A stretch of DNA of 62,262 nt, filler included. It is 9 parts of 9 records of this genome, joined end to end, with 100 filler letters (N's around TTAATTAATTAA, not from the genome) between each part and the next. Parts side by side here need not be neighbours in the genome. Positions count along the whole stretch, not along the records: positions 37,963 to 44,711 come from SRR31147125_20426; 8 more parts are not named here. The stretch is one strand, 5' to 3'. A model generated the notes under the pieces. It was not told where the DNA came from and searched no databases. It saw only the letters and a list, made by a program, of their open reading frames with translations. Positions 1-62,262 of this stretch are shown one piece after another (the first letter of the stretch is position 1; each line of letters begins with the position of its first letter). A program made the position numbers and the translations under genes.

Positions 1-1
1 T

Positions 2-1750
2 GGTGCAAAAAGTGTTATTAAACAAAAAGATGTATTAAATGCGATTAATGTTTTCCCTGTTGCAGATGGTGATACAGGCACAAACCTAGCATCACTAATG
101 GAGGCTATATTAAATGAAAATCCGCAGCTAAGTGATTGTGATCAACGATTACTGATGATTGCTGATCGTGCCTTAGAAGGTGCAAGAGGAAATTCAGGAA
201 TTATTTTCGCACAGTATTTAAATGGATTAATTTATGAACTTAATTTAACAAAAGATGAAATATCTACAACAGACTTACTCAATGCGATGGATCAAGCGGT
301 TAAATATGCTTATGAATCAGTCGTACAACCAGTTGAAGGTACCATGATTACCTTAATGAGAGAGTTTAGTGAAACACTAAACTATCTACATCAACAATTT
401 AAAGATCTTGTGACGCTTTTTACAAAAGCGTTTGATAAATTAAAAGATTTGTTATCAAAGACGACACAACAACTTGATGTATTAGAAAAAAATCATGTTG
501 TGGATGCAGGTGCTAAAGGATTTTATCACTTTGTTGAAGGGCAACTCATGTATCTAAAAGATGGTATCATGGATAAATTGTATCAAGATAGTTTTGATAA
601 TTCTTCAGATAACAATGAAGAAGCTCATGATGAAGAACCATTTAAAGATGGTGATTATAGATATTGTACAGAAGCTTTATTAACAGGAGAACAATTATCT
701 CCAAAGGATATTAAAATAGCACTTCATGATTTAGGTAATTCTATGGTCGTTGCAGGTAATCCTTATAAAGTAAGGGTGCATATCCATACCAATGAGCCAC
801 AAGTTGTTTTTATGAGATTGAAAACATTTGGGCATATTGAATTTCAAAAAGTTGATGATATGAAACGTCAACATGAAATTAAAAACGCAAGAAAATATGA
901 TACGGTCATTGTCACTGATTCAATTGCAGATTTACCACAATCACTTATTGATAAATACCAAATTCAACAAATGCCAATTGTTTTGACCATTGATGGTGTT
1001 GATTATTTTGATAAATTAACAATGACTGCTGAAAGTTTTTATGAATCAATGGATCATGCACGTGTTTATCCAAAGACAACTCAACCTAATCTAAAAAAAG
1101 CTAAAAACTTTTTATCTTATCTATCTACATACTATAAAAAGATTATTGTGATAAGTGTTTCATCGAAAATGAGTGGGACGTATAATGTATATGTGCAAGC
1201 TGCTAAAACTCTAGATGAAAGCATTAATATCGAAGTCATTGACTCTAAACAAAACTCAGGTGCCGAAGGCCTACTTGTCTTAAAGGCAGCAGAACTACTT
1301 GAACAAGGTGTTCCATTTGAAACAATCGTTTCAAAAATTAAGGACCTTCGTTCTAAATCTAAAATTTTAGTTCGCGTTAAAACTTTGAAGTATATGGTGA
1401 GAGGTGGTCGCGTCTCAAAAGTGACAGGTTTTATCGGTAAACTGATAAACTTAAAACCTGTTGTTTCTATTGATGACGAGGGGAATGGTATGATTTACGC
1501 AAAAGGATTCTCACTTGGCATGTCAACAAAAACCATTTTTAATCATATGAAAAAAGTCATCGCAGACAAAGGCATTGAAAAATATGCGATTGTATATGCT
1601 AAAAGAGATGAAGAAGTAAATAAATTTATAGCACAAGCAAAACAAATCACAGGTATGGATCCTGTGTATGAAATGGATATTTCAGCAGTAGTAGCCATGC
1701 ATGCTGGTATTGGTACAGTTGCTATTGCCTATATAGAAAATAACGCTTAA
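2..1750 (+). CDS. DAK2 (FakA-like) / DegV (FakB-like) fusion protein, 5' truncated by the window edge
   Basis: Frame is open from base 2 (..LNAINVFPVADGDTGTNL.., DAK2 motif). ARGNSG and VDAGAKG motifs follow, then a C-terminal DegV domain (IVTDSIADLP, SSKMSGTY, GGRVS, HAGIGTVAI). Confidence 0.9.
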   Translation, partial: GAKSVIKQKDVLNAINVFPVADGDTGTNLASLMEAILNENPQLSDCDQRLLMIADRALEGARGNSGIIFAQYLNGLIYELNLTKDEISTTDLLNAMDQAVKYAYESVVQPVEGTMITLMREFSETLNYLHQQFKDLVTLFTKAFDKLKDLLSKTTQQLDVLEKNHVVDAGAKGFYHFVEGQLMYLKDGIMDKLYQDSFDNSSDNNEEAHDEEPFKDGDYRYCTEALLTGEQLSPKDIKIALHDLGNSMVVAGNPYKVRVHIHTNEPQVVFMRLKTFGHIEFQKVDDMKRQHEIKNARKYDTVIVTDSIADLPQSLIDKYQIQQMPIVLTIDGVDYFDKLTMTAESFYESMDHARVYPKTTQPNLKKAKNFLSYLSTYYKKIIVISVSSKMSGTYNVYVQAAKTLDESINIEVIDSKQNSGAEGLLVLKAAELLEQGVPFETIVSKIKDLRSKSKILVRVKTLKYMVRGGRVSKVTGFIGKLINLKPVVSIDDEGNGMIYAKGFSLGMSTKTIFNHMKKVIADKGIEKYAIVYAKRDEEVNKFIAQAKQITGMDPVYEMDISAVVAMHAGIGTVAIAYIENNA

Positions 1751-1757
1751 AGGAAGG

Positions 1758-2639
1758 TTGATTTTTATGGATAAAAAAAGATTAGTGATTTACCCTATAC
1801 TATTTTTAATTACATTTTTAATTGCCTCTAGAGGGTTTAGAATCAGTTTTACAGATAGTTTGTTATTGCCTTACCTTGTAACACTCGGCTTTTTCACTGT
1901 TTTATTCTTTATTGCTCAACTGATTAAAGATAATTCAATTGTTGATATGTTTTGGGGATCAGGCTTTGTGATTGGAAGTATAACTACGCTACTTGCTACA
2001 CCTTCACCAACATTATTGTCATATGTAATCACCGCATTTATTTTTATTTGGGGTGTCAGATTATCATATAGAATTATAAAGAGAAACTGGGGAAAACCAG
2101 AAGATTTCAGATATCAAAATTGGCGTAAAGAATGGGGTAAGCATGCAGTTGTCCTTGCTTTCTTTAGAGTATTTATGATTCAAGCTTTAATTAATTTTAC
2201 TGTTGGTTCTGCAAGTTATATCGCCATTAGATATAATCAGTTCTCATTTGATGAACCACTCTTGCTCGCTATTGTAATTCTAGGACTACTGATATCACTT
2301 ACTGGATTGTTTTTTGAGGTTGTTGGTGATGAACAATTAAGAAGACATATTCAAAAAGGTGAACGTAAACTGATGAAAACAGGATTGTGGTCAATGACTA
2401 GACATCCAAATTATTTTGGTGAAATTCTCATTTGGTCAGGTCTATATATCGCTGGTATTGCTACAGCTTCAATCGTTGGTTATGTATATTATGGACTGTT
2501 AATTGTTTCACCAATCATTATGAGTGCTGTACTCATAAAGATCTCAACGCCACTTTTAGAAAAACATATGTCAAAATATGATGGATGGGATACATATACA
2601 AAAGAAACGCCAATGATATTCCCATGGGCAAAGAAGTAG
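1758..2639 (+). CDS. DUF1295 / steroid 5-alpha-reductase-like membrane protein
   Basis: DNSIVDMFWG, GKPEDFRY, GLWSMTRHPNYFGE motifs; multiple TM segments. Confidence 0.85.
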   Translation: MIFMDKKRLVIYPILFLITFLIASRGFRISFTDSLLLPYLVTLGFFTVLFFIAQLIKDNSIVDMFWGSGFVIGSITTLLATPSPTLLSYVITAFIFIWGVRLSYRIIKRNWGKPEDFRYQNWRKEWGKHAVVLAFFRVFMIQALINFTVGSASYIAIRYNQFSFDEPLLLAIVILGLLISLTGLFFEVVGDEQLRRHIQKGERKLMKTGLWSMTRHPNYFGEILIWSGLYIAGIATASIVGYVYYGLLIVSPIIMSAVLIKISTPLLEKHMSKYDGWDTYTKETPMIFPWAKK

Positions 2640-2642
2640 CCT

Positions 2643-2846
2643 ATGAATGATTTTTGGGGTGTTGTGGTAGCGTTGATTGGTTTATTCTTGTTTTTAAGTG
2701 GGTTTAATAAGAGTGAAAACGCAGTTTATAAATTATTAGCTGCAAGGTCTAGATTGCTTTGGAAGGATCATGTCCACACATTTTATGTATTTGTGGGACT
2801 CATACTCATGGCAGTAAGTATGTTGTTTTTCTTCAACATATTCTAG
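2643..2846 (+). CDS. small 2-TM hypothetical membrane protein
   Basis: 67-aa ORF 3 nt after the previous stop; two hydrophobic helices. Confidence 0.65.
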   Translation: MNDFWGVVVALIGLFLFLSGFNKSENAVYKLLAARSRLLWKDHVHTFYVFVGLILMAVSMLFFFNIF

Positions 2847-2874
2847 ATTAGATGAAATCATATAAAGCATTCGT

Positions 2875-2903
2875 AAAGTCTAAGGAAACTTAGACTTTTT
2901 TTT
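2875..2903 (+). terminator. Rho-independent terminator
   Basis: AAAGTCTAAG-GAAA-CTTAGACTTT perfect stem followed by a T-run. Confidence 0.85.
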
Positions 2904-2923
2904 ACTTTAAAAGACAATATGAA

Positions 2924-2988
2924 TTGACAAACTATGTAGAGAGTGTTACTATATAGATAAATATCAATATAGATAAACGTCTATATAG
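2924..2988 (+). promoter_or_regulatory. sigma70 promoter of the ars operon with overlapping putative ArsR operator
   Basis: TTGACA (2924-2929), 17 bp, TACTAT (2947-2952) with TGn extension. It is followed by ATATAGATAAA repeated twice and the imperfect palindrome TATAGATAAACGTCTATA. Confidence 0.75.
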
Positions 2989-3002
2989 AACGAGGTAAGT
3001 AT

Positions 3003-3293
3003 ATGAATAAGGAAATTGCAACATATTTCAAGGTGTTTTCTGATCCGACACGATTAGAAATCATTGAATTATTATTAAAAGGAGAGACTTGTGGATGTAC
3101 ACTTATTGATAAGTTAACCATATCACAACCCACGCTTTCCTATCATTTAAAAACCATTACGAAAGCTGGTCTTGCAACCGCAAAAAAAGAAGGTAATTGG
3201 ATTAAATATTATATTGATAGAGAAAAAATTAAAGAAATGATTGGGTTCTTAAAAGAACTCAAGGAGGTAAAAGAAACATCATGCAGTTTATAA
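3003..3293 (+). CDS. arsR: ArsR/SmtB family transcriptional repressor
   Basis: FKVFSDPTRLEII, ETCGC metal site, SQPTLSYHLK HTH; heads the ars operon. Confidence 0.9.
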   Translation: MNKEIATYFKVFSDPTRLEIIELLLKGETCGCTLIDKLTISQPTLSYHLKTITKAGLATAKKEGNWIKYYIDREKIKEMIGFLKELKEVKETSCSL

Positions 3294-4300
3294 AAGACAT
3301 ATTTATTTGGTTAAATGACGTATTACTAAAAATGACATGGCTTGAATCAATTGTTGAATCGTTGATTAAAGGTATAGGTATAGATGAGACAAGTTATGTT
3401 TACGAGGCTTTGACATTTTTCTTTTATGATGTTGTCAAAATATTTATTTTATTATCAGTGCTCATATATATATCATCATATATACAATCACATTTCACAC
3501 CAGAAAAAACTAAAAAAATATTATCAAGATTTAATGGTCTAACAGGTAATATTATTGGTGCTTTACTTGGTACGGTGACGCCGTTTTGCTCATGTTCATC
3601 AATTCCTATCTTTATAGGATTTACTAAAGCAGGACTACCTATTGGGGTTACATTTTCATTCCTGATATCTTCACCACTTGTCGATCTTGCATCTGTGATC
3701 TTACTTGCAAGTATATTCGGGTGGCCGGTTGCAATTGCTTATGTCGTACTTGGACTAATTATTGCGGTGATTGGTGGTACATTAATTGATAAATTTAAAA
3801 TGGATCGCTATGTCGAAGATTTTGTAAAAGAAGGTCCATTATTAAAAGAAGATGTTGATCTTGAAGAAATGACAAGAAAAGAAAGACATCAATATGCAGT
3901 TGAACAGGTCAAAGAAATTATTTCTAAAGTATGGCTATATATACTCATTGGAGTTGGTATAGGTGCGACCATTCATGGGTTTATTCCACAAAATATCATT
4001 GAAGCAGTCTTAGGTGATAACAATCCATTTTCAGTTTTAATCGCGACTGTTATTGGTGTACCGATGTATGCAGATATATTTGGCACATTACCTATTGCTG
4101 AAGCACTTGTATTAAAAGGTGTCGGTATCGGTACAGTACTATCATTTATGATGGCAGTTACAGCACTAAGTCTACCATCACTTGTTTTACTTAAAAAGGT
4201 TGTTAAACCTAAATTACTTATGTTTTTTATGACAGTTGTTATTGTTGGTATCATATTGACAGGTTATTTGTTTAATATGTTCTCATATTTATTAATTTAA
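3281..4300 (+). CDS. DUF318 / ArsP-like permease
   Basis: TPFCSCSSIP and GVPMYADIFG motifs; multiple TM segments; within the ars operon. Confidence 0.85.
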   Translation: MQFIKDIFIWLNDVLLKMTWLESIVESLIKGIGIDETSYVYEALTFFFYDVVKIFILLSVLIYISSYIQSHFTPEKTKKILSRFNGLTGNIIGALLGTVTPFCSCSSIPIFIGFTKAGLPIGVTFSFLISSPLVDLASVILLASIFGWPVAIAYVVLGLIIAVIGGTLIDKFKMDRYVEDFVKEGPLLKEDVDLEEMTRKERHQYAVEQVKEIISKVWLYILIGVGIGATIHGFIPQNIIEAVLGDNNPFSVLIATVIGVPMYADIFGTLPIAEALVLKGVGIGTVLSFMMAVTALSLPSLVLLKKVVKPKLLMFFMTVVIVGIILTGYLFNMFSYLLI

Positions 4301-4318
4301 GAAAGGAGAGAATAAAAC

Positions 4319-4549
4319 ATGGAAATAAAAGTATTGGGTACAGGTTGCCCTAAATGTAAACTTTTAGAAAGTAATGTATCAAAAGCATTGTCTTCACTAG
4401 GCATAGATGCTAAAGTTGAAAAGGTAACAGAAGTCAAAGACATTATTGCATATGGTGTCATGAGTACACCAGCATTAGTTGTAGATGGTAAAGTATTGTT
4501 TGCTGGTAGAGTTCCAAGTGAGAATCAATTAGAATCATTATTAAAATAA
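4319..4549 (+). CDS. small redox-active disulfide (thioredoxin-like) protein
   Basis: IKVLGTGCPKC (CxxC), YGVMSTPALVVDG. Confidence 0.88.
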   Translation: MEIKVLGTGCPKCKLLESNVSKALSSLGIDAKVEKVTEVKDIIAYGVMSTPALVVDGKVLFAGRVPSENQLESLLK

Positions 4550-4600
4550 TAAATACATCACATGAGAGGAGACGTATTTGCGTGCAAATACAATAAAACA

Positions 4601-5008
4601 ATGAAAAAAGTAGCTTTTGTATGTACACACAATAGTTGTAGGTCTATTATGGCAGAAGGATGGGCAATGCATTTAGGTGCTGATGTCATTGATGCATATT
4701 CAGCGGGAACAGAAAATTATCCTGGTCCTAAAGCATTAGCCATGGAAGTGATGCTTGATGCAGGTGTCAATATGGATCATGCATCAAGTAAATTACTTGA
4801 TGATATTCCAGGTGAATTTGACATATTGATCACGATGGGATGCGGTGTTGAATGTCCGTTTGTACCTTGTGACTATAGAGAAGATTGGGGTCTTGATGAT
4901 CCTAGTGGTGGACCTAAATCAGATTTTGAAAACACAAGAGATATCATTAAAGGCAAAGTTTTAGATCTTATTGATCGTATTCAAAAAGGTGAGTTTGATG
5001 GAAAATAA
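4601..5008 (+). CDS. arsC: arsenate reductase, LMW-PTP/thioredoxin-coupled type (likely start ATG 4601)
   Basis: FVCTHNSCRS P-loop, ITMGCG...CP, DWGLDDPSG. Confidence 0.88.
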   Translation: MKKVAFVCTHNSCRSIMAEGWAMHLGADVIDAYSAGTENYPGPKALAMEVMLDAGVNMDHASSKLLDDIPGEFDILITMGCGVECPFVPCDYREDWGLDDPSGGPKSDFENTRDIIKGKVLDLIDRIQKGEFDGK

Positions 5009-6047
5009 GAAGAGTCAAATGAGTGTTTTTGATAAATATTTGACAGTATTTGTACTTTTATGTATGGTCGTTGGTATACTGATTGGCACATACTTATCCT
5101 TTATTCCTGAATTTTTATCAAAGTTTGAAGTTTATAATGTCAATATTCCTATTGGTATACTCATATGGATTATGATTTATCCCATGATGTTAAAAATAGA
5201 TTTCACATCAGTTAAAAATGTTGGAAAGAATCCAAAAGGATTATATCTTACATGGATAGTTAACTGGTTAATTAAACCATTTACAATGTTTTTAATTGCA
5301 AGTCTATTCTTCTTTGTAATTTTTAAATCAGTGATTCCAAATGATCTTGCAAACGATTACCTAGCTGGTGCAGTATTGCTTGGTGCAGCACCTTGTACAG
5401 CCATGGTATTTGTATGGAGTAGTTTGACAAGAGGCAATCCAGCATATACTTTAGTACAGGTTGCAACCAATGATTTAATCATTCTTATTTTATTTGTTCC
5501 TATTGTTGGATTATTATTAGGTGTTGGTGGTATTACAGTACCTTGGGGAACATTATTCTTATCAGTGGTTTTATTTGTTGTTGTCCCACTCGTGGCAGCA
5601 TCGCTTACAAGATATTTTCTTGTTAAAAACAAGAGTCTAACATATTACAATGAAACATTTATTCCTAAGTTCTCAAAAATCACTGTCATTGGCCTATTAT
5701 TAACATTAATATTAATATTCTCACTACAAAGTGATTATATTATTGATAATCCTCTACATATTGTTTTAATTAGTGTTCCACTGATTATACAAACATTTAT
5801 GATATTCTTTATCGCATATTTTGGCGCTAAATTTATTAAATTACCTCATGATGTAGCAGCTCCTGCCGGCATGATTGGTGCAAGCAATTTCTTTGAATTA
5901 GCTGTTGCAGTTGCATTAGCGTTATTCCCTTTAAATCCTGGTGTTGCACTTGTCACCATTGTGGGTGTACTTGTTGAAGTACCTGTGATGCTGATGTTAG
6001 TGAAAATTGCCAATAAAACGACACATTGGTTTAAAACTGAATCATAA
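4998..6047 (+). CDS. acr3: ACR3-family arsenite efflux transporter (likely start ATG 4998)
   Basis: MIYPMM, NWLIKPFTM, GAAPCTAMVFVWS, GASNFFELAVAVA, GVLVEVPVML. Confidence 0.93.
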   Translation: MENKKSQMSVFDKYLTVFVLLCMVVGILIGTYLSFIPEFLSKFEVYNVNIPIGILIWIMIYPMMLKIDFTSVKNVGKNPKGLYLTWIVNWLIKPFTMFLIASLFFFVIFKSVIPNDLANDYLAGAVLLGAAPCTAMVFVWSSLTRGNPAYTLVQVATNDLIILILFVPIVGLLLGVGGITVPWGTLFLSVVLFVVVPLVAASLTRYFLVKNKSLTYYNETFIPKFSKITVIGLLLTLILIFSLQSDYIIDNPLHIVLISVPLIIQTFMIFFIAYFGAKFIKLPHDVAAPAGMIGASNFFELAVAVALALFPLNPGVALVTIVGVLVEVPVMLMLVKIANKTTHWFKTES

Positions 6048-6058
6048 ATACCAGAAAA

Positions 6059-6158
6059 NNNNNNNNNNNNNNNNNNNNNNNNNNNNNNNNNNNNNNNNNN
6101 NNTTAATTAATTAANNNNNNNNNNNNNNNNNNNNNNNNNNNNNNNNNNNNNNNNNNNN
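6059..6158. other. artificial contig spacer (N44-TTAATTAATTAA-N44)
   Basis: Six-frame stop linker inside N runs; the same linker recurs eight times in the window. Confidence 0.98.
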
Positions 6159-6187
6159 TTTTTTGACCATTTAATCGCTAAAGCCAT
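6159..6187 (-). CDS. N-terminal fragment of a probable RelE/ParE-family toxin (truncated by contig end)
   Basis: ATG overlaps the end of the upstream 80-aa gene; reads MALAIKWSK, resembling RelE/ParE N-termini; only 9 codons visible. Confidence 0.4.
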
Positions 6188-6420
6188 TTTTTATACTTCT
6201 CTTTCATTTTTGAATGAGGAATTAAATTCTCTTCGTTTCTAGATTCTAATTCGATATTCAATATTTCGTCTTTTTCGCTTTGGGATAATCGATCCCATAA
6301 GTCTCCATTTTTTGATTCTTTCATTTTTGAAATTAATTCGAGAAACCTAGTCAATAGCTTTTCATTCTCAATTTCATCAATTATTTTATGGAGATTAGAT
6401 TTTAACTCTATTGCTGTCAT
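6178..6420 (-). CDS. putative addiction-module antitoxin
   Basis: 80-aa helical protein (ELKSNLHKIIDEIENEKLL...LIPHSKMKEKYKKWL) overlapping a downstream ORF start. Confidence 0.55.
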   Translation of the reverse strand: MTAIELKSNLHKIIDEIENEKLLTRFLELISKMKESKNGDLWDRLSQSEKDEILNIELESRNEENLIPHSKMKEKYKKWL

Positions 6421-6498
6421 ATAAAAAACTTTTAAACAAAGTTATAAAAACAGATACCAAATATGCGTTAAATACCTCTATCCACTAACATATTAATC

Positions 6499-7212
6499 TT
6501 ATTCTATCGTTATTGGTATCACATCTGATAATTCAATAAGAGTAGATAATTCAATTTCTCCATAAGAAAACTTAAGTGGGTAATATTCAAAATAATTCGC
6601 CTGATAGAGCTTAAGATAAAATGTATTAACATTTTGATTTAAATCATCCAAATCAAATATAGCTATTGCGACACGTGGCCAGTATGTATTATAATCTTCA
6701 CCAGTACTTGCCTCAACTAAGTCATAATTATCTTTTGACACATTTGAACTATCGTTTAGGTACGCGTAAACACAAAAATTGTATAAGGAATCCAGATCAG
6801 CGTCGATTCTAATTTGTTTATTCTGGATATCGTAAGTTGAATTTACTGTTAAAAGTTTAAGTTCAGGAAGTTCATACATTTTATACTTGCCAATAAAAGC
6901 TGGTTCGTTGGTTCCAAAATATGGTTCGATTTTAGTCTCAAAATTACCATACCCAGTTTTACTTGCACTAAACTCAATATGCTCTCCAGCATCAAGTCCC
7001 TCTAATATAAATTTTCCATATTCGTCCGTTGAACTCATAATATTTTCATATGCTGATATTTTTATTCCAGAATTATTAAATGAAATTTTGTTGCGATTAT
7101 CAACCAAATTCATAAAACCTGTAATATCGACTTTTGGTTGTTCAATTGTTTCTTCTGTGCATGAATAAAATGACAAAACAATTAATGTGATAAACAATAC
7201 TTTATCTTTCAT
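6499..7212 (-). CDS. lipoprotein with carboxypeptidase-regulatory-like (prealbumin-fold) domain
   Basis: Likely start MKDKVLF; lipobox FYSC; TDEYGKF..L, ASKTGYG motifs. Confidence 0.65.
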   Translation of the reverse strand: MKDKVLFITLIVLSFYSCTEETIEQPKVDITGFMNLVDNRNKISFNNSGIKISAYENIMSSTDEYGKFILEGLDAGEHIEFSASKTGYGNFETKIEPYFGTNEPAFIGKYKMYELPELKLLTVNSTYDIQNKQIRIDADLDSLYNFCVYAYLNDSSNVSKDNYDLVEASTGEDYNTYWPRVAIAIFDLDDLNQNVNTFYLKLYQANYFEYYPLKFSYGEIELSTLIELSDVIPITIE

Positions 7213-7213
7213 T

Positions 7214-8011
7214 TTACAAATCACTGTTGGGAATTTTGATTTTAATAACATTTGAAGAAGATTTTGATATATTAGTGTAAACCTTACATCCAGTATTTAT
7301 ATCGTAATAATAGTATGCGTTATCTCTCGATACAGTGTTTATTGTTAAGTACAATGGTTTTATGTCTTGAAAATCTGCAAGTACATTTTCAAAAAAATAC
7401 CCTAGAGAAAAACTTGAATCTAAGTCATTTTCATAAACATGATGCTCTATTAACCCGGAAATTAAATAATCTGTAGATGAAACATCTTCTTTGTTGCTAA
7501 CAAAATATCTTGAAATAATTTCAAATGCATAATTGTTTTCTGTTGAAAATATATAGCTTGTATCAAGATTTTTAAAATCTTCGGAATCAATTTTACCAAA
7601 TAATTCAATAGAACCATATTTCGTGGAATCATAAGATATTTCTTTAATTTCATAGTTCGGCGTTTTTGTCATTCTTCTAGTCCAATAATATGTTGGAACT
7701 TCTCCGGCGACATATTGGTAGCCATAATCTTTTACCGCGCCATAACCGTCCTTTGTATATTCAACGGAATATATATCAGTTTTAACACTTTCAATCCGGA
7801 AGTTTCCATTAATATCAGTTACAGCTTGATGTTCTGTTCCCTGTAAATTTATATTCACACCTTCCAATGGATTCTGATCCGAATCAATAATATTCCCAAT
7901 TAAAACTCCTTCTTTGATTTCAAATTCCTTATAAATTTCTTTTTTGCAGGACGAAACCACTAATAGCAAAAATAAAAATACAATAGGATTAAAATGATTT
8001 TTAAAATTCAT
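7214..8011 (-). CDS. lipoprotein with carboxypeptidase-regulatory-like domain
   Basis: Lipobox VSSC; G.IIDSDQNPLEGVNI, TDINGNFRI, YTKDGYG. Confidence 0.7.
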   Translation of the reverse strand: MNFKNHFNPIVFLFLLLVVSSCKKEIYKEFEIKEGVLIGNIIDSDQNPLEGVNINLQGTEHQAVTDINGNFRIESVKTDIYSVEYTKDGYGAVKDYGYQYVAGEVPTYYWTRRMTKTPNYEIKEISYDSTKYGSIELFGKIDSEDFKNLDTSYIFSTENNYAFEIISRYFVSNKEDVSSTDYLISGLIEHHVYENDLDSSFSLGYFFENVLADFQDIKPLYLTINTVSRDNAYYYYDINTGCKVYTNISKSSSNVIKIKIPNSDL

Positions 8012-8024
8012 CTAATTTTTTGAA

Positions 8025-8762
8025 TTATTCAGTAAATATTAGTTCTTTAATCTCAGATAGATCCCCAAAACCTTGTCTTTTAGTCTCCTGATCCTCAAAA
8101 TCATATTGAAATCTATAACTATGTACACCACATAGGGCAATATATTTCATATTCTTCCTTTGATTTTCACTTACATATGTTTTAAAACTAAATAATTTAT
8201 CATCTACTTCTGAAAGTCGGTTAATGGGATACAAAAGTTTTGCTGAATTAACAGTCATATTAGGCACTTTACTATATAGAACAGCAATTTTGGGCCAATG
8301 ATATGGGTATTGAACATCGAGCATATTGTGAGACAAAGTTCCATCAATGTAAAGTGTATCATTCTTTAAGTTTACATCATAATTTTCGACAATTATTGAA
8401 GATTTTTGATATAACTCCAAACGTGTAGAAATTGGTTCTGATGAACCAATAAATGTGAAACTTTTACTAAAAGCCGTATCAAACCCTTCTTTCGTAGCAT
8501 AAATATTATAAACACCAATAGGTAAATTTTTGAAGTAACAATAACGGCTCGTATCTGTGTATTCAAGCCTTAATGGATTAGTTCCTTCCATCTCAACTTT
8601 AACCTCTCCATAATTTGGACTTTCATTTGGATTCTCATAATACTCCCAGATAAATATGCTTAGATCTCCTTTTTTCTCTATTAATTGAGTTTCTTTTTTC
8701 TCGCAAGAATTAGTTAATAATAGAAGTAAAAGAATTTCAACTATGAAAATTAATTTTCCCAT
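8025..8762 (-). CDS. lipoprotein, distant paralog of the two downstream genes
   Basis: Lipobox TNSC; FKNLPIGVYNIYATKEGF. Confidence 0.65.
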   Translation of the reverse strand: MGKLIFIVEILLLLLLTNSCEKKETQLIEKKGDLSIFIWEYYENPNESPNYGEVKVEMEGTNPLRLEYTDTSRYCYFKNLPIGVYNIYATKEGFDTAFSKSFTFIGSSEPISTRLELYQKSSIIVENYDVNLKNDTLYIDGTLSHNMLDVQYPYHWPKIAVLYSKVPNMTVNSAKLLYPINRLSEVDDKLFSFKTYVSENQRKNMKYIALCGVHSYRFQYDFEDQETKRQGFGDLSEIKELIFTE

Positions 8763-8926
8763 ATTCTCTTATCGATTTTTCATTAATATACGCACTGGCT
8801 CCCTTCAAATATATTGATCAAAAGCTGTTAATATTCCATATAATCTGGATGGAATTGCTTTTTGAAGTTATTTTCTCCAATTGATAAGTTATTTGCCATT
8901 TCAGATTTTAAGGATTAAGAAGGCGG

Positions 8927-9541
8927 CTATAATACAACAATAAATCCTATCCCCAATCCAAATCCACCATTTATACTTTTATAGTTATTATCGTTATCTT
9001 CTTTCGGTTTAACAGATACTGAAGCATAACCGAGTTCAAAATCCATTGCAACTTTTTCATTTAGAAAAACACTAACTCCTCCACCAATTTCATATAAAAA
9101 CATGCTTGCTGTCATTTCATCGGGTGTTCCATATCCTGCATCATAATTTGCTTTTGCATTTCCGACTCCGAATTCTCCAAACAAAAAAGGCTTGGTGCTA
9201 GCTGTACCAAAATAATATTTTAAGAATGGGGCAAACGCAAACGAAGTTGAACTATACTCGCTATCATCCTCATAAATTTGCGATTCAAACAAAATAGGCA
9301 CTTCAATTCCAAGAGCTATATTATCAGCGGTAAAAAATCCTATTTGTGGTGAAAACTCAAATTCTTTTGATTTTCCAGCCTCTCCATTATCATTATCGGT
9401 TTCCCATTTAGAATTAAATGACACAAAATTCAATTTTGTATCGCCTCCCAAAAACACATTACCTTTTTCAGTCTGTGCAGACAAATTATAAGACAGACAT
9501 AAGCTAACCATTAGAATTGAAAAAATTTTAAAATAATTCAT
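8927..9541 (-). CDS. outer-membrane beta-barrel protein
   Basis: Signal peptide, AQTEKGNVFLGG N-terminus, alternating beta strands, C-terminal GFGLGIGFIVVL; likely start ATG 9541. Confidence 0.8.
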   Translation of the reverse strand: MNYFKIFSILMVSLCLSYNLSAQTEKGNVFLGGDTKLNFVSFNSKWETDNDNGEAGKSKEFEFSPQIGFFTADNIALGIEVPILFESQIYEDDSEYSSTSFAFAPFLKYYFGTASTKPFLFGEFGVGNAKANYDAGYGTPDEMTASMFLYEIGGGVSVFLNEKVAMDFELGYASVSVKPKEDNDNNYKSINGGFGLGIGFIVVL

Positions 9542-9818
9542 GATAAAAATTAATATTTGATAATTCAATTTACTTGCAGTATTAATTAGGTGAGTTAAAA
9601 TTCAGGCTAAGCTCTTCAATTAAACATCTATATGAATTATTATATAGTTTTAATTGCTTTCCGTTTGAATAATAAAAGAAAAAAATTGCTAATATTTGAA
9701 GATAAGAATGTGTGTTTGGTATCATTATTAAATTAAGTTTACCCTAAAATAATGATTAAAAATTTATCTGAAAAGAAAAAAATAAAATTTTTTACATAAA
9801 AATCTGCAAATAAATCTA

Positions 9819-10286
9819 TTAATGCTCAAATAGTATCCTATAAATCCCTCTAATGCTATCTACCTCATAATCTGAATCATCAATTCTTATTTCATTATAT
9901 CTTGTAAAAGAACAACATTCTTCATTAATGCGTTCGGCATCAACATAAAACCCGAAAATCTCTTGATCTGATATTTTCACAGATATATCAACTTCCTCAG
10001 ACTGCCAACCAATTGAGTGAATTTGTATTGCATTCAAGTCATTTTCGTCAATAAAAGTGTAATCAACAGTATTGTTGTCATTCTCGTTTATAATAGTAAT
10101 GTGTGCCGATTCAAAAGTTCCATTTGTAAATAGATTTTCGTCTGTCTGCTTATCAACTATCTCAAACATAAATGGTAATGGTGGAGTGAAACATTCTCCA
10201 CAATTTTTATTTTTTTCACAGCCACAATTAATAAAAACCAGTCCAATTAGGACATATCTAATTAATTTATGTATTACTCTTCGCAT
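9819..10286 (-). CDS. hypothetical Cys-containing lipoprotein
   Basis: Signal with CGC lipobox, CGECFTPP, ECCS. Confidence 0.65.
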   Translation of the reverse strand: MRRVIHKLIRYVLIGLVFINCGCEKNKNCGECFTPPLPFMFEIVDKQTDENLFTNGTFESAHITIINENDNNTVDYTFIDENDLNAIQIHSIGWQSEEVDISVKISDQEIFGFYVDAERINEECCSFTRYNEIRIDDSDYEVDSIRGIYRILFEH

Positions 10287-10621
10287 GAATATAAAATTTC
10301 AACTGTTATTACACTCTCTAAATCCGATTCTGCATTAGCATACAAAATTTCCCTAACTACATTTCCATTGCAATCCCAAAGTGTTACACCTGCTGCATCG
10401 CAATAAAAAGATGGAGTTATAATATAGAAAACTTCTTGACCATTATATAATCCTTGCGCGATAGATGAATTACATGCACAACTTAATGAATCTTTCTTTT
10501 CTTTTAACCAATCCAATTCTTCTAATGGATTTTCTAAATTGCAATCGGGAATGCTTACTTCTTTTTTAGCGCAATTTGTTAATAGTAAGCAAAAAACAAT
10601 TAAGGATACGATATGTTTCAT
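10274..10621 (-). CDS. hypothetical small lipoprotein
   Basis: Lipobox LTNC; NPLEELDWLKE, YNGQEVFY, LWDCNG. Confidence 0.65.
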   Translation of the reverse strand: MKHIVSLIVFCLLLTNCAKKEVSIPDCNLENPLEELDWLKEKKDSLSCACNSSIAQGLYNGQEVFYIITPSFYCDAAGVTLWDCNGNVVREILYANAESDLESVITVEILYSCEE

Positions 10622-10715
10622 ACTAATAGTTTTATTTAATGATGATTATATCAACCAAAAGGTTGCTATCATTATAAATTATTATGGTATGGAACAACTT
10701 TCGTATACAATCAAT

Positions 10716-11204
10716 CTAAACCTCCGCAAACAAAACCATATAATTATGTCCAAATTTCTTTGCACACTTTGGGCAGTAAGCATAATGCACATAGTAATCT
10801 TTGGCTTTTTTACCATCACCTCCCAATTTCAATTCCATTTCCTTCATGTGTTTAGGCACAGAATCGTAAGGGCCATCAAATACACCGGCAATAAAATCTC
10901 CGGAAAGTCCAACATTGTTAGCCCCTTCTACTTCTTTTGTGACGGATAAAAAAATCTCTGATTTAAATGAGGAAGGATCGTGAAACAACACCAAAGCTTC
11001 AGTTAGGTCTGTGATATTAGCATTTGCCTTGTCTGCTAAATCGCACATCTTTTTCATTTTTTTTCCAATCGCCGGCACATAAGGAATATGGAAAAATGCT
11101 GGGATTGACTCTTTTATAAACGTTTTCTTTTCCCAAGAGAAGGTTTTTTTGTCCCATTTACTTACTTCAAATTGTGGACAGCATTCTTGTTCTATGTTTT
11201 CCAT
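10716..11204 (-). CDS. conserved hypothetical protein, GyrI-like 'hydrolase' family
   Basis: ECCPQF..WD, FDGPY, YAYCPKCAKKFGHNY. Confidence 0.65.
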   Translation of the reverse strand: MENIEQECCPQFEVSKWDKKTFSWEKKTFIKESIPAFFHIPYVPAIGKKMKKMCDLADKANANITDLTEALVLFHDPSSFKSEIFLSVTKEVEGANNVGLSGDFIAGVFDGPYDSVPKHMKEMELKLGGDGKKAKDYYVHYAYCPKCAKKFGHNYMVLFAEV

Positions 11205-11233
11205 TTTTCTGTAGTTTTTGTTTATTAATTTTT

Positions 11234-11333
11234 NNNNNNNNNNNNNNNNNNNNNNNNNNNNNNNNNNNNNNNNNNNNTTAATTAATTAANNNNNNNNNNN
11301 NNNNNNNNNNNNNNNNNNNNNNNNNNNNNNNNN
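11234..11333. other. artificial contig spacer
   Basis: N-run with TTAATTAATTAA. Confidence 0.98.
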
Positions 11334-11583
11334 AAAAAATCCATTTTTTCTTGATTTCACTTACATTTTATATTTTCTATGTGATATTTTTTGAAACCAG
11401 TTTCTTTAATAGAATAATTATAAATTTTCCTTTGATTTTTTTAAAACTACAGCATTCAATTAAAATATCAAACAATATATCTTATGAATAAAACGCAGTA
11501 AAATAAGCTAAATAAAAGAAAATGTTTACTAAAAATACGAGAAGAAAGATTAAAAAAATAAAAATATTTATTGGATATTATTG

Positions 11584-11640
11584 TTGACAAATCAAACAAA
11601 ATGTTGTAAATTAGTATTAGAATATGTAACTGATTACATA
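11584..11640 (+). promoter_or_regulatory. sigma70 promoter with LacI-type operator
   Basis: TTGACA (11584-11589), 17 bp, TAAATT; near-palindrome TATGTAACTGATTACATA (11623-11640) resembles LacI-family TGTAANCGNTTACA sites. Confidence 0.65.
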
Positions 11641-11656
11641 AAATAAGTTATGAGAA

Positions 11657-12676
11657 ATGAGGAAGGCTATGAATATCAAACAAGTTGCAGAGATTTGCAA
11701 CGTTTCAGTGGCAACAGTTTCTCGAGTTATTAATAAAAAGGGAAATGTAAAAGATGAAACAAAAGAAAAAATATTAAAAGTTATCACAGACCTTGATTAT
11801 GTGCCAAATGCACATGCTAGGAACTTATCAAGAAATGATAGTGATATCATTGGAGTAATTATCCCTGATGTAGAAAACGCTTTCTATCTTCAACTGATAA
11901 AAGGTTTCATGAGTGCCGCAACAGAGAAAAAGCTAAATGTTGTATTTTATAGTACAGATGGAATAATGGAAAATGAAATTAAATTTTTAAAACTACTAAG
12001 AGAACAAAGAATTAAGGGAGCAGTTTTGATTAGCTGTATTAGAAGAAGGCAGGAGGAGTTACTAAAGAACAATTTAAAAACTCTTGGCGTTCCACTAATA
12101 CTTCTCAATAAATTTATAAAGACAATTCCATTTGACGGGGTTTTTACTGATGATGTTATGGCAGGCTACCTTTTAACTGAGACTTTAATCAAAGAAGAAC
12201 ATGAAGAAATTGTCTTAGTAACTGGGGCAGCAGACTCAATAGTGGCAGAAAATAGACGAATTGGATACAAAAAAGCTCTTGAAGATTATGAACTTACCTA
12301 TAAAAGCTCCAATGTTATATATGCTGATTTTAACAGTCCAGAAGAAAGTTACATAGCGATGCAGGACTTATTTAGAACTAAAAATCCAAAAGCGATTATT
12401 GCGGGAAATAATAATATAACTATGGCAGCAATGAAGCATCTTAGAAATAAAGATTTAAAAGTTGGTCAGGATACTGCTCTTGTTGCATTTGACAATATAT
12501 CTGCATTAGAGTGGCTTGGGATTAATTTAACTGTAGTTAGTCAGAATCCATATGATATGGGGCAGGAAGCATTTCATATGCTTCTAGAGAGAATTGAAAA
12601 ACCTGAGATGCCAGTTAATAGAGTACATGTTGTACCACAAGTTATATTAAAAGGGTCGGAAAAAACAAATAAATAA
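11657..12676 (+). CDS. LacI-family transcriptional regulator
   Basis: IKQVAEICNVSVATVSRVIN HTH, YVPNAHARNL hinge, periplasmic-binding-type domain. Confidence 0.93.
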   Translation: MRKAMNIKQVAEICNVSVATVSRVINKKGNVKDETKEKILKVITDLDYVPNAHARNLSRNDSDIIGVIIPDVENAFYLQLIKGFMSAATEKKLNVVFYSTDGIMENEIKFLKLLREQRIKGAVLISCIRRRQEELLKNNLKTLGVPLILLNKFIKTIPFDGVFTDDVMAGYLLTETLIKEEHEEIVLVTGAADSIVAENRRIGYKKALEDYELTYKSSNVIYADFNSPEESYIAMQDLFRTKNPKAIIAGNNNITMAAMKHLRNKDLKVGQDTALVAFDNISALEWLGINLTVVSQNPYDMGQEAFHMLLERIEKPEMPVNRVHVVPQVILKGSEKTNK

Positions 12677-12720
12677 TATCATTTTGAGTTTGATAATTAT
12701 TAAACATATATGAGGAGGAA

Positions 12721-13347
12721 ATGAAAGCAATGGAGTTTAATTTGGTAGATTGGTTAGGTTATGCAGCTTCAATTACAATTTTGATATCTCTTACAATGAG
12801 TTCAATACTGAAGCTTAGGTGGTTTAATCTTACTGGAAGTATTTTCTTTGCAACATATGGTTTTATGATTGGTTCTTTACCAACTGGTTTAAGTAATGTG
12901 GGAATAGCATTTATTAATATTTATTATATGTACAAGATTTATACGACTAAAGAGAGCTTTAAACTTATTAAAGCTGAAACAGATTCAACTTACTTCAAAC
13001 ATCTTTATGATGTGAATAAAGATGAAATAAAGGCGTTTATGCCGAAAAAAGATTTAAATAACTCTACTGAAGTATTCTATATGTTGAGAGATAACAATAC
13101 TGCCGGAATTTTAGCAGGAAGAAAAGAAGATAACAATGAGACTTTTTTTATTGATATCGATTACGCAACTCCAAAGTATAGAGATTTTAAATTAGGTGAT
13201 CATTTCTTTAATAAAAACACCTCTATCTTAAAAGAAATGGGATATAAAAATCTAAAAACAGTTAGTGCAAATCCTCATCATACAAGATATCTTTTAAAGA
13301 TGGGATTTGACAGAAATATTGACGGTGTTTATATAAAGGCTATTTAA
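12721..13347 (+). CDS. YgjV-like membrane protein with C-terminal GNAT-like region
   Basis: LGYAAS...LRWFNLTGS TM region; IDYATPKYRDFKLG and YLLKMGF. Confidence 0.65.
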   Translation: MKAMEFNLVDWLGYAASITILISLTMSSILKLRWFNLTGSIFFATYGFMIGSLPTGLSNVGIAFINIYYMYKIYTTKESFKLIKAETDSTYFKHLYDVNKDEIKAFMPKKDLNNSTEVFYMLRDNNTAGILAGRKEDNNETFFIDIDYATPKYRDFKLGDHFFNKNTSILKEMGYKNLKTVSANPHHTRYLLKMGFDRNIDGVYIKAI

Positions 13348-13559
13348 TTTATATTGATCACTAGATAAACAGTAGATACATTTAAATAGTAAGAATCAAA
13401 ATATGATATTAAAAAAATTAAGCTTTTGCTAACAATAAAATAAAAGTTATGAATGTAAATTGAAATAAATCTGTAGTGTGATAACAAAAATCGAAGTTGA
13501 ATCGTCTTCAAATTTTGTTATCAAAACTTTTTTTAACAATTTACAAAAGGAGGCAGTAA

Positions 13560-14372
13560 ATGTACGATAGAGTAAAAGAAACAGTAGAGTTTTTAAACAA
13601 CAAAGTAGCAATGAGACCTAAGACAGCTGTAATATTAGGTTCTGGTTTGGGAGATTTAGTTGACTTTATAGATGATAAAGTTGAGATTGCATATGAGGAT
13701 ATTCCTAACTTCCCACTATCAACGGTTGCTGGACATGCAGGGAAGCTTGTATTTGGTAAAGTTAACGGTGTAGAGGTACTTGCGATGAAAGGGAGATTTC
13801 ATTTCTATGAAGGATATGATATGAAAACAGTTACATATCCAGTATTTGCTATGAAACAATTTGGAATTGAAAACATCATCGTAAGTAATGCAGCTGGTGG
13901 AATCAACAAAAGCTTTGAACCTGGAACTTTAATGTTAATAACTGATTTTATTAATATGTTTGGAACAAATCCACTAATAGGTCATAACGATGAGAGATTT
14001 GGAGTTAGATTTCCTGATATGTCCGAAGCATACAGCTTAGAACTTAGAGAGATCGCTAAGCAGTCAGCAAAAGAATTAGGAATTGAACACAGAGAGGGAG
14101 TTTATTTAGGATGTACAGGTCCTTATTATGAAACCGCAGCAGAAATTAGAATGATGAGCGGGATGGGTGCTGATGCAGTTGGTATGTCGACTGTGCCGGA
14201 AACTATTGTTGCCAACTATTTAGGAATAAAAGTATTGGGAATTTCATGTATTACAAATATGGCTACTGGTATCTCTGAAACCAAGCATTCACATGAAGCT
14301 GTTGTTGATATTGCAGTTAAAACTGGGAAAAAATTCTGTAATTGGGTTATAAATATTATTGAAAAATTATAG
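13560..14372 (+). CDS. punA: purine nucleoside phosphorylase (trimeric type)
   Basis: ILGSGLG, GHAG, GRFHFYEG, NAAGG, GPYYET.AE, AVGMSTVPE, ITNMA. Confidence 0.93.
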   Translation: MYDRVKETVEFLNNKVAMRPKTAVILGSGLGDLVDFIDDKVEIAYEDIPNFPLSTVAGHAGKLVFGKVNGVEVLAMKGRFHFYEGYDMKTVTYPVFAMKQFGIENIIVSNAAGGINKSFEPGTLMLITDFINMFGTNPLIGHNDERFGVRFPDMSEAYSLELREIAKQSAKELGIEHREGVYLGCTGPYYETAAEIRMMSGMGADAVGMSTVPETIVANYLGIKVLGISCITNMATGISETKHSHEAVVDIAVKTGKKFCNWVINIIEKL

Positions 14373-14521
14373 GTATTCATGTATAATATAAATATTTTGT
14401 GTTGGAAAAAGTTTTCTATATCACAATTTTATAGAGTTGCCATTTAATGGTAAATTAGAAATATTTTAAATCACTCTGTAAAACTTAATTAATAAAAAGA
14501 ATTTAATTTAGGAGGACATCT

Positions 14522-16051
14522 GTGAGTAATTATATTTTAGAGATGAAAAATATAAGGAAAACATTCTTGGGTGGAAGAGTTGTTGCAAATGATGACGTAT
14601 CCCTAAGAATAAAAAAAGGTGAGAAACATGCAATCGTTGGAGAAAACGGTGCAGGTAAATCTACACTTATGAAAATATTAAATGGTTTATATCAACCAAC
14701 TTCAGGTCAAATATTATTCCGTGGTCAAGAGGAAAAAATAGAAGGTCCTGGTGAAGCGTCAAGATTAGGTATTGGAATGGTTTACCAACATTTTATGTTA
14801 GTACCGACTCTAACTGTTGCCGAGAATATGATACTTGGTGTTGAAACAAAAAAAGGAATTCAACTTGATTTGGCAACTGCAAGAGAAGAAGTAAAAAAAG
14901 TATCTGAGAAATATGGATTAGCAATTGATCCAAATGCTAAAATTAGTGATTTATCTGTAGGAATGCAACAAAGAGTTGAGATTCTTAAGATACTATTTAA
15001 AGGTGCAAATCTTTTAATATTTGATGAACCAACTGCTGTTCTTATCCCGCAAGAGGTTAAAGAGCTTTATAAAATAATGGATAACTTAATAGCAGAAGGA
15101 AAAACTATTATATTTATAACGCATAAATTACAAGAAGTACTAGATATAGGAGATAACATTACAGTTATCAGAAAAGGTAAGGATGTAGGAACAATTTCTG
15201 TTGAAGATGCAACAAAAGAAAAAATTGCTAATATGATGGTAGGAAGAGCTGTTTTATTTGAAGTTGAAAAACCAGAGGTAGAACTTGGTAGCGATCTTCT
15301 GACAGTTACAAATATTACAGCTAGAAATGATAAGGGACTTCCTGTATTAGACGATGTTTCTTTCACTATAAAAGAAGGAGAAGTTGTCGGAATTGCAGGA
15401 GTAGAAGGAAATGGTCAATCAGAACTAATAGATGTTCTAACTGGATTAACTAAAATTGAAAAAGGAACTATTGTTTTAGGTGGAGATGCTCTTGCGAATA
15501 TTACACCTAGAGAAGCAACTCTTTACGGTGTCGCACATATTCCCGAAGATAGATTTAAGAGAGCTGCTGTAAAAGAGTTTACTCTTGAAGAAAACTTAGC
15601 ATTTGGTCAACACCAAGATGTTTATGCTTCAAAGAATAAATTCCTTCTAGATTTCAAAAAAATCACAGCAAAAGCAATTGATTATTTAGAAAAATATGAC
15701 ATAAGACCTAGAGAGCCAAAAATTGGTTTTGGTAGAATGTCTGGTGGTAACCAACAAAAAGTTATCGTAGCTAGAGAATTAGAAAAAGAACATAGATTCA
15801 TTATTGCCGCCCAGCCAACTAGGGGGGTAGATATTGGAGCTATCGAATCAATTCATAGAATGATATTAGCTGAAAAAGAGCATAAAAAGGCAATTATGGT
15901 AGTTTCATCGGAGCTGTCTGAAATACTAAATCTAAGTGATAGAATAGTTGTAATGTTCCATGGTCAAGTGATGGGAATACTAGATAGAAAAGATGCAACA
16001 GAAGAAAAACTTGGGATTTTAATGGCAGGAGGTAAGCTAGATGAAAAATAA
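14522..16051 (+). CDS. nucleoside/sugar (CUT2) ABC transporter ATP-binding protein
   Basis: GENGAGKST, LSVGMQQRVEI, DEPT, SGGNQQK, QPTRGVD; two ABC domains. Confidence 0.92.
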   Translation: MSNYILEMKNIRKTFLGGRVVANDDVSLRIKKGEKHAIVGENGAGKSTLMKILNGLYQPTSGQILFRGQEEKIEGPGEASRLGIGMVYQHFMLVPTLTVAENMILGVETKKGIQLDLATAREEVKKVSEKYGLAIDPNAKISDLSVGMQQRVEILKILFKGANLLIFDEPTAVLIPQEVKELYKIMDNLIAEGKTIIFITHKLQEVLDIGDNITVIRKGKDVGTISVEDATKEKIANMMVGRAVLFEVEKPEVELGSDLLTVTNITARNDKGLPVLDDVSFTIKEGEVVGIAGVEGNGQSELIDVLTGLTKIEKGTIVLGGDALANITPREATLYGVAHIPEDRFKRAAVKEFTLEENLAFGQHQDVYASKNKFLLDFKKITAKAIDYLEKYDIRPREPKIGFGRMSGGNQQKVIVARELEKEHRFIIAAQPTRGVDIGAIESIHRMILAEKEHKKAIMVVSSELSEILNLSDRIVVMFHGQVMGILDRKDATEEKLGILMAGGKLDEK

Positions 16052-17114
16052 GTTAAAAGAGTTATCAATCCCTACTCTATCAGTTTTCATTGCTTTGATT
16101 ATTGGTGCAATGATTATATCATACTTAGGTGAAAGTCCTTTAGATGCATATGGGTATCTTTTTAAAGGAGCACTAGGTTCTCAGAGAGGTATTGCTAGAA
16201 CGTTATTAGAAGCAACACCTATGATTTTTGCAGGTTTATCAATTATGTTTGCATATAAAGCTGGTATGTTTAATATCGGAGCGCAGGGACAAGTTCTTGT
16301 TGGTGGTTTAGCTGCGGTTGCAGTTGGAGCATTTGTAAAAAACACTTTAGTTAATAATGTATTTGTATTAATTATACTCGCTGGACTTGCCGGATTTTTA
16401 TGGGCTGGTTTTGCTGGATACCTGAAAGCTAAACTTGGTGTACATGAAGTTATCACAACAATAATGTTAAATTATATAGCTTCAAACCTTGAGCAATGGT
16501 GTCTAAACTATCCATTAAAAGCTGGAGGAATAAACGGACCAACTCCGCAAACCCCACCTGTTATGGAACTGTCTAGATTACCTTTATTAATGCCAGGTAC
16601 AAAGGTACCATTAAATGCAGGTTTTTTCTTAGCAATAATTGCTGCAATTGTGGTTTGGTATATATTTAAAAAGACTGTATTAGGTTATGAGATAAAAGCA
16701 GTTGGACATAATCCTACAGCTGCGGAAAACGCTGGGATTAATGTTAAGAAAACAATTATTATAACAATAGGAATAGCTGGATTACTTGCTGGACTAGCTG
16801 GAGCAGAAAGAGTTCTTGGTGGTATAGGTCAATATACTTATAGACAGGGACTTATGGCGTCATACGGATTTGATGGAATAGCTGTTGCACTACTTGGAAA
16901 AACTACAGCAGTTGGTTCTGTTATATCAGCCTTACTGTTTGCTATATTAAGGGTTGGAGGAAGAGCTATGCAGTTTAACACTTCTATCCCTTCACAAATA
17001 ATAATCATTATTCAGGCAGTTATTATCTTATTAATAGCATCTGAAAATATGTTAAAAGATTGGTTAATGAAACTTAAATTCAAGAAAAAAGATAAAAAAG
17101 GAGCTGATGCATAA
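16041..17114 (+). CDS. nucleoside ABC transporter permease
   Basis: FNIGAQGQ, HEVITTIMLNY, GFDGIAVALLG. Confidence 0.9.
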   Translation: MKNKLKELSIPTLSVFIALIIGAMIISYLGESPLDAYGYLFKGALGSQRGIARTLLEATPMIFAGLSIMFAYKAGMFNIGAQGQVLVGGLAAVAVGAFVKNTLVNNVFVLIILAGLAGFLWAGFAGYLKAKLGVHEVITTIMLNYIASNLEQWCLNYPLKAGGINGPTPQTPPVMELSRLPLLMPGTKVPLNAGFFLAIIAAIVVWYIFKKTVLGYEIKAVGHNPTAAENAGINVKKTIIITIGIAGLLAGLAGAERVLGGIGQYTYRQGLMASYGFDGIAVALLGKTTAVGSVISALLFAILRVGGRAMQFNTSIPSQIIIIIQAVIILLIASENMLKDWLMKLKFKKKDKKGADA

Positions 17115-17194
17115 TGGGTATACTTATTAGCTTATTATTAGCAACGATAAGACAAGCGGCTCCTATATTAATAACAGCAATTGGAGGATGTTTT
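17114..17194 (+). CDS. second ABC permease, N-terminal fragment (truncated)
   Basis: TAATG overlap; MGILISLLLATIRQAAPILITAIGG. Confidence 0.75.
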
Positions 17195-17293
17195 NNNNNN
17201 NNNNNNNNNNNNNNNNNNNNNNNNNNNNNNNNNNNNNNTTAATTAATTAANNNNNNNNNNNNNNNNNNNNNNNNNNNNNNNNNNNNNNNNNNN
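17195..17293. other. artificial contig spacer
   Basis: N-run with TTAATTAATTAA. Confidence 0.98.
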
Positions 17294-18855
17294 NGCCCAG
17301 GACAACCTCGCGGTGGGCATTCCGTGTCTTTTTTGCCCCATGTTGCACAGTTTTGCCAGCAACAATCTGTATCGTTTTTGGCGTCACCACAGTCTCTTGT
17401 ATGGCAGCCGAAAGGTTTAATCAGATGCAAATCATGATCGTTGTTCGGTGTAGACCAATTAAGTTGAATATGGATTGTTTCATCCGGTTTTACTGTAATT
17501 TCAACGATATCCGAGGAAACTCCAGTGCATCCATCATCTGAATCCTTTACTTGTAATTCTACTGTATATGTTCCGGCTGCAACTGCAAAAAATGTTGGAG
17601 TAGGGTAGTCACCATAAACGTCCTGTATTTTTTCATTTCCAACCATCAAGACAGCTCTGTCGGAATGTTCCGGCTTTGCTAAAAACTTCCACTTGTAACC
17701 TAGTATGACGCCATTATCATCGTGAGACTTGGTTCCATCAAGCATTACGTATGTAAGAGGTGATGCGGTCTGATCTTCACCGGCATCAGCAACTGCGCAT
17801 ATTTTCGATTCACCGATTTCAAGACTTACCGAAGTTCTTTGTTCATCTCCATCAATATCCCAAATTACCGTAAGTGTATCGTTAACCGGTGTTGCTCCCA
17901 TTGTCATTGCAACTGTGGCCACAATTCCGTCACCAGGTTTTAGTGGCCAAATCTTTTTGCTATCATCGGTATCGCCGATATAAACCACTTTTTCGACAAC
18001 GTAAGGAGAAGTATCTCCTAAACCAATTGCAAATGGTCTGATAGTTGTATTAGCAGTACCCACATTCTTGATAATCAGGTCTTTCCTGATAGTGTTTCCT
18101 TCAGGAGCTTTCGCAAATTGCATGACCCTTGGTTCGATACTAAGAACCGGTTCCTGTTTTGCAGAAGAAGATAATGCCACTTTAATATTCGGAGCTGCCG
18201 GATCATTTGAGATGACAACGATATCTCCCTTGTCAGCTTGTTGATTTACAGGCAAGTAAAGAGCATAAACAATAGTTGCTCTACCCGGAGGAAGAGTTAT
18301 CGGTAAATCGGCATTATCGAGATGGAATTCCGGACTGCTACCAGGGTTTAACTGAATTAATTCGATTTTAAGATCGACACCTGATTCATTGCAAAGAGTC
18401 AACTCTTTTTCAAGTGAAGAACCGGTAGGAACAGAACCAAACTCCAAAGCGGTTTCACTTGCTTTTATGCGAGGTTCAGTCAAGGAGGAATTAAAATCGC
18501 ATTTTTTCAATTCAAAACTATGATCCATTTCCGGTTCGGCAATTTCGATTTCCGGCACGTCTTTTTCAACGATTGAATCGCCATCGACAGCAACGTCCTG
18601 ATCGAGATCATCGCCATCAGTTGGAATTGTTGTGGAATCTCCATCACTTGGAGTAGTTGATCCATCACCGTCCGGTTGTGGATAAGTTGTACCATCACCA
18701 TCCGGTTGGTTGATATTATCCGTTGAATCGCCATCGGTTTTTGTGTCATCTTCACCAGAACCATCGGAACTGCATGAGAATGCAATGACAGATATTGTTA
18801 AAAACATCATAATGAACAAGAAGGATAAACTGGTTTTCTTCATCTCAAACTCCAC
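17294..18855 (-). CDS. large surface lipoprotein: DGD-rich linker, two Ig-like (ASH/choice-of-anchor-D-like) domains, PKD-like domain; 3' truncated
   Basis: Lipobox AFSC; repeated DGD; LEFGSV...LTLCN, ISNDP; ADAGEDQ...LDGTKSHD, GTYTVELQVKD; LNWS...DHDLHL. Confidence 0.7.
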
Positions 18856-19025
18856 ACTATATTATTTTGTTTTTCTCGTGGCGAGAAACTGTATGCAAAC
18901 ATCAGGTACAATCGAGAATATATGTAGTTTAAGTTACTGTCAAGATAGTTAGCTGTTTTTCTCGATAATTGCACATATTAGCATTGATAAGTTATTGTTT
19001 TTACGAGTAAATCTCGAAATATCAT

Positions 19026-20319
19026 CTATTTTTTGGGCACAAACGTAATGGTTAAAAAATAAAGTTGCGTTCCTCTTTCACTAATCTGGGCATTGATCCA
19101 TGAAATATCCGGATCATCAAGAGGCGATGTATAATTTGACATCAAGTAGCTGTGAGTTCCGGTTCTTTTGATGGATGGAAATGATGTATCACCGCAACCG
19201 GGAAGATCCATAATATGTGTAACTTTTCGATTTTGTTGATCTATTTTATATAAAGCAGTTCGTTTTGGGCGAGTTGAGTAATCTGCCAGATACTTTGTTT
19301 TTTTTGTACTCATTGGCAAATCATCCAATCCCTGATCGAATGGGCCGCCGATATCTCTTCGACCAATCAGGAAAATATCTTTTCCATGTCTGAATAATTC
19401 CGGGGAGTCATATCTTTCAGGATCGGATTTTTCCGGACATTCCCATGTGGCTAGAGATTCTTTTTGCGAAACAGACATGCGCTCCGAAGCCTGTTTTATC
19501 GCCATCTTCATTTCTAGTTACAATCCACATGTTTCCATCGAGATCAAACTCGAAAGCGGTTTCCGAAACTCCGCCTTTATAGACGAATGGAACGTCATCC
19601 ACTTTTGTGAAGTTTTTTCCATCTGTTGATTGCTTGAAATAAACCTCGACAGCACTTTCTCCTGATTCGTAGTGATTGCCTTTATACGAAGTCAAGTATG
19701 CGATATTATTACGAACTTTCAAATCCCAAGGGACTTCTGGTTCATCGACCATAATTTCCGGATCTGTCCATTTGCCTTTTGAAATTCTTTCGAGTCGCCA
19801 CATGCGAATTGGTTCAAAGGCAAGCATGTTTGTTCCGGCTTCAAAGAAAATCAGTTGAAGTTTACCATTAAAAGATAAAAATCTGGGTTCTCGCAAATCC
19901 GTGTTTAAAAGCACTTTTCCTTCAAACTCCCAGTTTTTTCCTTCATCTATGGATGATACAATCTGCATAACCGAATCTGCTGATGCAAAATGATAAGGAG
20001 CGGCGCGCCATGCCATAAAAAGTCGATTTTCATGGAAAAGGATATCGACATTGGCATTTGATACAGCGGCAGGGGCTTCTTTGGGAAGTCCATTGGATGG
20101 AACCACCCATCTTGGTTCGGATATTTTTATTTCATATTCAACAGATGTGTCTACTTTGTAATCATTCGGATCATCAGAATAACTCTTCGTTGTTTCTTCA
20201 TTGTCCGAATTTTCCGTTTCAGAATCTCCATCAGCTTGAAAGTTGCTGTCATTATTATCCGAGCAGCAATTCAAAAATAGAATCAGAAACAGTAAAAAAT
20301 ATGTGAGCTTCATCGTCAA
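19026..20319 (-). CDS. secreted lipoprotein, possible beta-propeller/sialidase-like; one gene split by a frameshift near 19450-19470
   Basis: Overlapping ORFs 19417-20319 and 19026-19511; Asp-box-like SIDEGKNW and STDGKNF; DLREPRF, GDTSFP. Confidence 0.6.
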
Positions 20320-20588
20320 AGAATCTCCTGATTTGCTGGTTATTTGCTGGTCTTTTTATGTCACTTTTTTGGTCAATCAGTGGTATAAATCAATGTCATT
20401 ATAGTTACACAATAAGTATATCATAGTGCTTTTTTTGCAAATAAAACTCTTGTTTTTTTGAATTATAATGTAAAATAGCGTTTAGAAAGTTTGGAGTTGA
20501 ATATATCAATATCTTTAAAATTAGTCAATATTTTCGAGTACTTATGGCGTTTATAACAGAGAAGTATTGAAAGTAGAGTAACAAAAAT

Positions 20589-22135
20589 ATGGCTGTAGTT
20601 CTTGTTGTGGATGATGAAAGAGGAATCCGCATTACCCTGAAAGAGTTCCTGAAGAACGAAGGACACGACGTTTTTACCGCCGGTGAACATTCGGAAGCTC
20701 TGGAAATTTTGCAAAATCAGCCAATCGATGTTGTTGTAACCGATATTGTTTTACCCAAAAGCAGTGGCTTGCAAGTTGTTGAATCTGCTGCTTCAATAAA
20801 TCCTGCCATTAAAACAATAATAATTACAGGCGAACCGACAGTCGATACTGCGATAAAAGCAATTAAGATGGGTGCTTTCGATTATTTGGCAAAGCCGATT
20901 TGTGGAGATGAAATATGTCAGATTGTCGATAAAGCTTTTAAAGAAAAAGAAAAGCTCGATATTACCGAAAAATTGTGGTCGGAAGTCGAAAAATCCAAGA
21001 ATAATCAAGAAGTTACGAGCGAAAAGTTCGAGTTCGATCAAGAAGATGTTACCAATTACAAAGTTCTTGCCGATAGCAGTTCGGACGCAATAACTATCAT
21101 CGATAGTAATGGCAGCTTTTTGTATATGAATGCTTTTGCTGCGAAAAGGCTTGAAATAGATCCTCATAATTATCATGGACTTACGCTCTGGGATATTCAA
21201 CCCAAGAAAATGGCCGACGCTCAAATTGGTCGGGTTCGACAAGCTTTGGCAAAAGGCCAAGGTTACATTCTTGAGAGCCTGACTCGATTTTGGGAAAGCC
21301 AAGGTGGTACAGAACTTCTGTTCAGCCAATTTTTGATAGCGATGGAGTTTGCCGAAAAGCGATATTTGTCGCTGTTGATATACATGAGAAAAAGCAAATT
21401 GAAGAAGCTCTTGAAGAGAGCGAAAAAATGTATCGCGCGGTGGTTGAAAATGTTGGAGAAGGAATTGCCATCGTCGATGACGAAGAAAAATTCACTTTTG
21501 CAAATCCTGCCGCCGAAAGAATGTTTGGACAAAGCAGCCGAAATCTTGTTGGCAGGAGCATGGGGGAATTTATCTCCGAGGATCAATTTGAGCTTCTGAA
21601 AGAACAAACGATTTTAAGGCGACAAGGTCAATCTGGCAATTATGATCTTGCGATAACTTCTCATACGCTTAAAAGTCGAAATTTGGAAATTACCGCGACT
21701 CCATTATTCGATTCTGAAGGTTGGTTCCAGGGAACTTTGGGAATTTTTCGAGATGTGACGGATGCAAAAATAGCTGAGCAAGAATTGATAGCAAGTGAAG
21801 AAAAGTATAGAAATCTCATAGAGTTATCAGTTGATGGAATATTGATTGTGCAGGATCAAAAGATTATTTTTGCCAATAATCAACTTGCTGAAATGCTTGG
21901 CAGTGAAGTTAAAGACATTGTAGGTTCTGAATTTAAAAAGTTCATTGCTTCTGAAGAATATGACAACATAGTCAAATTGCATATAAGGCATATTTCGGGA
22001 GAACGAGATTTGGGAATTATACCAACTAAATTAGTCGGAAAAGATGGTTGTGAAGTTAATGTCGAAATAAACGGAACGATGATCGACTACGACGGCAAAC
22101 CGGGTCAAATGCTTTTGGTACGAAAAGTAGATTAA
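20589..22135 (+). CDS. response regulator with REC + three PAS domains; split by a frameshift near 21285
   Basis: VLVVDDE, VVTDIVLP, GAFDYLAKP; PAS blocks; the second ORF continues GKPRWYRTS...GIFRDVT. Confidence 0.8.
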
Positions 22136-22145
22136 AAACAAAGAC

Positions 22146-23186
22146 TTACGCGAGTAGCAATCTGTCTTTACCTTCAAACATAACTTCGCCAACGATGGCA
22201 GGTTTTCCAATGCACTTATCTTCAATTGCGATCATAAAATCATCAATAACAACTTTTGGAACGCTAATCAACAAACCGCCTGAAGTTTGTGGATCTGCCG
22301 CGAGCCACTTTTGCTCATTTGTCAAAGATGGCAGGAAAGCAGTGTGAGGTTTCACAAAGTTCAAATTGCGAATCGCTCCGCCAGGCACAGCACCTTTTGC
22401 AAGTAATTCCAGGCACTTGGGAAGGGCAGGAAGATTTTTCGATTCGATTCTTATGCTAACGCCGCTTTCCTTGGCGAGTTTGTATGAATGACCAAGCAAT
22501 CCAAAACCCGTGATATCCGTTGCGGATTTTATTGGAAAATCGACCATTATTTCAGCTATCGATTTATTCAAAGTTGTCATTGATTCGATCGCTGGCTTTG
22601 CATCTTCCTGTGAAATCATATCAACTTTTGACGCGCCTGTTAAGATCGCAGTTCCAAGTGGTTTTGTAAGCACCAAAACATCGCCGGGCTTTGCATCGGA
22701 GTTTGATAACAAGTTGTTTTTATTGACAATTCCAGTGACCGAGAGTCCGAATTTAAGTGGGCTGTCATCCAAAGTATGGCCGCCCAAAAGCAATGCTCCT
22801 GACTCATTTATCTTGGAAGATCCGCCCTTTAGCATTTCGACCAAAACTTCATTCGGCATATCGCCCGTCGGAAACATAACCATGCTTAGAGCAGAAATCG
22901 GCTTTCCGCCCATCGCATAAACATCGGACAAAGCATTTGCAGCAGCGACTTGACCAAATTCAAATGGATCATCGACCATCGGTGGAAAGAAATCGAGCGT
23001 CTGAATCAGATAATCGCCATCAGGCATTTTCATAACGCCCGCATCATCGTGAGTTTCAGCCCCTATTATCAAATCCGGGTGCGAGGGCAGGGGAACTTGT
23101 TTCAGAATATTTTCAAGAACTTCCGGCCCTAGCTTTGCGCTGCAACCGCCTTTTTCAACTGTTGTCGATAATCGAATTCGAGTCAT
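22146..23186 (-). CDS. selD: selenide, water dikinase (Cys form)
   Basis: GGCSAK (TGC codon), DDAGV, QTLDFFPPMVDDP, ANALSDVYAMGG, TDITGFGLLGH, DPQTSGGLL. Confidence 0.95.
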   Translation of the reverse strand: MTRIRLSTTVEKGGCSAKLGPEVLENILKQVPLPSHPDLIIGAETHDDAGVMKMPDGDYLIQTLDFFPPMVDDPFEFGQVAAANALSDVYAMGGKPISALSMVMFPTGDMPNEVLVEMLKGGSSKINESGALLLGGHTLDDSPLKFGLSVTGIVNKNNLLSNSDAKPGDVLVLTKPLGTAILTGASKVDMISQEDAKPAIESMTTLNKSIAEIMVDFPIKSATDITGFGLLGHSYKLAKESGVSIRIESKNLPALPKCLELLAKGAVPGGAIRNLNFVKPHTAFLPSLTNEQKWLAADPQTSGGLLISVPKVVIDDFMIAIEDKCIGKPAIVGEVMFEGKDRLLLA

Positions 23187-23723
23187 TTTTATCCTGCTTG
23201 CAAATATTTAAAATCAACTTGTGCATGTTCTCACCAAAGTTGAATGAGGTCAAACGAATTTTAAAGCCAGTTATTTTTCGATCAAATTTAGTGCTTTTTG
23301 CAGAAACACGCGCCTTTCCGGCTGTTTTCGCTTGGTATCTTGTGAAATGTAGCAAGTCAGATGTGTTGCTTCAACTCTTTTTAAGCTCGTAACATGTTGT
23401 AATTACAAGAGTATTCATCTTTTAAGACGTTGGAAAAAGCTCGAAAACTATGACAAGTTATTGACCAATAAAAGTATAGACAAACCAGTAAAAGACCACT
23501 GAATGATAAAGAAGTACTAAAGAAGTACTAAAGAAAGTACCAGGAAATGCATAACTATTGCTGTGGATTTCAGGCTGGAAAAGTGTAAAGAAATTGTACA
23601 CTGGAGCAAGATTTTTGAGCTAAAAACTTATGATTTCGAGCTATCTTTTTTAGTGAAAATTTGTAAGTTTTAATGCTTGAGAGCGATTATGATTTTACGT
23701 TTGAATCGGAAATAAGGATTATG

Positions 23724-23972
23724 CTATTTGGCGTCTTCAACCTGGCTTTTATATGTTCTTATCATATAGGACATCAAGAGAGGAATTGCGATGATTGCTA
23801 AACCGATATAAATCGTAACCATGCCAACAACGAGATATTTTTGAGTATTGCATGAGAAATACTCCCACAAAATTCTGCCACCGAAAGTAAAACCAAAAAG
23901 CACAATAGCTCCGGCTAGATAATGCACGATAAAGCGTCTAAAAAATAATATCGGGATTGCAATGAAGAACAA
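23724..23972 (-). CDS. hypothetical membrane protein (possibly the 3' part of a longer frameshifted gene)
   Basis: Hydrophobic 82-aa ORF with no clear RBS or start. Confidence 0.35.
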   Translation of the reverse strand: MFFIAIPILFFRRFIVHYLAGAIVLFGFTFGGRILWEYFSCNTQKYLVVGMVTIYIGLAIIAIPLLMSYMIRTYKSQVEDAK

Positions 23973-24388
23973 TACATCAGTAATTAATGAGAGGGAGATC
24001 AGCGAGCCTAATTCCTTACTTCCTTCAAAAGATTTCGTATAGGTCGTTACAAAAAAAATGAATGTTTGGCAATAAAACCAGAAAGATACCTAAAACTATA
24101 GCAAGTTTACTTTCTGAAAGCTTTTTCCACATGGAAATCCTGTTTGGGGGTTTCGTATAAATCTGTTTAAAATCAAATAGTTATAAATCAATTATAGTAA
24201 TTTTGTTCCGCTACTGTCAATCACATAAAAAGAATAATTCAGGTGATAGATTTTGGAATGCTATGTTGTGACCACGTATATCTTTCAGGGCCGCTATTTT
24301 CAATGCATTTCAAGGGATGTGATTTTTGTTTTCGGACTTGTGGCTTATTTTATTGAAGCATGTTCTCTTTTTCAAATTTCCAATTACT

Positions 24389-24414
24389 CGTCATCCTGAG
24401 CTTGTCGAAGGATC
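24389..24414. repeat. REP-like repeat arm at contig end
   Basis: CGTCATCCTGAGCTTGTCGAAGGATC matches the widespread CTGAGC(T/C)TGTCGAAG intergenic palindrome family; lies exactly at an assembly break. Confidence 0.55.
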
Positions 24415-24514
24415 NNNNNNNNNNNNNNNNNNNNNNNNNNNNNNNNNNNNNNNNNNNNTTAATTAATTAANNNNNNNNNNNNNNNNNNNNNNNNNNNNNN
24501 NNNNNNNNNNNNNN
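24415..24514. other. artificial contig spacer
   Basis: N-run with TTAATTAATTAA. Confidence 0.98.
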
Positions 24515-26515
24515 AAAAAAGAAATTAAAGATTTATGGTGTCAATATTATATTGGTTATTTCCCAAAAATAATTCCGGATTTATTATCTGCAAAAATTGT
24601 TAGTAAAGAGAAAAAGGGAGATGGCTCGATAATTAAAAGAATTAACCTGACTTTTGATACTCCTAAAAAGAAATCGTTTGAAATAGAAGTTTGGTTGCCT
24701 GTAAGGAAATTGGCATCGACTCCTTTATTGCTTGTCGCTCCTTATCCAAAACAACTAGCTTGGGCCGAAGAAGCACTGCATCGGGGATATGTAGTTTGTT
24801 TATTCCCCGGCATTGATGTGTACCGTGAAAATGAAGACTATCCTAACTATCAAAATGTTTGGAAAGATTTCAGAGAAGAATATCCTGAAGCCGGTTGGAG
24901 TTCATCGTTGGCGATTCAAGCATGGTTAGCTAGTCGCTCGCTCGATTATCTGCTCAATTCAAAATATGGTTATACTATTGACACAACAGCTGTTGGTATT
25001 ATTGGTCATTCCAGATATGGGAAACAGGCTATATATGCCGGGGCATTCGACCAGCGTATTAAATGTGTAATTGCCCGAAGCTCGGGAAGCCCTACTGCAT
25101 GTCCGTATCGTTTTTCATCACGGCAAACTTTCATGGAATCAGTTGTCGATTTTCCAGATGATTGGGCTTTACCCTCATTAAAGAATTATTTTGGTAGAGA
25201 AAATGAATTGCCGGTTGAAGGAAATGATTTGATTGCTGCAATTGCTCCCCGCCATGTAATGATACATACTGCTTATAACGATGGTGGAGACCCAACCTTT
25301 GGGGTAGAACGAGCTTATCTGAATACCAAAAAAGCCTATGTTTTTTTTAACAAACCGGAAAATATCCGTTTAGTCTATCGAAAAGGGAATCATAATCCTA
25401 TTACTAATGAACATGTGAAGAGCAACCTCGACTTTTTCGATTGGGCATTTGGCAGGGGAAGTATTGATGAAACAGAATTTGATGAAAAGTTATTGCACCA
25501 ATTTAATTGGGATGAATGGAAAAAGGCGCAAACAAAGGCAGATTTAAAAGTTAAAAAGAGGGCTACTGTTTCTGAAAAAATAGAGTGGATGCTCGGACAA
25601 AAACCGGAACGAATTGAGAATGAAAACCAATATCATATTTTAACTGATGATGAGTTAGGTGTTGCCAAATGGTCGCGAGATCGTTGGAATCCCGGTGAAT
25701 TAAAACGTGTTCCTTTTTCTTTTAGTGGAAACATGACAGGAAATATTTATTTCGATCCCAGTTTGAATACCTATAAAGCAACAGTTATTTGGTTACATCC
25801 CTGGAATTATTCGCATGGTAGCAATGAAGGTTACGGGGTACAAGGCACCTCAATTTATTGGAGGTTGGCGCAACAAGGATATGTCGTTGTTGCATACGAT
25901 CAGTTTGGTTTTGGAGACCATTTGCTTGATGCAATCGATTTTTATAAGAAATATCCTCATTGGTCGAAACTTGGGCGCGCAGTGTACGATGTGCAGAAAG
26001 TAGTTGATTTTCTGATAGATGGGAAAGGAATTTCAAGTGAAAGAATTCCTGAGATCGATCCTTCAAAAATTTACACTTGTGGTTTTTCTTATGGAGGATT
26101 AGTTGCTTTGTATGCAACTGCCCTGGATCGTCGAATTGCCGGAGTGGCTTCATTTAGTGGTTTTACACCCATGCGAACAGATACAAATGATAAACCCACC
26201 GGTGGAATTCAACAATATTACGAATGGCATGCTATTTTGCCAAAATTGGGGCTTTTTAACAAAAAAGAAAGTAAAATCCCTTATGATTACGATGATATTT
26301 TAAAGTTGATAGCTCCCCGAAATTGTCTGGTATATGCGCCCTTAAACGATCGTTTTGCCGATTCAGAAGATATTAAAGAATGTGTAAGGAATGCTGAAAA
26401 AGCGTGGAGCAACTCATCTGCTTTTGTATTTAAAAGACCCGACGATATCTGTCGGTTTCAAAAAGACCAACAAGATGTTGTTGTTGAATGGTTCAATAAA
26501 ATAATGAAAGAATAA
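24515..26515 (+). CDS. tandem alpha/beta-hydrolase (CE15-like domain + second esterase domain), 5' truncated
   Basis: Frame open from contig start; nucleophile motifs GHSRYGK and GFSYGG; IAPR occurs in both halves. Confidence 0.75.
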   Translation, partial: KKEIKDLWCQYYIGYFPKIIPDLLSAKIVSKEKKGDGSIIKRINLTFDTPKKKSFEIEVWLPVRKLASTPLLLVAPYPKQLAWAEEALHRGYVVCLFPGIDVYRENEDYPNYQNVWKDFREEYPEAGWSSSLAIQAWLASRSLDYLLNSKYGYTIDTTAVGIIGHSRYGKQAIYAGAFDQRIKCVIARSSGSPTACPYRFSSRQTFMESVVDFPDDWALPSLKNYFGRENELPVEGNDLIAAIAPRHVMIHTAYNDGGDPTFGVERAYLNTKKAYVFFNKPENIRLVYRKGNHNPITNEHVKSNLDFFDWAFGRGSIDETEFDEKLLHQFNWDEWKKAQTKADLKVKKRATVSEKIEWMLGQKPERIENENQYHILTDDELGVAKWSRDRWNPGELKRVPFSFSGNMTGNIYFDPSLNTYKATVIWLHPWNYSHGSNEGYGVQGTSIYWRLAQQGYVVVAYDQFGFGDHLLDAIDFYKKYPHWSKLGRAVYDVQKVVDFLIDGKGISSERIPEIDPSKIYTCGFSYGGLVALYATALDRRIAGVASFSGFTPMRTDTNDKPTGGIQQYYEWHAILPKLGLFNKKESKIPYDYDDILKLIAPRNCLVYAPLNDRFADSEDIKECVRNAEKAWSNSSAFVFKRPDDICRFQKDQQDVVVEWFNKIMKE

Positions 26516-26694
26516 AATAAACTCAAAGAATCAGTTATCAGCTTATTTAATAAAAAATAATCGAATGAAATTGTTTGTTTAATTTTAAACTTGTTATATT
26601 TTTCTATTGTCAACTTATGTTTAAATGGTTGATTAATAAAGCTATTATTCAAAAAGCAAGTATAATTCGATTAACCATCAAAAACTAAATATTT

Positions 26695-29556
26695 ATGAAA
26701 AGAAGGACTTTTTTGTTTCAAGGTGCTGTGGTTTCTGTGGGATGTGCAACTCTAAGTACAGTTCCTGTTTTCGGGATAAATGCAAATAATTTAAATACAG
26801 GCCGATTAGATGCTGATTTGTACAAAAGATTCAAAAGCCCGGATTCTATTTATCGCCCGTTTGTGCGATGGTGGTGGAACGGCAATAAAATCGAAAAAGA
26901 CGAACTCATCCGCGAGCTTCATCTTTTAAAAGAAGCTGGAATAGGAGGAGTGGAGATTAATCCCATCGAGTTTCCTTCCAGCGGCGATGATTTGGGCAAA
27001 AAATCATTAATCTGGCTTAGCGATGAATGGCTTGATATGTTGCAGATTACCTTCTCAGAAGCTAAAAAACTAGATATAACTTGTGATTTAATCGTAGGTT
27101 CGGGCTGGCCTTTTGGGGCAGAAACCCTGCCACGCGATGAACGCGCTCAAGTTGCCATTATATATGCCGAAACTTTGGAAGGCCCTACAATATTTGAAAC
27201 CTCACAGTTTAATATCTTCGATCATGTTGATCCGGGAGTTACAGTATCCTGCCCTTCGCGGACATTTGAGATACTTTCGTTAAAATTGGTTCCGGAGCCC
27301 ATGTCCGGTCTGGAACAAGTGATTGATCTTTCAGACAAAAAAGATGATGAAATTATCTCTGTTAATATTCCAGAAGGCAAACATGTATTTTATGCACTGG
27401 TAAAAATCGATTCGTTTGCCAGCGTTATTAATGGAGCTCCGGGAGCCGCTGGACCAATCCTGGACCACATGAACAAGGCTGCCGTTCGGAAATACCTTAA
27501 CCACATGTCCGATACCATTCAAAAACGTACCGGGCCACTGTCGAACCATCTTCGTGCATTTTTCACCGACTCAATGGAACTGGAAGGATGCAACTGGTCG
27601 AATGATTTGGCAGAAGAATTTAAAAAACGCCGGGGCTACGATATAATGCCTTACCTCCCGTTTACCATGTTTAAAGTGGGGCGGTTGGGTGCAACTGTAA
27701 ATGCAAACTACGGGGTAGAAAAAACTACTGAGTTTAAAGAAATAATTACGCGGGTACGTTTTGATTTTGAACTCACCAAAGCCGAATTATTGAACGAACG
27801 CTTTACTCAAACTTATCTGGAATGGTGTAGGAGTCAGAATGTGAAATCACGCGCACAGGCCTACGGACGTGGATTCTTTCCGGTGGAAACAAGCCTGGGA
27901 TATGATATTCCTGAGGGCGAGTCGTGGACAACCAACTGGTTGAAACACAGAATTGGCGAAGAGATGTCGGACGATGATTACCGCCGTGGACGTGGCTATA
28001 CAATGATCAACAAATACGTGTCTTCGGCAGCACATTTAACCGGCAATAGAATGGTGAGTTGCGAAGAAATGACCAATACATACAACGTATTTAACATTAC
28101 CCTCGAACAACTTAAAATTGGCTCCGACATGAGCATTATGTCGGGAATTACACATTCCATCTGGCATGGATTTAACTACTCGCCACCCAATGCCCCATTC
28201 CCCGGATGGGTTCAATACGGTTCTTACTACAACGAATACAACAATTGGTGGCCCTATTTTAAATACCTGAATGAATACAAGGCCAGGCTTTCTTCGGTGT
28301 TGCAAAATGTTGACATGTACACCGATATAGCCATTTTGCCCGCCAATTACGACATGTGGGGAGAAATGGGGGTACAAACCGACCCGTTTCCTGAAAAACT
28401 GAATGTTCCTTATACTTCAATCATTTGGGAGTCAATTAACAAAACAGGAGGAGCTGCCGATTATGTTACTGAAATAATTATAAAAGATGCAGAAGTTAAA
28501 AAAGGAAAACTTTGTTACGGATCTAAAGAATACGATACGCTTTTCCTGCCCGAAGTTAGTAGTATGTACCCTTCAACGGTAAAAAAAATACTTGACTTTG
28601 TTTCAACAGGAGGACGTATTTTCTGCATTGAAAAGTATCCTGAAAAATCGCCGGGACTCAACAATTGGGAACAAAACGATAAGGAAGTTCGTGAATTGGT
28701 TGAGAAACTAAAAGCCTATCCCGATCGTTTCATTCTTATTAAAAAACCGAAAGACAACCGTTTTCTGGAATGGTACGAAAAGCTTATACCTGAATACGAT
28801 TTATCTCATTATCTGAGCATCGAAAAACCAAACCGCTTTTTTATGCAAACCCGCTTTCGGGACGACGATAAAAATGAATATTTCTTTTTCCAAAATGTTC
28901 ATAAACACGATGCTTACAGCACAATAGTTACTTTCCCTAAAGAAATTACAAAAGGGCGACATCCATGGATCTGGAATCCTGAAAATGGAGAATGTTATCG
29001 CATTGAGTTGAATAACAATCGTTTTGAGATCGATCTTGGTCCGGCTGAAAGCTGGCTTATTGTATTCAACAAAGAGAAAAACGGACAAGTCTGGAATCCT
29101 CTTCCAGAAACAGGAGAACATGTAACTAAATTGAATAACAGTTGGACAGTGGAACTTCTGCACAGCCGGGAAGACTGGAAAAAATCGTTCACAATGAGCG
29201 AACTAACGGACTTAAAAGAAACCGAATATGTAAATTTCACGGGAACAGCAGTTTATCGTAAAAAAATAAACAAGGGCAAACAAAACTTTATCAACCTGGG
29301 AAAAGTTTGTGGAGTAGCCGAATTGTTTGTAAACGGGCAGTCGTGCGGCGTAAAATGGTACGGAAACCGTATTTACAATTTAACGAATCTTTTAAAAGAA
29401 GGGCTGAACGAAATTGAAGTACGCATTACTACATCAATGGGAAACTATATGAAAACTCTTACCGATAACGAAACTGCCCAAAAGTTTACAGTGAAAAAGA
29501 ATAAAAACCAACCCATTCAGTCGATGGGATTAATTGGTCCTGTAACTCTTTATTAA
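26695..29556 (+). CDS. glycoside hydrolase family 106 (alpha-L-rhamnosidase-like) with Tat signal
   Basis: MKRRTFL twin-arginine signal; RPFVRWWWNG, GIGGVEI, GSGWPFG, FFTDSMELEG; C-terminal MGLIGPV. Confidence 0.8.
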   Translation: MKRRTFLFQGAVVSVGCATLSTVPVFGINANNLNTGRLDADLYKRFKSPDSIYRPFVRWWWNGNKIEKDELIRELHLLKEAGIGGVEINPIEFPSSGDDLGKKSLIWLSDEWLDMLQITFSEAKKLDITCDLIVGSGWPFGAETLPRDERAQVAIIYAETLEGPTIFETSQFNIFDHVDPGVTVSCPSRTFEILSLKLVPEPMSGLEQVIDLSDKKDDEIISVNIPEGKHVFYALVKIDSFASVINGAPGAAGPILDHMNKAAVRKYLNHMSDTIQKRTGPLSNHLRAFFTDSMELEGCNWSNDLAEEFKKRRGYDIMPYLPFTMFKVGRLGATVNANYGVEKTTEFKEIITRVRFDFELTKAELLNERFTQTYLEWCRSQNVKSRAQAYGRGFFPVETSLGYDIPEGESWTTNWLKHRIGEEMSDDDYRRGRGYTMINKYVSSAAHLTGNRMVSCEEMTNTYNVFNITLEQLKIGSDMSIMSGITHSIWHGFNYSPPNAPFPGWVQYGSYYNEYNNWWPYFKYLNEYKARLSSVLQNVDMYTDIAILPANYDMWGEMGVQTDPFPEKLNVPYTSIIWESINKTGGAADYVTEIIIKDAEVKKGKLCYGSKEYDTLFLPEVSSMYPSTVKKILDFVSTGGRIFCIEKYPEKSPGLNNWEQNDKEVRELVEKLKAYPDRFILIKKPKDNRFLEWYEKLIPEYDLSHYLSIEKPNRFFMQTRFRDDDKNEYFFFQNVHKHDAYSTIVTFPKEITKGRHPWIWNPENGECYRIELNNNRFEIDLGPAESWLIVFNKEKNGQVWNPLPETGEHVTKLNNSWTVELLHSREDWKKSFTMSELTDLKETEYVNFTGTAVYRKKINKGKQNFINLGKVCGVAELFVNGQSCGVKWYGNRIYNLTNLLKEGLNEIEVRITTSMGNYMKTLTDNETAQKFTVKKNKNQPIQSMGLIGPVTLY

Positions 29557-29560
29557 TAAC

Positions 29561-31010
29561 ATGAATAAAATTCAAACTAAAATGAATAAACTAAAAACGA
29601 TTATTTTGTTGTTCGCTTTGTTTGTTTTCCTGAAGGGATCTGCTAAAGACTACAACGCATCCATCTTCGGAATCAAATCAAACGGAACCACGTTAAACAC
29701 AACAGCCATTCAAAAAGCTATCGATTTGATACACGAAGAAGGTGGCGGTCATCTTAATTTTTATGTAGGCAGATACCTCACCGGAACCATCGAATTAAAA
29801 TCGGATGTGCATATTATTTTACACGAAGGTGCAATCCTTGTTGGTTCTACTAATATTTATGATTATAACTACGATAGTCAACGTCGTGCTATTGTTTTTG
29901 CAGAGCAAGCCGAAAATATCTCGATAACCGGACTTGGCGTAATCGACGGCCAAGGTCGTGAACTTGCGAATAATGTTCAAGATCAGGTGCATCGGGGAAT
30001 TTTGAAAGATGAATTGAAACTTGACAGAGTAGGACGATTTCGTCCGAAAGAAATTTGTTTCCGCGAATGTAAAAATGTTCTGGTTGAAGGCATAATTCTT
30101 AAAAATTCTGCCGATTGGGTTCAAATTTATGACCAGTGCGAAAACTTAAAAATCAATAAAATTATTGTAGACAGCAAAGCATTCTGGAATAACGACGGAA
30201 TAGATATTGTTGATTGTAAAAATGTTGAACTAACCAATTCATTTTTCGATGCGGCTGATGATGCTATTTGTTTTAAATCGCACGATAAAGATAAAATGTG
30301 CGAGAATGTGTTGGTGCATAATTGTGTAGCCCGCTCAAGTGCCTCCGGTATTAAATTTGGTACCGTAACACGAGGCGGTTACAAAAATTTCAAAATTATC
30401 AATAATAAGGTTTACGATACCTTCCGCACTGCTATTGCTATTGAAACTCCCGACGGTGGTTCTATTAGTGATATCTTTGTAGACAGCCTTTACGCCTACA
30501 ATACCGGTAATGCCATATTTTTAAGGGTGGGAACACGACGTGAGATTGAAGGAAAAACAGCCTCAATAAGAAATATTACTATTCAGAATATGTATGCTGA
30601 AATACCTGCCGGGAAACCCGATGCAGGTTATGAATATGAAGGACCGGTTGAGGATAATCCCCGCAATATTTCTCCTGCAATTATTGCAGGACTACCGGGA
30701 ATGTATATTTCTAATGTAACCTTAAAAAACATTGAAATTGTATACCCGGGAGGAAGTAATCCGAAATATGCATACCGCGGAATAAAACCAGCAGACCTTG
30801 ATGGTATTCCAGAAATGCCTGAAAAATATCCTGAATTTTCGCAGTGGAAAGAATTACCTGCCTGGGGATTTTATATCCGCCATGCAAAAGATCTAAAATT
30901 TGAAAATGTAACTCTTACTGCCAAAGAAAAAGAATACCGCCCGGCTATTGTAATGGATGATGTAAAAGGGGCTGTACTAACAGGAATGGAATACAATCGT
31001 CCTGGTGGAG
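29561..31010 (+). CDS. glycoside hydrolase family 28, 3' truncated
   Basis: NTTAIQKAID, G.GVIDGQG, NNDGIDI, ADDAICFKS, IKFGT. Confidence 0.85.
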
Positions 31011-31110
31011 NNNNNNNNNNNNNNNNNNNNNNNNNNNNNNNNNNNNNNNNNNNNTTAATTAATTAANNNNNNNNNNNNNNNNNNNNNNNNNNNNNNNNNN
31101 NNNNNNNNNN
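31011..31110. other. artificial contig spacer
   Basis: N-run with TTAATTAATTAA. Confidence 0.98.
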
Positions 31111-31509
31111 CTCCCGCCGCCTCCACCATAACTTGTTGATAAAACAGCGGTTTGTATGTTTTAAAGGGCCAAAATGGTGTGATAAATGTGTGAAAAAACA
31201 CATTTGCCATTTTAGGTTCTTTTTCTTTTTTAGAGGGGGGGGATTGTGGCCACTGATTTTGACTACTGGCGGGTTGCAACGGTGTCTCGTTCCTGGTTTG
31301 GGAGATAATGCATTTTGAAGGCATCCGAAGTGTGGCCGGTTCCGTTGTGCTGGATTATTTCGGGTGAAAACACTTGCCCCAGGCCCGGGTGGTCATTCCG
31401 TTCACATTGATGTCACGGACAGATACACTGATCCAAATCCGGTGAAGCCGCTTTATGATCAAGTGGTATCCCAGACCCATTTCCATAAGATCCCAGGCAC
31501 CTTAAAGAT

Positions 31510-31547
31510 TGTAAACATGTTGTTCGAGTGTAAACATGTTGTTCGAG
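31510..31547. repeat. perfect 19-bp tandem duplication
   Basis: TGTAAACATGTTGTTCGAG twice in tandem. Confidence 0.9.
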
Positions 31548-31576
31548 GTTGAACAGAGAGGCAGCAAGCACTGTTG

Positions 31577-32106
31577 TCAGCGGTCAAGGTACCGGGCTAT
31601 CTTTTCCCTGGCAAGGCTGGTGTTCAAGTCGTCAAGGTCTATACACAAAGAATCCCCCAGATTATATTTTCCTGAGATCTCATTGAACAGTCGTTTTTTG
31701 ACTGTGGCGACAAGTATACTGATGTCGGAAGAAATAGCCGACCGCAATACCTTGTGAAGCCCTCTTCCCTTTAGTTCCAGCCCACCCAACTCATCCAGTA
31801 AGAGTATATCTGTACCATTGCGGATAATCTGCTGTGCAAAATCGCTATCCAGAAACCTTTGGGTGTTTTGATTGAAACAATACCCTTTATTGTTTTCGAT
31901 TGGTGTTGCCCAGGGAAGGGGGTTTTGCTTCCTATTCGAAAAAGCAGATATTCAGAAGCAAACTTGCCAGAACAATGTTTTCTTTCCGGTGCCTTTGCCA
32001 GAAATCCGTCAATTCTTCCCAGAGAAGCAAACCATTCGGCTACAAAGGAAAGAAACGTGGTTTTTCCGCTGGTCACTTCTCCTGTAACCAAAATTTTTTT
32101 TTGCAT
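31577..32106 (-). pseudogene. P-loop NTPase (NTPase_1/DUF2478-like), multiply frameshifted
   Basis: ILVTGEVTSGKTT Walker A and IDGFL; the Walker B region (..LDE.GGLELKG.G) and LVATVKK lie in other frames. Confidence 0.6.
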
Positions 32107-32551
32107 ATAAGCTCTCGATTATCTTCGAGGTTTTTCAAGGTGTTGTAGGAACCAGTAACTCCGGGCAGCAAGGCTCTTTATCTCTTGCTCACCACTCGGA
32201 TTCTCGGCTTCGATAGGGCAGGGTCTATCTTGCATCAATCCCCCTGCGCAGAATGTTACATCCTGTCAGCGTGATTGCCCCTTCGACTCCATGCCGATCA
32301 ACGGACAATCTCAAGGGTCTTTCACAGAACCCTTTTTTTTAAAGAGCAAAGAGATTTGCCAAATGAACGCCATTGGGGAACGCATTGGATTTTTTAAACA
32401 ATACCCCATATTGCTGTTGGTATTCATAGTTTTTTTAAACAACGGCCATCACCCATGAGTGGTATAGTTATCAGGGCCAAGGGTGGTATATGAAATTATT
32501 TAATTTATAATCACATAACAAGGGGCATCATGATGAAAAACAGAACGGGGC

Positions 32552-32755
32552 TTAAAGATCAACCCATGCTTCGGCCTCGTTACCGCAGTTGGTGCATGTG
32601 CCTGTACCCTTAATCTTTTGTGGGGCTTTTGACGCTTTCTTCTTTTTTTCGGCATCTTCTACTTCAACCCACTGGCAGGTAATTTCCATTTCCGCCTCAT
32701 TTCCACAGTTTTTACAAGTGCAAACTTGTTTATATTTTTTTTCAGTCATCTGCAT
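32552..32755 (-). CDS. small zinc-ribbon-like protein with two CxxCGNEAE repeats
   Basis: CKNCGNEAE and CTNCGNEAE; GGAGG RBS. Confidence 0.75.
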   Translation of the reverse strand: MQMTEKKYKQVCTCKNCGNEAEMEITCQWVEVEDAEKKKKASKAPQKIKGTGTCTNCGNEAEAWVDL

Positions 32756-33060
32756 CCTCCTTTGAAAAGTGATTGTTTATCTTCATCTTTCATATTAATA
32801 CCGAAACCCCGAATAGACCAGTATAAATGTCTTTTGTTTTTAAAAAAGCTGGCCGCCCAAGACGCCCTTCAACATCCGAAGTACTATCTAAATCACCAAA
32901 TATGTAGCCGCTGTAATGGGATGCGAGATTCAGGCGTGAGGCAAAAGTCGTAATCTGGGAAAGGCAGATGGGAAACGATAAGATGAAAATCAGACCGGCG
33001 ATTTTTTTATGGTGTTGGCTGGTTCAGGTTCTGAGTTTATATACAATTCAATTTGATTGT

Positions 33061-33495
33061 TTAGCGAAGATGGACCTTTTTCCTGCAATTTATGAATGCC
33101 CAAAAAACCACAGCCAGGCCAATGACAATGAAAACTAAAGGTAAAAAAATGTGATGAAAAGTGCTGCTGACGATAGCCGTTTCGGGGTTTTCTTTTAAAA
33201 AAAACACCTTGATTTTCTCCCCTTTTTCGGGTGCGACAATTAAATGAGTCTTAACCTTACTTTTTATAAAATGGACGTTCCCTTGATTATCTTCGTATTT
33301 AACGATAGGCCTACCCCCAAAACCGGATCTACCTCCGGCAGGGGCTTTATCGATAATTCCATATACAGAAACCGCCTTGTTCGTAAAAATGATGTGGGAG
33401 CCAATTTTGTACGTAAAAGAAATTAAAACAATCAGCCCAAAGCACAACATCAATATATTTGGTATTATATCCCTATCCGATGAAATTTTTTTCAT
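33061..33495 (-). CDS. DUF3592-like 2-TM membrane protein
   Basis: TM, PIVKYED..G, GEKIKVFFLKENPETA, TM. Confidence 0.7.
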   Translation of the reverse strand: MKKISSDRDIIPNILMLCFGLIVLISFTYKIGSHIIFTNKAVSVYGIIDKAPAGGRSGFGGRPIVKYEDNQGNVHFIKSKVKTHLIVAPEKGEKIKVFFLKENPETAIVSSTFHHIFLPLVFIVIGLAVVFWAFINCRKKVHLR

Positions 33496-33554
33496 TTGTG
33501 TTAACCAATTAAATTTTAGATAAAAAATGAGTGCAAATACTTGGATAGAAAAAC

Positions 33555-36500
33555 CTATTCAGGCAATCCCGCTCCACGTACTGCATCCATATATGTTTTT
33601 TTGACTTTAAGATTTTTATATGGAAGTCCTTCTTCAAATTTTTTTAATGAGAATGATGGGTTGAGCTTCAACACCTCTTGAGCCTGTATACGGGCGTCTT
33701 CTCCCCTTTCCAGAAGAGAATAGATACTGCACAGGTTAAGGTGAGAAATGAAATTCCTGGGTTGTTCTTTTACGGCCTTTTCCGACCACCTGAGTGCTTC
33801 TTCATAATCACCCCTGCTACGGTACATTGCAGCTAATGCATTTAGTGCCCACCCAGGAGAGATTGGGTTGGATTCAATTGCTTTTTTCATAAGCAGAATG
33901 GCTTTATCGATTTTATCCAGATAAAGGTATTGGTTTGCAACGATAGCAAGTGTATCCGCTCCGCTAGGACTCTTTTCAACGGCTTTCTCCAACTCCGGCA
34001 GACTTTTATCATATTCTCTTTGTTTTACAAAAATGCAACCAAGCAATGCATGGGCGTCACCCAAAGAGTTATCTATGGACAGTGCTTTCCGGGACAATAC
34101 CGCAGCCTTGTTTAGAGATTCCCGAGGCAATTTGGTTGACCCAATCCAGGTATCCATATAGTGGGAGGAACTCAACCACCTATAGGCAGATGCATAATGT
34201 GGATCAAGTTCAATTGCTTTTTTTAATAGCTCTTTGGCTTTCAGATTGTCCTCTATATTAAAATGCCTTAATAGCTCTCTGGCTTCTAACACGAGCAAAT
34301 ACACATCAAGATTGTCCGTGCCCTTAGACCTGATACGTGCCTGCTCCCCTTCTGTTAGTTTTACCTGCAGGGCTGTGATTATTTTCTTGGTGATTTCATC
34401 TTGAAGTGCAAAGAGGTTTTTCTGCTTTCTATCATATTTCTCAGCCCACATGTGATGTCCAGTTTGTGCATCAACTAATTGGGCTGTGATACGAATTTTG
34501 TTCCTATCTTTTCTTATACTACCCTCAAGTATATATCGAGCACCTAAATCCTGCCCTATCTTCTGAATTTTTAATGATTTCCCCTTGTATTTAAATGTTG
34601 ATTTCCTGGAGATGACAGTCATCTTTGGGGTTTTGGAAAGCGCCGTAATAATATCTTCGGTAATTCCATCACTAAAATATTCCTGGGCTGGGTCTTCGCT
34701 CATATTGTCAAAGGGAAGAACAGCTATTGATGGTTTATCCATCAGTGGATCCCGGGATTTATCAGGCAGGCCGGCCTTAGCCAAGGCGTTTATTAAAAAG
34801 TCTCTGTCCTTGGTTTTATTGATAGGCCATTTCTTAATACTTGTTATGCTGAATCCAGGATTCCGTTTAAGTATCTCTTCTGTTTCCGTTTTTGCCTTTC
34901 TATTACGTCCTGACAGCATATATGCAGCAACCAGACGAACACGTGCCGTTTCATCATTCGCATTATTATCAAGAACCTTTTTAAACTTTTCAATCGCCTC
35001 TTCATATCTATCCATAAAAATGTAGCAATGGCCAGCCATTGTTAGGTACCAGTTCAAAGCCTTTGGGTCGAGACGTATTGCTTTATCAAACCATGATAAC
35101 GATTCTTTATATCTTCCTGCGTATGCCAGAGAACGGGCTAAATGAGCTATTGCCAATGAATCTCCCGGGCTGAGAGAAACAGCTTTTTCGCCCTGGGCTA
35201 CCGCTTCATCATATTTCCTTTTAGCTGTCAATATGGCACTTAAGACACAATGGCCAAATGGTGAGAATTCATCCAAAGCAATCGCCTTTTCAGCCAATTT
35301 AGTGGCGATTTTCAAGGAATCCTTGGGTGATTTGCTTAAACCAAAGCGGATACCAAATATATGTGTCCACGCTAAGTCCACGTAGGGCGAAGCAAACCCA
35401 GGATCCAATTCAATAGCCTCTTCGAGGATCTGTCTCGCTTTAAAGCAGTCGTCTTTATTTAAACGTAAAAAAAAATTGCGTCCTTCTGTCCATTTTAAAT
35501 AGGCGTTTAGATCCGTTGTGCTTCTTGTTAAAGCGTATAGTTTTTCTCCCTCAGTCAGTTTCACCTGCAGAGCCGTCATGACATGCATAGTGATTTCATC
35601 CTGAAGCGCAAAAATCTCTTTCAAAGATCGATCAAAGCGCTCAGCCCACAAGTGATTTCCCCTCAGAGTATCAACCAGTTGAACAGTTATACGCAATCTA
35701 TTATCGGCTTTTCTAACACTTCCTTCCAGGACATAACGAATGCCAAGTTCTTCAGCGATTTGTTTAACTTTTACGGACTTCCCTTTGTAATGGAATACCG
35801 AATTTCTTGCAATAACAAACAGATCTGGGATTTTTGAGAACGCATAAATTATTTCATCGGTTAAACCATCACAAAAATAATCCAGGCTGCTGTCACTACT
35901 GATATTGTCAAATGGCAACACAGCAATGGAGGGACCTTCAGGCATTTTATATGCCATATTTTCAATGGAAGCTTGTTCAAATTCAGGCGCCGTGATGTTT
36001 TGGAAGATCTGATATCCTGACATTGTCAGGATGAATGTAGCGATAACTATAGTTGGCCACACCCACGATTTGATTTGTGATTTCGGTTCGTCCCCGATCA
36101 GCGTCCCTGAATCCTTGGGATCCATAAGGATTTTGTAAACCCTTACCGGATCTTTAATGTTCTTTACATTATGCTCACCCATGTATTCATATCCAAGATC
36201 AAGTTTGTTTTTAATTTGATCATACGCATTCCTTGAAATACTGACACCACCAGGCTCAGCAAGACCTTCAATTCGGGCCGCAATGTTTACACCCTCACCG
36301 TACAGACTGTCTTCATCCTGTACGACATCGCCGATATTAATTCCGATACGGAATATTAATTGTTTATCATCAGGAAGCGCTGAATTTTTGTCTTTTAATC
36401 TTTTTTGAATTTCAACGGAGCATTGAACCGCTTCAAAAGCACTTGGAAATTCAGCCAAAATATTGTCACCCGGAGCATCAACGATACGACCATGATGCCG

Positions 36501-36647
36501 GCTAATAATACCTGACATAATCTTCCGGTATTCTTTGAGAATTTTTATGGTGAAGGTTTCGTCCTTTGTCATTAACAGGCTATAACCTTTGACATCGGCA
36601 CTGAGAATGGCTCTGAGTTTTCTTGTAGCTTTCTGTTTTTCTTTCAT
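33555..36647 (-). CDS. class III adenylate/guanylate cyclase, TM helix, two tandem (TolB-N-like + TPR) modules
   Basis: AILSADVKGYS, APGDNILAEF, RIGINIGD, YGEGVNIAARIE; PSIAVLPFDN...YF.DG.T..II occurs twice, each followed by TPRs. Confidence 0.9.
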   Translation of the reverse strand: MKEKQKATRKLRAILSADVKGYSLLMTKDETFTIKILKEYRKIMSGIISRHHGRIVDAPGDNILAEFPSAFEAVQCSVEIQKRLKDKNSALPDDKQLIFRIGINIGDVVQDEDSLYGEGVNIAARIEGLAEPGGVSISRNAYDQIKNKLDLGYEYMGEHNVKNIKDPVRVYKILMDPKDSGTLIGDEPKSQIKSWVWPTIVIATFILTMSGYQIFQNITAPEFEQASIENMAYKMPEGPSIAVLPFDNISSDSSLDYFCDGLTDEIIYAFSKIPDLFVIARNSVFHYKGKSVKVKQIAEELGIRYVLEGSVRKADNRLRITVQLVDTLRGNHLWAERFDRSLKEIFALQDEITMHVMTALQVKLTEGEKLYALTRSTTDLNAYLKWTEGRNFFLRLNKDDCFKARQILEEAIELDPGFASPYVDLAWTHIFGIRFGLSKSPKDSLKIATKLAEKAIALDEFSPFGHCVLSAILTAKRKYDEAVAQGEKAVSLSPGDSLAIAHLARSLAYAGRYKESLSWFDKAIRLDPKALNWYLTMAGHCYIFMDRYEEAIEKFKKVLDNNANDETARVRLVAAYMLSGRNRKAKTETEEILKRNPGFSITSIKKWPINKTKDRDFLINALAKAGLPDKSRDPLMDKPSIAVLPFDNMSEDPAQEYFSDGITEDIITALSKTPKMTVISRKSTFKYKGKSLKIQKIGQDLGARYILEGSIRKDRNKIRITAQLVDAQTGHHMWAEKYDRKQKNLFALQDEITKKIITALQVKLTEGEQARIRSKGTDNLDVYLLVLEARELLRHFNIEDNLKAKELLKKAIELDPHYASAYRWLSSSHYMDTWIGSTKLPRESLNKAAVLSRKALSIDNSLGDAHALLGCIFVKQREYDKSLPELEKAVEKSPSGADTLAIVANQYLYLDKIDKAILLMKKAIESNPISPGWALNALAAMYRSRGDYEEALRWSEKAVKEQPRNFISHLNLCSIYSLLERGEDARIQAQEVLKLNPSFSLKKFEEGLPYKNLKVKKTYMDAVRGAGLPE

Positions 36648-37142
36648 TAAATCACCCCGCTTATACCGGTAGTGGTTTAAAATTTAATTTTTCAGAAACT
36701 GCTCTGTTTTGAATAGGTGAGGCTTGGTATTGGCCATGGAAGATCAATTGGGGATCTATTTTCTCTCAGATTAGAAAAATATACAAATTGTTATTAAATG
36801 GGTCAAGATATTATTGAAGAGGGTGCTGGATATGGAAAATGGTCATAAAAATCGGCTTTAGTAGGGTGTTGCTTTTGTCTATACGCCCTCAGAATTTCAC
36901 CTGGTTTTCAGGGGACGAATTTGTTCTGTTATTGGTGAGGTCCTGTAAATTCCAAATAGACCGGTTACATACCGTTCTTGCGGGGTTTCGATTTACTTCG
37001 TTTCCCTATATTATTGCTTTTTAATCTTGCTTTGTGTAACGTGGATAAGATCCAAAGATAGAATATTTCTGTTGGTATCTTACCATATGCCCCTGATAAA
37101 AAAATTGCGCTCAAAGGTATCATCCCCTATGGCACTTAACCA

Positions 37143-37325
37143 ATGAAAGTGATCATCATGTCCAACGAACGAAAAGTCACACGCAAACTCAGAGCCATTT
37201 TTTCAGCCGATGTAAAAGGGTACAGCGTCCTTATGGCGGATGATGAGGCCTCAACGGTTCAGACCCTGAAAGATTACCGGAATATCATGTCAATATGTAT
37301 TAAACCCTTTCAAAATTGCGTGTAA
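37143..37325 (+). pseudogene. truncated N-terminus of a paralogous class III cyclase
   Basis: RKVTRKLRAIFSADVKGYSVLM..DE closely matches the N-terminus of 33555-36647; similarity ends near 37300. Confidence 0.8.
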
Positions 37326-37527
37326 TTCCAATACACCATGATATTTTCTGAGCAGGAAAAATTTGCTTTTGCGCTATACAGGAACCACATATGAAAATCC
37401 TTGCCTCTAAAACCTATCATATGGTAACACATGGCCTGGCTGAAGGCGGCAACGGCTGCGTCCGGATATTTTCATCATTCAATGCCTGATTTGAATTAGA
37501 GCGCCGCCATAGTTCGGAGGCCCGCCC

Positions 37528-37862
37528 ATGGTTACCATACTGCTTTATGCGCTGGTGGTGTGCATCTGGGGATCGACTTGGCTGGCTGTCAGATTTCAGG
37601 TGGGTGTTATCCCGCCGGAAGCTTCCGTTGCCTATCGCATCGGAATCGCCGCCATTTGCATGTTTGCCTGGGCCGTGTTTAGACGCCGGCCGTTGCGTTT
37701 TACCTGGCGACAGCATCTGTTGATGGCGCTTCAGGGCGGGTTGATCTTTTCAACCAACTTTTTCCTTTTTTACCATGCCGCCGCATTTATGACTACCGGA
37801 TTGATCGCCATGATATTTTCCACGGCGTCCGCCATGACCCTATTGCTCAATGCACTTATTTT
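37528..37862 (+). CDS. DMT/EamA family transporter, 3' truncated
   Basis: LVVCIWGSTWLAVR, PPEASVAYR. Confidence 0.85.
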
Positions 37863-37962
37863 NNNNNNNNNNNNNNNNNNNNNNNNNNNNNNNNNNNNNN
37901 NNNNNNTTAATTAATTAANNNNNNNNNNNNNNNNNNNNNNNNNNNNNNNNNNNNNNNNNNNN
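37863..37962. other. artificial contig spacer
   Basis: N-run with TTAATTAATTAA. Confidence 0.98.
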
Positions 37963-38270
37963 GGACCTCCGCTTGAAAAAACTTTCGATGACTGAAACAC
38001 ATTCTCAATAGGAAATTCTTTATTTCTTATTTCGTCATAAAACTTTAGATTAAATGCACTAAGTTTCACACCTAATGGTTGAAGTGACTTTGTAGATATT
38101 TCCAAAACTTTTAATCCGTTAAAGTTTTTGTTAATACTATTGTGCATTGAAGTAATGCATTTTTGCTTCTGTGATTTAGAAAAACCACTAAACCATTCAA
38201 AATCTATAAAGCGTTGGTAGTAAAGTTTTGCTTTGTCAGGTGTGCTTAAAAAACATAACCTTTTTGCCAT
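37963..38270 (-). CDS. DarT1-associated NADAR-like protein (DUF6977-like), 3' truncated
   Basis: FEWFSGFSKSQKQK, LEISTKS, LGVKLSAFNL, ENVFQSSKVF..GG recognised from memory of this family; GGGAGG RBS. Confidence 0.7.
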
Positions 38271-38305
38271 TCATTATCCTCCCATTAATTTGTTATCTAG
38301 ATGCT

Positions 38306-38338
38306 AAGAGTAGCTACACTATATGTAGACTACTCTTA
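38306..38338. terminator. intergenic hairpin (possible terminator or processing site)
   Basis: TAAGAGTAGCTACA-CTATA-TGTAGACTACTCTTA; no good U-tract on the minus strand. Confidence 0.45.
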
Positions 38339-38360
38339 AATATAAAATGACTAGTTTGAT

Positions 38361-38819
38361 TTATACTCCCATTTGATTAAGTCCTTTTGTTGTTTTGATA
38401 TAGTCGAATAAACCAACATAAAATCCAATACTTAATCCGATTGCTAGCATGATTAACATAGATATTCCAGCGGCTTTCGCTCCACGTCTTCCGCCTAGAA
38501 TATAACTAATACCTAAGCCTGAAACAGCAGCTCCTGCCATATCTCCTGCTGTAACGTTTCCATTGCTCATCCATTCTGCAACTTTTAGGAATCCAAAGTA
38601 CCATATATATCCCATAAAATATGCACCGAAGACAGAAATCACTCCAGCAAAAAGGATGCCTATACCTGCTCCAAATCCTGCATTTCCAAAAACTGCAATT
38701 ACAAGTATAGCTACAATAATTCCTTGCATTATAGTGAAAAATTTAGCAAGACTTTTAGCCTTTTGCTTCAAAATTTCAAAGTTGTTTCTCATTTGCTGTG
38801 GTGTGTTTCCTAAGTTCAT
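38361..38819 (-). CDS. Gly/Ala-rich membrane protein of unknown function
   Basis: GAGGAG RBS; about 4 hydrophobic segments with GxxxG/glycine-zipper patterns (GNAGFGAGIG, AGAAVSGLG, IGLSIG). Confidence 0.75.
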   Translation of the reverse strand: MNLGNTPQQMRNNFEILKQKAKSLAKFFTIMQGIIVAILVIAVFGNAGFGAGIGILFAGVISVFGAYFMGYIWYFGFLKVAEWMSNGNVTAGDMAGAAVSGLGISYILGGRRGAKAAGISMLIMLAIGLSIGFYVGLFDYIKTTKGLNQMGV

Positions 38820-38943
38820 TTTACTCTCCTCTAATGATTTATTTAAGATTAAATATACAGTTTTTATACCCCTCCAAATTATTTATATTTTCATCTTATA
38901 TTAATTACTTGTATGTCAAAAAAGATACCTGTTTATTTATTGA

Positions 38944-41900
38944 CTAATTCCAACTTCCGTTAATAATAAATGAATTATAGTCATACCTTGAGAACATTTT
39001 TTGATCAGGATTGTCTTTTTCCTTTTTAACAAGTCCCATATAAAATTCTTTTAAAAACGTTCTTTGCAACATACTATAATTATTTTTTTGCAATAGATTG
39101 CTATGAAATTTAAAACCATCCTGGGTTATGTTAAAATCGTGTATACATTGTTTAATTGTTAAATTTTTCATATAAGTCTTGGTTTGATTATATGCCTGCA
39201 ATTTTGTATAACCCTTACATAATAGTTCATAAAACTTAACCATAAATACATAAGCTGAAAAATCATTAACTTTCCATAATGATGATATAACAGTTTCAAC
39301 TCCTGCCAACTTAAAAGCTCTGTTAAATCCATATAATCCACCACCATAAACGCTATCGCCTAATGCTGATTGACATAATGAAAGTACAACCATATTAGTT
39401 GAAGTATAATCATGTAGACTGATTTCTAAAGCATCTAGATGTATATTATCGAGAGCATTTTTATCATTAGACAGAATGATCTTGCTATTAGTCATAGGAT
39501 TTTGAGATATACTTGGTTTAATATCGATTATGTCGTCAATGCTTACAACGTTGCTATCACTCCTATTTTCATATGTGCCATGAGTGCTAATATGGAGTAT
39601 TGAATATTCATCTTCACCAATGATACTAGACTTGTCAACCTGAATGCCAGTGTGTTGCTTGTACTCAAATTTATTTTGGTGAATCATTTGGCTAATTCTC
39701 TCTACTTCTAAAATAGAAAAAGGAAGCTGCTTGTATCTGTTATCCCTAGGTTCATCGCTACCTCTATGCGGTGCTAACTTGTTTGGAAAAACTGGACTAC
39801 CAACTAAACTAGCATCAAGACTATCAAAATTTTTTTCTATTCGTAATAAGTCTTTAGCAGATGACAAATAAGTTATTTCTTTACCCTCAAATAATTCTAC
39901 AAATGGAAACTTGAATAAAAAGTCATCAGAGCAAATAATTATATGTGTTTTATCATTGATGCTGTTTAATAGAATTTGCATATGTTTCTTAATTCTATTA
40001 AGTATTGCAATATTTTCCTTCTTTATTAATTCAATATCGTCTGCTTCATTCTTGAACTTTATTGAATTAGTAATAATGTTTGTATTTTTAATATATTGAT
40101 CAATTAACGGTACTATATTTGCATCACATTTAACTAAGCTAATTTTGTTGGATGTTATTATGAATAAAACTAACTCGTTGTCATAGCAATAATTAAAATC
40201 CAACAATATTTGCTTTCTACATAAACATGACTGTATATTAGTTAAATAATCTTTTTGTAATGTTTCGCTAAATGGAATGTTTTTGGATATTTCATATCTT
40301 TGTTGTTTTAGCTTGAAAATTTCTGTTTTAAGTTCTCTTTGGCTGCCTATACCATTTTCAGCCTTGTTATTTAAATCCTGTATTTGGTTGTTTAGTTGGT
40401 TTATATTGATTTTACTATCATAAGAAATTTCTTTTGCATAATAATCGACATCTAAAAGCAAAGTTTTGAATAGTAATGCATATTTGTATGCAGTTTTAGC
40501 ATATTTGTCACTAAGAGAAGAGTAAATAACAAGATAGAACTTAAATCTTAGAATCGTTTCATGAATAAAATTATATTTCGCACTATCATTAAATAGGTTA
40601 GTAAAATTATCTTGTAGATAGCATATTGTTTCTTTAAGGTATTTATCTATATAATATAATGCTTTTGGTTCTTCATGTTCATAACAATGCCCATGTATTA
40701 TTGCTAAGTTATGCGTAGCCAACATATTAGCTTTTTTATTGTTAATATCATCTTTAGTTAAATCATATACTTTAAGAAAATTTTTTTCTGCTAATTCTAG
40801 CTTTCCTAATCTCATGTATGCAGTACCAATATTGAGTATAGCATTTAATGTATACTCATGCTTTTCTCCTAGCAAAGAGTAACAGTCAGGGAGAATACTT
40901 TCACCATATGCTATTGCTTCCTCATATTTCTCTTCCTCGACAAGAAAACAGGTCAAATTTGATTGATCTTGTACTACTGCTGGTGTGAGTTCTCCGTATT
41001 TTTTAATCTTCAGTTCTATATTGTGTCTGATTGAATCAATATCCACAATTTGATTATTACATGAATGATCTATTACTGCTTTATTAGATATCCAATCTAA
41101 AACACGTTGATGGCTATTCCCTAGTAATTTTGACCCTGAATCAATGCATACTTGGATATATTCTCTTGCATTATCTAAATCTCCAAGTTCTCGATAAATA
41201 GACGATAAGTCACAATATAATTGTAAGGTTTCAATATTATTGATTCCAAGAAGATTTTCTTTTATTCGAAGCGCAGACTCTTTATATACTCTCGCTTCTT
41301 CAACCTCTCCGTGTTGCAACGATACATTGCCTAAATTAGATAGACTCGTAGCAGTTTCTTTATGGTTTTCTCCAAATACTTTCCTTTTTAGCTCTAAACA
41401 TTCTTTTGTTATTTTTTTTGATTTTTCTAAATATCCACCTGCTCTATATGCTTCTGCTAAATTAGACATAGATAAAAGAGTAGAAGGATGGTTTTTACCT
41501 AATAATTGATTCTTTAAATTGTATGATTTACTCGAAAGTTCAATAGATAATTCGAAGTTTCCAAACTCCATGTATCTTACAGCTAAATTTGTAACAGAAC
41601 TCATTGTAGATAGATTCTCTTCGCCATATAGTGATTTAAGCAGTTCGTATTGCTTTTTATTTACTTCAATCGATTTTTTGATATTGCCATTATCTTTTAA
41701 AGCGAGTGCATAAGTTCCCATAACTCTAAGAGTATTGAAAGCATCTTCACCATATGAAGTCTTTTCCAATTCATAGCATTCTTCAATAATTGCTAAAGAT
41801 TCTGCATATTGACCTAACTCTGAGTAAAGTCCTGCAAGAGTATTCATTGAGTTTAGCGTACTTCTGTGCGAATTTCCTAAATGCTCTCTATAAAAGTCAA

Positions 41901-42567
41901 GACATTCTAATCCTAAATCAAGTGCAGTCTCATAATCTCCCAATCCCTTATACGAAAGAGCAGAAATGTGTTGGCAATCCATTGCATTCACACCTACACC
42001 ATTATAATACGAACAAAACAGTTCATATCCCCCTTTAGATAATTCTAGTGATTTCTTATAATCACCATTAGAGTATATGGAAATAGCGTAATTCTGTAAC
42101 GCTTTGATAGTAACAATATCTTCTTTTCCTAGATTATTTAACGCAAGTAAGTAGGTTTTGTTGCTGAGTTTTACGCCTTCTTCCATGTCTTTTTTCTCCA
42201 AATAAAGACCACTTAGATTTAATAGTGCCATAATAGTCTGTCTATGGTGTTTACCAAATATTTCGCACCGCATTTCATATACATACATTGCACATTTAAG
42301 AGCTTCATCATAATTTGTCATTAAGCTGTATGCATTGTACATGTGTTCTACTACAATGGTGATTTTTTCATCATATATTTCCAACTCATCTAATATCTCA
42401 TAACTCTTATTATTGTATTTTAGTGATTCTATAACATCACCTTGATTCATATACTCATAAGCCAATCTATTTAAAGCTATTGCAACTTCTTCACTATTTA
42501 TGCCATATGTATCTATACTATCTTCTAATTCCTCATATAATTTGTCAATAGCATCACTCATCATCAT
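38944..42567 (-). CDS. TPR-CHAT caspase-like protease
   Basis: Long array of ~42-aa kinesin-light-chain-type TPRs (G..H..T..S..NLA); coiled coil; CHAT domain with ILHISTHG (His), VVLSLCQSALG (Cys), RAFKLAGV, SLWKVND. Confidence 0.9.
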   Translation of the reverse strand: MMMSDAIDKLYEELEDSIDTYGINSEEVAIALNRLAYEYMNQGDVIESLKYNNKSYEILDELEIYDEKITIVVEHMYNAYSLMTNYDEALKCAMYVYEMRCEIFGKHHRQTIMALLNLSGLYLEKKDMEEGVKLSNKTYLLALNNLGKEDIVTIKALQNYAISIYSNGDYKKSLELSKGGYELFCSYYNGVGVNAMDCQHISALSYKGLGDYETALDLGLECLDFYREHLGNSHRSTLNSMNTLAGLYSELGQYAESLAIIEECYELEKTSYGEDAFNTLRVMGTYALALKDNGNIKKSIEVNKKQYELLKSLYGEENLSTMSSVTNLAVRYMEFGNFELSIELSSKSYNLKNQLLGKNHPSTLLSMSNLAEAYRAGGYLEKSKKITKECLELKRKVFGENHKETATSLSNLGNVSLQHGEVEEARVYKESALRIKENLLGINNIETLQLYCDLSSIYRELGDLDNAREYIQVCIDSGSKLLGNSHQRVLDWISNKAVIDHSCNNQIVDIDSIRHNIELKIKKYGELTPAVVQDQSNLTCFLVEEEKYEEAIAYGESILPDCYSLLGEKHEYTLNAILNIGTAYMRLGKLELAEKNFLKVYDLTKDDINNKKANMLATHNLAIIHGHCYEHEEPKALYYIDKYLKETICYLQDNFTNLFNDSAKYNFIHETILRFKFYLVIYSSLSDKYAKTAYKYALLFKTLLLDVDYYAKEISYDSKININQLNNQIQDLNNKAENGIGSQRELKTEIFKLKQQRYEISKNIPFSETLQKDYLTNIQSCLCRKQILLDFNYCYDNELVLFIITSNKISLVKCDANIVPLIDQYIKNTNIITNSIKFKNEADDIELIKKENIAILNRIKKHMQILLNSINDKTHIIICSDDFLFKFPFVELFEGKEITYLSSAKDLLRIEKNFDSLDASLVGSPVFPNKLAPHRGSDEPRDNRYKQLPFSILEVERISQMIHQNKFEYKQHTGIQVDKSSIIGEDEYSILHISTHGTYENRSDSNVVSIDDIIDIKPSISQNPMTNSKIILSNDKNALDNIHLDALEISLHDYTSTNMVVLSLCQSALGDSVYGGGLYGFNRAFKLAGVETVISSLWKVNDFSAYVFMVKFYELLCKGYTKLQAYNQTKTYMKNLTIKQCIHDFNITQDGFKFHSNLLQKNNYSMLQRTFLKEFYMGLVKKEKDNPDQKMFSRYDYNSFIINGSWN

Positions 42568-43204
42568 ACTCCATAAGAGCTATACTATATTTCCCTAATG
42601 AATTTATATCATTAAATATAAATCTGTATTCATCCCATACAATTTCAGAAATGTTGGATGTAACTATATTGCCTTGATGATCTTCTAAAACTATATCAAT
42701 ATCACCTTCTGATAATTGTGTTGTAGGGTGAGTTATCGCAACAACCAAAGCATTTTTTTCTTGTTTAATTGTGCATATATATTCAGAGTTCTTCAATTCA
42801 ACATACACATATTCATTTTTGTTTAAATCCACATCCATTATATTATTATCAACTTCACTTTCCCCTCTTGTAGCACTTACTAATGAGCTAGGAGTAAAAG
42901 CATTATAGTCATTAATAGATGATTGTACTTTTGATACAATCAAACTCATTTTATTAACCTGAGCATTCACAATTTGTATAGCAATATCTGCTAAATTAAT
43001 TTTACTAGCTTTAAATGCCTCAATAGAATCCATTAGTTCTCTAGTTGCCTCATATTTTAAATATGCTTGCTTGCATTTAGGGCATTCATTCATATGTTTT
43101 TGGTCATTATAGTATTTCTCTATTAATCTTATATCGTTTCTGATTTCTAGTAATCCATTATATCTTAATTCAAAATCATTAATATTCAAGCAATTTGTTT
43201 TCAT
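42554..43204 (-). CDS. putative zinc anti-sigma (zf-HC2/ZAS-like) protein with C-terminal beta-sandwich-like region
   Basis: C5...H37MNEC41PKC44; GAGGAG RBS; 3' end overlaps the CHAT gene start. Confidence 0.55.
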   Translation of the reverse strand: MKTNCLNINDFELRYNGLLEIRNDIRLIEKYYNDQKHMNECPKCKQAYLKYEATRELMDSIEAFKASKINLADIAIQIVNAQVNKMSLIVSKVQSSINDYNAFTPSSLVSATRGESEVDNNIMDVDLNKNEYVYVELKNSEYICTIKQEKNALVVAITHPTTQLSEGDIDIVLEDHQGNIVTSNISEIVWDEYRFIFNDINSLGKYSIALMEYDDE

Positions 43205-43244
43205 ATCTATTCGCTCCTCAATATTTGTTTATGAAGTATATCTT

Positions 43245-44396
43245 TTAGAGATTTTGCATTAGTTGCAAATATTTTTGCATCTTTTGAAATTCCTTTTTCC
43301 AATTTACGTTGTCTGCATATACTCCATAATTTTTACCTACATACAATTTATTCAATGGCTCATTATCAGGATAATCATTAATAAAAGTATTGTTATGTAC
43401 TTGTATCATTTTATCTACCATATTTCTGTATTCTACATTATAAGATTTTTTATATATAATATCTCTAGAATACTCATCATCGTTATTAATAAAGTTGTTG
43501 TAAATAGTATAGTTGATGGCTGCTATGTGAAAGGTTTTACCTATATTTCTAAACAAACATTCTACTAAATTTAGACACTGTGAATCATCTTTATTCACTA
43601 TCATGTATTTTAATGTATTTTTAATAATTAAGAATGCTTGTTTAACAGCTTTCTGCTGACTTATATGCATACCATTATCGCCATATTGGCTTGTCTCAAA
43701 AGCAATATTGTCTCCAATAATGTTCAGAGTGCTATTATCAGCATACATTTCTTTTTTGTGTCTATCATCTCTATCATATTGTTCATATTTTTTTGTGTTA
43801 TTAGCTAAGTATAGTAGTGATCCTTTATTCAAACTCATGCCCAATTTATAATTTTCATTAGACATAGCATCAATCCAATCATTTTGATAAATAATATCTT
43901 TTAAAGCATTACTACATAAAGCTATGTTTTTACACGCTGTTTTATAGTTCTCTAATGCATTAAGAGAAATGAACTCTAAAGCATATTGTTGCTTTTTGTT
44001 GGGATTGGTTTCAGATTTCCTTTCGGAAATAACGTATATTTTACCTGTGCAACTACTTACATCAGTGTTAAATATGTTTATTTTTCCTTCGATTACAGTA
44101 TCACTATCATTAAAATTAGGTACATTATTTAAAATTGTATAAAGTCTATCTCTTGTGTCTATGTAGCCATACATCATATTTCTTAGATCTAACAAACCTT
44201 CATAGATAATAAGCCCTTGTTTATAAGATTCTATTTCTAATTTTATATTAGCTCTTTTAGTATCACTTAAAGTAAAGGAGTCTATTGATTTTATTATAGC
44301 TTCTAGTTCATCGATATTATTTTGCAGGTCATTTATATTCCATTTTTTCAACAATAATGGCAGTAAACTATAATGTAGTTTTTCTGTTTTTCTCAT
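43245..44396 (-). CDS. hypothetical protein, possible C-terminal HTH (divergent sigma-like?)
   Basis: 383-aa ORF with GGGAGG RBS and an upstream promoter; the function call rests only on context and NKLYVGKNYGVYADNVNWKKEFQKM. Confidence 0.6.
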   Translation of the reverse strand: MRKTEKLHYSLLPLLLKKWNINDLQNNIDELEAIIKSIDSFTLSDTKRANIKLEIESYKQGLIIYEGLLDLRNMMYGYIDTRDRLYTILNNVPNFNDSDTVIEGKINIFNTDVSSCTGKIYVISERKSETNPNKKQQYALEFISLNALENYKTACKNIALCSNALKDIIYQNDWIDAMSNENYKLGMSLNKGSLLYLANNTKKYEQYDRDDRHKKEMYADNSTLNIIGDNIAFETSQYGDNGMHISQQKAVKQAFLIIKNTLKYMIVNKDDSQCLNLVECLFRNIGKTFHIAAINYTIYNNFINNDDEYSRDIIYKKSYNVEYRNMVDKMIQVHNNTFINDYPDNEPLNKLYVGKNYGVYADNVNWKKEFQKMQKYLQLMQNL

Positions 44397-44436
44397 CTAC
44401 TTCCTCCCATTAGCAATCACGCTATATATCTACACA

Positions 44437-44465
44437 ATTTTACCATATACATTATTTATATGCAA
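44437..44465 (-). promoter_or_regulatory. sigma70-type promoter for the CHAT operon
   Basis: Minus strand TTGCAT, 17 bp, TAAAAT with TGn extension, about 40 nt upstream of the 44396 ATG. Confidence 0.6.
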
Positions 44466-44623
44466 AATCTCAATAATTAAATTAAGGATATTACACGAGT
44501 AAATATTGTTAAATTATAGTGGGGTCGAGGAATCTCGCATTTACTCAACAACTCCTAATATTTTACCATAATCTTGCTGTTGAGTGGTAGCTTTTCTATT
44601 TGAAATTCATAAATAAATATAAT

Positions 44624-44711
44624 GGTTCTGTTGCAAACTTTTTAAAATTCGTTTCACATGTTATAATTATACCAGTTTTGCTGTTGATCGGGGGACTTAA
44701 TAATGATAAAC
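44624..44711 (+). mobile_element. end of an IS6-family insertion sequence (truncated by contig end)
   Basis: GGTTCTGTTGCAAA matches the IS6-family terminal inverted repeat (IS257/ISS1/IS1216 type); then TGtTATAAT, a GGGGGA RBS and ATG at 44703. Confidence 0.65.
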
Positions 44712-44811
44712 NNNNNNNNNNNNNNNNNNNNNNNNNNNNNNNNNNNNNNNNNNNNTTAATTAATTAANNNNNNNNNNNNNNNNNNNNNNNNNNNNNNNNN
44801 NNNNNNNNNNN
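44712..44811. other. artificial contig spacer
   Basis: N-run with TTAATTAATTAA. Confidence 0.98.
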
Positions 44812-45714
44812 TCACCGCCAGCCACTCCGACAGCAGCCCCAACACCTTCGGCAACCCTTGCGCCAACCGCCGTATCAACGCCGCCACCGCCAACCGGGCC
44901 TATCGCGACAACTGCGCCAGAGCCAACGATCGCATTCGCAGGCCAAGTGGTGTGCACAGCCGACGAATTTATCAACATACGCACTGAAGCAGACGTCTAT
45001 GCCGATATCGCCGGAACGCTTCCCGCCGGAGAGACCGCCTACGTCATAGCGTATCATGACGACTGGGTGCATATCGCCTACAACGGAATCGTCGGGTTTG
45101 TCAGCCAAGACTATACCATAAACAAGCATGAACCAAGTATCCCCGTGCCAATGGGCGACTGGGCGGCGATTCTCGTCAGCCCAACGCACGTCCTGCCCGA
45201 TGGTTTCGACGTGTCGCTCGCAGATTTCGAAAACAGTCAGGTGGATGCGCGTATACAGGGTATCTGTACAGAGATGTTCGTCGATGCCGCCGAAGATGGT
45301 ATCGATTTTCAGCTTGTCGACGCATACCGCAGCCATGACCGCCAGAGCGAATTGTTCGAAGAGATGGTCAGCCGCTATACCGGCAGGGGCTACAGCCGCG
45401 CGGATGCAGAAGTGAAAGCCGCGACGATTACAGCACGCCCCGATACCAGCGAACACCAGACAGGCCTTGCGCTCGATATCGTGACGCCGTCGTATACGAA
45501 GATGAACAAGGGCTTTGCAAACACCGACGCATTCAAGTGGCTAAGCGCCAACGCGGCAAACTACGGGTTTACGATGCGATACAAATCAGACAAGGTATCG
45601 ATCACGGGCGTTATATATGAACCGTGGCATTGGCGTTTTGTGGGCGTAAAAGCCGCCGCAGAGATGAAGCAAAGCGGGCAGTGTTTCGAAGAGTATTTGG
45701 GCGAGATGGACTAA
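44812..45714 (+). CDS. SH3b + M15B D-Ala-D-Ala carboxypeptidase (VanY-like) with Pro/Thr linker, 5' truncated
   Basis: PT-rich linker; INIR...WVHIAYNGIVGFVS (SH3b); AYRS, SEHQTGLALD, YEPWHWRFVG. Confidence 0.88.
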   Translation, partial: SPPATPTAAPTPSATLAPTAVSTPPPPTGPIATTAPEPTIAFAGQVVCTADEFINIRTEADVYADIAGTLPAGETAYVIAYHDDWVHIAYNGIVGFVSQDYTINKHEPSIPVPMGDWAAILVSPTHVLPDGFDVSLADFENSQVDARIQGICTEMFVDAAEDGIDFQLVDAYRSHDRQSELFEEMVSRYTGRGYSRADAEVKAATITARPDTSEHQTGLALDIVTPSYTKMNKGFANTDAFKWLSANAANYGFTMRYKSDKVSITGVIYEPWHWRFVGVKAAAEMKQSGQCFEEYLGEMD

Positions 45715-45735
45715 CATCTCCCATGATCATCAGCA

Positions 45736-45833
45736 ATATGCGATGGTCCGTCACGACCCTGCGGAAAGTTGTAGGAGCGAATGCACTCGCTCCTGTCGCC
45801 AGAGCCAACCCGACTCTTGCAGTTCTGCGACAT
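45736..45833 (-). pseudogene. decayed duplicate fragment of the prfA 3' region
   Basis: Aligns to 46870-46969 with 12 substitutions and a 2-nt deletion ([32 protein letters not shown]). Confidence 0.9.
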
Positions 45834-46069
45834 CGTGTGCCGCAACAACTTCAATGGCCATTTCTGTATCCACTTCAACGATTCGATGGTGCACGCAACC
45901 AGCCGTGAATGCCAGCGCTATCAGACGTGCGCCGACTATTCGCATAAAAAGCGCAGTGATTTTACTGTAAAAAATCTTTCTCTATTGCCCATTTTATGAT
46001 AAATTACCATTAATAGGTATAACGATTGGATTGTTGTTTGACATATACATTATATGGGAGGTAACAATA

Positions 46070-46698
46070 ATGACGGAAAACTCAGAGGGTACCCAATATG
46101 TTCAAGACTGCATGCATAAAAAATATGAAGAATTAACCGATACCATTTCTTGGGATGATCCTGTTTTTCAAAATATATTAAAACCGTTGAATTCATTTAA
46201 ACACAAAGCGACGTGTAAACAAGCGAAAGCTCTTTCCAAAAAATATGGTGATTTTGGTATACTGTATTGGTGGTGGGGCAGCGCGCTCATGAAGATGGGT
46301 TCATTAGATAAGGCGCGAAAAGTTATGACAGATGCATTGGAAAAGGTAAATCGAAAATACGCTCTATGCAGCGGGCTCGCCGAGGTCGAGTGGAAAGCAC
46401 GCAACTTAAAAAAGATGGTATACTGGCTGGCTCAGGCGATGCATGCCCAAGAATCATTGAGCGAAGAAAATTACGGAAGTTTGGCAGATTCTTATCTGCA
46501 CTTAAGCTGTGTGGCAGAGGGCTTGGACTATTCGATTGTTCTCTTGCATATCTACGAAGGGTTGATGCCATCAATTACAGTGTACGGCTCACCCCATCGT
46601 TTGCCCCCAATTTGCTTGCTTTGACACAAAGCGGTAAAGACAATTACATAAAACAGGTCATAACAGGATTGGTGGAAATGTATATTAAACCGGATTAA
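46070..46698 (+). CDS. hypothetical helical/TPR-like protein, frameshifted near 46530
   Basis: GGGAGG RBS, ATG 46070; YWWWGSALMKMG..DKAR TPR-like; continues in a second frame to 46698; more AT-rich than its flanks. Confidence 0.5.
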
Positions 46699-46733
46699 GC
46701 AATCGATAACAAAACTTGTGTTTTTCAATAGTT

Positions 46734-46758
46734 AAAGACGGCCTTTGCCGTCTTTTTT
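46734..46758. terminator. bidirectional intrinsic terminator
   Basis: AAAGACGGC-CTTT-GCCGTCTTTTTT between convergent genes. Confidence 0.75.
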
Positions 46759-46762
46759 GCCG

Positions 46763-47827
46763 TCACTCCTGCGCACTCAGCGCCTTGGTCTTTTCTTCCA
46801 TCGTCAGCGCATCAATCATCTCGTTCATATCCCCGTCGATAAACGCCTCCAGCTTATACAGCGTAAGCGATATGCGATGGTCAGTCACACGGCCCTGCGG
46901 AAAGTTATAGGTGCGAATGCGCTCACTCCGGTCACCAGAGCCAACCTGACTTTTGCGGTTTTGCGACATGGCATTGTCCTGTTCCTTTTTTGCAATGTCA
47001 TACAACCGCGTTTTAAGCACCTTCATAGCTTTGTCCTTGTTCTTCAGCTGCGATTTTTCATCCTGACATGTAACGATAAGCCCGCTCGGTTCGTGCGTAA
47101 TGCGCACCGCAGAGTCTGTCGTGTTAACGCTTTGCCCGCCGTTGCCGGACGACCGATATACATCGATTCTTAGATCGTTAGGATCGATCTTGACGTCCAC
47201 ATCTTCCGCCTCGGGCAACACCGCCACCGTTGCGGCCGATGTGTGTATGCGCCCAGAGCTTTCCGTTTCCGGCACACGCTGAACACGGTGCACGCCGCTC
47301 TCATACTTCAGCCGCGAATAAGCCCCCTTGCCGGCAATCAGCAGCGTGATCTCTTTCACACCGCCAAGCTCGGTTATGTTAGACCCCAGCGTTTCAATTG
47401 TATAGCCCGCGCGCTCAGCATACCGCGTATACATGCGCAAAAGGCTGGCGCCAAACAACGCCGCTTCATCGCCGCCGGTGCCTGCACGAATCTCCAGCAC
47501 AACGTTTTTGTCGTCGTTGGGATCCTTAGGAAGCAGCAGCAGCTTAAGTTCTTCTTCAAGCGAAACATTGGCACCCTGCAGCGCATCAAGTTCCTCTTTG
47601 GCCATCGCGGCGATCTCAGAATCGTCATCGTGTGCCATCAGCTTAAGGTCATCCAGTTGCGCGGCGTTGTCCATATATTCATCGTATTTCTGCACGATCT
47701 CGGACATTGACGCATGTTCTTTTATCAGCTTCGTATACAGCTCCTGGTTTTGTATCACGTCGCTTTTAACAAGCTCTGCCTCAAGCTCTAAAAATCTCTC
47801 TTTGTGTTTTGCCAGTTTGTCAAACAT
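46763..47827 (-). CDS. prfA: peptide chain release factor 1 (likely start MFDKL at 47827)
   Basis: [25 protein letters not shown] (PxT motif), [20 protein letters not shown]. Confidence 0.97.
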
Positions 47828-47831
47828 CTTT

Positions 47832-48656
47832 TTATCCTTTTCGGGCAACAACGATACGGTCGCGCCCGGCATAATCCTTTTTATGTGTCACATCCGCAAA
47901 CCCCGCCTGCGTCAGCAGTTTCGCCACAGCCCGTGCCTGCAATGCACCAATCTCCAGCACCAACGCACCACCTTGGTTCAAATACTGCCCCGCGCTTTTG
48001 GCGATAATGCGATAAAACTTAAGCCCGTCATCGGCAACTAGCGCACCCTTTGGCTCATATCGCCGAACGCTGTCATCCAGCGCAGCATACTCAGTGTCAC
48101 TAACATACGGCGGGTTGCACACAATGATATCGTATGTGCCAGTAACGCCGCCCAGCATATCGCTTTCAAAAAAACGCACCTTTGCGCCATTTGTCTTTGC
48201 GTTTTGCTGCGCCACAGCCAGCGCAGCTGTACTGATATCGCACGCATCAACGACGGCATTAGTCTCCGTCGCCAGCGATACCGCGATACATCCGCTGCCC
48301 GTACACATGTCGAGCGCCGATAAGTATCCTTGCTCGCGTATCATATCAATCGCCTGCCCGGCAACCAGCTCTGTCTCGTTTCGGGGAATAAGCACATCCG
48401 GCGTCACATCCAGCACCGCGTACCGAAAATACGCTTTGCCAGTAGCGTACTCCACAGGCTGCCCTGCCGCGCACCGCCTCACCATATCCGTGATATCGTC
48501 GCTCTGTGCCTGCGTCAGCGCCTGCTTGCTCGGCGCCTCCGCCAAGCCACTGCCCAGCGCATGCGCCACGATGACCTTTGCTTTGGCATCCGGTTCTGCT
48601 ATGCCCGCGTCTTTCAGCGTATCTTTCGCGACCCGAAATGCCTCTCTCGCCGTCAT
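47832..48656 (-). CDS. prmC: release factor glutamine methyltransferase
   Basis: [24 protein letters not shown]; adjacent to prfA. Confidence 0.95.
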
Positions 48657-49699
48657 GACTCTTTCGTAGTCTCCGTTTCGCCTGCCGCCGCGTCCTCTGT
48701 CGTCGCTGCGTCATCTTCGCCCGCAGGTTCGGTTTCCTTTTTCGGCGACCGATCAAAGCTTTGCGCCATCTCCTTCAGCTCTTCGTCGCTCAGCTCATCC
48801 ATCGCTACCGTAAATGCCAATATCGCCACCTCGACCATGCTGTTGTCAGGCTCAGATGTCGTCAGCTTTTGCAGCATCATTCCCGGCCAGCGAATAACGC
48901 GGAAAAACAGCGATTCACCCTTGGCCGCAAACTTGAGAAACTCATACGAAATGCCTGCAACAATCGGCAGCATCAAAAGACGCAAACCAATCCTTGCGTA
49001 CCACGTCGGGCTCCACCCAAACAACGAAAACAACAGTATAGATATGACCATGACGAGCAGCAGATAGCTCGTGCCGCATCTTGGATGTAGCGTCTTAAAC
49101 TTCTGTACGTTCTCTACGGTCAGCTCCTTTTCGTGCTCATAGCAATTTATCGTCTTGTGTTCTGAGCCATGATATTGGAAAACACGCTTAATGTCTTTGA
49201 TAAACGTGATAGAAATGACATAGATGAAAAAGAGCAGCAGTCTTATTCCGCCCTCAATGAGGTTCATAACAATCGCAGAAGATATGTACGGGCGCACGAT
49301 GTTCGTCAGAACCGTCGGCAATATGAAGAATATCCCGATCGCAAGACCCATTGCTACGATGACAGCGATAACCATCGCTATGTCCATCATATCCTTGCCA
49401 GTCTTGTCCGCAAGAAACTTCTCAAACCGCGACGGTTTATAATCCCCCGCCTCGTCATCATACATCTTTGCAGATTTTGTCATCGTCTTAACGCCAAATC
49501 CCATCATCTCGACAAACGACACAAGCCCCCTGATGATAGGCAGTTTGAAAAACTTGTTCTTCTGCGCCAAAGATTTAACTTTCTGCTTGTCATAGACGAC
49601 CTCGCCAGACGCTTTTCTGACAGCCAGTCCGCTGACAGATGGTGCCCGCATCATGACTCCCTCAAGGACCCCCTGCCCACCTATATTGCTTCTTTTCAT
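48653..49699 (-). CDS. DUF1385 membrane protein (likely start MKRSNIGGQ)
   Basis: IGGQGVLEGVMM, YHGSEHK, HPRCGTS; conserved rpmE-DUF1385-prmC-prfA order. Confidence 0.9.
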   Translation of the reverse strand: MKRSNIGGQGVLEGVMMRAPSVSGLAVRKASGEVVYDKQKVKSLAQKNKFFKLPIIRGLVSFVEMMGFGVKTMTKSAKMYDDEAGDYKPSRFEKFLADKTGKDMMDIAMVIAVIVAMGLAIGIFFILPTVLTNIVRPYISSAIVMNLIEGGIRLLLFFIYVISITFIKDIKRVFQYHGSEHKTINCYEHEKELTVENVQKFKTLHPRCGTSYLLLVMVISILLFSLFGWSPTWYARIGLRLLMLPIVAGISYEFLKFAAKGESLFFRVIRWPGMMLQKLTTSEPDNSMVEVAILAFTVAMDELSDEELKEMAQSFDRSPKKETEPAGEDDAATTEDAAAGETETTKES

Positions 49700-49774
49700 A
49701 TGTGCCTCTTTCATATACTGCCAGTTAAAGTCGTGTTCAACAAAAACCCCCGAAAGCTGTCCCGTCAAGACCCC

Positions 49775-49806
49775 ACAAAATAAAACAGACCGAAGCATCG
49801 GTCTGT
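49775..49806 (-). terminator. intrinsic terminator after rpmE
   Basis: ACAGACCGA-loop-TCGGTCTGT stem followed by TTTATTTT on the minus strand. Confidence 0.7.
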
Positions 49807-49819
49807 AAAAGTTAAAAGT

Positions 49820-50020
49820 CTATTTGATGCCGTATCTTTTGTTGAACCTATCGACGCGCCCGCCTGTGTCAACAAGCTTCTGCTTGCCGGTAAAGAACGG
49901 ATGGCATTTACTGCATATCTCGACTTTCATTTCTTTCTTAACCGAGCCAGTGGTAAATGTCTCCCCGCATGCGCATTTGACATTGCACTCGTGATACTCG
50001 GGATGTATATCCTTTTTCAT
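49820..50020 (-). CDS. rpmE: 50S ribosomal protein L31 (zinc-binding type)
   Basis: [30 protein letters not shown]. Confidence 0.97.
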
Positions 50021-50229
50021 GATCCTTCACCTCTATTCGTTCGACATAAAACTTGTATATATCATTTGATACGCGCTTATAAAGTCGCAAAGAACATTAT
50101 AACACAACGCGCGTAAAAATCAACTGTTTTTTTGCGGCTTTTGTATGGCGCCCACTAATAAACTGCCGGTCATTTTTTTGTGCACATACAAATATATATA
50201 TAGATAGATGATGCCCTGCGGAGGTTGCG

Positions 50230-51072
50230 ATGAAAAGTTTACAACGATTGCTGATGATGCTAAAACCAAGCGCGCACTTTTCGGCGTGCAAAAACGGCGT
50301 GGCGCTGCGGCTACGCGGCACACCCCACGGCATAGATGCGACTCTTTTCGCCGCGTGCCTGAAAGGCACAACATATGATGCTTATCTCTTTTTGCACAAC
50401 GGTGATTATCTTATGTCGGGGCATGTTGAAGACGGCGCATTGCAGGCTTGTGTGCCGGGTCTCTCGCTTGGCGACATCAAAGGCGCGGCTGTGTTGCGCA
50501 AAGGGAACGGCAGCCCCAGCTTTTGCCTAAAATCGACCGGCATAGATTGGGAAGAGATAATTGAGCGCTTTAAGATTCAGCATGCGCAAGCGCGGCAAGA
50601 AAAGCGTCCCGCAACGCCTAAAATATCCGCACCAACAACACCCGTGGCAGAAACGCCGCCAGACCTCGTTGTCGCACCACAGCAGACACCGCGCCCTTTG
50701 CCTGTGCCGCCGCAAGAATCGCGCACGACCGACAACCACGACTCGTGCGATACGTGTCCCCATGTGCAAAAGCAGTGCCGCGTCAACCCGTTCCCAACAG
50801 TTTTTCCGAGCAGCGAATGGGTCAAGATATCGTACCCCGGGCCAACCGGGTGGTGGCACTACATCTCCGGCACAATATACAACGGCAGCAACACCGCAGC
50901 CAAAGTTCTTGGTGTCCCCGGCGAATATGGAATGGCGCCGCCGATCTGGCTAGAGGGGTTTGGCACCTATCTGCGCAGCACCGAGGAAGACGCCAGAGGT
51001 TATTGGCTCATGTTCCAAGACGCAGAGACGGGAGAAGTCATGGGTATGGATCTATCTCCACATGGCGGGTAA
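50230..51072 (+). CDS. conserved hypothetical protein
   Basis: GGAGG RBS; two regions joined by a Pro-rich linker; WWHYISG, LGVPGEYG, GYWL. Confidence 0.7.
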   Translation: MKSLQRLLMMLKPSAHFSACKNGVALRLRGTPHGIDATLFAACLKGTTYDAYLFLHNGDYLMSGHVEDGALQACVPGLSLGDIKGAAVLRKGNGSPSFCLKSTGIDWEEIIERFKIQHAQARQEKRPATPKISAPTTPVAETPPDLVVAPQQTPRPLPVPPQESRTTDNHDSCDTCPHVQKQCRVNPFPTVFPSSEWVKISYPGPTGWWHYISGTIYNGSNTAAKVLGVPGEYGMAPPIWLEGFGTYLRSTEEDARGYWLMFQDAETGEVMGMDLSPHGG

Positions 51073-51274
51073 GCACCTCAGAATACGAGAAGCAATAACG
51101 CCTTTTGTGTCCGTTTTCTTTGACGAGCACAGTAAACACTTCGGGATATAGGCCTTCAACGATACCGTCTCTCTCGAACCCACCACGCCGGCCGTTTCTG
51201 GCCTTAAGCGTGACGTGCAGTCCTTTGTTGGCCTGCATCTCCGTTTTGATAACATCCAGACTGTTGTTTATCAT
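51038..51274 (-). CDS. veg: Veg family protein (likely start 51274)
   Basis: G..VTLKARNGR, G.VEGLYPEVFTV, FSYSEVLTRHVEI. Confidence 0.85.
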   Translation of the reverse strand: MINNSLDVIKTEMQANKGLHVTLKARNGRRGGFERDGIVEGLYPEVFTVLVKENGHKRRYCFSYSEVLTRHVEIDPYP

Positions 51275-51488
51275 TTTTGATCCGCCTTTTTTATTATTGC
51301 TGATATTGATATTTCCCAAAATACTCAACATTATCCTCTTTTTAATAAAATCAACGTCAACCATACGAATAGATGAATAATTATTATTTGACCTGAATAC
51401 AGCACGATCTGTTAAGCCGGTGTAAAGTATCGCGGACATCACATTTCGCATCTGATGTTGTATATTTTTTGGCATAGACTGCATAAAG

Positions 51489-51530
51489 TTATCCACGTTG
51501 TCCACATTGTTGTCCACAAGGTGTGTATAG
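51489..51530. promoter_or_regulatory. cluster of DnaA-box-like motifs
   Basis: TTATCCACG, TTGTCCACA, TTGTCCACA and inverted TGTGTATAG within 42 bp. Confidence 0.6.
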
Positions 51531-51789
51531 TGGCGTATTTAGGACTATGAACGAGATTTAAAATTCCTGCAAGATTTCAAAAATGTATAAGAATAATTAG
51601 CGTTTTTTGTCGCAAAAGTATGGTTTTTTATAAATATTCACTGGCATATACCAACGCGACTGTATTGCGCATATGCTCGCAAACGCTGCACAGTGCTTGC
51701 CGTACTATTTGCCGCCAATATGATATAATATTATTGACCTGTGCAAAGATGCCCGCGCATCGCAGAACACATGCAAAGAAGGAGCGATC

Positions 51790-51954
51790 ATGAACCGACT
51801 AAAGGATAAACTTGAATCCACGCTGCACAAGATCCGCAACCCGGAAGAAGACGCATCGCAGTTTCGCGAACAGATAGGCTTCAAACGACTGCTGTTTTTT
51901 GTACCGTTTCTCATTGTGGCCATCATATTTTTGCTGTTATCGCTGGAATCATAA
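51790..51954 (+). CDS. small protein with a C-terminal TM helix (54 aa, not in the ORF track)
   Basis: AAGGAG RBS; MNRLKDKLESTLHKIRNPEEDASQFREQIGFKRLLFFVPFLIVAIIFLLLSLES. Confidence 0.6.
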   Translation: MNRLKDKLESTLHKIRNPEEDASQFREQIGFKRLLFFVPFLIVAIIFLLLSLES

Positions 51955-52025
51955 CAGCTTTGGCACAAAAAAGAAACGACCGCCAACGCCGAGGCAGGCC
52001 GCCGCTTGCTTCTTTGATTCATCGT

Positions 52026-52181
52026 CTAGTCGTACATGTCGAGGCTTTGCTGACAATCGTTGCAATACCCGCTGTACAGATCAAAGCAATCCTGACACAT
52101 GTAAGAATTGCACGCTTTGCAGCCTTGCATCGATCGCGTATCCATCAACTTGTTGCAACATGAACAGTTCATTTTTGCCAT
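52026..52181 (-). CDS. small Cys-rich protein (51 aa, four CxxC; not in the ORF track)
   Basis: GGAAAGGTGG RBS; MAKMNCSCCNKLMDTRSMQGCKACNSYMCQDCFDLYSGYCNDCQQSLDMYD. Confidence 0.7.
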   Translation of the reverse strand: MAKMNCSCCNKLMDTRSMQGCKACNSYMCQDCFDLYSGYCNDCQQSLDMYD

Positions 52182-52338
52182 AAGCTATCCACCTTTCCGT
52201 GCTGATGTCATATATTATTCGCACACAGCGTTTTTTTCATACCCGCGTTTCCAAAAATATACGGCTCCAACGATGGCACAATCGGCGTATTTATGGTATA
52301 TTTACTAAAAATATTTCATCAACGATTTGGAGACTCCT

Positions 52339-53325
52339 ATGCTTGAGCACTTTTTCTACCATAAATCCGATTCACCGTGCCCGTGGCACAACCTTGCAGT
52401 CGAGGAACACATCCTTTTGTCTTTGCCGCGCGGCGTATGCGTTATGTATCTGTACCAAAACGAAAAAACAGTCGTTATCGGCAAAAACCAAAACGCTTGG
52501 AAAGAGTGCCGCACAGAGCTGCTCTCTCGCGAAGGCGGCAAGCTCGCAAGGCGTATCTCGGGCGGCGGTGCCGTATACCACGACATGGGCAACCTCAATT
52601 TCTCGTTCATCGTCGACAAAGACGCTTACGACCTAGAGCGTCAGCTTGGCGTAATCTTGAATGCGGTGCGTTCGCTTGGCATCAGCGCAGAGTTTTCCGG
52701 ACGCAACGACATCCTATCCGAGGGTGCGAAGTTCTCGGGCAACGCGTTTTGCTACAAGAAAACGGGCGCGTTTCACCACGGCACTATATTGGTAGATGCC
52801 GACATGACTAAGCTGTCTCGCTATCTTTCCGTGTCCAAAGACAAGATTGCATCAAAAGGTGTCGAGTCCGTTCGGTCGCGCGTGTGTAACCTTCGCGACA
52901 GAAGGGCTGATCTGACAATTGATATGATGACCGATGCGCTAAAATCAAGCTTTGCGAAAGAGTACGGCGACTTTGCGCCGCTGAAGATACAGGATATGAC
53001 GCCAGTTGCAGAGATCGAGAAGCGTAACGCGACATGGGAATGGCGGCTTGGCAGCTCTCCCGCTTTTGATATTGAGACGGCAACGCGCTTTTCTTGGGGC
53101 AGCGCAGAGTTTTGTTTCTCGTTTAAGGACGGCGTTGTCACCGACGCTCACATCTATTCAGACGCAATGGATGCGCACTTTATCGAGAAGATCCCCGACG
53201 CCATGATCGGCGCTGCATTTAAATCGGATCACCTTGCACAGCGACTCACAGCCATGCCAGGTACAGAACTGCAAAAAAAAATGGCCAAAGATATGGCCGA
53301 TTTTCTTATCCAAAAGGGATACTAG
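52339..53325 (+). CDS. lplA: lipoate-protein ligase A
   Basis: NLAVEE, VVIGKNQN, RRISGGGAVYHDMGNLNFS, GRND, KFSGNA, HHGT. Confidence 0.93.
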   Translation: MLEHFFYHKSDSPCPWHNLAVEEHILLSLPRGVCVMYLYQNEKTVVIGKNQNAWKECRTELLSREGGKLARRISGGGAVYHDMGNLNFSFIVDKDAYDLERQLGVILNAVRSLGISAEFSGRNDILSEGAKFSGNAFCYKKTGAFHHGTILVDADMTKLSRYLSVSKDKIASKGVESVRSRVCNLRDRRADLTIDMMTDALKSSFAKEYGDFAPLKIQDMTPVAEIEKRNATWEWRLGSSPAFDIETATRFSWGSAEFCFSFKDGVVTDAHIYSDAMDAHFIEKIPDAMIGAAFKSDHLAQRLTAMPGTELQKKMAKDMADFLIQKGY

Positions 53326-54161
53326 ACGATATTACCCGCAAAATCTTTGTCTCCAAACCAATCGGGCAGATCAATCGACGCGTTGCCGCTGAAATAATCG
53401 AACACAAACGCCAGCATATCGCACGCTTCGTCTACGCCGCGTGATATCATGCGCTGCATGTTGTCGTATTCATCACCCGAAAAAACAGAAGTATCACGCT
53501 GCTCCGGATAAAACATCGTACCAACGTTGAAACCAACGATGCGACTAACAACCCGAGCCAGCAGCCGGCCGGAAAGACCGACATTCGCCAGCATGCTTTT
53601 CGCCTTAGCAAAATGCAGCTGTGCCTGTTTGACAACGCGCGTGCTCATGTCCTTTTGATATACGTCTTTGGCGGCCGCCTGATACCACGAGCATATGCCG
53701 TCACCCACCTCGTCATACAATATTTCGCTCTTGATATCGAACTCCTGCGGCTCGATATCCCACTGTTCCTTAGCCATATAGCTGTCCCACATAAACTCGA
53801 TCGCGTGGTGCATCCCCGTGTTGCCGTCCGCTTTGCTGTACACGAACGGGTGCGCGTTTTTGTCTATGGCGTAATGCGTAACAAACCCTGCGATATACGA
53901 CATCAGCTCGTCCTTGTCGAGCGATGTGTATCGCCGTGTATACTCAAGCGCACTGCGCATAAGCTCTCGAATGTTTTTTTCGTGCATCGCCCAACCAAGC
54001 ATAAAGCTCTCTTTGGCCGAACGCCACGGTTGAAAGTTGCGAAAGTACAGCATATCCGGCCCTTGTGACCCGAGGAAAAACGCTTTCTTATGCGAAACTG
54101 CGCCTTTCATCTTCTCGAGTACGCGCTCTGCTGCAACTCTATGTGTTAAAAATGCCGGCAT
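53322..54161 (-). CDS. zinc-dependent phospholipase C family protein
   Basis: MPAFLTH, LGSQGPD, H, GFVTHYAID...HPFVY, HH.IE. Confidence 0.8.
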   Translation of the reverse strand: MPAFLTHRVAAERVLEKMKGAVSHKKAFFLGSQGPDMLYFRNFQPWRSAKESFMLGWAMHEKNIRELMRSALEYTRRYTSLDKDELMSYIAGFVTHYAIDKNAHPFVYSKADGNTGMHHAIEFMWDSYMAKEQWDIEPQEFDIKSEILYDEVGDGICSWYQAAAKDVYQKDMSTRVVKQAQLHFAKAKSMLANVGLSGRLLARVVSRIVGFNVGTMFYPEQRDTSVFSGDEYDNMQRMISRGVDEACDMLAFVFDYFSGNASIDLPDWFGDKDFAGNIV

Positions 54162-54166
54162 GACCC

Positions 54167-54665
54167 CTAGTCTCCTTTATATAAAAAACATAATTCTTCG
54201 TGTCCTTCGACGGCACCAACGCTCATCAAAAACGATAAACATATGGTCGGCCCCACAAAGCAATACCCCTTTGCTTTCAGATCCTTCGCCATCACTGCAC
54301 CGTCCACCGATGCATAGACGTACCGCGCAAAGTCGCCCTCGTTTTCAAACAGCGCCAAGTGAGCGCGCGCATTGCCGATGACCGCTTCTATCTTTCGGCG
54401 ATTGCGGATGATACGAGTCGCCCATCAGCCCTTCCACATCCTGCGGCGTCATGTGTGCGACTCTGGCGATATCGAACGCGTAAAAGCAATCGCGAAACGC
54501 ATCTCGCTTTTGCAGCACAGTGCGCCACGACAGCCCAGCCTGAAAAACTTCCAGACAAAGCTTTTCAAACAGCGATTGATCAGAATGCCGCACACGACCG
54601 TATTCTGTGTCGTGGTATTGGCGCATCAACTCGTCGTCACCGCGAACCCATGAACATCTTTGCAT
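54167..54665 (-). CDS. tag: DNA-3-methyladenine glycosylase I, frameshifted near 54415
   Basis: RCSW, YHDTEYG, LEVFQAGLSW; second frame IIRNRRKIEAVIGNARA...FVGPTIC...H...C. Confidence 0.85.
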
Positions 54666-54739
54666 ACGTTTATTCTAACATATACCCCGATAATTGTGTT
54701 AATTTTTTATTTATTTTATGATATGATGGAGTTAATTCA

Positions 54740-55548
54740 ATGCTTGGGAGGAACGCCGTGCAAAACTATCTGAGCCGTAAGGCCAAAAGCATCACCCCGT
54801 ATACCGCGGGTGCGCAGCCTAGTGCAAAAAACATCATCAAGCTAAACACCAACGAGAATCCGTATCCGCCCTCTCCCGCAACGCTGGCGGCCTATGCGTC
54901 GTTCGATGCCAAATCACTGCGCCTATATCCGCGTCCAGACGGCGGCGTGCTGAGATCGGCAGCGGCAAAGATACACGGTCTTACGGAATCGTGTGTGTTT
55001 TGCGGCAACGGCTCTGATGAGGTGCTGGCGTTTGCGTTTGCCGCGTTTTTTGACGGCAATATCATGTTCCCCGACATCACATACAGCTTTTACCCCGTTT
55101 GGGCGGCGCTGTTTGACATATCGCACACACTTCTGCCGCTTGGCGACGATCTTTCTATCCCCGTCGATCAGCTGCGTGCAGACGGCATCGTGCTTGCCAA
55201 CCCGAATGCCCCGACCGGCATGGCACTGCCGCTTTCCGATATCGAAAAAGTGCTGAAACAAAACCCAGACAGCGTCGTCATCATCGACGAAGCGTACGCG
55301 GCGTTTGGTGCAGAAAGCGCAGCATCGCTGATAGAGCGTTATCCAAATCTGCTTGTCGTGCGGACGCTGTCAAAATCGCACTGCCTTGCGGGCATGCGCA
55401 TCGGTTATGCACTTGGTCAGCCACACTTGGTGGACGGACTCAATCGCATCAAAGACAGCTTTAACTCGTATCCTCTCGACATGATCGCTCAAGCGGTAGG
55501 CGCCGCGGCGCTGCTGGACACAGCATATTACGACGACATCGCAAAAAA
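54740..55548 (+). CDS. hisC: histidinol-phosphate aminotransferase, 3' truncated
   Basis: IKLNTNENPYPPS, GNGSDE, NPNAPTG, DEAY, RTLSKS...AGMRIGY. Confidence 0.92.
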
Positions 55549-55648
55549 NNNNNNNNNNNNNNNNNNNNNNNNNNNNNNNNNNNNNNNNNNNNTTAATTAA
55601 TTAANNNNNNNNNNNNNNNNNNNNNNNNNNNNNNNNNNNNNNNNNNNN
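55549..55648. other. artificial contig spacer
   Basis: N-run with TTAATTAATTAA. Confidence 0.98.
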
Positions 55649-55712
55649 TTTGCGTTTGTGCCCTTTATCGACGGTCTGGCTTCTTTTATTCAAATCCTTA
55701 TTCTATCTAATT

Positions 55713-56729
55713 TTAATCTTCATATCCATTTGGATTATTCTTTTGCCACTTCCAAGAATCCCTGCACATATCCTCAAGTGATAGCTCAGCTTCCCATTTT
55801 AAACCTTCTTTTGCTTTAGAAGCATCAGCAAAGCACGTTGCAATATCTCCTGCTCTTCTGGCTACAATAGAATAATTAATTTTCACATCGTTTGCTTTTT
55901 CAAATGCGTTAACAACATCCAAAACGCTGTATCCAATACCTGTTCCTAAGTTATAAGTAGCACATCCTTTATTTGCTTTAAGACTATCAAGCGCTTTTAA
56001 ATGTCCTTTAGCAAGGTCAACAACGTGGATATAATCTCTAACACCAGTACCATCATGCGTATCATAATCATCGCCAAAAATACTTAATTGTTCGCGCTTG
56101 CCAACGGCTACCTGCGTAATATACGGCATTAAGTTATTAGGAATACCGTTCGGATTTTCGCCGATTCTACCGCTCTCGTGCGCACCGATAGGATTAAAAT
56201 ACCTGAGCAACACAATTGACCATTCGCTGTCCGAAGCACTTAAGTCTGTTAACATATCTTCAATTATAACTTTCGTATTTCCATATGGGTTTGTAGCACT
56301 AGTAGGCATATTTTCTACAAAAGGCGCTTCATTGTTCATACCATATACGGTAGCCGATGAGCTAAATACAATTTTTTTAACATTATTTCTTGCCATAGCC
56401 TCAAAAAGCTTAATTGAACCAGTAATATTTACATAATAGTATTTAAGAGGAACCTCAACTGATTCACCAACAGCCTTTAATCCAGCAAAATGGATTACAG
56501 AATCAATTTTATTCTCAGAAAATATTTTATCAAGTAATTCACTGTCTAAAATATCACCTTCATAGAATTTAATCTTTTTACCAGTAATATCTTCAACTCT
56601 TTCAACTGCTTTTATATCGCTGTTGTATAGGTTGTCCAAAACAACAACACCATGTCCGCTCTCTAGTAACTCTACACAAGTATGAGAACCGATATAACCT
56701 GCTCCGCCAGTAACTAATATATTAGCCAT
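55713..56729 (-). CDS. galE: UDP-glucose 4-epimerase
   Basis: [57 protein letters not shown]. Confidence 0.96.
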
Positions 56730-56870
56730 ACGCACCTCTTCTTTATTCAGTATAAAAATCTTTTAACAATTATACTATTTAGCATCATATTTTTCAACAA
56801 AACAATATCTATGATATAATTAAAATACTATTATGATATAATACATCAAATTAATTTAAATGGAGAAAAA

Positions 56871-59100
56871 ATGTACGCTCAAGTTATTGTTGATATAAAA
56901 CATTCCAAGCTAGATAGAATATTTTCATATAATATACCTGAAAATGTAAAAGTCTTTTTAGGCAGCAGAGTATTAGTACCTTTTGGTGGCGGTAATAGAA
57001 AAACTGAAGGTTACATAATAGGTTTTTCTGATACAGTTGATTTTGACGTAAGCAAGGTTAAGGATATTATAAAACCATTATCCGCAACTCCTGAGTTTAC
57101 AGAGGGGCAAATTGAGCTTGCTTATAGAATAAAAGATTTTTATATTACAACCTTGGTAAGCGCTCTTAGGCTTATGTTCCCAGCTCAAATGCGTGGAAAT
57201 CGAGTGAACGAAAAAAATTACGATACGTGAAATTAGTATTATCGGATGATGAGCTTGAAAAAGCAAAACAGAGCCTATATTCTAAGCAGGGCAAAATAAA
57301 ATCACCAGTAATGTATAATGTACTAGAAGTCATACAAGCAAATGATATGCCGATAAGTAAACTTACAAAAGTATATCCATCCGCTCATTCATGCATAAAA
57401 TCCATGCAGGATAAAGGCTGGGTGGAGATTTTCGAAAAGACTGAGTTTAGATCGATTAAAGGAACTGGCATATCTTATGAAAACCAAAATTTCAAAATGA
57501 CTGCGCATCAGCAACAAGCTATAGACAGCATTAACAATGCACAAAAATCACACTTTTTATTACACGGAGTTACTGGCAGCGGAAAAACCGAAGTTTATAT
57601 AAAAGCAATAGAGCAATGCATAAAAATGGGTAAAACAGCAATTATGCTTGTACCCGAAATAAGCCTTACGCCTCAGCTTATATCCATGTTTAATACAAGA
57701 CTTGGAGATTATATTGCCGTATATCATTCCTCTCTTTCTGCCGGTGAGCGATTTGACGAGTGGAGAAAAATCAATACTGGCAAAGCAAAAGTTGTTATTG
57801 GTCCAAGGTCTGCTCTATTTGTGCCACTTAAAAACATTGGATTGATTATTTTAGATGAGGAACATGAAGGTTCCTATCAAGCTGATCAGCATCCGAAATA
57901 TAAAACCCATGATATTGCTAAGATGCGTGCAGATATCGAAAAATGCAATCTTGTTTTTGCAAGTGCTACACCAAGGGTCGAAACATATTATGACGCACTA
58001 AACAGCAATACTACAATTCTTAGTTTACCTAATAGAGTTCATAATATAGATATGCCTACTGTTTATGTAGAGGATATGCGCGCCGAGCTTAGAAACGGCA
58101 ATAGGAGCATTTTTTCGGGTAGGCTGTATGAGGAGATTACCAAAGCACTAGAAAAAAACAGCAAATAATTTTATTTGTAAACCGCAGAGGTTATTCATCT
58201 TTTGTTATGTGCAGAGGGTGCGGACATATAGTAAGATGCGAATCTTGCGATGTTTCTATGACACTTCACGATGACGGAAAACTAGTATGTCATCATTGTA
58301 ATAGTATAAAAGATTTTAGCAAAACCTGTACCGAATGTGGGCTCCCATATGTTAAGCAGTTTGGAATAGGTACTCAGCAGATAGAATATGCGGTCAAAAA
58401 TACTTTCCCAGGGGCAAAAACTCTTAGAATGGATTATGATACGACTAGAACCAAAAATTCTTACTCTGATATCTATAGAGATTTTAAGCAGAAAAAGGCA
58501 GATATACTTATAGGCACACAATTGGTTGCTAAGGGTCTTGATTTTGATGATGTAACACTTGTTGGCGCAGTTGCCGCCGATGTATCATTGCACTTTCCTG
58601 ACTATCAGGCAGTAGAGAGAACTTACTCTCTTTTGCAACAAGCTTCTGGAAGAGCAGGCAGAAAAACAAAAGGCAATGTGGTTATTCAAACCTATAAGCC
58701 CCAACATTACGCAATTACTTGTGCAGCAAAACATGATTATAAATCTTTTTATGATTTTGAAATAAAAGAAAGAACGAGGATGAACGCACCACCTTTTGGC
58801 GTTATATTCCGAATCGTTTTTTTTGGAAAAAATATAAAAACAGTTATTAGTAGTGTTGATATCGTTGAACGAGATTTGAAAGAAAAACTTGAAGTTTTCG
58901 AAAAAGAAATATTACTTTTAAAATCAGCGCCAGCACCAATAAAAGTACTAAGGTCTAAGTTTAGATATCATATTGTAATAAAGGCATTGAAAACCGGTAG
59001 TTTTATTGATATGAAAAAAGCTGTATACAATACACTTAATAAACATTCATTTGATAATGTAAGTTTTGGGGTTGAAATAAACCCTCAAAGTATGTTTTAA
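56871..59100 (+). CDS. priA: primosomal protein N' (PriA), split into three ORFs by two probable homopolymer errors
   Basis: VLVPFG, LHGVTGSGKTEVY, DEEHE, SATP, NRRG, CxxC zinc motifs, AKGLDF, GRAGR; both breaks fall in A7 runs (57211, 58152) where A8 restores the frame. Confidence 0.92.
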
Positions 59101-59152
59101 TTGTTTGGACTATTAATTTGTACTGATTTAAAGAAAATATTATTTTCAAACA

Positions 59153-59626
59153 ATGAAATTTCGAAAGGAACACATGAAATATAATACTATTGGCCTTGCA
59201 CCTATAAGCGATATTGATGCAAAAATGTTGAACCCTTTGCAATTAGCATATATTGGCGATGCGGTTATTGATCTTTTTGTTAGAGATTATGTTATAAAAA
59301 ACAATATCGGAAACGTAAATAAACTTCACTTAGCAACAACAAAGGTAGTAAACGCGTCAGCTCAAGCACTTTTTGCTAAAAAAATTATGGATTCTTTATC
59401 TGAAGATGAACTGCATATTTTTAAAAGAGGAAGGAACTCAAAATCTGGTATGCAACCGAAAAATTGCAGCACAGCAGATTATAGGCTTGCTACTGGCCTT
59501 GAAGCATTATTTGGTTATATATATATTTCAGGTAAATTTGAGCGGTTAAACGAACTATTAACCAGCCTTTACGAAGCTTTTTTAAAAGTGATCAATAGTC
59601 AATTTGAACCAAACCTGGGTTTTTGA
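59153..59626 (+). CDS. mrnC: Mini-ribonuclease III
   Basis: LAYIGDAV, VNASAQA, KRGRN, YRLATGLEALFGY. Confidence 0.88.
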   Translation: MKFRKEHMKYNTIGLAPISDIDAKMLNPLQLAYIGDAVIDLFVRDYVIKNNIGNVNKLHLATTKVVNASAQALFAKKIMDSLSEDELHIFKRGRNSKSGMQPKNCSTADYRLATGLEALFGYIYISGKFERLNELLTSLYEAFLKVINSQFEPNLGF

Positions 59627-61068
59627 TAAAAATGTCTCTAAAGTAGATGTATCCTGAAAGGCTATCTACTTTTTTATTTTCTACTAAAAACTGCACACTA
59701 TTAATACCCTGCATATCCGTTAGCATATTAACCATAGAATATATCATCAGCATTTCTTGTTCGTGCGATAAACTTGTACATTTATTTTTAAAATTTTGCG
59801 ATAGGTTAACTTCAATTGTTGAACCATAGGTTGTTGTTCCAAGTATGTCCTCCTCTGTTACACCAACAGGAAAACACGGCCAAACATCAAGCCCTTCACT
59901 TTGTTTTGGTCCTTTTAAAAGTTCATATAATCTAGTATCAGCACTCCAAACATCGTCTTGTTGTATCATCCTACTTACTTCTGTTAGCAAGTTTAAATCC
60001 TTGATTCTAAAATAAAGGTTAATACTATCCGCTAGATAACCTTGCACGTCTTCTCTTGATATACCAGCAGATATATCAATATCGCCGCCTACAATAGAAA
60101 TTCTCTCGCCTTCAACATTTATTATAATTTTTTCGACATTAGGATAAAAGCTTAGCAACGAATAACAGAGACAACTGTATGATTTAATCTCGTTTTCTGT
60201 ACTTTCAAACTTTGACAGCGTTGGCATATAAGAAAGGTTAATCTCCATGGTATTTTCATCGTTATCCTCGTAAAACAACGGCTCAGAAAGTAGATTTATT
60301 TCTTTATTGACAGAGGGAAGGTATACATAGCTGTTTCTTGGTCCTTTTGTTAATTCTTCTATAATTTTGCTCGCATAATCCGAATCTGCAAACTCTACCT
60401 CACGCACTTCTGGTATTATGTATTCCGAGCTAGAGTTGAAAAAATATAGCGGAACTTTTAATGTTAATATTTTTTTCTTGCTCTCCTTCTGGGTTTTCTG
60501 AGCTTGCTACAAACTTACCGATTTGCTCATCATACGCTTCTAGCCAAATCCCTGATGTAACACCCTGTAAAGGGCTTGGATAAACATCAACACCTTGTGA
60601 TTCGCCGTTTATAACAACATTAGTATACTTTACATTTAAATAGTCTATAAGCGTATTTGCTACAGCAATCTTTATTAAAAATCTGCTTTTAGAATCGAGA
60701 ACATAATTAGATTTTAAATAAACATTTGCTAATTCTGTTGAAACTTCTACATAATCAACATATACACCATAAGGGCATATTTCCGCCAAAGATTCATCAT
60801 ATGGACCTTTTAAAAGCTCGGATACAATCTCATTAACTGGGTTTTCGTTTCCGTCAATAGTTATAGTTCTAAGTTCAGCAGTAAGCTTTCCTGTTCCTTT
60901 TTGCAAAAAATAAAGAGCAGGCTTAATTTGTCTTCCCTTTTGAGAAGAATATGGGATATCCTTTATCTCTACATTTTCATATTCATTATCAACTTTTCGC
61001 ACCTTTACAACAGCACATCCGGTTGATAAAATTGTTACTGCAAGTAATAAAACTATTATTCTTTTCAC
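59592..61068 (-). CDS. multi-GerMN-domain lipoprotein, split by a frameshift at an A-run near 60457
   Basis: GTG start with GGAG RBS, lipobox STGC; LYF, ELLKGP, SMVNML..VQFLVE motifs; removing one A joins the two ORFs. Confidence 0.75.
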
Positions 61069-61086
61069 ATTTATACTCCAAATCAA

Positions 61087-62061
61087 TTATTCCGCTAAGA
61101 AGACTTCTTCAAATGATGAATATTCGACCTTCCAAAGGTTTTTTTCTCTTTTTAGCCTTAAGATAATATTATCTTTATTGATACTAGAACCATCCTTTTG
61201 CATTAACACAAAACTGATTGCAACTATTGCAGATTCACCATCGTCCGAAACTTTCGAATCAAGAACTTTATATTCTTCAAGTGTAGACTCAAATGAACTT
61301 ACATCATTTACAAAAATATCTTGAGCAGGTCCGGTAGTGTTTTTAGAATCATTATAAGCAATAAGAGAATGAAGATCTTTAAAATCTCTTTCTCTAAATG
61401 TTTCCAATAAAAGTTCTACCGTATTTTCAGTATTTAAAATAAGGTTGCCGTTCCACCCAATTGGCTCAAGGCTTGAGCCTTCACTGCCATCAAAACCAAT
61501 ATCCTCAAGCTTAATTCTTTCACCTCTTCCGCTTTGGTTTTTATCAACCATAAGCTGTATCCTAGAAAAACCGCCAAGCTCAATTAAAGTATTAACAACA
61601 GAGTAAATAGCAAGCTCCATATCTTTTTTTGCTTTTATCAGACCTTCTTCGTCACCTTCTTCTACATTCGCCAAACTCGAATCAGAAATAAATTCATTAC
61701 TAAGTGTAACAAACAGATAATCCCCGCTATCAGATACGCTTTTTACAGTTGCTGTTTCTGGTATAACCGATGCAAGTTCTTGGCTATCATTACTAGGCCC
61801 TTCAAATATCTCCTGCAAAACAGCCATTTCTAATCGTTCATTTACAGGCACATCAATCTGCCTCACCTCACCTGCAAGCATATCTTCATCTGAATATCTA
61901 AAATATAAGGTAACGTTTTTTTCCATTGTATTTGCAGCTTCGGGTAATGGGTTTATAACTGTACTGTCATCCGAGCTATCAATTGATGGCATAATTGAAC
62001 AGGATACTAAATTAAAACATATCACAGCAATAAAAATATATATCAAAAATCTTTTAATCAT
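61087..62061 (-). CDS. GerMN-domain lipoprotein
   Basis: Lipobox [32 protein letters not shown]. Confidence 0.8.
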
Positions 62062-62262
62062 AGTCTATTTCCTCATTAATCTTGTTAGGTAATAATAGTG
62101 TAAATACACTACCCTCATTAAGTACACTTTCAACAAATATATCTCCGTTGTGTAACTTTGCAATCCTTTTAGCAATAGCAAGTCCAAGTCCTGTACCACC
62201 TGTTGTTCTAGCTCTTGCTTTATCAACGCGATAAAATCTTTGGAATATTTTATCGATGTCTT
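62054..62262 (-). CDS. sensor histidine kinase, C-terminal HATPase fragment (5' truncated)
   Basis: [27 protein letters not shown]...HNG.I.VES..GS.F; overlaps the GerMN gene start. Confidence 0.9.

Follow-up and report, generated by a model that had tools for sequence, protein, structure and literature searches.

DdvA of Myxococcus xanthus joins a zinc-bound anti-sigma (ZAS) domain, a transmembrane (TM) helix and a TPR-CHAT region in one chain, and its ZAS domain has the residues C6, H28, C32 and C35 (PMC11506125). Its TPR-CHAT region is periplasmic, its adjacent ECF sigma factor is DdvS, and cleavage of a flexible linker by CHAT has been proposed as the switch, in a defence-related context (PMC11506125). 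In the search by these authors, DdvA-like proteins were found only among Myxococcota and a single species of Comamonas (PMC11506125). In type III-E Craspase, the cytoplasmic TPR-CHAT protease Csx29 cuts the two-domain protein Csx30 and relieves the inhibition of a transcription factor, CASP-sigma (PMC10028731). Activation of Craspase is RNA-guided, and the sections of that paper used here do not call Csx30, a protein of 565 aa, a ZAS protein (PMC10028731). In the SAVED-CHAT/PCaspase system of type III-B, a CHAT protease is reported to act in a proteolytic defence cascade (bioRxiv 10.1101/2023.06.23.546230). A split pair of a soluble ZAS protein and a TPR-CHAT protease is not described in the article texts retrieved on CHAT/anti-sigma proteins and, from 2023 on, on TPR-CHAT defence.

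In this study, we found a candidate for such a pair on a 6.7-kb metagenome contig. The window, i.e. the whole 62,262-nt stretch of DNA that was analysed, consists of nine contigs pasted together via 100-nt artificial spacers (N...TTAATTAATTAA...N), and positions 37963-44711 correspond to exactly one whole contig, on which the following features were recognised.

44624-44637, plus strand: 14-nt IS6-family-like terminal inverted repeat, a single exact match in the window
44437-44466, minus strand: putative promoter of the sigma-70 type (TTTGCA-18-TAAAAT with TG), lying some 40 nt upstream of gene one
43245-44396, minus strand: soluble 383-aa ORFan of no recognisable family (ORF and ribosome-binding site)
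42554-43204, minus strand: soluble 216-aa protein with a ZAS-like N-terminal helical region, a linker and a C-terminal beta-sandwich (AF2 model)
38944-42567, minus strand: 1207-aa cytoplasmic TPR-CHAT caspase-like protease (Pfam)
38361-38819, minus strand: 152-aa Gly-rich membrane protein (hydropathy)
37963-38270, minus strand: DarT1-type NADAR, of which the contig end leaves the N-terminal 102 codons (Pfam PF22397)

The original prediction, made from the letters of the sequence, described five co-oriented minus-strand genes, and the ORFs are indeed present in that order. Each of the five is preceded by a GGAGG-type ribosome-binding site, and the chance of such ORF lengths in AT-rich DNA is P ~2e-16 for the 383-aa gene, 1e-9 for the 216-aa gene and 6e-7 for the one of 152 codons. 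The overlap of the CHAT gene with the 216-aa gene was also confirmed: the stop of the 216-aa gene and the start of the CHAT gene share 14 nt, an arrangement that argues for co-translation of the two products. One other assembly has an extra T after position 43293, in a T5/T6 run, which turns the first ORF into one of 396 aa that ends 2 nt rather than 40 nt before the 216-aa ATG. The gaps before the last two genes (152-aa and NADAR) are 124 and 90 nt. The proposal that the genes lie downstream of one promoter was not confirmed, as the promoter scan was no better than chance (47 found vs 46.8 expected), and for this reason the sequence at 44437-44466 is listed as no more than a candidate.

The 1207-aa protein is a TPR-CHAT protease as predicted, with Pfam matches to CHAT (PF12770, E 1.6e-32) and TPR_12 (E 2.6e-54). 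The CHAT match scored 113.6 bits against a cut-off of 24 and covers residues 871-1135, and TPR_12 matches the protein in eight stretches; the architecture comprises a TPR array at about residues 30-640, a helical linker, the CHAT domain at 871-1135 and a C-terminal extension. The His/Cys dyad is intact: H996 and C1065 do not vary in either of two alignments, one with 13 sequences and one with 63. Neither a TM nor a signal-like segment was found in this protein, unlike its CHAT relatives, 110 of 120 of which have a hydrophobic N-terminus. The best relative (P0001) shows 32% identity over 48% of residues 640-1207; P0001 and P0011 belong to the cytoplasmic CHAT subgroup. None of the 120 CHAT relatives contains HxxxCxxC, and a fused form that would speak for a split is thus missing from this set. 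CHAT-based searches found no related loci in genome contigs and none in viral contigs, the only match of a search with a two-sequence alignment of CHAT was an Acinetobacter TPR, and two further records that were screened had no CHAT match. A tblastn search with CHAT against plasmids returned 51 records, all below 60% identity and mostly cyanobacterial. Against solved chains, the CHAT domain had no match at E<=10 save one chance-level capsid, and when the PDB was queried with the full-length protein or with its profile, TPR proteins alone were matched.

Borvo (BovA) is a single-gene CHAT anti-phage defence system. The PADLOC profile of BovA matched the TPR-CHAT protein partially and weakly, with 20.9 bits and E 3.8e-5 over positions 510-691 of the 711 in the profile, a likeness at the level of the shared CHAT domain. 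PADLOC yielded no match other than this weak partial one, and a PHROG search gave none. Repeat and family searches bore out the prediction that the contig carries neither a cas gene nor an array: no CRISPR repeat array, no cas-type family (Pfam, PADLOC) and no Rfam family was found on the 6.7 kb. Unlike type III-E Craspase, the contig has no Cas7-11 (gRAMP), no CRISPR array and no recognisable ECF sigma factor. Unlike SAVED-CHAT/PCaspase, it also lacks a SAVED domain and a second caspase gene.

The predicted HxxxCxxC motif of the 216-aa protein is present as HMNECPKC at residues 37-44, a motif that only 0.072% of 50,000 shuffles produce, and together with C5 it gives the N-terminus a CHCC-type pattern (C5, H37, C41 and C44). 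It begins at residue 37; among 29 ORFs matched by Pfam zf-HC2, the motif begins between residues 27 and 68. The description of this protein as anti-sigma-like was supported in part. Pfam zf-HC2 (PF13490) itself did not match, even at E<=10 on residues 1-70. A custom ZAS profile built from 29 sequences gave the 216-aa protein 9.3 bits, whereas 400 plain shuffles reached 1.8 at most and 977 of 1000 motif-preserving shuffles stayed below its score (23 reach it). The alignment covers the motif and the following helix only. Moreover, one cluster among the language-model neighbours of the 216-aa protein in the protein atlas has zf-HC2 in 22% of its members, and of the protein's 30 feature hits, 12 belong to the zf-HC2 set (best 0.94, with 206 of 256 features shared). 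These weak but convergent sequence signals suggest that the 216-aa protein may be a ZAS-type anti-sigma factor. No homologue was detected in sequence searches, and the protein has no TM or signal-like segment. In its AF2 model, helices are predicted at residues 8-98 (low confidence, the N-terminal part having pLDDT <50) and strands at 120-212 (pLDDT 60-82), with a linker at about 99-119 that has neither helix nor strand. A structure search with this model returned generic beta-sandwiches only (CrdA at best, Z 8.7; TRAF/Ig-like folds, Z 6-7), in a Z range that the search tool calls common.

The likeness to DdvA-DdvS lies in a CHCC-type zinc anti-sigma-like N-domain linked to a TPR-CHAT region with a conserved His-Cys dyad, and the order of the ligands in the CHCC centre is the same. 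Unlike DdvA, which is one transmembrane chain, the two proteins described here are soluble and have no TM segment, and while DdvA adjoins an ECF sigma factor, the upstream gene here is without sigma features. The pair also resembles Csx29 and Csx30 in that a cytoplasmic TPR-CHAT protease lies beside a two-domain partner, whose cleavage we propose; like Csx30, the modelled 216-aa protein consists of two parts joined by a stretch without helix or strand. Since DdvA and Csx30 tie TPR-CHAT proteases to the control of ECF sigma factors, the 216-aa protein might be a true soluble ZAS anti-sigma factor from which CHAT frees a canonical sigma factor whose gene lies outside the contig (host genome or flank), with the ORFan and the membrane protein as accessory or unrelated genes. 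The ZAS-like motif, the custom profile and the atlas neighbours agree with this, and the sequence continues beyond the analysed contig: one other assembly, in which it was recovered, has it on a contig of 12.1 kb, with 5.36 kb of flank beyond the NADAR end. However, no Sigma70 domain was found in any ORF of the 6.7-kb contig, and hence no sigma-70-family gene beside the 216-aa gene, whereas anti-sigma genes usually adjoin their own sigma gene. Given also that Pfam does not place the 216-aa protein in the ZAS family, we consider this explanation distinctly unlikely.

The 383-aa gene occupies the place that the sigma gene has in sigma/anti-sigma operons. The original prediction took its product for a sigma-like factor, and in the corresponding scenario a novel sigma-like transcription factor would be held by the 216-aa anti-sigma protein and released when CHAT cuts. 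The gene order does mirror that of sigma, anti-sigma and protease, and the first two genes are tightly packed in the alternative assembly. Furthermore, among the sampled zf-HC2 genes, 15 of 29 have an ORF of 187-214 aa directly upstream, and eight of the ten such ORFs that were checked are ECF sigma factors. Against this, the 383-aa protein is twice as long as an ECF sigma factor and shows no match to Sigma70_r2, r4 or ECF at Pfam E<=1 with the whole protein or at E<=10 with its halves. A cleaned ECF profile returned no row for it, while 296 of 500 shuffles do get one, and the same profile gave 68-268 bits for five of seven left-out ECF ORFs as a positive control. The protein belongs to no Pfam, PADLOC or PHROG family, and neither a search of 1.84 billion representatives nor a word-index search returned a homologue. 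Its single-sequence AF2 model is unusable (pLDDT 34) and too poor for a structure search, and for what such a low-confidence model is worth, it is rich in strands. The sigma-like identity of the 383-aa protein was thus not borne out, and we regard the scenario built on it as exceedingly improbable. A match to the TIGR01209 RNA ligase family (E 0.0026, 16.6 bits against a cut-off of 136.9) was dismissed as chance. Co-occurrence of the three core genes in other genomes was likewise not found: two of the triad, the 383-aa and 216-aa genes, are singletons whose products have no detectable homologues.

Downstream of the protease gene, the predicted Gly-rich membrane protein was recovered as a protein of 152 aa with 16.4% Gly and three to four hydrophobic segments. 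It belongs to no family, and plasmids, phages and metagenome contigs yielded no relatives; it may be a candidate effector, or else an unrelated gene. The last gene proved NADAR-like as expected and is a clear member of the NADAR-DarT1 (antitoxin) family (PF22397, E 2.3e-34, profile positions 1-100 of 212), as in DarT1-NADAR modules. The gene directly upstream of NADAR is DarT in all three loci compared, from Lactococcus pIL105, a Xanthomonas plasmid and Acetoanaerobium. Unlike in these modules, DarT is absent from this position here and is replaced by the gene for the Gly-rich membrane protein, and NADAR is truncated.

The absence of the usual DarT, together with the gaps before the last two genes, would be consistent with the genes being mere neighbours, the 152-aa gene and NADAR forming a separate remnant module. 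CHAT would then have other substrates and a regulatory or housekeeping function, and the CxxC of the 216-aa protein would belong to a structural zinc ribbon that has nothing to do with sigma factors or their control. Many bacterial CHAT proteases are uncharacterised, and HetF is a regulatory/housekeeping example. The homologue searches give no support from conservation, and no defence family beyond the weak BovA match was detected, which also fits such an assembly of neighbours. In contrast, the 14-nt overlap points to co-translation of the 216-aa protein and CHAT, and the motif, its position and the profile score of the 216-aa protein exceed chance. On balance, we think it rather unlikely that the genes are mere neighbours.

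We tentatively favour the reading, possible rather than probable, that the three packed genes form one unit, a stand-alone cytoplasmic TPR-CHAT proteolytic switch with the 216-aa protein as its ZAS-like partner. In such a switch, the TPR array would keep the protease inactive until a protein ligand is bound, and the activated His996/Cys1065 site would then cut the co-translated 216-aa partner, most likely in the linker at about residues 99-119. The cut would sever the helical, zinc-bound N-domain of the 216-aa protein from its beta-sandwich C-domain, and whatever the 216-aa protein holds would be freed. Candidates for the output are the 383-aa ORFan, the Gly-rich membrane protein encoded downstream and a sigma factor from another locus. 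By analogy, the layout may be seen as a split, soluble echo of Myxococcus DdvA, and it echoes Csx29/Csx30 too. If the 216-aa protein is indeed a ZAS-type partner, the protease/anti-sigma wiring of DdvA and Craspase would also exist in separate-gene, cytoplasmic form, outside Myxococcota and CRISPR loci, and the 216-aa substrate would have a length that suits simple assays of cleavage. A more far-reaching version of this scheme, in which a DdvA-type switch, split and cytoplasmic, on a mobile element of a low-GC Gram-positive bacterium senses a ligand by its TPR-CHAT protein, cuts the soluble ZAS-like protein and releases the 383-aa ORFan (without relatives among ~1.8 billion representatives) as a new effector or transcription factor, would amount to a CRISPR-free caspase-to-transcription or caspase-to-membrane immune circuit; we hold it to be highly improbable. 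The case consists of one contig with two singleton genes, and it is a lead rather than a discovery.

The most likely purpose of the favoured switch would be a role in conflict or defence, which we prefer because of the very low GC, the IS-like end, the NADAR neighbour and the singleton genes. The argument for defence is purely contextual, because the only PADLOC match is the weak partial one to BovA and PHROG gave none. The locus is probably part of a low-GC Gram-positive bacterium's mobile DNA. The whole contig had no match in plasmids, a 30-mer of it had none in metagenome contigs, and a search of sequencing runs listed one DNA run with the contig sequence, which may be its source, and no RNA run. 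The GC content of the contig is 0.294, compared with 0.418 and 0.501 for the contigs joined on either side. The AT-rich island of the original prediction is an artefact, because the GC jumps fall at the pasted joins to unrelated contigs. More generally, signals of an island in this window, both the GC jumps and the IS at the edge, stem from the pasting of contigs.

Nor is the locus IS-flanked, as had been proposed, because IS-like sequence is present at only one end. The IS6-type end itself is suggested by the one 14-nt match at 44624-44637 to a consensus that we take to be that of IS6-family terminal repeats, and found no counterpart in databases: the IS-like end region had no blastn match in plasmids or phages. 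With one mismatch allowed, at least one match to the repeat occurs in 9 of 100 shuffles. Downstream of the repeat, an ATG at 44703 opens an ORF that leaves the contig after three codons. A separate 56-nt record of higher depth lies at 44682-44711, which fits a repeat boundary.

The five co-oriented minus-strand ORFs of the original prediction are present at 37963-44711, each preceded by a GGAGG-type ribosome-binding site, and ORFs of such length are highly improbable by chance in DNA this AT-rich (P ~2e-16 for 383 codons). In order, they encode a 383-aa ORFan, a 216-aa protein with an HxxxCxxC motif, a 1207-aa TPR-CHAT protease, a 152-aa Gly-rich membrane protein, and a NADAR protein, separated by 40, -14, 124, and 90 nt, where the negative value is the overlap between the 216-aa and CHAT genes. 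In the other public assembly (the sole public run with this DNA, and perhaps its source), one extra T in the T-run after 43293 turns the first ORF into a 396-aa version, which has its last ~16 residues altered and ends 2 nt ahead of the ATG of the second gene. Should this version be correct, the first three genes would form a single, tightly packed translational unit. The second one-base difference in that assembly, an extra base at 38299, is intergenic. The yield of a promoter scan was at chance level (47 found vs 46.8 expected), and no intrinsic terminator was predicted; the single promoter proposed to serve all five genes is therefore no more than plausible.

The proposal that these genes occupy an AT-rich island did not hold. 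Both edges of 37963-44711 are N runs surrounding the word TTAATTAATTAA, and a script run over the window found eight 100-nt spacers of this kind, which leave nine pieces with GC contents of 0.29 to 0.50.

Artificial spacers, N around TTAATTAATTAA (script): 6059-6158, 11234-11333, 17195-17294, 24415-24514, 31011-31110, 37863-37962, 44712-44811, 55549-55648

The locus is exactly piece 7 (6,749 bp, GC 0.294), and the pieces flanking it in the window (GC 0.418 and 0.501) are separate contigs. Because the locus is one contig and its neighbours are others, its sharp borders and island-like appearance are concatenation artefacts, as is any feature spanning or abutting a join of the window. In the other public assembly, the stretch lies inside a 12,115-bp contig with 5.36 kb more past the NADAR end. 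As for the proposed flanking by insertion sequences, 14 nt at 44624-44637 match the terminal repeat of the IS6 family, and after them comes an ATG truncated by the contig end. A database search of this end gave no match, and a 56-nt record of higher depth at the very contig end fits a repeat boundary. These observations are no more than suggestive of an IS6-type end, on one side of the locus and not on both.

The 1207-aa protein matches Pfam CHAT at residues 871-1135 (E 1.6e-32) and TPR_12 over eight stretches (E 2.6e-54), and its His/Cys dyad is intact, with H996 and C1065 invariant across an alignment of 63 relatives. It is divergent, the best match showing 32% identity across 48% of residues 640-1207. 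A hydrophobic N-terminus is found in 110 of 120 CHAT relatives and is absent from the two best, P0001 and P0011; because the 1207-aa protein also lacks any hydrophobic segment, we assign it from sequence to a small, predicted cytoplasmic subgroup. A search of the CHAT domain against solved chains (E<=10) returned nothing but one chance-level capsid match, with Csx29, DdvA, and separase all absent, and PADLOC gave a weak and partial match to BovA, the model of the CHAT defence system Borvo.

The 216-aa protein carries the expected HxxxCxxC motif as HMNECPKC at residues 37-44, with an extra Cys at position 5; such a motif arose in 0.072% of 50,000 shuffles. In the zinc-binding anti-sigma (ZAS) domain of Myxococcus xanthus DdvA, the zinc centre (C6, H28, C32, and C35) sits where helices of a three-helix bundle end (PMC11506125). 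In a low-confidence model of the 216-aa protein, H37 falls within the short helix 35-40 and C44 early in the next helix (42-65), with C41 at the break between the two. Since Pfam zf-HC2 (PF13490) gave no match, not even when residues 1-70 were searched at E<=10, a custom profile was built from ZAS genes: of 121 genomes searched, 31 contained the family, and 29 of the 30 loci fetched had a motif-bearing ORF. Over an alignment spanning the motif and the next helix only, the 216-aa protein scored 9.3 bits, whereas none of 400 plain shuffles scored above 1.8. Because 23 of 1000 shuffles with C5, H37, C41, and C44 fixed also reach 9.3 bits, the sequence likeness to ZAS beyond the motif is modest. 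In a protein atlas, the protein adjoins unnamed Bacillota clusters (score 0.97) and is also near a cluster with 22% zf-HC2 members (score 0.94, 206/256 features shared). We consider it somewhat likely that the N-terminal domain forms a ZAS-like zinc bundle. In the model, it is followed by a region without helix or strand (~residues 99-119) and a beta-sandwich (pLDDT 60-82), for which structure matches were generic sandwiches only.

The 383-aa protein had been proposed as a sigma-like factor, a proposal that the searches did not bear out. No relatives were found by word-index search, among 1.84 billion representatives, in PDB, or in viral contigs, nor any Pfam, PADLOC, or PHROG family or usable atlas match, and the fold model (pLDDT 34) was unusable. 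A cleaned ECF sigma profile, made of eight Pfam-verified sigma ORFs located upstream of ZAS genes, gave no row whatsoever for it, whereas five of seven left-out upstream ORFs scored 68-268 bits. A 187-214-aa ORF lies directly upstream of 15 of the 29 ZAS genes, and a sigma role could be argued, by analogy, only from position.

The most likely working mode is that a cytoplasmic TPR-CHAT, gated by a ligand, would cut its co-translated ZAS-like 216-aa partner, and that this cleavage would free an output. Of this scheme, the sequence establishes the domains, the dyad, the motif, and the overlapping genes, while the binding, cleavage, ligand, and output are inferred. The closest concept is DdvA-DdvS, where ZAS, TM helix, and TPR-CHAT are fused and an ECF sigma gene is adjacent (PMC11506125), and the next closest is Csx29/Csx30/CASP-sigma of the type III-E Craspase (PMC10028731). 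Here, the 216-aa protein and the protease have no TM segment and are not fused, and the contig shows no recognisable sigma gene and, as originally noted, no cas gene. As it lacks the defining features of each, the locus belongs to neither class, although it may function like them. Its unusual trait is that an ORFan occupies the sigma position. Thus far, the observations behind the original prediction are confirmed in part and its interpretation is supported in part, the whole case being based on a single contig.

The 152-aa protein is Gly-rich (16.4%) with 3-4 hydrophobic segments, and a search for its relatives found none. The last gene clearly encodes a DarT1-associated NADAR protein.

37963-38270 (-), DarT1-type NADAR gene (family match)

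In all three loci examined (Lactococcus pIL105, a Xanthomonas plasmid, and Acetoanaerobium; L002, L003, and L004), the gene directly upstream of NADAR is a DarT gene, whereas the membrane-protein gene takes this place here. The NADAR gene could be an orphan antitoxin, possibly a mobile-element anti-DarT counter-defence; alternatively, its partner may lie in the flank beyond the contig end. Its best matches are from Bacillota (55% and 53% identity), which, along with the ribosome-binding site type, points to a low-GC Gram-positive host. Upstream of the Acetoanaerobium DarT-NADAR pair, L004 184-4990 contains four co-oriented ORFs (659, 282, 248, and 407 aa), the last of which appears, by eye, to join a long coiled N-terminal part to a DarT-like C-terminus; this region may be a larger defence cluster.

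Elsewhere in the window, contig 6 encodes a 1030-aa ORF (33555-36647, minus strand) that, by eye, resembles a nucleotide cyclase domain at the N-terminus and, after it, two copies of a TolB-like/TPR module, and the N-terminus of a second ORF (37143-37325) resembles that of the first. Contig 8 (GC 0.50), which clearly does not come from the same organism as the AT-rich contig, carries, by eye, a release-factor-1-like ORF with a GGQ motif (46763-47872, minus strand) followed by a methyltransferase-like ORF (47832-48656, minus strand).
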